Counted from the first letter of the stretch, positions 1 to 64,000 are shown. The stretch: 64,000 bases of DNA from Zygnema circumcarinatum SAG 698-1b (GCA_037447605.1 CM074809.1:1106689-1170688), one strand, 5' to 3'. Notes: generated from the sequence alone by a model not told the origin. A program made the numbers and translations.

Positions 1-3000
1 AGTTTTTGTCCAAAACGGAAGCTCCAAAGACAGTTGATCTTGGAGCCTGGGGAGCACTGCCAGAGCTGGAGGGAAGTGGAGGATCAGCGTTGAAAATTGG
101 ATCAGATGACCAAGATATGGAGAGTGCGAGAAGTGCATACTTCAGTCCGGAGGTAAGACTTGAAACTGTCCATGATCTCCTGGTCACTTCAGTTAGGGTT
201 GTGGGATGTTTTGGTATTCTTGGAGTTTTTTGGCAAGCTACATAACGATTTCATACATGAACATTCACCACCGCACCTCACCTTACCTCACCCCATCTCA
301 CCCCAACCCACATTACCTCATTTCTCCCTTTTTTTTACCTCTCGTGTCGCTCTCTTGTCTCCCCGTTTTTGTCTTTGGCACCTGGAGATGCAGGTAACAC
401 AGCTTCGGGACGAGGTAGACCAAAGGCTTGCTGCCATCCTGACCGATGTGCTTCATATGCTGCAAGGCCCTGCGGGAGCTCTGCGTTCTGCCGAGCTTGC
501 ACCTTATCTGCAGGATGAGTGTTTCTCCTCCCTCAGAGCTATGGTGGAGGGGCTGGAGAAGCAGCTGGAGAGCCTCCATGTTTGTGCAGAGGATGGTGCA
601 ACTGCGACTCCTCTTATAGTAGAGAAGGCTCTCCTTATTGGGCGCTTTTGCGCCGCTCTTGGGCAGTATTCGACCTTCTTACCGGTAGTTTTGGGGCCGC
701 CTTCGAGTTGGGGCCAGTTTGCAGGGGCAACCTCGGCAGGTGCGCATCTGGATAACTCAAAATCGTCCATTCCATTGACAGGTTCTTCATTGCATGGATT
801 GAACATGGATGGCAAGACATAAAGGTAGAACGGCTGGAAGTGTGAATAGAAAGCTCTTTAACATTGCAATCGTTGCATTAAAGCAACTGCTTTGGTGTTC
901 ATCCCATTCCCAAGATGGCACAATGCCGGAAACAAACGGGAAGCAGGTGTCCATCCGGAAGGACGTTTTCCCGCATTGCTAAGTGGCTCCAATTGATAAT
1001 GTATAGACAATTGCGCATGAATGATGGGACCTGATCTTGAAAGGAAAGCTTATGTTCTGCCTTTTGTCCAGTAATCTTTCTTAAAATTCATTGTTATGAA
1101 ACAGTGGTAAGCACATTCAATCTTAGCGGTCATGCTGAATTAAGGCGGACTGGGTGGTGGCCAGGGTCAGGGTGGAAAATTTTCTCTGGGCAGGCAGGAA
1201 CTGGGCAAAGGGATACGCTGTCAGATTCAGAACCTCGCAGAACAGTCCTGCGCCGGGCAGGCCCCGAATTTTTGCTCCGGGCAGCTGAGGGAACTGTAAA
1301 GTTGAAGGAAGTTCAGAAAGAACTGAGGAGGGTTAGCATATCAGCCCACCGAGTGTGGGTAGAGTGGGTCAGCACCCAATTGGCGGAAGCCTTTGCTCAA
1401 AACTTGAGAAAGGATGAAACTCTCGCCACAACAGCACCTCTGAAAGGATGGGAGGAAACTTTGCAGAAATCAGTGGTGGAGGAGGGAGAGGTAGAGCTGC
1501 CCATTGCACTCCCTGCAATGCCCTCAAGTTACTGTCTCTCCCTGCTCTTTTCGGGGGCGAGGGAGATTCATCGTGTGGGTTCGCATACACTCGATCGTGC
1601 CGTGCTTCGCCTTTTCGCATGGAAAATTTCCGAGAAGGTACGCTCAAAATGCAAGCGATAGGATCTCCGATATGGTAAATTTCCAGGAAGTAGCCTCGTG
1701 GCGGAAGAGAGGCGAGTTGGGAAGTGGGCAGGTCTTTTCTAAATGTTCAAATGATTCGAATCACGAGAACTGTCACAAAGTCGAGTAGATCAATGGATTG
1801 TTTTTCTCCTTCCAGAATGTTCAATTTGGAGTTCTGATGTTAATGGTGGACTGACGAGATAGCGTAGTGAAACCCTGAACACCCTATCTGTTAGCGATTG
1901 ATCCAAACAGCTACATGCGGTTGCCCTTCTCTCGCTTTTGCTTGACATGTGTTACCATGTTGACCTTCGTCTGATTTGTCCAGGTGCTCGCCACATATGA
2001 AGCTTTCACAAAAGACGAAGATGTAATGAAACAAAAGGTTTCAGAAAAAGGAGTTCTTCAACTCCAATTCGATGTGAAGTTTCTGGCGGATGTCCTTTCG
2101 GGTGGAGCAGAGATATCAGCTGAAGCACTTGAAGAGGATGGAAGGGTGGGCAGCCCTTTCAAACTGGGGCATGTGGGAAATCGCAGGTTCAGACCGATGC
2201 AGCAGACAAATACTGTAGCGACAGCCAAGAAAGGGCAAATAAATGCCATTCTTGATTCTTTGAAGGACCGCCTCGACCCCATTGATTGGGCCACGTACGT
2301 ATCAGATGCTGTTTCGTGGGAAAAGGGTGTTCACACTGGGGCTGTCGCATCATTTGCATGGAGTGCTGCTTGTATTGGAGTCGCGAGTTTTTTGAGGGGT
2401 TAAGCAATGTGCATGGGAGAAGGATGAGCTGTAATTTTACTGAACTTGTAATCGTGTGTATGAGCCATCTCATAATAAAGGTACCAGTGTCATGTACGCA
2501 CAGGTGGTGAGTTTAAATTTAAAGGTTGTCCTCATCCCATTCTTCGTTGACTCTTTACCATCATTTCTCACTAGGAATGCATACAACTAGCCCAAGTTCC
2601 CGGTTATGACCAATTTGAATTAGCGAGCGTTTATTTGTCGGGTTTCCTGTTTTTGTTGTCGCATGACCTTTCCTATCCATGTTGATCATGAACCAACTTC
2701 TTGCTTAAATATGTTCAAACAAGTTCAGTGACCGTGACTGCCAAACTTGTTGTCAACTTGTCCGAACTAGGTAGGCCTTTTCGGCAACTTTACTTGGAAA
2801 TTTATACTTTTTACGATGAATAGTTTCATGCATGGCTTGGAGGACCATTATTGGGTGATGTCTGCTTGCAGATAATTCACATAAGACAAGAGGGGAAGCC
2901 ATGAATGTTAAATATGGGTTGCCTTGTCCTTCAGATATGAAGAGGCGTTATGGGAGAATGAAAAACGGTGCTATATTCGCTGCGCTGTCCTGTATGGGGC

Positions 3001-3850
3001 CCTTATCCAGCTTAACCGCCTATACACAGATGTGCAGCCAAAGCACCCTCACGCTGCAGGAACCAACACTCTCAATATGTCCCCGAGTGTACCACGATTC
3101 ACTCACCTTCCTATCAGGTGGGCTGCTGAAATTTTGACTCTACGCAAGGGAGCACTTCTCAGAAATCACATGTACATACACTCCAGCTTTTGACAAGTAG
3201 CCGCTAGCCCCTCCATGGTTCTAACTAATGAAAGCTTGGTAATTTGCAGTGCGCCACTTCTCTCTGTCAATGGGAACGCAGCAAATGCGCGTCAAAGAAA
3301 AAGTTTTCTTGACAATCATTCTTCCATTTCGAATCCATGGAATGGGGGCGCCAATGAAGACACATCCAAATATTCCTTTTCGGATTCGGCCGCTCTTGCT
3401 TCTGTTGGAGCAGGCCTCGGTCTCAAGTCAAACCCTCTGTTCAAATCAATCATGGGACAGGTAGAGGCTCTACCTTAAGGCTCTATCTTCTTCAAGCATT
3501 TGATGTTCCAAAGCATGAGAATTTGTCGTTGACATGGGAATGGATCCACATTGTCCTTTGCTTAAAGGCCTGGAAGCTTTGAGACGGCGGTCCCCTTCTT
3601 GCACTCAAAGAATGCCATCTTCTGGTATCCTTTGGATTGTCCTGTGACTCAAGACTTCGCCTTTTTTCTGTTTCAAATGCTTTTAAAGCTTGGATTTGTC
3701 TGCAATTCATGTTCCTAATAGAAGCGTTGTGTGCAGGTTGGAAGCGGTGCCCTAAAATTGGGTTCCATGGTGAGCGACGGCCAAGTTGGGCGGAACATAT
3801 CCACGCTCGGAGAAGGGCTCTTCTCCTCTCTCACCACTGCGGCCTCATAG
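1..3850 (+). CDS. COG1: Conserved oligomeric Golgi complex subunit 1 (Vps51/Vps67 family), 5' end outside window
   Basis: Exons joined in frame via GT-AG: <1-152, 394-781, 1198-1637, 1984-2294, 2935-3117, 3250-3460, 3737-3850 (TAG). Motifs [52 protein letters not shown] and AVLYGALIQLNRLYTD match plant COG1 as I recall it. Confidence 0.9.
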
Positions 3851-4479
3851 TGACGAAAAGATTGCGGTCAAACAATCATTCCCTACTTCCTTCCCGTTCT
3901 CAAAATTGATCCCTGATTGGCAGTCAGCAGTGTAGTGCATAACTCGTAGGTACGTGTCTATTATAAGCTGAAATTGGCTATGCGGAAAGAAAGGATCTTC
4001 TGTGCAGCAAAGTAGGTACAGGAGCCGATGTAAATCCCAATTTTTGATTGAAAGAGAAGCTCGCGTGTAAGCGCACATGAAGCTGTCGGATCTGAAAGCC
4101 TCTGGGAGTGCTTTAGTCGAGTCGGCAGTCTTTGCTTTCTTCTAACTTAGTCGGAATTTCAAATCGAGTTGCCAGCCCTTGGCTTCTTCCAACTTGGTCG
4201 GAATTTCAAATCAGGTCAGGGAGTAGGTTATGCCTTTTTAAATGCCCTTGGTGCCGTATACCAATCAAATGGCGGCTTAAAAGCACCTAGGGCGTCTGAA
4301 ATCCTGAGTAAATGATGCATGGCATGGTTCACTATGTTGAGGAAGGATCATGTCAGCATGAAGCCATCCAGAAGGCCAAAAGTCCTTTATAGACTAATTG
4401 TTTTATGTTGTTAAGGTCTGAACATAAGAGAGCCACTTCTACACTCTTCGATGCATGTGCAAGAAGAGGGGAGTGAGAA

Positions 4480-4960
4480 AAAGTTAATTGGAGGTAGTGA
4501 TAAAGAAGGACAATAGGAAGTGGGGTCTAGGCCAGAGGAGGAAATAGAATTATGGAGGGGGGGTTGGCGAGTAATGGACGCAAAGCGAATGGATGAGAGG
4601 GGGAAAGTAGGAGTGAGGAGGGAGGGCGGAGTGGAATAAAGAAGGAGATGGAGGGAGAGGAGGGGAAAGAGAAAGAGAAAGAGATAATGGGACGTAAGAC
4701 AATATGAAGCGGGGTTTGGCCGGAAGAGGAAAGAGCATTCGGGAGGGGGGGCGATGTCGAGGACGGGACGAAAAGCGAAGGGATGAGAGGTGCAAAGCAG
4801 GAGTGGAGTGGAGGGGGAGGGGAGCGAAGTGGAAGAGAGAGGAGGGAGAGGAAAGGGCGGGAAAGAGATAATGGGAGGTAGTGATGGAGAAGGGCAAAAG
4901 GAAGTGGGGATTGGCCGTAGGAGGAACGAGCATTCGGGAAAGGGCGTCATATTTGTATTC
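4480..4960. repeat. Purine-rich degenerate tandem repeat, about three units of ~185-195 bp
   Basis: Recurring anchors: GAGATAATGGGA at 4681 and 4865; GAGCATTCGGG at 4733 and 4928; AAAGCGAA(T/G)GGATGAGAGG at ~4582 and ~4772. Confidence 0.6.
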
Positions 4961-6028
4961 GTAAGCACCATAATCTTTTAACTAACCTTCATTTCCTTTA
5001 AAGTCAGGAACTCTCTTCAATACTTCAGCCCGTTTTTTTACAGAGGACAGGGAAAAAAAAGAAGATACGTAACGACTGGGAGGAGAAGGAATTGGAAATT
5101 GAGAGAACAACGACTGGGAAGGGAGGAGAAGGCGTGAGACAAAAAGGCGAAGAGAGTAGATAAAAAGCACCCCCTATGGGAGAGGCAACACCAAGGCAGT
5201 TGTATCTGACGGCGGTTCATTGCCTTTCACAGCTCAGCTCCGAGACATTACCGTCTCATTTTGAAGGCTTGGACCTTCTCAGCTTTCCTCCCGTGCGTTA
5301 GAACCGCCCTCCCACTCACTGAGGAGGCCCGAGATGCGGCCGCCACCCAGGTGCGCGGTCAAAGGTGGCCGGGCCTTGTTTCATTTTAGAGTTTTTGGGG
5401 TTTTTCAAAAACTGGAAATGTTTTTAGAATCTGGTTTGAACACCACAGCACTGCAACTAACTACATGGATGTGGTGTGGTGTGTTGTGTGCTTCATAAAC
5501 GTTTTTTGTTGTGGGTACGTACATAGAGACATGCGATTGAAAACAACCAGGCATATATCCTGTGTGATTTCGTTCGTATACCCGTAAAAACATGCATTGT
5601 ATGCATTGAATCAACTCGCCGATCGTCCATGCATTGGTTGTATGCACACGTGGGGCGCCCTGTGATGACACAGCTCATGAAGGGAGAGGCCCTCTTGTGG
5701 TCGCTGCTGTGCTTGGCCTCGGAGTGTTTCATGCACCGCCTTGCTTGAGTTTCAAATCCGTGTAACAAATCTCGAACAAGTATTAACCCTAAACTGATGC
5801 CCTTTCTCCTGGTACATATTTCTGCCAGCATGGACGTATAGATCCTGCTGAAAGGCAGCGTCTGCAAAGTTATAGACTAAAAGAAATTTTATTTTCGGGA
5901 TTTTTTTTTTCTCCATAACATTCGCTAATCTTCAGGAGTCTCTCGAACCATACACATGGTCCCGGGCCTCTCTGCTTACGTTCCCAACCTAGCAGCACCT
6001 ATAGTGGTGCTCATTAACTTAACCGGAT

Positions 6029-9000
6029 TTAAGCTTGACCGCTTCCTCGCCCATAGCGGCTTCTGGCCAGATCAACGACTTCACGAAAGAAATCTCGAGG
6101 GAACACCGGCGGATCCTCCGCCAAAGCCTGCACAGTGCCAACTCAGGAAGGACTAAGAATTGCTGTTTTGATTACAAATTACGAAGGTTGAACGAGCACA
6201 ACTAGAAAAGGGACAACCCACATTTCAACCTCAACCTGTACGGAAACCAAAATGGACGCAGAATTTGCAGGTCACCTGATGGAAGAGAACAGTGGAAGGA
6301 GTCATCCCAGGAACCGTGTTTGCCTCGATCACCAGAATCTGCAAAGCATCATTTATGGCACAAGCAACCGCTCAAAGTCTGCACCCAAATCGGTTTTGTT
6401 TGCAAAACTTGCTCCCACTGACTCCAATTTTTGAACAAGCAGATGCACCGTACGCTCTCATTGGGCAGTTATCTACAAAACAGCTGACATCGCCAAGTGC
6501 TGAAGTCATCTGGAATCTCCTGTCATGCAAGCCCATCAACTGTCCACTTACATTAAAGCAAATAAAAGCAAAAAATCTCACAGGGAAAAGAGTGAATAAC
6601 GTTTAGGACCAGCAGAGGCTGAAGGGGCAGCAGAGCACTGTACCTCTCCAGAGTCGACATGAATGAAGGCATCAATGCGAGCAAAACCTTCCAATCCCAG
6701 TGCATTTGCAACAAGCTCTATTCGCCTCTTTCCATTTGTAAGCGCTTCCTCACTGCATGTAGTCGATAGCACAGATTACAACAGGCCTGAAAGGTGAGGA
6801 AATGCTGATGGGGGTGCCGAACAAGGTCAAGCTCATCCAGGAAGTCTTCGTCCTCACAGAAGTAGGTGGTTGAAAGGGGTCAAAAGGTCCTCTGGTTCAA
6901 GAGCAGGCAGCTAAAGAACTAAACGACGGAACTGAGGAGTCACAATGTTGGCCATCACTATTATATCTGAATAAGAGGAGGTTAGGTTAGGTTAGGTTAG
7001 GTTAGGTTAGGTTCGGTTAGGTTTTCCAATCTAAGAAAATTAAGACATTGCTTACTGCCCCTCCACTGACGAAAATAAAAAGGGGAGGGAAATGCTCTCT
7101 ATAGCCAAAAAGGACCAAACCTGACAATAGAGGTTGGCGGAGGAGTAAGGTTGACCCCTGTACCGCCTGCGGCATACATACAGCCCTTCAAACACCATGA
7201 GATATTTGAAATTAAGATGCTTCACTTGAAGGCTACAAAGCCGTTGTTCAGAATCAACTACCCTCTGACGAACCGAATGCAATATACCAGAAGTGTCCAC
7301 AACTCTGATATTCCAAACAAGGTGCTAAATGGCAGGAAATGCTCTACACAAGATGTGCATGAAAACTACAAGATTTTTTCCGACTATGCCATAAGCGAAC
7401 AACTGGAGCACACCTTGAAACTTTTCTTCGAGTGAGAGCACATCCCCAGACTCCTTCACAGTGATGCTCGGAGAGAGGGAGCGCATCCTCCCTTTCGGCC
7501 CTACAACTCCCACAGTCACCTCCACCCATCGGCTGTTTCCAGGCCAGTAGAGGCCATCGGCTCCCTTGCTCATGATGGGATCGGTTTCAATGAACGGCTC
7601 AAAAAGCAGGCGAGAAGGTGGAGGAACGGGCATCTCCACTATGCTGGACAACTGCAAATATTGAAGAAAAAAACAAAAAAAAGGGTGGGAAGAGGCAAAG
7701 AGGAGAGGAAATGACTCATGCGAACAGCACATGCATGCGTGTATGTATACAGCAAAATTTCTTGAGCGTATACAGCTCCCTCTAGCAATGGAGGGGGGAC
7801 ATCCAAGAGAAAGACAAACATAAACACTAACCTTTGATAACGTGCCTGGAAGTAATCGCGGCAGCTCGTCCCGTACTGCCGCCACGTAAGCCGCCAGGTC
7901 AGCAGCACAGCTGGCAGAAGGATACAAAAAAATGAGAAGCTGATTCTCCAGGAAGGATGGTAGGCAGGTGCAGCTGATCTCCTTAAACGAGTGTTTCACA
8001 CAAGCTACTTCCTTTTAACTGAAAACTGGAAATCGGAAGCGGCCTTTAACTGGACATCCTTTTCCCATTCTCAAGGTATAGCAACAACCAAATCACACCG
8101 TTCAGAGTTATCCGACACTCCCATTGCCAAAGAAGCTCTTGAACAAAATGGCCTCCCACCACGGAAAGCGATAGACTCTCAAAGCAGGGAGTATATGCAG
8201 GCTGTGCTAACCTGAGTCTGGCTACCCCTGTAGAACATCCATCCGAAGCAGGCTTCACACACAGAGCTGCAGCCTTGAGCTCCCCAGTGAGAGTCTCCCA
8301 CTCCTTCGCTGCCATGTTGGACGCATCTCCTTCCAAACTTTGCGTCTCCGCAATGCCCATAGCAACTAACTCCTCTGTATTCACAACACGTTTCGCCGCT
8401 GTGTGTACGCCTTCATTTGACAACTGCAAGAAGGTGTACACATTTGAGCAGTCGGAGTGGGGAAGTCAGCAATGATCCCTCACACATTACAACCATATCA
8501 CTGTTCACATCATTTTTAAGTAATTTGAGAAGAATCCTCGCTGTTCGCTTCTGAAGCTTGGAGGGACGTATTGCTCACATCTTTGAGCAATGTCGCAGTT
8601 GTCACTTTGTCCATGCAGATGTGTGAAGCTTCCGATCCCGACCCTGCAACCTCCCTTATGTCACTCTTTCCTGAAATAGGGAACAGTCTCCTCGGTAACC
8701 TCTCTGTGCTATGAGTTCCAACAAAAACTACCCCAGCCTGATTCACCCTGTTAAGCGATTTGAATTCGAACCTGTGAATGGAATCTGACGTTCTTCCAAA
8801 AGCCTTTGGAGGGTGCCATCCTCTCCAATGCCTCCGTGAACTGTCACAACATTCAGAGGAGAGCCAAAAAGAGAGGAAAAAACATGAGTATTCAGCATTT
8901 CGTGTTCCATCTTGGCAATGGAACATAATTCGTAATTCCAAACCCATAATGCTATAAGAAAATCGAACAGGGGTTGGTGCTGGTTGTTAGAACTATTGAC

Positions 9001-12000
9001 AATCCGTCACAGTTAGAAACCCCTCAGAAAAAGAAGAAACCCTCGCCAGTGGTTTCGTGATTTATATTCCGGAGATACCCTTTTCCCAGCGCATGTCCAG
9101 CACCGACAGTCATTATCAGACAGAAATCTACTACCTAAAACTCCATTTCAGCCAACACAAATCCAGCAAACTGAAGGCAGCACCCATGGCAAATTCTCCT
9201 CGACAATAAACAAACGCCCAACTTTGTGTATACGAAAAAAAAACCTAATGGGGCATATTACGAATGGTGAGCTCTTCACCAGCCAGAAAAACCACGACGC
9301 CTTTCTCTTTTGCCTCACTGAGCCACTCCTCCAGAACGATCTTTTTGGGTGCTTCCACCCCTAACTCGGGGTCCACTTTCCCGAACGGTTCACTAGTACT
9401 CATTTTCCCCCAGAGGTCTCTCACCACCTCCTCCCGCAAGTGGGCGGTGCGTGCAACTGCCTCCGCTTCCAAAGCTTCTTCGCACCCTTCCACAACTTCC
9501 TCCACAGTGTGGCGGAGAACAGACGAGTAGCTGCAGTAATACCCAGACGAGTAGGGGTTCACTTATGCACAGTGAAAAGGTTTCAAGACAGATGGCTAGG
9601 CGGGGAAGGAGGAAAGTGGGCGAATTCATAAGTTTACTACACAGCCAAGCTATGAAATGTGATCATCGGTACCTTAAGACCCCGTCGCAACTGCTTAGTT
9701 GTCAAAAGTGGCACTCCGCCATCAATTGTTTGTTAGAGAGCTAAGGACACAACGCAATCGAACTAGCCAGCCCTCATATGCTTAAGTATCGAAGAGTTAA
9801 ACTCACGGAAGAGCCCATATGGTTTTGAGTCCGACTTCAGCCATGGATTCACTGGTATCCACTCCGTGGTTGGCGGCCGGTGCAAGCAAGAATGGCTCCA
9901 CCTCAAGCTGCCATTTAACCGTGAAAGCATACATCACCCATCAAGATGACGAAATCACATGCAATGATGCAAAGTTCTCCCAATAGCAAACAAGAACCAT
10001 CCCTACAGACTGGATACTTCTTAAACCTCTCTCCTCCGGATTTCTAATGGCAACCGCCATATTGGCTTAAGATGATTCAAGAAACTATCTTCAAAAGTTC
10101 CGAAAAAACGATCAGGGACTACTTACATCCGGCCACGACCGCAGCTTCAACCACACATTTGTCCCACTCATGAGTGACACTTGCCGCTCGGAGGTTTCTC
10201 CCCCAAACAGAACCCATACGGCCTGCTTCGCACTTGCAGTTTCTCCCATCACATTTCCTTGCAAGCCCTTGCGGGCAGGTCCCCCCTCTGCTTTCGGCGG
10301 CTTTGAAAGGAGGGGAATGGAATACCGATCGCACGATCTCTTAAGAATCCAACGGAGGACTCCTGAGTGGGAGAGACCAACCTGCAATAAAATCAAAACA
10401 ATGGAGGCAGAAACATATACAAATCTCAAATAGCGCCCAAAATTGGCGACAGTGCCTGCCCAATAGGCACACTTACTATCAGAGTACTTGCTACACTAAT
10501 CCTGTTGCTTATCAGAACAAGGTTTTTTCGTACTTGTGATGGATTGCAACTAAAAAATCGATACTACAAGTAGCTCAAAGTTTTGTTCCAATGAATCCAC
10601 CATGCCAAACGCTGGAAGTGTCCATAGCACACACACACACACTCTTGCAACAGCACTGTGATAACAGAACTCGAGTCTCTATGGCAAACCGAGCAAATAA
10701 GGTCGTCTGTTGCTACAGAAGAAACCATACAAACCCTACCCCTCCGTCTCCTTGTGCAGTCCACACACATCACCTGCGCCGCCTGTTGGAACAAAAAGCT
10801 CGTTTGCTCCATGCCGCTAACAAGGTTGATGTCAGAGAAAACGACAGTTCCCTGTTCGCACTGGCCAATCAGCTTGCCTGCTCCATCTCGCACGCCCTGA
10901 ACCCTCGAATGGGAGGGCAAATACCAGCCGTCGATTCGAGCACAGTCTTTTAGACCTAATTCTCGGAACAAGTGTGCAGCTCCCTTACGGATGACTGCGA
11001 GAATCTCAGTGGGGAATCGAGGGGGGGTGTGGTAGGAGACCTGAGTAAGGCGATGACAAGCAGAGATAGTATTGAGCAATACAAGCCAAAAAGAACGCAC
11101 TAATAGGCACCTCAAAAATTTGCTAGGCCAACTTTCGTCAAATCATTATTGAGAAATTTTCTAGCAATTTAAAAGCTGTTTCTTGGATGTCTGGAGGTGG
11201 GGATTCACCTGACGTGTCGGAAGATATTTTCGGCGGTAATTAAATATCGCCCTCTTTTCATCTCCATCACTCCCATCAAGGCCTCGAAGCTCCACCTGCA
11301 TGACCTCCAATTGCGTTTGTTGTACTGCAAAAATGCAGGCAATAATCTGTCCTAGTAAGCCGGAACTCAAAAGACCGCACTTGGGGCTAACATTGCCCAA
11401 ATAAGCATCAGCACTTTATGCTCTCAGGTCAAGTTTACGGCTACACATACCTATCATATCTATACAGCAACACCAATAAGTTCTATTCTGTTTTTAACCT
11501 TTTTATGTAAAGCCAAGTATAATCGAAACATCGACCATGTCAATGGCTGCCCATTACGACAGTCACGATCCCATGAGAATGAAGGTTTAAGCTTGGTACT
11601 AAAATCTGCAGACACACCGTTGAATCTGCATATTCAGTCTGATTCAATGTGTCAACACAAGGAAGGGCCACCTCACCTCTGTCGGCAGAAGTGTGACAGG
11701 AACAGAGAGACCCCCTTCACCACCGTCCAACACAATGGCAGTGAACTCCCTCCCACCCTCTGCAAAGGCTTCGATGACTACCCGAACATCAATCCCCTGC
11801 ATAAAAGTATCACTACTTTATAGGTTCAGTGGCACACATAAAGCTGACTGCAAGAAGACTGACTCTGAAAATCAGAGATGTAGTAGCAGTTCCAATTTGC
11901 TAGCAATAAGTGAACATGAATAGTCATTTGATGTTTAACGGAATAAAGAGTTGAAATGAAAAAAGGAGGTAGTTTTTTAAGACCTGAGACAACCGGGTCA

Positions 12001-15000
12001 CAAGTCATTGAACAGGAGGGCCACATTCACGACGAGCAATACAGACACATAAAGCAAACATGTGTCTACCTCATCAATGACAGCTTGGGCTCTCTCGAGT
12101 GCCTCATCCACCCCGAAAGTCACACTCACACCTAAGCTTGACCCGGCTCTTGCGGGTTTCACCTGCAGAGAGAGGAGAGGATACATATATGAACACCCAG
12201 TGCATGTTCGACTGAAAGACTAAGCAGTGAGAAAATGAATGAGGGACAATGCCATGAGTCCTCGGAGCGTAAGGAGAAGTTCTGTATGAAGACCACTTCA
12301 ATACCACTGTCGGTTGTAAAGTAAGGGCATGGTGTTCATGCTGATAGAAGGAGAATAACATGAGAAGCAGCATGACAGACTCCCCGCAACTCCATTCACA
12401 GCAGCAGAGAAGCGTACCACCACTCTGCCACTCGCTGAAGAGATGCCCTCTCGTGAAAACCACTGTTGGAGAGCAACAACATCGCCTTCATTGCCCTGCA
12501 AATAGAATGAAGACAAATGAAACTCAATAGTCAGCCTCCTGACAGGTGTCTCCATTGTGTTGCTCAGGACAGCCTGCTGGTCCACTTTCTAGCTCCCACA
12601 TACAGACAGGAATGACAGAGAAGCGATTGAGTTTTTCCAGCAAAGGTTATCTTGATATTCAACCAGCGTTCACCTTCGCTTACAGGGAGCATGGCTGAAA
12701 TGTCTCAGAATTTGGACATGCATGCATTGGTTTGCCTGACTAATAAACGGACAGGCAGAACGCAGAATCTGCGCCTAAAATTACTTGGAAACAGAGCAGA
12801 GATAAGTTTGACTCACAAGATACAAAAAGCTGGCTAACGTTGCGAAGCCCCGCGCTCCCAACTCTGAAGCAGCTGCATGCTACAGGAATTCAACATAGAA
12901 TGGGATAAGCTAAACACATGCCACTGCAAAATCTCGTAATTGAATCCGAGGAAAAGGGCAGTCACAAATCCAACTGAAAATTAAAAAACGAACAAATATA
13001 GCCCATCGACGAAGGGATTAAATATGATTGTCAATGGCCATCCCAATAGGCTGGCTTACAGTGTGCAGGTTCGTGCCCTTTTTCTCTTTTTAAATGTTAA
13101 TGTTATGTCTTCGTTCAACGTTAGCTGACTGAGGGGAATGAGATGTAACGTCGTATAACATTTGTGCTTAGCTTATAGTCACACCCATGGTTACAAAAGC
13201 CGATCGCTCGACACGAATAACACTCCGTGCTTACATTGCACTTGTAGCATATACAGATTACACATCGATTCCACGCCAGACAACTAGTTTTGCAAGACAA
13301 TGTATCACTAACAAAAATAAAGGAGTTGAAACAATTAGCCATGCGAGAAAAATTGCTGCTGAAGTGCAAATGAGCAACTCAAAGCCTGCACGCACCTTGT
13401 CAAAAGCTCGGGCAGCCGCAACAGCGCCTGTACCGACAAATGGCAAACCCGCTTCCTCAAGGAGAGCCTGCCACATTACCTTTTGAGAATCAGACATAAC
13501 TTCCAGGAAAATTGAAAAGGTACTTAACCGAAGAAGCTGCACCTACAATAGTGATGCAATGCTAACAGACCCAATAACTTGTGGCCAGGAAGTCTGCGAA
13601 TCGTCAATGCTGCCACATTCCCATAGACTTCAGGCAATGAATAGACAAACATCTTCCCAGGAAAAGCAAAGGTTAAAATGTTGCTGCTGTTGAGCGAGCA
13701 TCAAACGAAGAGAGCAAACGAGCGGGCAAAGAAACTACCCAAAGCTAGGTAGCTGTTAGACTCATGATAATGTGGAGGCGAGAATGAAGTTTGGAGGCAA
13801 AAACCATTCAGTAAAGCTGATAAAGTCTCTGCCTCACACCTGAATTCCTCCATCTTCGCCGAACTTTCCATGCAGAGCAGGGAATACAATGTCTGCCGTT
13901 TGGCTCAGATGCTCAAGGAATGCAGAATGGGAGGGAAACCTCTGGGCGGTGCTGAAAGGACACAGAAAAGGCAGGATCGTGAAAGTGCCAACGAGTCCCC
14001 TCCTTAAAGTATAATGGTTTCTATTTTTCTAGATATAAGCCAAAAGTTTGAAAGGCGAGATCTAAACCGAAGTACGACAGGAGCTTGCTAAGACCGTTTA
14101 GCCATGAATTTAAAGCAATTTAGTAAAGACAACTGTAAAAAATCACCTGCTCAGTTTGAAGTCGAAGTCGGAAGGTGTGTTGGAGTACATCTGACATGGA
14201 ATAGAGGAGCACGGCGAAGTTTTAGAAAGATCCCATCTGCACAAGTCTAGGCGTAACTCCCTTGAATTTTCAAATTTAAATGAAGCTGCAAAACATCAGA
14301 ATACCAGCGAAAGAATATTTTCTGCTTCACAAAGGCAGGTTCCTCACTTGAGCTGGGGATATTGCGAAGGCCTGCAAGGACCGGTCCAAAAAGTATGTGT
14401 CCACTATTACATCTGTTGCCTGCAACACCATATCCGGAACATCAATCGGCAAGAATAATTCGACTTTCCGAAACACTCGATTCACTGTTCGATTCCTTCC
14501 TGTTGGCAAGGAGTTGCAGCTCAAAGGAACCGCAGCGTGCAACTCCCACTAATTCATCTGTGCAGTGTCAGAATTTCCTGCCTTTGATGCATGTCAAATA
14601 TCCTCTCGTGCTAGCCAGCGCACCATGTTTGCGAGAATCATATCTGAGGCAGCGCATTGATGTTCAATTGTCACTTTCCTTAATGCTCATTCGCAATCAA
14701 GTTATTCAAGTTCAATGACAAAAAAAAACAGCAACAATAACCAGAATTCGATTAAATGCTCACGGAGGTGACCGCAACAATATCACGTGTATTACGAGGA
14801 CGGGTGACTCTGAACAAAAACGATCCCGAAGCCCACAAGATGACTTCAAGCCTCACAAAACAAATTGCATTCACCAGGAGCATTAAGACAGCTGGATTGA
14901 ACACAGAACAACAAAAAGCGAAAATGAGGCAATGCCTTTAAAGTAAGTAGTGAATACCAGGAGCTTACTTGGAGATGATCGAGCACAGATCTTGCGGAAT

Positions 15001-15526
15001 TCAGTGAAATCCCTCTTTCTTCAGACGGGCCTCCACAAACAACCGCCACCCGCAGCGGTTCGTCTGCGCCTCCTTTCACTATGCGGCGACGTTGTTGCCT
15101 GCTGCATGCGCGAATTCACAAAAGAAAAATTGAAAACAGACTCAAATCAATTCGTACAAACTTCAGTTCTACAGCGAGTGAAGGTATCAGTAACAAAAGT
15201 CCACAAATGCTCATCTTCTTCTCCTTGTTTCACTTTCTGCCTCTGCTGCCGCAGTCATCAGTTCATTACCTCGTCAGAACAGCCTCCCCCGCCATTGCAA
15301 CCGTCCCTCGCGCTTGAAGCCGCTTCATACATGTTTGGTCCACGCTATGGCAGCCATGGCGAGGACGAAGCCACCAAGAGCGCGCGACGTCCGCTGCAGA
15401 GGAGAGCGATGCCGAGCTGCCTGACGGACCACCCTTCTGACGCGTGGCTCCCTCCCCCTTGCAAGGTGTGTTCCCCAGCAGAGCCTCCCCCAACGACTGC
15501 CCTAGACACGCTCCTCCAGCAGCCAT
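6029..15526 (-). CDS. DDL: D-alanine--D-alanine ligase, plant two-module type, with probable plastid transit peptide
   Basis: 24 exons in frame: 15270-15526, 14969-15098, 14348-14419, 14147-14190, 13840-13951, 13396-13467, 12817-12879, 12418-12495, 12070-12162, 11677-11796, 11209-11295, 10774-11040, 10127-10381, 9807-9907, 9280-9530, 8772-8840, 8579-8643, 8212-8423, 7832-7910, 7414-7651, 7121-7166, 6644-6752, 6276-6338, 6029-6127 (TAA). Motifs occur twice: GGPSEERGISLNS / GGETSERQVSLMS, LHGKFGEDG / VHGGIGEDG, VKPARAGSSLG / VKPASDGCSTG, plus IEANTVPGMT. Confidence 0.93.
6980..7023. repeat. (GGTTA)n pentanucleotide microsatellite in a DDL intron
   Basis: About 8 copies of GGTTA/GTTAG, one variant (GTTCG). 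Confidence 0.9.
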
Positions 15527-15589
15527 GGCTGCCCACTTCCTTTCAAGCTCTGATTTCCCAAGACTGCTCATCCCCCCCCCACATGCCCG

Positions 15590-16345
15590 CTCCATGTACT
15601 CGTTACCGCCTCCGTTCCAACACGAAACCGTCAAGTTGGCCTGACACGCGGTGGCCCCTCATTGGCTTTCCTGATTCAGAAAAACCAATTGACCGTACAA
15701 TTAGAATACTGAAGGTACGAACGTTGACTTGACGGTTATTTCGTAAAAAATGGGTTGACCTTAATGTACGGTCATGTATGCTGCTCTGTACGAAATTTTA
15801 CGGGTTTGGCCAAAATCTCGTGGTTCTCCTTGCGCCCTTTTGGCCTGGACGGCTCTCGCCTATATTATGACGTAATATTACTGTCTGATGATGCCATCTT
15901 CTCTACGCGCGTCGAGCCCATTCATGCCAGAACGCCTGTTGCCGTTGCGCTTTGGCTGAAATTCGGTTGCTGTTACAGCCACGTGGCAGCCGCTGACTAA
16001 GCGGAGGCATGCTAGCACGTGCCACAGCGCACGGCGATCGGCCGCGCGGAGGGAGGGAGGGCGGCCAATCACCGCCCTCCACCTCCGACTTGGCGCACTT
16101 CCCGAGGGCCGCGGCTGGGATTGGGGGCACAGGGGCACGGGGCCCTTCTGTCCGTACAGTTCACACTTTCCGTACTTGTATTCGTACAGTTCGTACATTC
16201 TGCACGTTTCTCCGAACTATAACGTCCGATTTGAACTGTTCTGTGTGGTCACGTCACGGGGCACGAAATGGGGCATGTCCCCCTTCCCCTGAATTCCCTG
16301 ACAGCGCGTTTATGTTATGGCGTCATCACGGCAGGTCACGTGCGC
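15590..16345. promoter_or_regulatory. Divergent DDL/MTP promoter region with a GTAC cluster and G-boxes
   Basis: GTAC at 15596, 15695, 15715, 15766, 15788, 16154, 16172, 16184, 16193. Palindromic GCCACGTGGC at 15978-15987 and further CACGTG near 16016 and 16337. Function is inferred from position and motif only. Confidence 0.5.
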
Positions 16346-16571
16346 GTCTTACTTGAACGTAGCATGGATGTGACCGCAGAGGGATCCTGCACTGCGTGGA
16401 GGGCGCCAGATGGTGAGGGGGCGAGGGGGGGAGCATGGCGCCCAAGGCGGGGCTTACTGTTGCCACTCTGCTGGCACGTCAGCTTCTTCGTCGACTGCAC
16501 ACGGAGCATCTCTCTAGATAAAGCTTTGAGTATCCCTGTCGAGGGATTTGCAAAGCTCGATCAGGGTCAGC

Positions 16572-19500
16572 ATGCCGTCAGGCTTCGGCAGAGAGAGCTC
16601 CAGCAGGGCGCCGTCCGTGCTGTATCCCCTCCGCTCTCCGGACGAGGCACTGCGCGATGAGAAGTGGGCTCTGCTCGAGGGCCGCAGGCCTGCGCTGCTT
16701 ACAAGCGCAGCGGGGGAGCAGCACAAGATGCTCAGAGGAGAGAGCAGTGGGAGGGGGCACAGCAGGAGCTTCAAGGAGCAAATGTGCACGCCTACCATCA
16801 CGCAGTCGCCGCATTTGGGGGGGTGGCGGTACAGGCACGACCACTTATGGTCGGATTTGCCTTCAGAAGAAGATTCCCGGATAGCTTCAGGTAATTTTGG
16901 TCGAAGGGGTTCCAGGTAATTCAGAACGAAGGGGCATTTTCAGGGGCATTTTTCAGATACCATTTTTCGAATTTTTTTATTGCTTTAGTTATCTTCTTAC
17001 GGGTGTCTAAGCTTCTGTTTTCTACGGCTTATGGAAGTATCGACATATCGTACGCTTACTCGCCTCTTGCTTTTGCTAATTCAAATCAGCTCTTACTTGT
17101 TCCATAGTGAACACTTTAAAAAGTAAAGCCAACGCGGGCTAGAGAGGTTTTCCTTAGTTAAACGTCTACGAATGATTATGGACATCATTTCACCTTCCTG
17201 TTATTTTCCACGCAGTGCATATTTCAGTCAAGTGATGGGATTTAGGGCCGACTGATACTTTTTTTTTTCACATGATATCCAATAGATCTTACTAGGATCG
17301 CTAATAAGTAGTTTCTTTCGTTGAACCGAGAAGTACACTATATCAGCATGTAAAATTAGACAGGTGATTTTCCCGAAAAAAGTTGTAACGTAGGGGGCCT
17401 CCGCAAGCGGGTTCTCTATATTCTCAAGTTTGACCATTATCGGTTCTTGATCATGTGAGGCACGAGAACCTTCTAGGGCCCAAGAAAGATTCGAATGAAA
17501 ATCAAAATTCCATCGCTAAGAACCAATCGCATTGTCGTCCTTACCCTGAGGTGTGCTCCTTTTTGGGGTCATTGAAATAGGTTTCGAAGTACTGCATCCG
17601 TTGTTTGGGAGGAACGTTTCGCACATTTGTGATGCACCCCAGTTGACTTCCTGATTATGTAAATTGTTGTGCTTCTCCAGGTATGCGTGATTTCTACCGA
17701 CGTCAAAGAGTTGTGTTGCAAGGATTTCGCGACGTTGACGAGCTTCTGAAAGCTGAACCCATCAAGGAAGAGCAGAAACTGCTTATGGAGGGCATAGAGA
17801 AGGGCGAGAAGAGGGCAGTGCAGCTTTCCAACTTCGTCAACTTGATTCTGTTTGCAGCCAAGGTATACTGAGATTTCGTTACATCGTGAACTTGAGACTT
17901 TTGTTTGGCCGCACAAACGTGGAACTCTGCCCTTTTGAAGGAATATAATTACCTAATTTTTTGGGTTGCTCCAGTCACGTCATCTTTGGTTTGTGGAAGG
18001 ATAGATGCACAACGAAGCTTAATGACAGTCCGAATTTGCGCAGTTGTTTGCAGTGTGTCCAGGCGAGTTGAGGTCCTTGGTATGGCTTAGGCACATTGAT
18101 CGCCCTTTTCATGTGGTCAAGCATATCCTATCCCATCCTATCTTATCCTATCCTGTCCTATCCTATCCTATCCTATCCTGTCCTATCCTATCCTATCCTA
18201 TCCTATCTTCTACTGTGGGAACCCTTCATTTGCTTGATTACGAGGCCATAGAGTAGGTTCACTGTCAATAGAAATGCTGGAGAGTGCTTGTTGGAGCAAT
18301 GGCCAACCAATCCATGCCATTATGCCAACTCCTTATGTGCAGCGAAGTGTGCAGTAGGCAAGAGCATAGTTCCATTGAAGGCAGGGAGGGCGCAGGTCTA
18401 TGTCTCCATCAACACCGGCTCTCTCGCGGTCATCGCGTCCACATTAGATTCACTTTTGGACCTTGTGGCAGGTGGGATCTTGTGGATAACTGCCCGGTCA
18501 ATGCAGGAGCAGAACAAGTACAAATATCCTGTCGGAAATCGACGCATGCAGCCTGTGGGCATTATTGTTTTTGCTGCCATCATGGCGACACTTGGTAAGT
18601 GTGGAGATTGCTGCAATGCGTGTTCGGTTTTGATATCACACATGTATGCTGAGGTAGTGTGATAGGAAATGCAAAATGCCCTGTTCTTGATCCTGAAGTT
18701 GCTGTGATTATCCCTCCCCTGCCCTTTGCAGGTGTGCAGGTCCTGCTGGAGGGAGTGAAGCAGCTAGTCGAAGGCAGCAGGGTAGCGACCAAACTCAGCT
18801 CCTCGGAACTGATTTGGGTGGTCATAATTTTTTGCTCCGTTATTGTGATCAAGCTGGGGCTCTTCCTGTTCTGCCGCCGATATGATGATGAGATTGTCCA
18901 GGCTTACGCAATGGTAAGAACAACCTTTTGTTTTTTTTGCCATTTTCCATTGTGGTGGAAAGCATTCTCTGTGAAGTTTCTGCATGATCATTATTCTTTT
19001 GCTGCAGTGGGCTCCTGAAGCTGTCCCATAGACTTCAAAAAGCTCTCTCCGACTCCTTCTCCACCTAGTTAATGGATGCTCTTTAAGTAGCGATTGTAAT
19101 AGACACTTTTTCCTTAGCTTAAAGTGTGGAGGCTGGGAAGCAGGACCACTTTTTCGACATCCTTACCAACTCAGTGAGTTTGGCTTCAGTGCTGTTGGCT
19201 CGCCAGTTCCTTTGGTGGTTCGATCCTGCAGGCGCCATTGCCATCTCCATCTATACCATAGTCAATTGGTCCCTGACTGTCTTTCAAAATGCAGGTCTAC
19301 AATGCTGCCTTCGCCTTGAGGTGCACTTGGTCAGAGCTCACAAAGCAAGCCTTTGATCTGTCCTGGCAGGATTTTAGAACTGCTTGACATTTCTCTTCCA
19401 GCTACACGTACTTCCTTTATGTATTCAACCACAGTCCGGAAGTTTTGGTTATTGTTTCTTTACTCTTGATCATATCACTCGAAAGCTTTTTAAGATATCT

Positions 19501-19985
19501 GATTTAATGTCCTCTGTTGTTGTATTTCTACTTTACAGTGTCACTGGTAGGCGTAGCTGCACCGTCGGAATTCATTTCGAAGGTGACGTATTTGGTTTTT
19601 AATCACGACAAGCGCATCAAAAAAATCGACACAGTGCGGGCTTGGACGTTTGGATCCCTCTACATTGTGGAGGTGAATGCAGAACCACCTCCTTCATTTG
19701 CTTTTGACGAGCCTCCTTTGCTAGAAGCCATTCACAGCATTGAAGCCCATGACACTAATATCTCTTGTCTGTAGGGAAATGCTAAACTGACTTTGGAGGG
19801 ATTGTCAGGTTGACATTGTACTCCCTGAAACTATGGTTTTGAGAGAGGCCCACGACATAGGGGAAAGCCTTCAGGACAAACTTGAATCTATGCCTGAAGT
19901 TGACCGTGCCTTCGTGCACCTCGACTACGAGTCTTCCCACAAGCCCGAGCATTCAGGTGTCTATATCCCTCCCTCCCTCTTGTGA
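16572..19985 (+). CDS. MTP: Cation diffusion facilitator / metal tolerance protein, Mn-CDF (MTP8-11-like)
   Basis: Exons 16572-16890 (start least certain), 17681-17862, 18396-18594, 18732-18913, 19144-19294, 19539-19672, 19809-19985. Motifs [78 protein letters not shown]. Confidence 0.92.
18126..18207. repeat. (TCCTA)n microsatellite in an MTP intron
   Basis: About 16 slightly degenerate TCCTA units. Confidence 0.9.
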
Positions 19986-20950
19986 TTGGGTAAGCAGATG
20001 GGTGCTAAGAGATGGGTGCTAAGCAATATAAGGGACGCCACAGTTTTCTGGTTCTGCTTTTGCTCAACCATTTCCAGCACGTATGCTGGACGGAGCCTTC
20101 TTTCTGATTAAGTGCTCACTGTATGCGAGATTCAAGGCAAAGTAGTGTTCGATCACTGTGTAGCTTCTTATCTTTCTTTTTAGGATAAGTGACACTCGAT
20201 TAGGAATTGTACAGGTAGGTAGGCAGGTCAAGTTAGTAGACACAGCAGCTTGTGCTCTACTTTGCTCCTTCGAATAAAAGCCCTCTTTGGTCCGGCTTGC
20301 TGATGTACGGATCAGCAAGGTCCCAAAAATTCTTACGGGGAAAGTCTTCCGAGTGGAGCCTTGACAACGAGCTAAGATGTTCTTGTTTTCGTTGAGCCAT
20401 TGGACCTTTTTTTAGGAAAATAGACGTCCTGTTCTGTGCAGTGTTGCTTGTGGTTTTGAACGGAAAGAAAAAAAAAACTTCAAAAAAACTAAATCCTCCA
20501 GACCCTACAAGGCTTGTACTTCACTAACCTTCACTAGATTACAGTAAGCGAATCATCAAAACATACCACCTCATTATACAATCCACAGCCGCGATAAGTT
20601 GGAATCAACAAGTGTGAGTGACCACAAGTACCTTCTAGGGTTCTGAACGATTCACATGCAAGTGCATGTCGCCGCCGGCCGAGTTTTGAGTTTTCTTTTT
20701 GAAAACCGAACCGGACCGCGAATGCCTCCGCAGGGCTCGTGCGGCGGACTGCGCGTATCGAGACATATATGGATATCGCGATACATACGCGATCAGTAAC
20801 TAAATGCCGCGATACCGTTTAATATCGTATCAATTTTCGTACAGGCGTACGGTCTGGCATAAACGACAAACCCGCAGCAGCCCTTAACCCCCTGGCGTAC
20901 ACCCAACCGCCAAACCACTACTGTACTGTAGGCTCGGACCAGTGGATCGG

Positions 20951-21113
20951 GAACCATTAGACAACCATTGGATGGCAATCGTTCGACGTCTAATGGTTGG
21001 CAACCAGTCGAATGGTTGTCAACCATTGGCATCCACTGGATCCGAACCAGTCGAATGGTTGTTTCGATCCAGCGCCAATGGTTGGCAACCAGTCGAGTGG
21101 TTGGTCCAATGGT
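20951..21113. repeat. Cluster of short palindromes and inverted repeats upstream of SRP54
   Basis: Three copies of (C/G)AACCAGTCGA(A/G)TGGTTG at ~21001, ~21044 and ~21086. Inverted pair AACCATTAGAC (20952) and GTCTAATGGTT (20988). Confidence 0.75.
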
Positions 21114-21218
21114 CCGCCCGGTGCACCCTTGAACCCTAACCCCTCCCTAATCCCACCCCCGGCGTGCAGGAGAGCTGTGCCCGTACTGGCGGACGATACC
21201 ACGCGACGACATGTCGAA

Positions 21219-21301
21219 CGATACGATACGGTATCAGGATATGATACTGAGATAAGATACGCTACTATACGATATGATACGATGCGATACGATACGATAC
21301 A
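21219..21301. repeat. Degenerate (GATAC)n microsatellite in the SRP54 upstream region
   Basis: Run of GATAC/GATAT/GATGC pentamers. Confidence 0.85.
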
Positions 21302-21519
21302 GTGTAAACTGCAGCTTTCTGATCAGATTAGGGTTTGCTCCTCTCTACTTCAGAGCCCTCTGCTTTTTCCCGAGCTCTGAGAGGAGGAGACCGGGAGCCG
21401 TTGAAGGGGGCGGTGGAGAGTTCTTTAGAGGAAAGGTAGCGCCAGGAAGGAAGGAAGAAGCATCAACAGCTTCAGCAGCTTCACTGCAAATTTTTCTGTG
21501 AAGATTTTGGTGCTCCAAG

Positions 21520-25780
<4,261 letters not shown>

Positions 25781-27037
25781 TGTGCGAGATTCGGTAGTGT
25801 ATAAATGTAATTCTCTTTTTTTCTCTTCCATGATGGTGATGCCTCCGCTGAAAGTGAGGTCTGTTTGGCATGGTGCTGTGCTCTTTACCTTGTCTTATGT
25901 AAAATTTGAAAATACATTCTTTTAATGCTTTCAAGTTCCCTTCGTTCGTTGGATGTTCGGAATATTTCGTTCACAACCAAATCCACTGAATTCTTGACAC
26001 GGCGTCCTTGATTACTCCAGAAAAAGTAATGGTTGACACACATTCCTGTTTCGGTGAAACCTCCAACTCTCATCATTCATTCAATTTCCATATGCCACGT
26101 AAGGAGCTGTTTATACGCAGAATTTAGGACAAACATGTAGACCGCGTGATAAACAGAAGTATAAGACGAGTTTTGATGGGCTCGCTGTCGTGAGTTCAAT
26201 GCCACTTTCCTTCGTTTAATAGTGACTAAGCATAGGCTTCGTTATGAAAATGTTTACGAAAGACTTACAAGACACCCCTTAAGCCCCGCCACGTTGGTTA
26301 GCCCATACTTACTTAGCTTCCTTCCCCGTCCTGAACCGTCCTGAACCCTTACCCCAAATGCAAAACTGAATGAAATGCAAATGCGCTTGTCCAGTCCTTG
26401 GACCCTAAGCCATATCAGAGAAAACACATTGACAATCCAAAACTTCAATTCTTGACATTCAACAGCCGGCCTGACTCTGCACTTCACAAAGCAAGAACTA
26501 TTGCGGGAAACCATTTCCCCTAATGATATCTCACATTTCCAGTACTTAGAATCAGATCGTTGGAACGTCAAAGAATCCTTAAGAATTTCAATTGAAGAAA
26601 AATGATCGGAATGAACCGAAGCCCAAGTTTGAAAAACTACAACAAGCGTCCCTGCATAACGAACTGTGTACCTCTCCTCGCACTCTCCCCCCTCCCTAAC
26701 CTGGCAATCCACTTCTGTAAGGAGGTAACACCAGAATGACCCACAAGTGGCCTTGCCAAGATAATGACTTGGAATTCGAGTAGACAGAAGAATAGACGGC
26801 TTCGTCTCAGCCGGAACTCACAGGAGAAGCTAACAAGACTGGCTGTAACCAGCGAAGACTTCGAGCTAAAACCGCATAGACATGAAGTGAGAGCTCATTT
26901 CTGCCAAGCTGGTTAATCTAAAACCTGAGGTATATACATGCCAACAAGCCTTACAGAAGTGATAAAGTTGTGCAGAAATTCTCATCTTCCTGATCAGGGC
27001 AATGAACACTCAGTTGCTTAGAGGCATGTGGCGGAAC

Positions 27038-28628
<1,591 letters not shown>

Positions 28629-29154
28629 CTAGCAGCTTCCTTTCCCTCCCTCTCGCTCCCCTCTCCCTCTTACTCTCCCTCTCTCTAGCTCTCTCTCCCT
28701 CTCTCTCCGACGACCGCTGCAGGGCGGCGCTTATGCCTGCCTCCCCGCCCGCCTGCCAGCCAGCAGGGCGTCACGTCACGCAGCCCGTTTCGCGAAACGG
28801 GCCACCGTCCGCAATGAATGCAGGCAGTGGCCGTTCCACGGAACGGCAGCCGCCCGAGGCGGCGGAGGACGTTCCGCGGAACGGCCGCGCTGACCAGCCT
28901 CGCCAGGTCCGGCGGTCCGTACCTGCCCCGCAAAGCGCCAAAAATCAGGCTCGCCGTGATGCCGGACCGCCAATAGCAGGGGCGGGTTTCCGCGGAGTTT
29001 GAAACCCGCCGTTCCTCGGAACGCGCCCGTTGGGCGGGACAGGCCGGTTCGCGGTCCAGATCGGTAAAACTTTTGGGAAGGAGATTTTCCCGATCGGGCG
29101 GTGATGATTGAGCAGATCGTGGCCGTTGCTTGAGCGAATCGAATCCAGAGTCAC

Positions 29155-29282
29155 CGTACCGTTCGTACGCGAACCTAAAAAGTACAGTACTGTACTGTAC
29201 CTCCTGAAAAAAAACTGTACGAACACTCTCCATGCTGACCCGCCTATGTATGGATGTATGTATGTATGTATGTATGTATGTA
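29155..29282. promoter_or_regulatory. GTAC cluster and (TATG)n run in the divergent ARF1/MCMBP region
   Basis: Seven GTAC within 29156-29220, including GTACAGTACTGTACTGTAC. (TATG)n at ~29245-29282. Confidence 0.5.
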
Positions 29283-29433
29283 ATTGTTGTTGTGAAAGCG
29301 GCCGTGGGAGGTGCATCACTCCCCCGCCACCGCGCGCGCCGCCGTCGGAACAACGGTACGGCGCACTGGCGACTGACTGGCGGGCTCGTCATCTGACATC
29401 GAAGTGGGTTGGACAACGTGCCTCTGCCAGTGC

Positions 29434-29459
29434 GCCCATGCCCATGCCCATATGTCCAT

Positions 29460-29530
<71 letters not shown>

Positions 29531-29650
29531 GGCGCGGCTTGGGCGGGTTCAAGCCGCGCCATTTCCCGCCAATGCGAGCAAGCGTTGTTTGAGCCGCGCT
29601 TCCCGCCCCCTCGACCTTCCCCCCCCTCGACCTTCCCCCCCCTCGACCTT

Positions 29651-29720
<70 letters not shown>
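29434..29720. repeat. (CCCATG)n and (CT)n microsatellites upstream of MCMBP
   Basis: CCCATG run at 29434-29530. CT run at ~29657-29720, ending 10 bp before the ATG. Confidence 0.92.
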
Positions 29721-29723
<3 letters not shown>

Positions 29724-29730
29724 GCGCGCC

Positions 29731-32700
29731 ATGGGCGCTCCGCCGCACGACTGCGTGGCCAACCCGCTGGGAGCCGCACGGGCGCTCTTCGATGCTGCCA
29801 GCCGGCAGTCTGCGGAGGGGCTCGGCCATGGCGACTGGGGCCTCGGAGAGCAGCTGGAGAGGCGGCTGCTGGACGACGGCATGCTCGACCGTGTAAGGCG
29901 CTCCGCGGCCCTCTCATTATGGAGGGGTGGCGTACCCGCAGTAACCAAACCATTCTCAATATGAACTCGGACGGAAGCAGCATGATTGCATTGGAACTGC
30001 AGCTTTTTGCTCCATACAATTCCTTAGCCGCTCCGGGAGTAAGTTTCTCTCGAAGAAGGCATGCACGTCGTCTATGGATAAGATATTTGTTCAATTCATC
30101 TTATTTTTTGGATTGGAAGGTTTATGTAGGAATTCGATACTGAGATTAGACGTGTACGTTTTGCAGATACCTGAAATCAATTCTACTCAGCTTGCATTGA
30201 GTCCGCCGGGAACACTTGTGCGCTTTAGAGGCATGGTGCGTGGACAGTCACACCCTTGCATCGTGCCTTCCTTCTCTATTCTCGATAACCTCAGTCCAAG
30301 ATCAGAGGCCGATGTCCAAATTAAACAAACCATTTGTCTTTCTGTTCGGAGTAGGCGGTACTTTCATACTTTGCAGAAATTACAGCCCACATCATTCTAA
30401 AAGTATTGAAAAAAAAAAGAGCATAATGACAGAGAGTATTGAAGGAGATACTGCCCACCGATCTCGCTTGTATAGCCAAAGTTTAAAAAGAACAATTTGA
30501 GTTTCCATTGGTTCTAAACCTTTCGCGATGAAGGTGTCTCCGAAAACAGAAACATTCCGTTTGGGTGATCAAGGGCTGACTTACTCGTTCTCAAAGTTAA
30601 CTTTCGTTAATGGGTCTTATGGTGCTTTTCAAGGAGCTTTGACGGACCTTTTGTGCCGTCAAGTACTATCAATCTTGACTTTCATTCTTTTGTTAATGCT
30701 GAAAAAGGGAGTATTCTTCAGCAAGCAGTGAATTTCTAGAACCCCCCCCGGTTGCTGATTTCACTGAAGTTCTGCTTTAAATGGAAATTCATTGTTTGCA
30801 GGTCCAAGACATGTTCGACATGGAATACTATGTGGGAGCATACATGGTGCCCTTTCTTTCTAGCCGTCAGCGTTTGTCTCCCCTTTATGCACTGTCTTAC
30901 GTTTGAGGACTTCGGCAGCTGTCTTGTGGATGAGGCAGATCTCGTCAGTACATTGAGCATGATTATTGGCTGAGAACTTGTATAACTTAGAATTTTCGGA
31001 CTTCTCAAAGGCGCGCGTCATTCCATGTCTGTGAGGTGTGTGTATTATGACGTATGTTTGCTTGTTTGTTTGTTTGTTTCAATTGACAGGAAGATGGCAT
31101 TTGGCGCACAACAAAGTATCACGATTCAACACCGTCTCCTATAGCTATGGATGCAGTAACGCAGATATGGGACAGGCGACCCCTTTACTGTGTGCCAGTA
31201 AATTCCTCTTTAAAACCGAGGCTTTCACTCGTGATAGGATAGGCTTAGCCAATCGTCATCCCAGCGGATCAGGATTTCTCCCCTTCAGGCTCTTTCGTCG
31301 TTCTCCTAGCCTATGGTTGCCCAAAGTCTGTCTGGGCCAGACTTGAGAGTGGTATAAAATGTCTATGACGTAACAAAGGGGAGGACGCGCAGTTGAAGAC
31401 AAAACTGTAGTTTGAGATAGCGTCTTGTCTCTTGTGTTGAGATAAAACGAAGTATGTTTGCTTGGGACGATCGGTTTCTAGATGTGTACACTTATACCTT
31501 AGCAAAACAAAGGACTTCCGCCAAGGCATCGGCGCGATAAGCACATTACCATCATATGCTGATTTGCAGGTACCTGGAGAAAGCGCATGGTTTCGACAAA
31601 CGTTGGCAAGTCCTCGCATGGACGAATTGACCTCTCAGGCTTTCCAGAGTGGAGGAAATTCTACCCAACACAGCAAGAGGCAGCGCGAGGACCCTGAATC
31701 TGCCCAGGTAACATGCTCAATCGCAACCAGAGGGACCCTATTTGGGAAAAAGGAGAGAAAATACTGATAAGAAAATGCGAGCCGCTTGATGTGCATTGCG
31801 CTGAAATCCTGCCCAGGTTTACATATGGCAACAGACCTTCAGCTTGGCCAATTGACCAGGCCCTCGTTGATAGGACAAACTGAGTTCACATTTAGGAAGA
31901 ATAAACTAGTCAACTCGATTGCATTCTTAGCGGTGAATTGATGAACGGAGTGATCAGAGAGACCTCCCTCAGCAGGTTCCTTGACGACGACCGTTTTATC
32001 ACTGTGTTTTATCACTTACGGCTGCTACAGCGTAGGTGGCGCAAGGAACAAGAAAGAAATGGTTTTCACATCTACCACAGCGGTGCAGTCTTTGGTTGCC
32101 TGCTCAGCTCTATCTGCTCGCAATTCACGTGCCAGTAATCAGGGAAACTCTGCTGTGGAAGAATGCAGGTCATGGAGGAGGCCGAGATGGTGGATAAACT
32201 CGATGCTGAACAACAAAAGCGACAGGTACGGCAGGCCGTGCTGTCTAGCGACCTAAGCAGGGTAGAGATTGGGCTCATCCTACCCAACAGTTGTGCATTC
32301 CGGAGTGCTTCACAAAGTCTCCATCCCTGAAGGGGGATACTGAACATTGATCTAACCTTGAGTCATTTTCAGCTCATCGTCCTGACAGTCTTTGGGACTC
32401 TCACCTCGACTTACCTCCAGTCGTCAGGATGCAGATACAAGAACAATGTTTACATAGAATTCCAAGCTAGGAAACACCAAGAGGGACTAAAGTTATTTCA
32501 TGGCAGTATTTGAGGATTGAGCTTGAAGAGCATTCGACTAAACTGCATTGTTCACAAAGTAGGGTGGCAGCTTTCACACAAGTACAGTAGTATTGAGGCC
32601 CATCGACCTCTGTTTCTGCCCCGCAGCGCGATGAAGGGGCGCAACCACTCGGCGAGGAAAGGCATGCGCCATTCACAGATCTGAACCTTCCACTTGGAGC

Positions 32701-35700
32701 CTCTCCTCTGCATCCCTGCATCGTCAAGGTCTGACTGTGTACCTTGGGGAGCGCATGATTGACTCAACCGTTCAACATAAGTTAGTTAGCTGGATTCTCT
32801 GGCTAACACATACTGGTTTATGGGGGCAACTCCATTAAAACTTATGACTCGCCAAAATAGGAGGGGTGAAATCACTGTTCCTTTCTTCTCTTTTTGCGCG
32901 AGCTAAACTTGGGCTCTTTACTCAGTCCCTCAAATATGGAAGGGACTTTTAGTGCTCATGTCATGATCGATCATTCCTGGGTTCAGGTATACGACTGTGC
33001 TGAATCTGAGCTGAAGCTGAATGATGTGGTGGAGTTCGTAGGAGTGTTGTCATTCGACCCACAGCTGGCGGCTGAGCAGAATGAAGGAGAGGACGAAATG
33101 GACTTCTGCAACGCTATGTCCGCTCTGCCTGCCAGCAGGGTGCGGAGGGGGGGGCAATTTGGCAACTCTGCAAGCATTTGACCACTCTTGGTCCTCTGAT
33201 CGGCTTCAATCTACTGACTTTGGCAAACCCTTTCACTGAGCTTAAACGAATAGTGTACTTTTGTTGTCTCAGATTACCAGCCTTTGGTTACTGGCGTTAA
33301 CGCTGACGAAAGTAAATGGGCGAAATGAAATGATTCGATTCAGGTCTACATTCCAATGCAGGGGAAGAAATCTGGATTCATTGTCGGATTCCTGAAACTT
33401 GTTTCATGGTTATCCTCTCCAGGTTCCCCGCTTGCATTGCATGTGGATGCGGAAACTGTCAGTGACCAGTCCATTCTCCCTGGGGAACAGAGAAGACAAG
33501 TTTATGGTACGGTTCAGCCATCGTTCCTATTCGCCCCACCAGTGCGAAGCCTCTTGTAGAGTTCTTTGTGTTGTTGTTTGCATGCACCAAGCCCCGCCTT
33601 TCTTATTTCTGGAATTTAATTTTCACTAAACGATTTAGGTGTTCAACCCTTTCACCCAGACTGTGCGTTGCTGTTGGAGTTGGATTCTAGAATTCTGCTT
33701 ACAGAACAAGGGGTTTGTAGGGTGGGGCGGGAGCGCTGCGGGAGGGCCTTCTGGGCGCACTTGCGGACGTGCTTGGAGGAGACAACGTGGCAGCAGAGTG
33801 CCTTCTGCTGCACATGCTCTCAAGGGTGAGTTGGCAGGGGACGGTTACGGAACTACAAACTATTCTCCAGAGTGGATGCTCAGAGAAGTGTCTGTGTTTT
33901 CCCCTAAAAGACATTAAGAAAAGCTCCGTGATTGAAAACCCATTCTGAGACACCACTATTGGGAGTGACTGAAAAGGTAGCTCCGTTCTGCTGCTCGTAA
34001 GTCTCTCGAGACTGTCTCAGTTGAGAAGGGGAATGGAAGACTTCATTGCTTGTCAGGTGCATACGCGGATAGACCCTGTAGCCCTCGGCAAGCTCTCCCT
34101 CAACCTTACGGGGATAGGCGCAGTGCCGGCCATGCGGGAAGCTTTGGCTGAAGCCATTGCCCTCCTTCTGCCTCGCACACACCGCATAGAGCTTTCCTTG
34201 CAGCTGCTTAATGGCCCGCGTCTCGCGCCCGCAAAGGACTACTCCGCTAACAGGTGAGTGGATGCTGACTCTGTTCAGAGTTTGGTTTAAAATGGGACGA
34301 TAGTAATGCTAAAAAACACTAGATCACGAGGTCATCCATAATGCTGTTCAGTCCAGTGAGGATTCATTTCATTTCCAAAAAGCGGCAGGCCACTAGAGGG
34401 TCATGCTGCTGTCATGGCACCCTATGATAGTTTGAGTGGTATGATATTGAAAGCAAGGGATGTATATGCCAAAGTCATGCAACGGCTGCTCGTGCGTGCA
34501 GGCTCGCCACGGGAGTGCTGCAGTTGGCGGAGGGGACGCATCTGACGGTGGACGAGACGCGGCTGGAGATCGGGCGGCTGTCAGAGGGGGGCCTGCGCAA
34601 TATGCGCGACCTCAGGGCGCTGGTCGAGTTGCAGAAGGTGGGCCCCACCCAGCAGTCTGCATTTGCCCTGCAATGGCTCCTCCTGACTTACAGTTCACTC
34701 TACAGAGGGGGTCTGTCCTAGTTGATCAGTCGTGCTTCGTGATCCCGATTCCCACCATGATGCAGACCTACTACAAACAAACAAAGATTGTTCTTAAAGT
34801 AACAGATCGATTTGTGTTATTAGTCGAGAGTATACTGTACTATTTGTGTGAGCATCAAATGTGGTCGAAAACACCACCTGTGTAGTTGAATAAGCGACGA
34901 CTTCCACATCTGTCTCATCATTCCAGGTCTCTCTCCTCTTGGCGCAGGTCGAGTATGACTTCCAGTTTTACGCCATGGATATGCCCACGGACATCCCTGT
35001 GCTCATTCTGTCGAATTTGAAGTCGCAGCTGCTGCCGGCGGACCTCGTAGTGCCTGTTAGAGCCACAAGGGTGGCCGCACCATTGAGAGAGCGCAAGGAG
35101 GAGGAGCTGGCAGCGTGGCGCCTCTACCTCGCCCAAGCGCGGGCGCTGGACCATGCTGTAGCCCCGGCAATGCGGGAGGTGAGGCAAGAAGGCCCCCCTG
35201 CAGGCCAAAGACCGCTTATTGAGAAGCACTCCTGCTCATGCTCGGGTGCCCCTGCAGATGTTGGAGAGCGACCTCGTGACGGCGCGCCAAGAAGACCGGT
35301 CATTGGGCCCTGAGGCATTCCACAGGTGCGGCAAGTTTCCCTCCCTTCGACAATTCATGGGCTGCGCTTGCCCCTTGTGCTTGCACGATTAAGCTGAGTT
35401 GCAAAAGGCGCCCAATTTCGTTCCGGGCAGTTGGCAATCTGGTTGACTTTCTTGGGCTAACTTGGGCCAAAGAAAGCTTACATGGGAACTTTCTTGTCAA
35501 CTCAGACATATTACAGCTTGCCTTGTCTTGCATTTCGTGAGCACGGCAGAATACGAATGTGATGGGTCGGCTCTGCTGCAATTTTTTCAATCACTTCGTT
35601 GATTAGCCGCACTATGTTGCAGGTGGTTGACAGCGGCACGCCTGCTGACCGCCAGCCACTGCGAAGTGCAGCTTTCGCCCGCGCGGTGGGGCGCTGCGCG

Positions 35701-35734
35701 CTCCCTCCTCGGCGCTTGCACCGCGCGCCTCTGA
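29731..35734 (+). CDS. MCMBP: Mini-chromosome maintenance complex-binding protein (ETG1-like)
   Basis: Exons 29731-29892, 30167-30235, 30802-30846, 31090-31197, 31570-31707, 32169-32225, 32627-32728, 32987-33139, 33423-33506, 33721-33825, 34057-34253, 34502-34637, 34948-35178, 35258-35325, 35623-35734. Motifs DCVANPLGA, LVRFRGMVQDM, WDRRPLYCVPVPGE, VPRLHC, AAECLLLHMLSRV, LAPAKDYSANRLATGVLQL, VEYDFQFY. Confidence 0.9.
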
Positions 35735-36189
35735 GGGCTTTCAGGGTTTTTAGATCCGCCTCACCAGCTTGGTGCAAGTCAATGGCAACTCAGTTCAAAG
35801 AGATGAGACGTTCCGATGAATCACAGAAGGAACTGAACTCGCAGGCACCGTGTCCTCTGCCTCCTCAGCTCCCCTTTCACACCCTCTCTGACCTCCTACA
35901 TGCACAGACGCATGGGACACTTCACATGCGCATGCACATTCATGTATTTCAAAAACATACCCATGGCCATACATAACGCTCAACAATTTATACATTCAAA
36001 AATTCTGGAATCCGCACATTCAGAAGAGCAACCGATTCCTTCCCAACTCCTGAACATAGCTTGCTACAAATGCAACACCTCCAATCCAACACTCCAACAC
36101 TCTCCAACATCTTCCAACCCCCCAAAAATTTACCTTCTCTAATGGCATTCCATTGCCAAACATATCCTGCCCTCCTGACACACTTTCTG

Positions 36190-39109
36190 TCACTCCTCCG
36201 ATGCCTCTGCCTCCTGATTGGCTCGCCTCAAAAACTCATCAATAGCACTGCCGGGTGTCGCATCCACCAGGTCCAGTGGGACTCCCCCCACCGTCCTCAT
36301 GCCCAGTTGGATCCCTGCTTGAGTTTCCACTATACGAAAATCGATTTTTTCGCACCCCAAAACTTTCTCATCCCTTTCTGCCATATTCAAATTGCCCAAA
36401 TTATTCACGACGTCTCCCCCGAAACCCTCGCCCCCTTCGCTGGTTGAAACCCTAATAATTTCCTCTCCTACGACATGTCTCTCCCCTTCCCTGCAACATG
36501 GCCCTGCAGAAGCAGCTTCCAGGAAGCATCCACTACCTTCACATTTGTCGATTCGACCATTCTTACTAGTCGAATGGTTCAAATGATTTATAGATGCAAT
36601 ACTCTCCTCATCCTCTCCCACGACGCTCTCTCCCTCACTCCCTCCTCGCTGTTGGAGCTCCTCCCAAGAAAACAGAAGTGGAAGAGTAGATCCTCCCCAC
36701 GGGTTGAAATCGATGAGCTTTACTCTCTTTTTCTTCGTCACATACACATCAAAGGTGTCTGCCTCAAAAAGCAAAGCAACGACTCAAAAACTTTAAATAT
36801 CAGAGAAACAAAAGCCTCTCACATCTGAACAGCAACTACAACAACAGGCAAAGCGACAAACTCCCAGCATGAAAGCGCGAAAGAATGGAAAGCTCAATGG
36901 AAAGACAGAGAACGCGAGAGAGAGAGAAAGAGCGAGAGAAAAACAGAGAATTCTGCAAATGCACGGGAATGGACCCATACAGTTGACTCCGCTGAAATGA
37001 TTTTTTATGTGACTTTGGAAAAAATCCCATATCGCTTCCCGAAGCAGCTCCCTCTCGTCCAGCAGCACTTCGTAGTGAGCCGTCACTTCCCTCTGGCTGA
37101 TGCCTGCGGACCCTCCTCCCCCGCAACCAATCAGGATCCGCAAGCTCATACGCACCTCCCTCCAGCAGCCAATCACAATTTAGCATTCGCAGAGCACGCA
37201 CCAATCAGCTGCCTTCGAAGCACAAAGCATCGGAACTCCATTTCAGGCTTCAAGTCGTAATATCTCCTCAGTCCCAACACAAACTGAGGCGGCCTTGACA
37301 TAGTAGCGTTGGGGCAGTTATCGAAACTGCAACGGTCAAAGACATGTATGTCAGTCCAATTTCCGTTCAGATTTACAAACGACGACAAGAATTCTGAATA
37401 GACTATCACTGAGGGAGAACCCTAAATGTGGCCGGAGTGAGAAAGTATAGACAGAGAGAGAGAGAGAAAGTGAGAGGGTGAACAAGACAGAGAGAGAAAG
37501 GGGCTGAAAGTAAAGAGTTGAAACAACTTACGCGTGACAGAGATCATGAACAATTGTGTCGGAGCTCTTCAGCAGCAACATGATTTCATCCGGATTGCGA
37601 CACTTGGCATTCCCATAGGGGCTCAGCCACCCCACATCCTACAGGACATCGTTCAAAGCATGAAGGAAATAAGAACTCAGACCCTACACACACTCGCCTC
37701 TCGCCAGCCATTCCTGCGCCAATATATAAACAATTCAGGCTTGATTCGCGGTAGCGCCAATCCAAAGTACAAACTTTGCAAGCACGACCTCAAAATACAT
37801 AATTCTTCGATTTGGTTCCTTTGCTTCGATTCCAAAGCCCTTCGGCAACAAAATGACAATGTCGTCCTTTCATAGTGTCTGTTTTCCAGTTTCGCGATTT
37901 GAGGGGTAGCTGGTTCCATCCACGAGGCGAGAGGTTCGGACCTGCCTTGGGAGAGCTCCAGTTCAGCTTCGGCACCACCTCCCCTCCGAGTCGCTCTATG
38001 GCTGCGCGCATGGCTGCTTCAAGTTCAGGGAACGACGCCACCTGGCACCCTAAACCCCCTCAAAACCCTAAAAACACAAAACCTAATAACCCTAAGTGCA
38101 TTCTGCAAGGCCCCCCGGAGCCCCTTCAGAAGCCGATGAAACGAGTCCCACAAAAAAAACCTAACAGCCTGAAACCAGCCTGCCCAAACTCGGAAGGAAT
38201 CCAAAACTTAGACAGATTAAGTCTCAGAGCTTCAGTGTCAAAACGCTATTACTAATTACTAAATTTCCCTTAGAGCTCTATAAAACCCTGTTTCTGCTGA
38301 GCATTCAAGTGCGTTAATATCTCTCTCAAACCCTATAAAGCCAGAACTGAACCCTGCTGATACTTGAAAGTCACACTCATATAAATGACTTTGACAAAAG
38401 AATGAGGGCATTTGTAAAGGAGTGCCGGGAGGAGGGTGAAAGGAGGCTGCAGGCACCTCTGGCGCTTCGTTCACATCTTCGCTTTCGTCCCACTCCGCGT
38501 AGGCCTCCGAGTGGGCCTCCCATTCGCCGCCCTGCGTTCGGCGAGGGACCTGCGGAAGAAAAAGTAAACGAAAGTGCAGTCGAATTTTAGAACAAATAAA
38601 AGGGAGAAAAAGATGATGCCCAATACTCAAAAAATAACGAAAGAGAGCACGCACTGCAACACACTCCTTTGCATCCTCACTCTCTCCTCAGGCTCAGGAA
38701 AAGGGCAATGGAGGGGAGGAGCGCCACTGGAGTGAAAAACAGAAGGCTGAGGGTAAATAAAACTTAACCACAGTTCATTAACTTCTAAGGGACAAAGGAT
38801 GAATTCAAAATATCAGTCACGCGGTACTTTAGGGAGAACCGAGTCCTGAACATAGAGAGCTGCGCGGAGTAGAGAGCAAGATTTTAGGGTTCATGGTTTA
38901 GGGTTCAGATATTAGAGTTCAAGGACTTGGCCCACCGCGTCGCTGTCAGGCGGCAGAAAGACGCCGTCCTCGAGCAGGAAGGCCACGAACGGCTCCGGGA
39001 GAGCCACGAACTCGCAGGGCAGCGCCACGTGGCGGAACGCCGGGTACCACACGTGGAACTGGCACTGCAGCACCTCCTCCTCCGTCGGAGCCATGGCGCC
39101 CTCCTCCAT
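36190..39109 (-). CDS. CDC123: Cell division cycle protein 123 (ATP-grasp, eIF2 assembly factor)
   Basis: Exons 38936-39109, 38457-38549, 37946-38041 (GC donor follows), 37532-37638, 37202-37326, 36981-37103, 36190-36758. Motifs CQFHVWYP, PKLNWSSPKD, LLLKSSD, EMEFRCFV, ISQRE, YTFDVY, LIDFNPWG, LLFSWEEL. Confidence 0.92.
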
Positions 39110-40591
39110 GGCGCTCGCTCTCTCTCCCTCTCGCTCTCTCTCTCTCTCTCTCTGCCGTTCTCCCCTCAAGTCGCTCCCCCCTCTGTGGTCTCCGTCGCAC
39201 TCGCGAGTTAGGGTTCCACATTTCCATGCATTCCGTTACAACCGCGACGGGAACTGGGGCAGTTGTTTGCCACGGGTCACATGTGCTGCCTTTGTGCCGA
39301 GGGGCCTGGAGAGGGCGCGAGTGGAGGGAGGCTCTTGGAGTCTGCGAGGACTTAAGAACGAGATGCGACATTGGCATTGGGCTCCGAGTGTGCGAACCAT
39401 GCGTGCGTTCTATGCACATGGCCCAAATTCCGTGCCAAGTGGTTGCAAAACTGGCGCTATTTGAGCTTCAGAATGGCCCTAGTTGCACTGTTTTCTGAGG
39501 ATGCATCTCGTTGCAACCCCTACACGAGTGTTATTTTCATAGTCTTGAACTTTCCGCATTCGGCCTCTCGTCCAAAAAGCGATGCATGGGCGGTGCGATG
39601 TGGTGACTTGACAGTGGTTTGGACGTGTTTAACATGCTGTAAATCTCTCACAGCTGACAAAGTTCACTGTCAATACTTGACACAGTCATCGTGGCAGGCC
39701 AGAGAATCGTCAGCAGGATGATGCATGCAAATGATGATGGTGACCATTCCATCACATCTTCAGTTTCAAGAGCCATAGAATTCGAAGTATGAATCGGTTC
39801 CAGAAAATGAAAAAAATATAACCTTCCGGGCCAAATTGGAGGGGATACTCATCTGACAATTGTTACAGTGGTGGAGTATTGTTAGCTGTGCAGCAGAAGG
39901 AAAAACGAAGGGCAATGTCACGATTTAAGGGTACAACACGAGGGAAAGCGGGAGGGGGAAGGGAGTGGACGAGGGAGAGGGGGAGAAGAGGGTACTGGAG
40001 CACCTAAACCGAATCAAAGCTCCCAGCCAGCTGAAATAAGTACTGCCATCACAAGGCCTCAATTTCAGAATTGGTGAGCATCAAGAAAACACGCTGCGCT
40101 TCAAAAGGCTCAAATCCAAACAGAAGTGATGCTCTGTCAACATGGGCATAAGCGATGTGTCCTATTAGCCTGGAGTCCAAGACAGCAATTAAAAATAACT
40201 GCACTGGACTTCTGAGCGCCTCCAGAAACCCACCACAGACACTGTCCACTTAACCTATTCTCAACTCCTGCTTCAGGTTCGATCAGACACACTGAAAAAT
40301 GGTCAACGACTCACAAGTTGAGACATGATTGCCTATGTGTGAGAGCAGTGACTCGCCAGGTCGTGTGATCGGAAGAAGGTCATATCCTAAGCACGCCGGG
40401 TGAGGTCAAAATGATGCATTCGTACAATGACTTCTGCGGCAGGCTTCAAGGTAGAAGACTACTGCAGTGCGTCCTGGGTAGCTGCTTGGCTGCGAGAGTA
40501 ATCTAGTGAATCCCTGACTTCATCCCTGTAGCCAGGTGAGCATCTTCGCCATCTGGTTTCATGAACAGAGGCTGCTTCAACGGAGACTGAA

Positions 40592-41635
40592 TTAAACCTT
40601 GTATCCAGTCATAGTAAAGCCTCGTCCAACGATCTCCCCAACACAGAACCAAGCGTACAGCTCTGCTGCGAACAATGCTCCTATTCCAATTTCTGAAAGG
40701 GGAAGTTCAGCACGGTTCGCCCACTTGGACTTCAACACGTCCACCTCCTTCAAAGCTGATTCATACCTCTTAGGAATGCTGCAACCACACAGCAAACATT
40801 AAACCTGAACTACAACCCGGAAGCCACGGGCCACTAATACTACAAGCCATAAAACCACAATAAACTCCTAAAATAAAGCATTTTACATTAGCGAAATTTA
40901 CAGCAAGGAAAATCATAACTTTTCCGTATTCAGCTTTCCATGGCTTCCACTTCTGAGCGCGAGATCATTTTTCACGGAGTGAAAGAATATGAAGCGAGAC
41001 TTGTAAGAAATGCAGCTGGTTTTCCCAAGTGAGCAACCCAGGGAGAGACGTGACGATGCAAATGGGATGCGAAACCAAGTGATCCGAAGAACGGAGTGAT
41101 GTATGATCTGAAGCTGATAGCAGCAACAACCTCAAGTTTACTCCAGGGGAAGGCATTTCAAGTACAGGACGAACAGCTAGGAAACACGAGCTAAAGGGCG
41201 TGGATTGCATACCTAGCTAAGGAGGTGAACACGAACTGCTTTCCAAGCTCGCTAGCTTTTTCAGGGGACGCATCACCAACAATGTACTGACTGTTTCGCT
41301 CAAGCATCTAACACCGCGATGGCAAAAAACATAAAGTCAGCTCCCACGAGAAACCAGAATGGAGCAGAAATGAGATCACCTCCGAAAGAGCATCACTGTC
41401 CTGACACTCTGCACTACTTGGACTCCACTGCACTTCTCACTTTACACAGATCTTGCGCTCAAAGGCTTTCCAATTTCCACAAAAGCCCAAGAAACAAAAA
41501 GAAAACTAAATGCACAACTTCACTGTTAGTCTGTTGACACTAACGTACCTGCTGATAGGCTTTGCTTCCATGAGTGGCGAGCAGCTTACTGTATGTGCTT
41601 GCCTGGCTCTGCAGCTGCTTCAAGCTAGACGCCAT
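40592..41635 (-). CDS. ATP5L: Mitochondrial ATP synthase subunit g
   Basis: Exons 41549-41635, 41213-41307, 40592-40778. Product runs from MASSLKQLQSQA to LASIPKRYE and ends with ELYAWFCVGEIVGRGFTMTGYKV, containing the family GEIVGRG motif. Confidence 0.92.
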
Positions 41636-42885
41636 GACTGCTATTTCCAAAACAATATGTTATAGCTTAAAGCCGAAGACCTCAGGCCTAAGATTAGGGC
41701 AAAGCTCTCCCTCTCTTCTTCCAGAGCCTCCTCAGAACTGGGAGCGGAGCCGGCGAGGGAATTCTTGGAGAGGCGTTCCGTGGATGCACGCGCGTAACTG
41801 TTGGGCGGATTTTCATAACTGGAAGCATGGAATCGGCGGTGATGCAGGGGAGCAGTGATGTCACGCGGTTACAATATGTGCGCTGTGCAGCTTCTATGAA
41901 GTGTTGTGTGTTCCTCTGTTCTGTCGTATGTATGCGATGCAAAAGGTGAGGGGAAAAGGGCGTTGATCTCACGACGATGGCGAGGCCATCACATGTACAT
42001 GGACAAAAGCAGCATGGGGAACCACGAGGGACTGGTCGCAAAGGACCTAAGCACAAAAGAAAGAAGCTAAGAGCGGAAGGCTGTTATGTAGGCTGTTACT
42101 GCTGCGGTATGTCATTGAGAGGGAAGGAAGGGAGGGAGCATGCAAAGGATGTGGCATTGATCTAAGGGAGGGAGGGAGGGAGCATGCAAAGGATGTGGCA
42201 TTGATACGAGGGAGGGAGGGAGGGAGGGAGACATTGGGAAAGCACACTTCAAGGTGGGCTGGACATGGCACCGGTTTGAAACCGGACTTGAAGTTTGAAG
42301 CAAGAAAAGGACAATTCAGAAAGACGAGAGGAGGCGGATCATGAGCACAAGGAAGCAAAAGCAACTGAAATTAAGCTACTTGTAGACATTCTTTTATTGA
42401 AGAACCACTCAATCCATAAAGTGACCTGCAAGCTCGAAAGTAACGGATAAAAGCTGATTTATTTTTAACGAAGAAAATGTAGACAAGAAATACAACCGCC
42501 AGGGTTGAATCTTTCGATGGTCTAACTAAGCGGATAGCCTCAGGTCTGAGGGCCACTTGAAAGAGATTCCTCGAGTTCCCCATAACGATCTGTCTGCACT
42601 CCCACGAATCTGTGGCTTCTAGCGAGCATGCATGGCAAAAATAAGGCTGGAATGTCCTGCCCTTAAGGGAACTCCCCGGAGTGAAGGTCAGGAATTACAG
42701 GGGATATATGGGAAAATAGGGTTTCCTTCATCATCTCCTGAAAGTAAGGCATATTTGTGAGGCTCGTACTCGACGTTTTTGAACTGTAATCCGCCACCTA
42801 AGTGCCGTCTATTGTCCGCACTGTTCCTCCTTCACGAGCCACCACTGTTCAGTGTATTGCTGCCACTCTTGATTGGCAGCGCCTT

Positions 42886-45800
42886 CTAGAAGCTTGTTCT
42901 GAAAAAGGCTTCGATTTCTTCAAGGCTCCGACCCCGAGTTTCGGGAACAAGAAATAACACAAACACGACAGCAATAACACTTTCGGCTGCATACAGCCAG
43001 AATGCTCCTGCAAACATATGGGATTGAAAACACACGGGAATGAATAATCGAATAGGCTTAGCCGAATGGTTGAAAGCAAAGCAAGCGCAAAAGGACGAAC
43101 TAGTACTGAGCTTATGTGAATGCAATGAGTATCTTGGCTGCTGTTCATACATCACTTGATACTTTGCCGAAGTGTACTCGCAATACACAAGCACATCTTC
43201 CTCAGGGATACTATAGGGCAATTTGTTTCAAGAAATGCCTCGTGAATCAAAGTTTGCAGCATGGATTGGTGGGCAAATAATGATGGTTTCTAGGAAGGTA
43301 AAGGTATTGAATCCGAAATATGAAATTTGCCGAGTTGCAGGTGCCCGGGGCCAAATCTGAAGCCTCTTGCAAAAACAAACTCAGAATCCCTACTTCAGGT
43401 CAAGGTGTGTTGACGCATGCACATTTCAATTTTCTGGTGGCAAGGCCTCTCTGCACGTACCAACAGAGCTCCAACTGACGAGGTAATAAAAAGTGAGAGT
43501 CACAACGAAGCTTGACAACCAGTTGGTAAGGACTGCAATACTGCCCGCCAAGCCTCTTGCATATGTTGGGAAGATCTGCAGTAACACATATAGAACCAAA
43601 CGAGTCAATCCCAATACATAGCTCTTTAAATGTCATAAGCTGTATATAGAAGGTTCTTAAATATAATGCACAAGAAGAAAGCCATGGTTACCTTCAACAC
43701 CTTCCCAATACTGAAACCAACAGGCCATGAGTCAGGTGTTCAATTTTCAGATTAAGCGCACTCACCTCAGACATGATAATCCAGGGAATTGGACCCATGC
43801 CGGTGGCGAAGGCAATTATGTACAACATCAGGCTGGCAAGAGCAAGAAAACCAGAAATCGACTTGAACGGGCTATCGTCCGGTAAATCCTGCACCTCCAT
43901 AACCACTTACACCTTTGCATCAACTCTCGTTCAAGCTCTCAATTGAACGTTCTGCAGAAATGTGGACTTTCCGTGCATCTATCCATTGTTTTGGTAAGGG
44001 TTGACAGAACGAGCTTCTCGTCCATAATATAGCCATAATAACCTAATAATTGTCTGGGCAGAGGTGGCACCTTCAGAAGGAAGGAGAGGCCGAGAGTGAA
44101 AGCTGCGGTTGCAAGACCTGACGCAGAGAGGATGAGAAGAAGTCGCCGACCTGCTTTGTCCATCAGTCCTGCTGCGACGGCTGACATCACGACCTGCATT
44201 ATAAGTACAACGTCAATAAGGGACCCCACCCTTGCTCGGACTATACAATCGATGAGCTTTCTTCAAGCAAGTAATGTATATTCCCTGTGGGGTGAGACTT
44301 CACATCCCCCACAGTAGATACACGAGGATTATAATGATCAAAACAGTAAAGCTGCACCTGGCATCAAGTTGCCGAACATAATTTGCCCTTTAAGCCATCC
44401 CCGCCCAAAGTTTGTTACTTCAGTTGAGTAATAAAGTACAAATTAGCTGAGACAGCTGTCGAAAAGAGACTCTTATATGGTCCGTCTATGGCAGCAGCGC
44501 AAAAAATGAAGGCATACCTGCACTGCTTGAAGAAAGAATCCCGGTAAATTTGGGTTTTCGAAACCGGCAGCCGCAAATATTGAGCCGGCATAAAACATGA
44601 CTGAATTTACTCCACTGAATTGCTGCAGGACCATTAGCCCCACACCAACCTGTTCCTCCCTCCCCCTTCCCACTGAGTCTCCTTGCCTCCTATGTGCCCG
44701 CAATGAGCCAGAAATTACCGACACGACGGCAGGGCAAATTGAGAATCGAAAAAAACTTAACCGTCCTTCATCGGCATTAAATCTCCAGAGACATTCTTGA
44801 CCCCCAAAACTCTGGAGTTAGCACCCATCTTAGCCCAAAAAAGCTTCAAAACACAACTCCCAGACTAAAGTTTCGCCTATTCCTGAAACTCAAGTTACAT
44901 TTAGTCCACCTCAAGAAAAGCTACAGATAGCAAAACACACCAAGAGTGGCATTCGCAGACTCCTTCCTGCAAGGTCCTTCAAGGTGGCCTGCGGCTGGGA
45001 GTCAGCTTCCTCCACAGCCGCTTGAATTTTTCGCATTTCAGGAGCGATATTTGCATTGCGCCCCCGAAGCTTGTGCAATACAACGGCAAGTTCGGCCGAA
45101 GTCGAGTGTTTGGCGACCCAACGAGGAGTTTCCGGAATGATTGTCAGACTAATCAAGAGAAGAACAGGAGGAACGATGCCTGGAAGTCGAAGACACTTAG
45201 AAGCAAATCAGATTTGCGGCAAGAGGGGCCATGATTCGTGGATTGAAGGGGGCATTGGTATTCACTTCATCGTTGCTTCACTTCAATGTGACAGGCCAAA
45301 AAGATGCTGTGCTCTGTCGGAATCAACCTTGAGGCAAACATGACATTCAGGAAGCTATTGCAACCCCAATGGCTCATTTGAAGACTTACCGGTGATGGCG
45401 AGAGAGCGCCATCCCAATACTAAGCCCAATGTGTAGACGAGAAGGATTCCAATTGTGATAGCGAGCTGGTTGAGGGCTCCCAGGCTGCCACGTAGCTCCA
45501 CGGGTGCGATCTCAGCAATGTACACTGGCACCTGCGTCAAAAAAAAAAAAAAAAAAACGAGAGTTTGTTGTCCATTGACAGTTGATCAACAATGCGTTAA
45601 TGACAGTCGGTTGATGCTTGCAAACATAGGAGTCGTCGGAATGCAGATGCCTTACAGCAAATGAAACCATGCCGGTGCCGAAACCACATAGAAACCGACC
45701 CGCGGACAGCAGCACAATTTCCTGCAACATCAAGTAATAAGCAACGAGATCATGTTCATTCGCTGCGGATACTGTAATGCACGAGACTCTCAGCAAGATG

Positions 45801-48244
45801 CAGACAATATAGACGAGATTGCAGTTCACGCTAGTTTGTAAGCATATGCTAAATGACACCAACAGCTTAACAGTTAAGAAGGCTTCAAAAAACAAGCATG
45901 AAAGTCATAACATTCCCATAGTTCAGACATAAGCCGGAGCTTGTGAAGGCAAGAAACTGGCTACCTCTGTTTCAAACCCTTAAACGTGGAGGACCTGTGG
46001 GATCTGGATATTGGTGGCCAAATAGAAAGCACAGGTCGCAGGCCTGTGTTCACTCACACTGCTGAAGGCAATTACGGCCCAACCGACTGCAAATGGAACG
46101 CCTGCCACCAACAAAGCCTTTTTGCGACCCAAACGGTCGGCAATGCTCCCTCCAGAAATAGCGCCAACCATGGCACCTACATTGACAATTGCAGAGAAGA
46201 AAGAGGCCTGCCCAGTGCTGAGATGAAGCTCATTCCGCATCTCTGACAAGGCAGGGGACGTGTACCCCAACTGCATCCCACTCCCGAAGGCATTGAAGGG
46301 CATTGAGGGGGGCTCTCTCGCGAACAAGTCTGTTGAATCTCCTATTTCCAAAACATGAGACAGGCTTGTATATACTTGCATCATGGCAAATCATCCGCCA
46401 GATCGTGTTAACAACAACACGACCATCACATCTAGAAACACTGGAAACAAACAGTTTTGATTACTTTCCAAAGTGGTGCTGGTGATTGATTTTGCTACAC
46501 AACATAGAGACTGATCTCTATGAAACGTCATGACGCATAAAATTGATTATCTGACTGAAACAGCTTGAACGGAACAACTACATCCTTTCCTAGCGCCTCT
46601 AAGAATCAGCAGCATCAAGACATTCAACGACAAATCTCTGATAAATGATTGAGAAACTGCGGTGAATAGAATCTGCTAAGGGGACGAAGAGAGCCATGCC
46701 TACCGTATATCCAAAGGCCAGGGGCCCGAAAGCCGCAAATATAGTACACAACAGAGTGAAGGACATAACGGTGGAACCCTCCTGCAAGCGGCATAACATG
46801 AAACTGTGTCAGCTATTGACTCTTTTCATAATAGATGTAATGAATCAAAGAGCAACTAACCCCGTTAAAGACACCACAACGCTTAGCTGCTGCCCTAACC
46901 TTACTTGCTTTCCAGGGTTGCCAGGTGTAACGGCCTCTGCATGGAGCTGCACGATCATACGAATCTGGTGTCAGGGCGCGCACAGACTACTTAAGTCACT
47001 TTAATCTTTACCTTCTTGTTACCAATAACATGACTTTCCCAGCAAAACCAAAACAAAGCAAGCTTGAACTGATTCTTCTTGATATCCACATCAATACGGG
47101 ACAAAAACGACATTGCTTGAGATCATGTGCTAAGCACCTATATGCCAAAGATCTTCCATTCAATTAGAAAAGTTTAGAGACATCAACAGAGTCACTTGTG
47201 AGCCTTGTTAAGTGCTATCGATAAACACCTGAGTGTGCACAATGAAATAGAGCTTCAACAACACAGACAAGCATCTAAATATATTAAACTTGTTGGGCCG
47301 GCATTTTTTCAATTTCATTTAGGAAGCGATTAAACAATAAATCAATGGATCATTTTGTAAATGGTAAACGGCGAATGAAAGTTCTATGAATGATGTTCAC
47401 AAGAATGCTGACGCAATGTGGAATAATGGGGAATGACGCTGCTTTAATTTAACACTTTCAAGAGCAACCCATACAAGTTTCTTATATTCATATTCTCGCT
47501 GCTTTCTTTCTTCAACTGCTCGGCTAAAGCCTCACCGCTTTCGAAGATCATTCAACCTCATAGGTTAACCCTCACTGGTTCTACATATTGCCTTTATCCA
47601 TGTGCATTTGATGGCGTCACCACAATATGATCAATGTCAACCTTATTCCCCTGATATGACTAGCCACTTCATACTTTGAAAACAGGTAGTTGCCAACTGG
47701 CAGAATGAACGGAATTAAAAAAAGAGCGACAGGGCTAAATAGCAGGAATAGCTTAAGAAAAACAGCTGACTACAAGAATAGCCTTCAAATTAAGGGGTAT
47801 CTTTCAGGTCATTAGAAACTTTTCGAAGAAGCACCAAGATTACGAAAAGCCTGGCTCCTCTAGAAGCAAAAAGCTAATGTGGAAAACCGGAGATGTGGTC
47901 AATACTTAAAGTAAATTCCATGCCGTACTGTACGGTGTTAGTCTCAACGAAAGTAAGAGCTCTGGAAGTTGAGCTGCAATTCAGTCACATTTTCTTGTCC
48001 ACGTCTCACTCTCTCTATCAACCTTAAACAGACAAAGCGAAACCAGCAACAGAATGTTCCTTCACCAGCTTGGCTCAATAAGAAGACGCAAAATGTGAGG
48101 GTAGAACTAAGCCAATCCTGGCTTCCATGGCTGCTGCCCGCATATGCCACATACCTGTTCCGAAGCTCCCACTTCTGAGTGCGCAGGCTCCTCATCTTCA
48201 GACAGGAGCCGACCTCTGGACCCAGCCCCTTCCGAGTCCGCCAT
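42886..48244 (-). CDS. MFS sugar porter, ERD6-like / GLUT8-like
   Basis: Exons 48155-48244 (less certain), 46704-46781, 46058-46270, 45656-45721, 45390-45531, 44941-45179, 44518-44649, 44071-44193, 43766-43888, 43461-43575, 42886-43007. Motifs [63 protein letters not shown]. Confidence 0.9.
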
Positions 48245-48434
48245 GGCTTCAGCGGTTAGGCGGAGCCGGATGCAGGGCAAGAAAGAGGCCTGCACTGCAG
48301 GCTACAAGAAAGTAATTACAACTCTTGTCCCTTTTTATTTCATTATAATTTTTTTTTTCTTTTTATCCAAGGGGAAAACCCGGCAAGCGCTTGCTGCCAC
48401 TTGGCCGCGCAAACGGTCGAGCTATCTGTAGGTT

Positions 48435-48486
48435 CTGCCACGTGGCAGTCACACATTGCCAGCAGCCAACGAGCGGCCGCCACGTG
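48435..48486. promoter_or_regulatory. Paired G-box/ABRE-like elements upstream of the sugar transporter
   Basis: Perfect 14-bp palindrome CTGCCACGTGGCAG at 48435-48448 and GCCACGTGG at ~48478-48486, about 190-240 bp upstream of the ATG. Confidence 0.5.
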
Positions 48487-48562
48487 GATTTTAGTGTCGG
48501 TGGGAGTTTGTTCGAGGCCTGGTCGGTGTCGAGCGGTTTTGGGGCCGATCCGAAGGGAGAGG

Positions 48563-48701
48563 ACCATGGGTGCCATGGGCGATGATGGGGCCATGGGCGA
48601 TGATGGGGGCTTTTAGAAAATGACCTTCCCTGCATGCCATGCCATGCCGTGTCATGCCATGGTGTTCATCGGCGACTCCATGCGACGCCTTTTGGAGAAT
48701 G
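48563..48701 (+). repeat. Short copy of the CATG-rich compound satellite also found at 54724-55720
   Basis: CCATGGGCGATGATGGGG units followed by CCTTCCCTGCATGCCATGCCATGCC..ATGGTGTTCATCGGCGACTCCATGCGACGCCTTTTGGAGAATG. These modules match 55480-55620 in the same orientation. Confidence 0.88.
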
Positions 48702-49689
48702 GACGGCGAAGATGCGTTCTGTCAAGTGGCGGGAGATGGTACGGATGATAGCTGCGGCCCGAAAAAGTAATGCCCGGAGCCATGCATGGTGCGACTCAGC
48801 GCGGGAAGGGGCCATCTCTCGCAGGCGGAGCATGCCCTTTGCTTTATGGCGGGAGCGAATTCGATCGAGCTTTACGAGAGAAAGGCTCTTGATTATAGAA
48901 AGGCTCTTGACTACGCCGAACAATGGTGAAGATTCGGTCAGTGAGAACCTAAACCCTACACCCTTACCCCTCACTCTACACCTTACACCGTACACCCTTA
49001 CCCCTGCACCCTATTCAGCCTCAACATCGTGTGTATTAGTGCCCTCTCGCCCTCTCGTACCACTCAACAGGCCTCCTCTCATCCTTGGAAACCCCTCGTC
49101 CATTTTGTTGATAATTTGAGTCCGGTCCGGTCGCACCCTCAGACATGCTTCCAAAACAGCGAATTTTCCCCCAATGCACACACCACAAAGGAAAATAAAC
49201 TCTGAAATAAATCACCGAGAAGTGAAAGAAAAAGGAAAAAGCCCCCCCAACTCAAAATCCTTAGGATTAGGATAATATTGTGACAGACAATGAAATTTGC
49301 TCGCAACCAATTTGTACTGCTCTGCCCAAAAGCTCCTTATCCTGTCGCCCATACAGCAAGCCTTTACACTCGGCACGAGAGTTCGGCCTAAGGGGCCGCC
49401 AAGGCCAGTGGGGCGTGTCCGTACAAAAACGCCCTCCCTCGCTGTGTGCAGCTTCCGCGTCCCTTCGCGCCTCCAAAAAGCAAACTAGGCTAGCTCGTGC
49501 TCACGCGCCTATCGCCGCGCGCCACGCGTCCTGTTTAGACTGGCCCTGCTCTGTTCCCAAACACGGAGGACTTGTAAACAAAAACTAAGGACCGCACATG
49601 TGGACTTTAACCTATGCCCGACTGGACACTACATCCAATTTACCTCAAATATCCTTGCACTTTAGCATATGTACACCCTCTATTGTACA

Positions 49690-50105
49690 CTATTGGCCCC
49701 TACTTGTACCCCCATCGACCCCAACACACTTCTTGAGCCACAACATGGCCTTGCTTCGCCGCCCTCTCCTACCACTCAGCAGCCCTCCTCTCATCCTCAG
49801 GAACCCCTCGTCCATAGTGGTAACACTCTCCCAACGCGTTTTTACCCTCAGCAAGGCCTTGCTCTGCTGCCCTCTTGACCCTAGAAACCCTAAAAACCCG
49901 GAAGCCCTCCCATTATCCTCAAAAACCCTTCGTCCCTTTTCGTAACACACTCCCAAATTGTATGCAGGCTCAGCAAGGCCTCGCTCCGCCGCCCTCTCGT
50001 ACCACTCAGCAGCCCTCCTATCATCCTTAGGAACCCCCCGTCCATAGTGGTAACACTCTCCCAACGCGTTATCAGCCTCAGCAGACTGCTCTGCTGCTCT
50101 CGTGA
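49690..50105 (-). pseudogene. Decayed, out-of-frame Sel1 repeats downstream of the intact array
   Basis: Sel1 text continues in shifted frames ([46 protein letters not shown]). A further unit has TAG where intact units have TAC. Confidence 0.8.
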
Positions 50106-53100
50106 CCCTAAAAACCCTAAAAGCCCTAAAACACCTGAAAACCCTAAAAACCCTAAAAACCTTAAAAACCCTAAAAACCCTTTAGCCCTCCCCTTATCCT
50201 TAGAAACCCCTCGTTCCTTTTCGTAACACACTCCCAACTTGTATGCAGCCTCAGCATGGCCTCGCTCCGCTGCCCTCGTGTACCATTCAACAGCCCTCTT
50301 ATAATCCTTAGGAACCCCTCGTCCATTGTAGTAACACTCTCCCAACGCGTATTCAGCCTCAGCATGGCCTTGCTCCGCTGCCCTCTTGTACGACTCGAAA
50401 GCCCTCCCCTTATCCTCAGAAACCCCTAGTCCCTTTTCGTAACACGCACCCAATTTGTATGCAGCCTCAGTACAGCCTTGCTCTGCCGCCTTCTCGTACC
50501 ACTCAACAAACTTGCTCGTATCCTCAAGAACCCCTCGTCCATAATGGTAACACTCACCTAACTTGTACGCAGCCGCAGCATAGCCTTGCATCGCCGCCCT
50601 CTCGTACAACTCAACAGCCCTTCTCTCATCCTGAGGAACCCCTCGTCCAAAGTAGTAACAATATCCCAACGAGAATTGAGCCTCAGCATGGCCTCGCTCC
50701 GCCGCCCTCGCGTACAACTCAACACCCCTCCTCTCATCCTTAGGAACCCCTCGTCCATTGTAGTAACACTCTCCCAACGCGTATTCAGCATCAGCATGGC
50801 CTTGCTCCGCTGCCCTCTTGTACGACTCGAAAGCCCTCCCCTTATCCTCAGAAACCCCTAGTCCCTTTTCGTAACACGCACCCAATTTGTATGCAGCCTC
50901 AGTACAGCCTTGCTCTGCCGCCTTCTCGTACCACTCAACAAACTTGCTCGTATCCTCAAGAACCCCTCGTCCATAATGGTAACACTCACCTAACTTGTAC
51001 GCAGCCGCAGCATAGCCTTGCATCGCCGCCCTCTCGTACAACTCAACAGCCCTTCTCTCATCCTGAGGAACCCCTCGTCCAAAGTAGTAACAATATCCCA
51101 ACGAGAATTGAGCCTCAGCATGGCCTCGCTCCGCCGCCCTCGCGTACAACTCAACACCCCTCCTCTCATCCTTAGGAACCCCTCGTCCATTGTAGTAACA
51201 CTCTCCCAACGCGTATTCAGCATCAGCATGGCCTTGCTCCGCTGCCCTCTTGTACGACTCGAAAGCCCTCCTTTTATCCTTAGAAACCCCTCGGCCCTTT
51301 TCGTAACACACACCCAACTTGTATTCAGCCTCAGTATGGCCTCGCTCCGCCGCTCTCTTGTACCACTCAAGAGCCCTCTTCTCATCCTTAAGAACCCCAT
51401 ATCCAAACTCGTAACACCTTCCGAGCTCGTATTCAGCCTTAGCATGGCCTTGCTCTGCCGCTTTTGTAAACATTTCCACTGCCTGTACCATGTCTTGTTT
51501 AATAAATTTGTTACTCTTCCTAAATATCTCTTCATCAACAAATACCTTGCCCAACTGAAACTGGGCTTCTGCATGTCCTTGATTTGCCGCTTTCTGAAGT
51601 AGCTCCACGGCCCGTGGAATGTCTTGAATGACTCCCAAGCCCTGCATATAACATGATGCCAACTCAGCTTGAGCGTCTTCCAAACCTGGACCGGCTGCCC
51701 TCTCCAGCAGCTCAACAGCCTTTACTAGGTCTTTTTGCACCCCATTCCCGGTCTTGAAACACAACCCTAATTTGCACTGTGCCTTCAACACACCCTTCTC
51801 TGCAGCACGTGTGTAAAGCTGAACAGCCTGTTTCATGTTCTTGAGAACTCCTCTTCCGTTCTCGTAGCACAGTCCTAACCGGAAAAGTGCTCCCAAAAGC
51901 CCCTGATTCGCCGCATTACTGTAAAAAGTCACCGCCTGGTCGAAATCCGGCAAAAATCCACGTATCCCCTCTTCACATTGTACCCCCAATTGATAGAACG
52001 AATTCCCTTGATCTTCACTTTCTACTGCCAAAGAATTTCCCTCATCCCTACTTTCAATTCTCCCAGAATTCCTTGGATCGTCGACTACATTGCCTGCCAC
52101 TTTGGAAGCAAGACTTCTAATAATCTCTTGAATGTAGTGCTCCTCCTCTGATTGCTTGTCGGATACAGCGCGCTCCATATCCGCCTTCACCTCCTCCATG
52201 AACCTTCGGATCTACACAAGAACATGCCATGCATAATGGTGAGTTGATAATTAGTGAGCGATACCTCGACATAATCCATGGCCAAAGACCAATTATGTGG
52301 CCAATTATGCGCACAAACATGACAATAATCCATGACTGCATGCAGTGCATATGGAATGTCAATCACAGTTGAATGCACGTGGAGTTCAAGATCAATTCTC
52401 TCTAAACTAAGACAACCCACCAACTCGAGACAAGTCAACCTCCACAAGAAAGAGCCCCTCCCACCTCCTGCTGCGTGATCTCCCTCTCCTTCAGAAGGCG
52501 GCTCACAAGCGCGTCCACCGACTCCGGCTTGTCCACCGCCGCCCCCCCCAACAGCGCCGCATTCTGCGCCCTCTCCTCCTCCCCCGCCCTCCACATGCGG
52601 TCCATCTCCTTCCGCTGCTCTCTCCTCTTTGCGCTCTGCTCCTCTCTACTCAACTCCCGCACCTGCAGAAAGTCCTGCTCGCACTGCAAAATGTAGAAAT
52701 GCATGTCCTTTATATCCTCAGAGATCTGTTCGTGGTAGAGCAGACGGTAAAGCTTGCTCCGCTTGCAGCGCGCGGCCAGTTCTGTGGCGGAGTGCACGTG
52801 CTGCAGCAGCTCCCCCAGGCCCTTCTCTTCCGCCCTGCGCCCCTCAAGGAGGGAGGAGAGCCGCTCCAAACGCTGGCAGAGGAGGGCGCCCATTTGGCCG
52901 TGTGACATCACGTTGTCCCACGCGCGCCGCAGGGCGACCACCGCCTGGAAAGTTGTATTCGCCGTGTCCATCTGTGGAAAGGTAGTGGTGGGGTGATGGG
53001 AATAAGAGAGGGGGAGGGGAAAAAGGGGAGGGGGGNNNNNNNNNNGGAGGGGGGAGAGGGAGTGGGAGGGGGGAGGGGGGAGAGGGAGTGGGAGGGGGGA

Positions 53101-54362
53101 GGGGCAGAGAAGAGGAGTGGGAAATAAATGGAGGAAATTGGAGAGGAGTGGGATGTAGAAAGAGAAGATAAGTGAGGGAGTGAGGGAAACAAAGATGGAG
53201 ACAGGCATGGTTACCTGGTTTTCCTTGGAAATGGCATCAGATACACCGCAACTGGACGACGCCGTTGGATCCGGTTGATTTTTGTTCTTTGCATTCTCTG
53301 CTGCCCACTGCAACCGAGGCAGAACATTGCTCTCAAGTCTCGGGCGAGCCGACCTTTCCTCCTCCACGCACTGCAGTGCCACGAGGAGGGCTGCCTCTGT
53401 TTGCTGCCGCCCCCACGCCCCTCCCCGCGGGTCCAGCCTCTCCATAAAGACAGTTGTCGCCTTCTCCAAGTCGCGCTTGGGCTGAGCTGGCCCGCAGCCC
53501 TCGAGGAGTTCATGGATTTTCTCGATCCTAGGTTCGCCCGTGAATAGTTGCAATATGATGAGGCCGAGGGCGTACACGTTGGCAGTGGCTGTGAGCAATC
53601 CCTTTTGTGCATGCTCCGGTGCGACGTACCTGTCAGGAACCACCGAAAGGTGACCTTGGGAGATGAGTCGGTCTGCCTTTTATAAAGTTGTGTATTCACT
53701 ATCAGAGCCCACGTAAACATCAACAAACTCACGGAAGATTCACGAGCGGGAGCAACCGTTAGCAGAGGATGGCGAGAAGGCGAAAGCTCAAGTGGAAACA
53801 AAGCTGATTGGGACATGACTTACCCGGGAGTGCCTTGGAAATTGTTGCGGGTTAGGATTGTTGTGCCCTCAAACACTCGAGCGAGGACCATGTCTGCCAC
53901 TTTGGAGGTGAGGTTTCCGTCCAATAGCACGTTCGCTGGCTTGAAGTCGCGGTGGATGATACCTTTCTTATGCATGAACAGAAGAGCGGTCGCCATCTCG
54001 TATGATATCCGGACGCGGTCCGCCCAACCAAGGGGGGGGTACTTGTCAGCAGGACCGCTCAGGCGGTCCTCGAGGCTCCCTCCGCTCACTAGCTCGCTCA
54101 CAAAGTAGCGCCCTTCAGGGCTCCACCCAATGAATTCCACAATGTTGGGATGGTGCAGCCCGCGTAGAGCCGCGATCTCCTTCTTGAACCCCTCCAGAGA
54201 GGCGCTTTCATGCAACCTCTTCACCACCACAGGGGTTTCGAATAGCATGCCTCTGTAGACCGACCCATCCCGTCCTTTTCCGAGCAGGTTTTTGTCGGAG
54301 AAGTTGTCGGTGATCTCCGCCATAAAGCTTTTCGGGAAAAGGAAGGTATCAGATATTGCCAT
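49890..54362 (-). CDS. Kinase / MLKL-like four-helix bundle / Sel1-repeat fusion protein (~1260 aa)
   Basis: Exons 53824-54362, 53215-53629, 52465-52971, 49890-52211 join in frame via GT-AG. Kinase: [45 protein letters not shown]. Middle domain: [30 protein letters not shown]. Then ~17 Sel1 units (A.Y.LG.CY..G.GV..D...A..WY..AAEQG). A 10-N gap lies in intron 2. Confidence 0.82.
50106..50180 (-). repeat. Telomere-like (TTTTTAGGG)n tract inside the Sel1 array
   Basis: About 8 degenerate 9-bp units (CCCTAAAAA on the + strand). A shorter 2-unit tract lies at 49879-49899. Confidence 0.85.
50304..51271. repeat. Near-perfect 432-bp tandem duplication (4 Sel1 units), ~2.2 copies
   Basis: Sequence matches itself at offset 432. 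ORFs 50459-50743 and 50891-51175 are identical. The one mismatch I spotted is 50358 vs 50790. Confidence 0.9.
53036..53045. other. Assembly gap (10 N) within a G-rich intronic tract
   Basis: Literal N run flanked by GGGGGAGAGGGAGTGGGAGGGGGG-type repeats. Confidence 0.99.
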
Positions 54363-54379
54363 TCCGGCTTCCCCTTCCG

Positions 54380-54620
54380 GTTTCCCTTTCTCTCTCTTTT
54401 TCTCTCTCTTCCTTTCTCTTTGTTTTTCCTCTCTCATTCTCTCTTTCTCTCTCTTTCTTTCTCTTTTCTTTTTCTCTCCCATTTTCTCTCTTTCTCTCTC
54501 TCTCCCTCTCCCCCTCTCCCTCTCCCTCTCCCTCTCCCTCTCCCTCTCTCTTCCTCCTCCCCTCCTCTCGCCCTGTCTCTCTCTCTCGCTCTCTCTCCCT
54601 CTCTCCGCCTTTCTCTCGCC
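54380..54620. repeat. CT/GA-rich low-complexity tract upstream of the kinase ATG
   Basis: Polypyrimidine on the + strand (GA-rich on the sense strand), similar to the GA/CT tracts just upstream of the CDC123 and MCMBP starts. Confidence 0.85.
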
Positions 54621-54723
54621 CTCTCCACTCTGTGGCCCTCCTGCTTGCGCCCCACTGCTAAAAGCCGCCGAGCGGGTCCATGTTGCCCGCCGGCAATAAC
54701 GTCGCCGGTCTCGGAAAAACTCG

Positions 54724-55720
54724 GCGACTCCATGCGACACTTTTTGAGGATGCGATTGGCCTTCATCGGCGACTCCATGCGACGCTTTTGGAGGATGCGA
54801 TTGGCCTTCATCGGCGACTTCATGCGACGCTTTTGGAGGATGCGATTGGCCTTCATCGGCGACTCCATGCGACGCTTTTGGAGGATGCGATTGGCCTTCA
54901 TCGGCGACTCCATGCGACGCTTTTGCGAGGCCTTCATGCGATTGGCCTTCATCGGCGACTCCATGCGACGCTTTTGGAGGATGCGATTGGCCTTCATCGG
55001 CGACTCCATGCGACGCTTTTGGAGGATGCGATTGGCCTTCATCGGCGACTCTATGCGACGCTTTTGGAGGATGCGATTGGCCTTCATCGGCGACTCCATG
55101 CGACGCTTTTGGAGAATGCGATTGGCCTTCCATGCATGCCATTCCATGCCATGCCATGCCATGCCATGCCATGTCCATGCCATGCCGAGCGAGTCCATGC
55201 GACGCTTTTGGAGGATGCGATTGGCCTTCATCGGCGACTCCATGCGACGCTTTTGGAGAATGCGATTGGCCTTCCATGCATGCCAGTCCATGCCATGCCA
55301 TGCCATGCCATGCCATGTCCATGCCATGCCGAGCGAGTCCATGCGACGCTTTTGGAGGATGCGATTGGCCTTCATCGGCGACTCCATGCGACGCTTTTGG
55401 AGAATGCGATTGGCCTTCCATGCATGCCATTTCATGCCATGCCATGCCATGCCATGTCCATGCCATGCCGAGCGAGTCCATGCGACGCTTTTGGAAAATA
55501 TGATTGGCCTTCCCTGCATGCCATGCCATGCCATGGTGTTCATCGGCGACCATGGCCGATGATCGAGCCATGGGCGATGATGGGGCCATGGGCGATGATG
55601 GGGCCGTGGGCGGTCATGGGGCCATGGGGGCCCATGGGCCATGATGGAGCCATGGGTGGTGATGGGGCCATGGGCGATGATGGGCCCATGTGGCCCATGT
55701 GGCCATGGCATGGACCCGCA
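54724..55720 (+). repeat. Compound minisatellite: 45-bp array, 144-bp higher-order unit and ~18-bp CCATGG-rich units
   Basis: Unit CCATGCGACGCTTTTGGAGGATGCGATTGGCCTTCATCGGCGACT starts at 54730, 54775, 54820, 54865, 54910, 54961, 55006, 55051, 55096. A 144-bp period follows (ATTGGCCTTC at 55121, 55265, 55409) with embedded (CATGC)n, then CCATGGGCGATGATGGGG-type units. Confidence 0.93.
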
Positions 55721-56491
55721 TGGCTCCCAGGTATGGTGACATGTGTAGGCTTGCATGCCGAATGTGGCAATATAGCAAACCACGAGTGAGACGTGTGCAC
55801 CATGTCGGCGTCGGCTCAAGACTTGGGGGTCTTCATTGGCTTGCGAATAACGGAAATGGGTCTTGTTACATGATTGATGAGAGAACCTTTACAAGCCAAT
55901 CACGATTATTTCCAAAGCACGTGAAAAACAAGAAGACAAGGTTGCTCCTCCAGACGATACCCTATGGATAAGTATCAAGACTTCATACTGTGCTTGTGGG
56001 CAAAATGTCAATAGTAAAACAAGGGCAGATAACTCATCTTCATAACTCTACGTTACCATAGAATTGATGCCATTTGTGAGGCCTGGTACATCCGGACCAT
56101 ACTTCCCCCTTGCACACTATCAATCTAAAACCCGCATTGGCAAGGGTAGGGAACCAAGGCCAACCTTCTTGTTGCTTTCCGTAGAACAGGACCTCCTCTG
56201 CTTGCTGATGGGAGGGAGGGGGGAAGGCAGAGCAGTAGGAAGTCCACTTGCCAAGAGCACTCCATTAACAGATTCCACTTAGATTCAATCACATTATCTT
56301 AACTATGACGGCAGTACTGTACAAGGTGCTGCGAGCCCTTGAACAGGAGTGACCTTGAAGAGAATAGCAGAGTCTCCTCGACGTATGCCTCCCTCCTTTG
56401 AGCAGCAACTCAACTCAGGCGCAGTAACCACGACGGGTTCTTGATAGGATTTCATCTCCAGTCCTTAGGAATCGGACCATCGCACTATATG

Positions 56492-58455
56492 CTACCCATG
56501 ACGCTCATCCACAATCTCAAAAGCGACATTGTCCTTACTACGGAACACATGAGTTGTGTGATCCACAACCTGCAGCCACAGGAACAAACTCGGCGCTGTC
56601 ATAAGCTGACCAGTTTCCTTTCCGGGTTCGTCCCCTGCCTGCCTACTGCCTGCGCTCAAAGCTACTTCATTTCTGCACGCTCCATTATAAGAAGTGCGCT
56701 GCAGGACGATTGAAGGGCATTGGAAGTAAGGCCGCGAAAAGAAGGAAGAGATGCTCACATTTGTGTTGCTCAATTCCAAGTTACAAAAATCCATCGATGG
56801 GCCCTTGAAGAAGGGCCCCGCATGCCATGTGCCGATATGCAACTTCACCACTTGCGGGCCTTCTATGCGAAAAGCAACCACCTCCTCTGGACGTGGAGGA
56901 ATATACCAATGGCCAGCAGACGAACGTTCAGCTTGCAGTTCTCCACTGTCACCCTCTGGGGTAAAAAAGAAAAGGGAAGCATGAAAGTATAAGTGGAATT
57001 TGACTAAAAGTGTACATTTAGAAACATCAAGGAGGAGGAAAATATGCTGTCCATGTACTCCAACCTTCAAAACGACTGCTTCGTACAGGCAGTGGACATT
57101 GACAAAAAAATTGGACCATCGAACGAGTGTGCCTTATTCATTTCCTACTTTGTTGCTTGCCAGCCAATTCTTCACTTAAGCCGACTCAACTACCAATGAA
57201 TCGTTTACAATTTAATTGACCGCTATGGGCAGAAAGGACGAGCCAATGCCAATTCGCTCTTTCCTGATCCGCAAAAAAAATTGTATCGCTAAATTGCATG
57301 CCTAGTTGATTGTTCTGTTCTGTAACAGAGCCCAAAGTTTCCCAATCCTGAGATGAAAGCTGCATGAACCTCGCATGCATAAGCAGTTTGCAAGATGCCA
57401 CTGTTTGACACCGTAAGAGTTTGGGGGCAAAACCTGAAGGAGACGAGGCACCCTTTAGTGATGGCGGGGCAACAGCAAGATACCACGCATCTGTCGCTAC
57501 TCCAATGGCGCCCAAGCATTGAGTGACATACGCATGATGGGTGATGCGGTCGAATTTTAAAGGCTTATCTCGCAGCCGCATCACATACACCCTGCATCAA
57601 AAACATCACCACTGCAGATAAAGAATCATAGACCCTGCCGGCTTAGGGGGGTATCGTTAGAAACCTTGACCCCTCCGGTTCTGCCTTAGGAGAACGAAAA
57701 ATTCCACGAAAGGTCGGCACAAGCATATTGACAATGCAGAAGTAGCCAAGCACTAGCCCTAACCATAATCATGAAAGGAATGTCTGTATTAATAAATAGC
57801 AAAAGTTCGAACTGATATTGGTCGTTTCAAGAACGCATAAGACGAATTGTAGGGTAACCAACCTTGGAATTCCATGCGAAAGGTCCAAGCTCGCATCCTC
57901 AGGGCCAAACTGCGTTCCATCTTCAGTGGGGGCTACCACTTGCCCAAATGGAGCAAAGCTTTCTGGTGTTAAGTCCTGCGCCTTCAGCATCAATACTCGA
58001 ACCTCCACAGAGCTAGACTTGTCATATTCTTCTTCAGAGTCGGTTCTCGAATCAATGCTATTCCCTGAGTCTATGGAAGAAGCTGGCTTACTCTCTACCC
58101 CTTCTTGCCCCAAACTGGCAGCTTCTCCAGATGCGATTGCAGCGATTCCATCGATGGCACTACCTGCTGCAGACGCGCAAATGCTAACAGAAAGACTATG
58201 CTTTTTCAATAAACGGACTCCTCGCTTCAAAGTCAAGGAGCAGTGTTCTACAGAACTAGAATTCCACAGTGAATTACGTGATACTGGACAAAATATGGTG
58301 TTCCTTTGAAGCCTCTTAACAAACTTATTTTCTCGTTGACGGTTCAAGCAAAGCGCAGAGCCCTTCACCTGCCGCATATCCAGCATGAAGCCGTTTGCCT
58401 TTTGCCCTCGCCATATCCACGAGCAGGCTGTTTGCTGTGAAGCCAACACTTCCAT
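56492..58455 (-). CDS. Ureidoglycolate hydrolase/lyase-like cupin with a long N-terminal extension
   Basis: Exons 57863-58455, 57434-57591, 56759-56955, 56492-56569. Motifs LTPESFAPFGQV, LDLSHGIPR, ITHHAYVTQCLG, VKLHIGTWHAGP, NLELSNTNVVDHTTH match the plant AllA/DAL3-like family as I recall it. Confidence 0.88.
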
Positions 58456-58725
58456 CCCCTCCCAGAACGTTCTTCACAAAGTTCAAGATTGAACAACTGG
58501 GTGAGGTTTCACTGCAGGGAGGTGAAGCAGGCGATGTCTCTGACGCGATCAACGCAAGAACTTCGTAGCAAAATGAACGAAACGAAATTACGGCCAGAAA
58601 AAAACACTACTGTATGCTGCTTGCCCTAGAAGGGCTTCCTCTGGTCCTGCACTTCGCACGGAAACTATGGCGACATAAGTTTTAAGGTTCCGTGAAGGCC
58701 CCTCTCTCCGACGAGACAGAGTTGG

Positions 58726-61643
58726 ATGCTTGCCAAAGACTGCTTTCTTGGAAATATTGTTCGTTTGGCGATCAGCTCATGGCCTCCCAATGTTCATATA
58801 AAACTTTTCTCGATGCTCCTGGAAAGCAGTTTGAGGCTTCATGGGCATCAGAAGCCCATAGAAGGACTATCGGAAAGAGCGGGACAACGGCTTCAGGGAG
58901 ATGCATACGGAGTCCAGACGATAGGCATGGGGGGCTCAGGAAGCTCCGGTGGGCTTCGGTGCAGGCAAATGTCAAGTGCAGGTGAGGCATTGGAGCAAGC
59001 ACGAGGGAACTCAGGATTTTCTGGGACTCTGTTGGCTTGTTGAAGGCTGCGCCTGCCAAAGTTATAGGTCTAGAGCATGTTGAGATTATCGAAGCTCATT
59101 GTCCAAAAGACTGATCTCTGCTAGTATATGATGCCTTGAATTGTCGAAGGGACGAGTAAAATGCTCCAGCTTACACTCATGCATTTGTCAAAGAAAATTC
59201 TGAAATAAAATGTTTTTTCCGTAGTCACGGTGCATTTCATGTATCCTCTTTCTTCGTTCGCAATAAAAAATCACTTTCATTTCAGGAATGGATATGTTTC
59301 CTACATGACATTTCAATACTAGCCTTCATCAATGAACATAAAATACCCATTTACAAAGACGAAGCTCGAAGACTTATTTGGATGTGTGGGGAAAGCCTGA
59401 GGCTTTTTGTAGAGCACAGAGGGGGCCTCCAAAATGCAGCTATCGCGACTTCAACAACCAGCCTGAAGCCGATGTGGACGACCCAAAAGCACTGCCGCAA
59501 TTATTGGTGTTGGGGAGAGAGGGTGAACAGCCGCCCCTTCGTGGGGCTCACCGAGTGGGCGATGTGGTGGTAGGGAAATACCGCATCATTGGAATTTTGG
59601 GTCAGGGTGGACTGGGGACTATGTATGAGGCAGTTACACCTGATGGAGAATCCGTAGCTTTGAAGGCTATGACGTTACGAGCCATGAAGGGATGGAAGGT
59701 GAGGGTCCTTCACATGCTGTAGGCCATTTCTCCATGAGTGCAGCGACTATTTGCCCCCCTCCGGTTCAAACCTTTTCGTAAACAACTGCTGTCACAATGT
59801 TTCTTGCACTTCAACTAGTGATTGCAACTTGTCAGTTTTTGTGCGGTGGTGGTCGTACAATACGAGGACTACGGTATAAACCTAGAGGGTAAAAAAGTCC
59901 GTTAACAATATGCTTGCGAAATACTTTTAGGGTTGAGTTTAGCAAGCACCAGGCAGCGAGATCGAGAAAAAGCAGTCCTAGAAACTACCTTTCAAGTATT
60001 GTCATTATGGAATGCAATCGCATCGCTTACCATACTTCTTAAGATCCATTAAGTTCTTTGAATACAACTTGGGCCGACGTCTTCTCGCTAATTGGCAGAG
60101 GTTGTAAGGACCCGAGGTCTCCTTGACAGCGCTACATCTATGTGCGAAACTTCATAAGGACCTTTCTATTTCCTATATGTTTCAAACAAACCATTAGCAA
60201 TTCGACAGAAAAACAGGGCAGCGAAGGAGGTCAAAGGAGGCTCGTGCGGAAGCTCTTTTAGTTTCCGGACTCTTTGCTTATGGAAGTTATAACTGCTTGC
60301 AGGAATTGGACCTTTTTGAAAGGGAAGCCAGAGTTCTACGCTCTCTTAAGCATTCCAACATCCCGGAATACATTGACCATTTTGAGGTCTGTCACACCAT
60401 CCATTGTAATTTGGAGATAGAGTATAATGCTGTCAGCTTTCGACTAGCAAGACATTCTCAGAACATGTAGCATTCTTTGCACACCGAGACAGATGCAATC
60501 AAGACTACCTGCTGTGTGTTGCAAGCGATTGAGAGTATTGAAACATGCTCAAGGAAATAGCTTGGAGAGAAGGGGCTAACAGCTATCTGCAGGATTTTTT
60601 TCGTGCCACAATGTGAATCCAGCTCCACATTTTGCATAGTCCTTGTCTACTGTGAATAACGACTAACTGATCATTCTATTTTGATTTGTGAAAGCAGGTC
60701 GATACAGAGACAGATAGGTGGTTTTATCTGGTGCAAAAAGTAGCCCTTGGTCGGTCGTTGGCCGATCTTGTTGCATCAGGATGGCGGGTCAGTGAAGAAG
60801 AAGTAATCAAAATTGCTCTTCAGGTAAAGTCCACAGCTTAGCTTCAACAAATGCATATGAAATGTGGTTTGATTCAAATGGATGTCTGAACCGCTGCAGC
60901 AGAATATAGTTTTAACTCGTTCCTTATTTGGCAATCCTGGCTCCTTCGCTGTTTTTCACTACGTTTCCTAATTGAAGCCTGATTGACAATATAGATAGAA
61001 GAAGAGCAGCAATACGGCTTACATATCTGAACACTGCCAAGTTTGGTTGTACAGGTCCTCGAGGTTTTGCAGTACCTTGAAAGCCTGCGCCCGCCTGTGG
61101 TCCATCGCGATATTAAGGTACATGTACTCTGCTGAACCAAATCAAAGGGGCAAAAAATGCCGTCAAAAGGTCCAATTTTCTCTGATTAACAAAACCATAT
61201 GCTTAAGTTATCCAGAAGATACATGGTTTCTGTTCTGTTTCCTTTTTTCCTTTTTGCCAGAAAGAGGTTCCCTTGGCATGTGGACAATGGTTTCTCGGAA
61301 GCTTGAGTGTGACTTGACTTGAGTCCTTTTCCTCCTTATCATCCGCAGCCGGAGAATATCATTCTGGATGAAGCAAGTGGAGCAGTGAAAGTGGTCGATT
61401 TTGGAGCCGTCCAAGAGGCTATCGCATCGACTTTTGTGGGCAGCACTGTTGTTGGGACGGTGAGATCTTGTTCTCTAACATTATCAAACTTCCACTTTTT
61501 CCTTTTCACAGAAAGGGCTGGGCATCACACTAGATTGAAGAAACTAGCTTTGGCACAACAGTTCATTTTCGATATGAGAGGTTCTAGCAAAGCAGTTAGT
61601 GGGTTTAAGGAACTAGAAATCTTCCTTTCTCTCTCTCTCTCAC

Positions 61644-61674
<31 letters not shown>

Positions 61675-63902
61675 AACTTCCCTCCCTTTTAATTTTTCTT
61701 TATCATGGTATGGGGTACAGTACGGGTATATGGCTCCCGAGCAGTTTCAGAACCGTGCTGGCCCACAGTCTGATCTCTATGCTCTTGGAGGGACCATTTT
61801 GTTCCTTCTCTCTGGACGGGCCCCCTCCTCCTTCCCGCAGGTTAGTCACCTTCTAGTCATGCTTTGGCTCGTGAAAAGTTGGTCTGTGTCATGAGTATGT
61901 ATGTATGTTCGAATTTTGTGAGTGTGATAGGCTCTTATCTTTACGACCCACTTGTTGATACATATCAGCCTGGAAATTTTCGAGGTTGACGAGTGCCAAA
62001 CGAGATTTTTACAGTTCTATTATCGTAGGGAAAGTTAAAGTAAGGACCTCTACGATTTTTTTGCTAAGGCTTCCATTGTGGCCGGGCTTGTGCAGAAAAG
62101 GTTGAAATTAGATTTCCGTGGCAGTGTGAGGATGAGCCAACCATTGGCATCAGCACTGGAACGCCTTCTGGAGCCAATCATTGAGGACCGTTTCCAGGTA
62201 TTCAGTACTGTAGTTGCTGCTCCTAATCTGCTTCACTCCCCTCCCAAGTATTGGGCTTTCTCTTGCTTTGCAAAGCCATTCCAGATTAAATTTATGTGCT
62301 ACCCCCATTTCTCGACAGCACCTCAGCTCTTCCAAAATTTTGCTCCTTATACCTCATTTTTTTTTCTCATCTACGCTCATACTTGTGTGGGTGACAGTCA
62401 GCAGCACAGGCAACGGAGGCTCTCAAAGAAATACTTGTTGGCAAAATTGCCGGTGGTGAAGTTCAGAGAAGTGAGCCCATATTTGAACTCGGTCGAGTAA
62501 AGCGACCGACGGGAACAAAAGTGGTGAGAACTGCAGGCATTAATGTATTTGTTAACTTCGCCCTGTCTTCTTGCACATGGACTTTAGCCGTTGACTGAAA
62601 CCACTCAGTCAGTTTATGGTTCAGATGATGGAGAAGAACAATGCGGAGCTGCTTATCAGCATTCCTCCACGAGGACTCACAGCGGAGACTGTAGGAAGTG
62701 GGACATTTGCAGTGGTGGGTTGGCCCTCTTGCCAGTCAGTAAATATGCTAATGTCCTAAAAAACCAAAATTCCCCTTCCACTCACTGCATGTGTTTCCCA
62801 TAGCAGATACTTAGTGCTGAACTTCTTTCTTAAACAACCCCAATAAGCTGTCCACTGGATGCAGGCATTCTCTCTGATTCGACCACAGTTGAGCCTTTGA
62901 GATTGATTGTTTTGCATCTTGTGCTGTTTGATGTTCAGGCATGGACTTCATTTGTTGGGTTTTGGACCGCTAGTGCTTTCACTGCGGGAGCTCCGCTTCT
63001 CTTCACTGCTTTCTCAATCCCGTTTTGGGCTGTGGGTGGCGGGTACAAAGCCTTACCTTCTTTGCTTGTTCTGAATTTAGACACTCCATTGAAGCCTGTG
63101 CATGAAAGATAAACTTCGTCTATACACATAAGCTTTGGGTTTCATTCGTTAGGGCAACACAGCTCACACTACTGCATTTGGGAAATGACATGCGGGCAAT
63201 TTTTCTTGACTATGATAGCCAATGGTAAGATTTGATTCTAGTTCGAACTGCGGTCTTCTCCTGACTATGCCACGTTACCAATTGCAGATTACTTCGTCAG
63301 GTTGTAAGCAATATAGCTGTTTCGGTTGACATGCGGATTGAAAAGAACGGCCGGTTCAGCATCGACTGGCATCTCGGAAGTATTTGGAAGCACAGGGTGG
63401 AGGGGCGAACCAGTGACATCAGCAGTGTACGCGTACTATCGACCGGGGTATTCCTCTCTCTCTCTCTCACTCCCTTACCATTTCGTTCTGTTGCAGATAG
63501 ATGTGGTGGGATTCCATTCTTTTTGCCGAATGCCGGATGTGCTGCATCTGTTTTAAAAACGTTCTTGACCTCCACTTCCTCTCGTTCGCAGTGATTCCTC
63601 CGTCTGCTTCGTTCCCCTCCATCCTGTGGTCTCTGCCTCTCCATAGCCTCCTCTTTTCTGTTTTCATCAGTTTCTCGTATGTGATGTTTGCTTCTTCTCT
63701 ATGGCTGTCTCCACAGACGGAGAATGGGCGACCCATCACTGTATGCGAGGTCCTTGAGGGCGTGCGCAGTCACTTATTTGGAGGAGGACTGCTCCTTGTT
63801 GAAGAGGAGTGGCTTGTCAGTGAACTCGCCGCCTTCCTCGGTTTACCTTTCGAGCCCTTCACTCCTCCAAGGATCGTGCGTTCGTCTATGGATGATTGGT
63901 GA
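58726..63902 (+). CDS. Ser/Thr protein kinase of cyanobacterial (Pkn2-like) type with C-terminal membrane region
   Basis: Start and first exon are uncertain. Supported exons: ~59413-59698, 60303-60386, 60698-60823, 61055-61117, 61349-61459, 61721-61840, 62096-62197, 62398-62523, 62625-62714, 62939-63042, 63288-~63447, 63717-63902. Motifs LGQGGLG, VALK, ELDLFEREARVL, VHRDIKPEN, VVDFGAVQ, GSTVVGTYGYMAPEQ, SDLYALG. Hydrophobic segment AWTSFVGFWT..FSIPFWAVG. Confidence 0.85.
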
Positions 63903-64000
63903 GAGGACAAGTTTGTAAATTTTTCAGGGCCGCTAAAATTTGTCTTGTAAATAGCCATTTCCAGTGCCTGTATAGTTTATTTGCCTCTACAAAATATGCT

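Follow-up and report, generated by a model that had tools for sequence, protein, structure and literature searches.

The MCAfunc domain is specific to streptophytes and forms the N-terminal part of U-box ligases of the PUB13 and PUB45 types, where it is not described as a death domain; its oldest partners are the U-box and Arm repeats, already found in Klebsormidium and Chara (PMC8049495). In PUB33/PUB51-type ligases (P0122 and P0125 among the relatives compared here), a U-box follows ~30 aa after a kinase domain. In MLKL, a single polypeptide combines a helical bundle with a kinase fold, the bundle preceding a pseudokinase, and NLR/STAND receptors possess a central NB-ARC or NACHT domain. Finally, proteins that begin with a kinase and end in a long Sel1 array are present in Glomeromycotina, chytrids, Porphyridium and uncultured organisms, and the Sel1-bearing kinase proteins of Glomeromycotina have been described as MLKL-family homologues (PMC8778642). 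The order kinase, helical bundle and Sel1 array, lacking both U-box and NB domain, which we propose for the gene described below, was not found in the searched databases or literature.

The window, i.e. the whole stretch of 64,000 nucleotides that was analysed, comes from Zygnema circumcarinatum SAG 698-1b (GCA_037447605.1 CM074809.1:1106689-1170688). It contains a minus-strand gene (54362-49890) of four exons, which were spliced by script into 3783 nt encoding 1260 aa and a stop codon (Table 1). This translation agrees with the original prediction of a single in-frame protein of ~1260 aa, and every peptide quoted there is present in it. All three introns are bounded by GT..AG when read on the minus strand. 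On the protein, the kinase is followed by a helical exon of 169 aa and by 16-17 Sel1 repeats encoded in one 2.3-kb exon; the ~17 repeats initially reported for this exon were recovered as 16 stretches by Pfam and as 17 units by eye. No transmembrane or signal sequence was found in the 1260-aa protein. Unlike in NLR/STAND receptors, no Pfam match to an NB-ARC or NACHT NTPase was obtained in any exon, and PADLOC returned generic kinase and repeat matches only. The position of the start codon is provisional: contigs extend beyond 54367 in the 5' direction by at least 112-146 nt, entering a repeat-masked zone, and use of the in-frame ATG at 54482 would lengthen the N-terminus by 40 K/R/E-rich residues. 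An assembly gap (Ns, 53036-53045) is situated inside intron 2, as are TRF arrays at 53046-53122. Since exon 2 is joined exactly to exon 3 in the contigs, the gap leaves the coding sequence untouched; it hides no exon, and the junction is of phase 0 at any true gap length.

Table 1. Features of the gene and of its 3' region; positions are counted from the first nucleotide of the window
Feature	Position	Strand	Description
Exon 1	53824..54362	-	N-terminus and kinase subdomains I-VIII; Pfam Pkinase 1e-24
Intron 1	53630..53823	-	GT..AG, 194 nt, phase 2
Exon 2	53215..53629	-	kinase C-lobe (YVAPE, LDPRGGAW) and short Ser-rich tail; weak Pfam Pkinase C-terminal match
Intron 2	52972..53214	-	GT..AG, 243 nt as assembled, phase 0; CT-rich low complexity
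Exon 3	52465..52971	-	169 aa, helical
Helical segment, first 112 aa of exon 3	52636..52971	-	four long helices and one short helix predicted
Charged tail, last 57 aa of exon 3	52465..52635	-	helix 4 continuation (coiled-coil or 'brace'-like) and one further helix
Intron 3	52212..52464	-	GT..AG, 253 nt, phase 0
Exon 4	49890..52211	-	linker, Sel1 array, decayed 3' end
Exon 4 start	52005..52211	-	acidic, partly helical linker of ~70 aa; pI 4.6; no Pfam domain
In-frame Sel1 array	50182..52004	-	~17 units of 36 aa; Pfam Sel1 (PF08238) 1e-167, 16 stretches
Recent in-frame 432-bp tandem duplication	50359..51271	-	four Sel1 units; TRF period 432, 2.6 copies
Telomere-like (TTTTTAGGG)x8 insert	50105..50181	-	G-strand in sense orientation; TRF period 9
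Decaying out-of-frame Sel1 units	49690..50104	-	from sequence and ORFs; second telomere-like insert at ~49877-49899
Isolated Sel1 fragment	49039..49124	-	tblastn; transcribed, as 3' UTR or remnant

Expression of the gene was assessed from contigs of runs X2, X3 and X4. The type of these runs is not recorded, but they behave as RNA, because their contigs lack introns 1 and 2. The joint that removes intron 1 (53629/53824) was present in X2 and X4 contigs, and one X3 contig (53470-53931) kept this intron. The intron 2 joint (53215/52971) was found in X2 and X3 contigs with 186-226 matching letters per side and no mismatches. Read depth was 0 inside intron 2 and about 0-2 inside intron 3. Contigs also covered 54017-54367 in exon 1 as well as 50353-50755 and 51827-52025 in the Sel1 array, in all cases with 0 mismatches. 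As for intron 3, its junction was represented by a single X2 contig of the same junction length and frame; three of the five junction letters differ, and the contig was therefore assigned to a close variant or paralogue. A close expressed variant copy can be told apart by 13 listed sites, which fall in 12 codons; the amino acid is changed in 10 of these codons. As to the proposed check of the gene model by junction reads across all three introns, contig joints were found for introns 1 and 2, while splicing of intron 3 was seen only in the variant-copy transcript. The gene is transcribed, and its kinase and helical exons are joined in transcripts; the helical exon is joined to the Sel1 exon according to the gene model and the variant transcript.

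On sequence grounds, the N-terminal domain is classified as an RD-type Ser/Thr kinase of the RLK/Pelle/IRAK group, nearest to PUB33/PUB51-type kinases. Exon 1 contains the Gly-loop GKGRDGSV and the VVVK lysine and ends in GTPG, and alignment revealed C-lobe signatures in exon 2 that are common to PUB-type kinases. Almost all of the best database matches were angiosperm 'U-box domain-containing protein 33/51-like' sequences (40-44% identity over exon 1; 143-168 bits for the whole kinase domain), in line with the U-box-kinase type supposed from the outset. The best PDB sequence matches were IRAK1, a LysM-RLK and IRAK4, with CERK1 and BAK1 also represented. The catalytic Lys, HRD and metal-binding Asp are retained, and the DFG/DVG position reads DMV, its glycine having been lost. 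In the alignment with PUB-type kinases, the activation loop is shortened and an insertion of 11 aa is present; given these deviations, the kinase may be weak or inactive.

The kinase and its family signatures are thus common to this gene and to PUB33/PUB51-type ligases, but the U-box of the latter is missing: no match to PF04564 was detected in any exon, nor in two ORFs (in two frames) overlapping most of intron 3. The gene also differs from these ligases in that it begins at the kinase and continues with the helical exon and Sel1 repeats, and in having DMV as its DxG motif. Among the relatives, P0143, which has no U-box, contains a USP domain, and P0125 gave an N-terminal USP match that was weak and below threshold. 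Kinase-Sel1 proteins, which the original prediction had mentioned for Glomeromycotina, were indeed common in the database search, as also expected from the literature cited above. They share the order of N-terminal kinase and C-terminal array with the Zygnema gene, and their Sel1 repeats are 35-50% identical to its own. However, their kinases are distant (30-75 bits), and their linkers of 60-160 aa bear no similarity to the helical exon. The common kinase-Sel1 architecture of this gene and the fungal and protist proteins is, judging from these comparisons, probably convergent.

To explain this combination of features, we propose, at about an even chance, that the gene encodes an expressed, lineage-specific, U-box-less cytoplasmic kinase scaffold, and that it is one member of a family in which kinase, helical bundle, U-box and Sel1 domains have been shuffled. 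In such a protein, the Sel1 solenoid would recruit another protein, self-association or docking would depend on the helical bundle with its coiled coil, and the kinase would act on itself or on the recruited protein. The role of the whole would be that of a kinase scaffold or, in relation to putative paralogues that carry a U-box, that of a regulator or decoy lacking this domain, and not that of an executioner forming pores.

The Sel1 array, in which TRF detected a period of 108 with 11.8 copies, is in flux: the segment 50359-50839 is exactly identical over 481 bp to the copy at +432, pointing to a very recent exact duplication of 432 bp. At its 3' end, the telomere-like insert at 50105..50181 shifts the Sel1 frame and is translated as GFLGFL.... 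A hypothetical GT..AG intron of 71 nt (50178-50108) would bring the frame back; contigs break at the repeat. The stop codon of the model (49892-49890) is located within the second telomere-like insert, through which an X3 contig (49809-50068) runs unspliced. As the last ~105 aa of the model are not Sel1, consisting of 27 aa encoded by the (TTTTTAGGG)n repeat followed by out-of-frame Sel1, the 3' end is decaying. Further downstream, contigs are unbroken from 50068 to below 48900.

The decayed 3' end, together with a close expressed variant distinguished mostly by amino-acid changes, fits a loss of constraint and counts against a functional kinase scaffold. The gene might instead be a paralogue that is still transcribed but decaying towards a pseudogene, one which has lost its U-box, has been disrupted by telomere-like inserts and a frameshift, and has no selected function. 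Besides the two inserts, the out-of-frame Sel1 units and the stop codon within an insert, this would account for DMV in place of DFG, for the absent U-box, for the altered amino acids in most of the codons differing from the variant, and for the contig with intron 1 retained. On the other hand, the four exons, whose GT..AG sites are intact, contain ~1155 aa of sensible, stop-free coding sequence; splicing of introns 1 and 2 is accurate, and the recent duplication keeps the frame. Moreover, only the extreme 3' end is damaged, a part in which truncation of repeat arrays is often tolerated. We consider an emerging pseudogene unlikely.

The nature of the helical exon bears on the remaining explanations. 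Its AF2 secondary structure comprises helices at residues 3-21, 27-44, 51-71, 74-80 and from 85 onwards, the last being a long helix (85-141; pLDDT 80-94 over residues 111-140) followed by another at 152-164. The short helix before helix 4 and the long helix following it fit the pattern of the MLKL N-terminal domain. Two single-sequence AlphaFold models reached pLDDT of 57 and 53, too low for fold comparison. No sequence relative of the exon was found among 1.84 billion protein representatives, in Pfam, among PDB sequences or in a word-index search. In particular, Pfam hmmscan to E=10 gave no match to MLKL_N (PF22215), RPW8, MCAfunc (PF19584), PF25055 or PF25368, and phmmer against all PDB chains gave no MLKL at E<=10. 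In the Atlas protein-language-model feature search, the top named clusters were exclusively of MCAfunc/MLKL_N/DUF7792/RPW8/PUB10_N type. For the whole exon and residues 1-112 taken together, scores were 0.91-0.92 with 178-187 shared features, residues 1-112 accounting for 0.92 and 178-184 of these ranges, a level to be read against the 4-10% of shuffled sequences that also produce matches at 0.92. None of these clusters was returned for the corresponding linker of a Rhizophagus kinase-Sel1 protein, used as a control.

The best feature-level match of the exon was to MCAfunc-type domains (PUB13/PUB45 ligases, MCA channels, ARO/ARIA; PF19584, PF25055, PF25368), with similarity to MLKL_N and RPW8 clusters of the MLKL/RPW8/HeLo group as well. 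From these model-based features, we infer a very divergent four-helix bundle of the streptophyte MCAfunc/MLKL_N/DUF7792/RPW8 group, followed by a coiled-coil extension. In the oldest arrangement of the MCAfunc group, the helical domain is combined with a U-box and Arm repeats (PMC8049495), whereas the putative bundle here is internal, placed after a kinase, with no U-box and with Sel1 repeats. For the MLKL-like bundle originally suggested, feature similarity and helix pattern are favourable, but the by-eye alignment lacks statistical backing and is accompanied by no Pfam or PDB match. An orthologue of the helical exon was found nowhere in the databases searched, and the gene is not a conserved single-copy housekeeping gene, a case that would have told against the original idea.

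Alternatively, the helical exon could be a mere lineage-specific coiled-coil or helical spacer between kinase and Sel1 repeats, forming no discrete bundle. This would be consistent with the failure of every sequence method to yield a homologue or family match, with helices that AF2 did not pack with confidence, and with the unannotated linkers of 100-160 aa in other kinase-Sel1 proteins of fungi and protists. Nevertheless, the feature matches were consistent and specific: the complete exon and its first 112 aa each gave them, and the fungal linker did not. Furthermore, four helices of 17-23 residues with short loops resemble a bundle and not a continuous coiled coil, and the segment occupies its own phase-0 exon, as expected of a shuffled module. 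A simple spacer is in our opinion distinctly improbable.

Quite improbable, too, is the idea from which the analysis started, namely an immune or cell-death receptor free of NB-ARC, in which a ligand would be sensed by the Sel1 repeats, signalling would fall to the kinase, and an MLKL/RPW8/HeLo-like bundle would be set free to permeabilise membranes. Apart from the features shared with MLKL_N/RPW8/MCAfunc clusters, such a role is favoured by the membrane action known in this fold group, for example of MLKL and RPW8-type CC domains. Another member of the group, MCA, mediates calcium influx (PMC8049495). Repeats of high internal similarity, the exact 432-bp duplication and a satellite-rich setting are typical of fast-evolving recognition genes, and differences from the variant copy that mostly change amino acids would also fit. 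However, MLKL, RPW8 and HeLo were matched neither in sequence nor in structure, the AF2 models being of low confidence. The putative bundle lies between two large domains, unlike known executioner bundles with their N-terminal position. The domain order is opposite to that of MLKL, and the kinase, which keeps its catalytic residues and is no MLKL-style pseudokinase, is of a type that points to PUB ligases. The helical domain is also hydrophilic (GRAVY -0.5, pI 6.2) and lacks segments that are hydrophobic or strongly basic, and its best clusters include MCAfunc. The combination of executioner and sensor was thus not borne out.

A broader version, in which this gene and its paralogues constitute an NB-ARC-free modular surveillance system of the streptophyte lineage, with Sel1 arrays that grow by unit duplication and recognise ligands, a PUB-type kinase (with a U-box in the paralogues) that signals, and a divergent MLKL/RPW8/MCAfunc-class bundle that acts on membranes or calcium flux, is very improbable; if true, the sensor-signal-executioner logic known from NLRs and MLKL would have been invented here independently.

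Each part of the protein is of a known kind, i.e. a PUB-type kinase, a probable bundle of MCAfunc/MLKL_N class and Sel1 repeats. Even as a mere decaying copy, the gene would show how a repeat array is eroded by telomere-like repeats. If, in contrast, the helical exon truly belongs to the MCAfunc/MLKL_N class, a streptophyte-specific module would have been recombined with kinases and various repeat solenoids outside land plants. The family, with members that have or lack the U-box and have or lack the kinase, would then provide a natural series bearing on the role of the bundle, whether in docking, oligomerisation or membrane action.

Reading the minus strand over 52100-54500 and 48400-50400 placed the four exons of the gene as listed below, with canonical GT..AG borders at all introns. 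When joined by scripted splicing, the exons gave 3783 nt, i.e. 1260 amino acids and a stop, and all peptides quoted in the original prediction were found in this translation. That the four exons make one protein was examined with assembled contigs from four runs of the same organism (library type unrecorded): introns 1 and 2 are spliced as predicted, but the intron 3 junction occurs only in a contig of a variant copy.

Features of the gene and of the telomere-like sequences at its 3' end
Feature	Window positions	Strand	Remarks
Exon 1	54362-53824	-	minus-strand reading of 52100-54500
Exon 2	53629-53215	-	minus-strand reading of 52100-54500
Intron 2	53214-52972	-	CT-rich; holds assembly-gap Ns 53036-53045
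Exon 3 (helical exon)	52971-52465	-	minus-strand reading of 52100-54500
Exon 4 (Sel1)	52211-49890	-	minus-strand readings of 52100-54500 and 48400-50400
First telomere-like (TTTTTAGGG)x8 array	50105-50181		G-strand in the gene's sense; after last good Sel1 unit
Second short telomere-like insert	~49877-49899		G-strand in the gene's sense; supplies the model's stop 49892-49890

The intron 1 junction was seen in contigs of runs X2 and X4. Contig depth within intron 2 is zero, and 53215 is joined straight to 52971, with 0 mismatches, in a 418-nt contig of X2 and a 378-nt contig of X3. From this, it follows that the exons flanking the assembly gap are contiguous in mRNA and that the gap hides no exon; their junction is phase 0 whatever the true gap length, and the gap is harmless to the gene. 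The kinase-to-helical join is proven for the exact copy, and one mRNA encodes both the kinase and the helical exon. A 402-aa ORF running through intron 2 was rejected as an accident of low-complexity sequence. One X3 contig (53470-53931) retained intron 1, which would stop translation just beyond the exon; this contig could stem from pre-mRNA, from an isoform that keeps the intron or from carried-over DNA.

At intron 3, contig depth is about zero, and the sole junction contig (X2) has the modelled junction length and frame. Because three of its five junction letters differ from the genome and it reads Q-E-V-E-R-F-M, as against genomic Q-E-I-R-R-F-M, this contig was assigned to a close variant or a paralogue. 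For the link between the helical and Sel1 exons, the basis is the gene model together with the lack of coverage over the intron and the transcript of this near-identical copy. The helical exon opens with an ATG exactly at its acceptor (52971), making a kinase-less helical and Sel1 isoform from an internal promoter conceivable, but there are no reads that start in intron 2.

The kinase had been predicted to be of the U-box-kinase type, and this is upheld by its best matches. Exon 1 was recognized by Pfam as Pkinase (1e-24), and exon 2 as a weak match to the kinase C-lobe. Among PDB sequences, the top matches of the kinase were IRAK1, LysM-RLKs, IRAK4, CERK1, Pto, BAK1 and BRI1. For the protein database search, exon 1 was placed inside a longer stop-free reference, which allowed full-length proteins to qualify; it matched almost only angiosperm kinase and U-box proteins annotated as 'U-box domain-containing protein 33/51-like', at 40-44% identity. 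The whole kinase domain scored 143-168 bits against these proteins, and the alignment revealed common family signatures as far as the C-lobe. In both U-box-bearing relatives scanned (n=2), the U-box lies about 30 residues after the kinase. Here, Pfam detected no U-box in any exon or in two ORFs overlapping most of intron 3 in two reading frames, and a U-box relic was also absent from the start of exon 4. The kinase keeps the catalytic Lys, HRD, Asn and metal-binding Asp, and deviates by DMV in place of DFG/DVG, a short activation loop and an 11-aa C-lobe insertion. Judged from these residues, kinase activity is plausible but uncertain.

The Sel1 part agreed with expectation: of the roughly 17 repeats predicted in a single 2.3-kb exon, Pfam reported 16 stretches (1e-167) and 17 units were counted by eye. 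Four units are tandemly duplicated in frame (432 bp, 50359-51271), with exact identity over 481 bp. Either this duplication arose extremely recently or it is an expansion made by the assembly; contigs map equally to both copies. The array is transcribed, grows by unit duplication and erodes at its end. The predicted contrast between this long exon and intron-dense neighbours agrees with the downstream neighbour (43000-46400, minus strand), which is split among many short ORFs and looks like an intron-rich MFS sugar transporter (PETPRW motif). On the plus strand, 59378-62000 looks like an unrelated protein kinase; neither neighbour belongs to the gene's family.

With kinase and Sel1 repeats confirmed, the helical bundle is the one predicted domain that could be identified only tentatively. 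Its likening by eye to the MLKL N-terminal domain found no statistical support, as sequence methods yielded no homologue: the helical exon had no match at E<=0.001 among 1.84 billion representatives (phmmer), none at E<=10 in a word-index search, no credible Pfam family up to E=10, no PDB chain and hence no solved MLKL entry, and nothing in NCBIfam or PADLOC. A Pfam match to T2SSL (0.006) was regarded as noise. Since no homologues could be gathered, AlphaFold was run without an alignment, on 169 and 124 aa, giving pLDDT of 57 and 53. Foldseek (PDB, AFDB Swiss-Prot) and Atlas shape searches with these low-pLDDT models gave nothing beyond weak matches of a generic helical kind and were disregarded. 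The helices predicted by the single-sequence models were reproducible, at residues 3-21, 27-44, 51-71, 74-80 (short), 85 to about 141 (very long) and 152-164. By language-model features, the top named clusters were exclusively the helical-domain families MCAfunc, MLKL_N, DUF7792, RPW8 and PUB10_N (Streptophyta, Oomycota), both with the whole exon as query and with its residues 1-112 by themselves (0.91-0.92, 178-187 shared features). A control query, the corresponding linker from a kinase-Sel1 protein of Rhizophagus clarus, gave no such cluster matches. On the calibration supplied with the feature search, we regard this link to the bundle clusters as a lead of moderate strength rather than proof.

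The MCAfunc domain, which occurs in PUB13 and PUB45 (both ubiquitin ligases), is specific to streptophytes, and its oldest partner set, U-box and Arm, is already found in Klebsormidium and Chara (PMC8049495). Given this ancestry and the PUB-type kinase, the most economical reading is a shuffled PUB-like family with Sel1 in place of Arm and a kinase attached, of which our gene would be a U-box-less member. The search with the Sel1 exon also retrieved many proteins of Rhizophagus, chytrids, Mortierella relatives, Porphyridium and uncultured organisms which, like this gene, have an N-terminal kinase and C-terminal Sel1; those of Glomeromycotina have been called MLKL-family homologues with Sel1 (PMC8778642). 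The kinases of these proteins bear only a distant relation to the present one, and their linkers have neither similarity to the helical exon nor a recognizable domain in common with it. The common architecture looks convergent.

A live alternative is that the gene is a decaying paralogue, and the missing U-box and the DMV motif would fit this, as would its relation to close copies. Variant contigs and genome disagree at 13 listed sites, which fall in 12 codons; the amino acid is changed in 10 of these, and differences from the close copy are mostly non-synonymous. One X4 variant contig is 96.5% identical over exon 1. Transcription of at least one close paralogue or allele is evident from expressed contigs 95-97% identical to the gene (at 51641-51763, 52548-52629 and 54047-54090), some of them much deeper than those of the exact copy. 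No paralogue was found by tblastn within the 64-kb window, and the gene's own protein and its paralogues were absent from the searched protein collections.

The telomere-like inserts also favour decay. In frame, the first TTTTTAGGG array is translated as GFLGFL..., a hydrophobic Gly/Phe/Leu-rich stretch of 27 aa, beyond which the Sel1 units no longer follow the reading frame. They would be brought back in frame by a hypothetical GT..AG intron of 71 nt (50178-50108); contigs break at the repeat there. The second insert was rejected as an intron, being too short at 17 nt and read through unspliced by an X3 contig. With or without the 71-nt intron, the last ~60-105 residues are junk, the end of a decaying array. 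The two TTTTTAGGG arrays occupy the same position in two successive Sel1 units. Contig depth at the first array reaches 1500-2400, indicating a repeat carried by many transcripts of the organism. What speaks against decay of the whole gene is that splicing is accurate and that the coding sequence is intact over about 1155 aa.

Transcribed sequence extends past the array to below 48900. At the 5' end, contigs run upstream past 54367 by at least 112-146 nt and enter a masked GA-rich zone. Translation may start at 54362 or at an in-frame ATG at 54482, which could lengthen the protein by 40 K/R/E-rich residues. An apparent transcript 'cut' at 54367 beside an AG was rejected as a sign of an upstream exon, 54368-54610 being masked as repeat. 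This flank also holds a 240-bp GA/CT-rich array (54386-54625), and both flanks (48561-48701; 54721-55720) have satellite families in common, namely an 18-mer of ATGGGGCCATGGGCGATG type, CCATG runs and a 45-mer within a 144-bp compound unit, on the same strand with block order swapped.

An immune or cell-death function of the gene is speculation. An executioner role for an MLKL-like bundle as effector of cell death is conceivable but has several points against it: the bundle lies inside the protein, it follows the kinase, opposite to the order in MLKL, the kinase retains catalytic residues a pseudokinase would lack, the helical domain is hydrophilic and near-neutral, and fold evidence is absent. 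For a shuffled PUB-like protein, we can propose that the Sel1 solenoid would bind a partner protein, that docking or oligomerisation would fall to the bundle and coiled coil, and that the kinase would modify itself or the partner. The gene is of value mainly for its place in a natural series of shuffled domains around a helical-bundle module of streptophytes.
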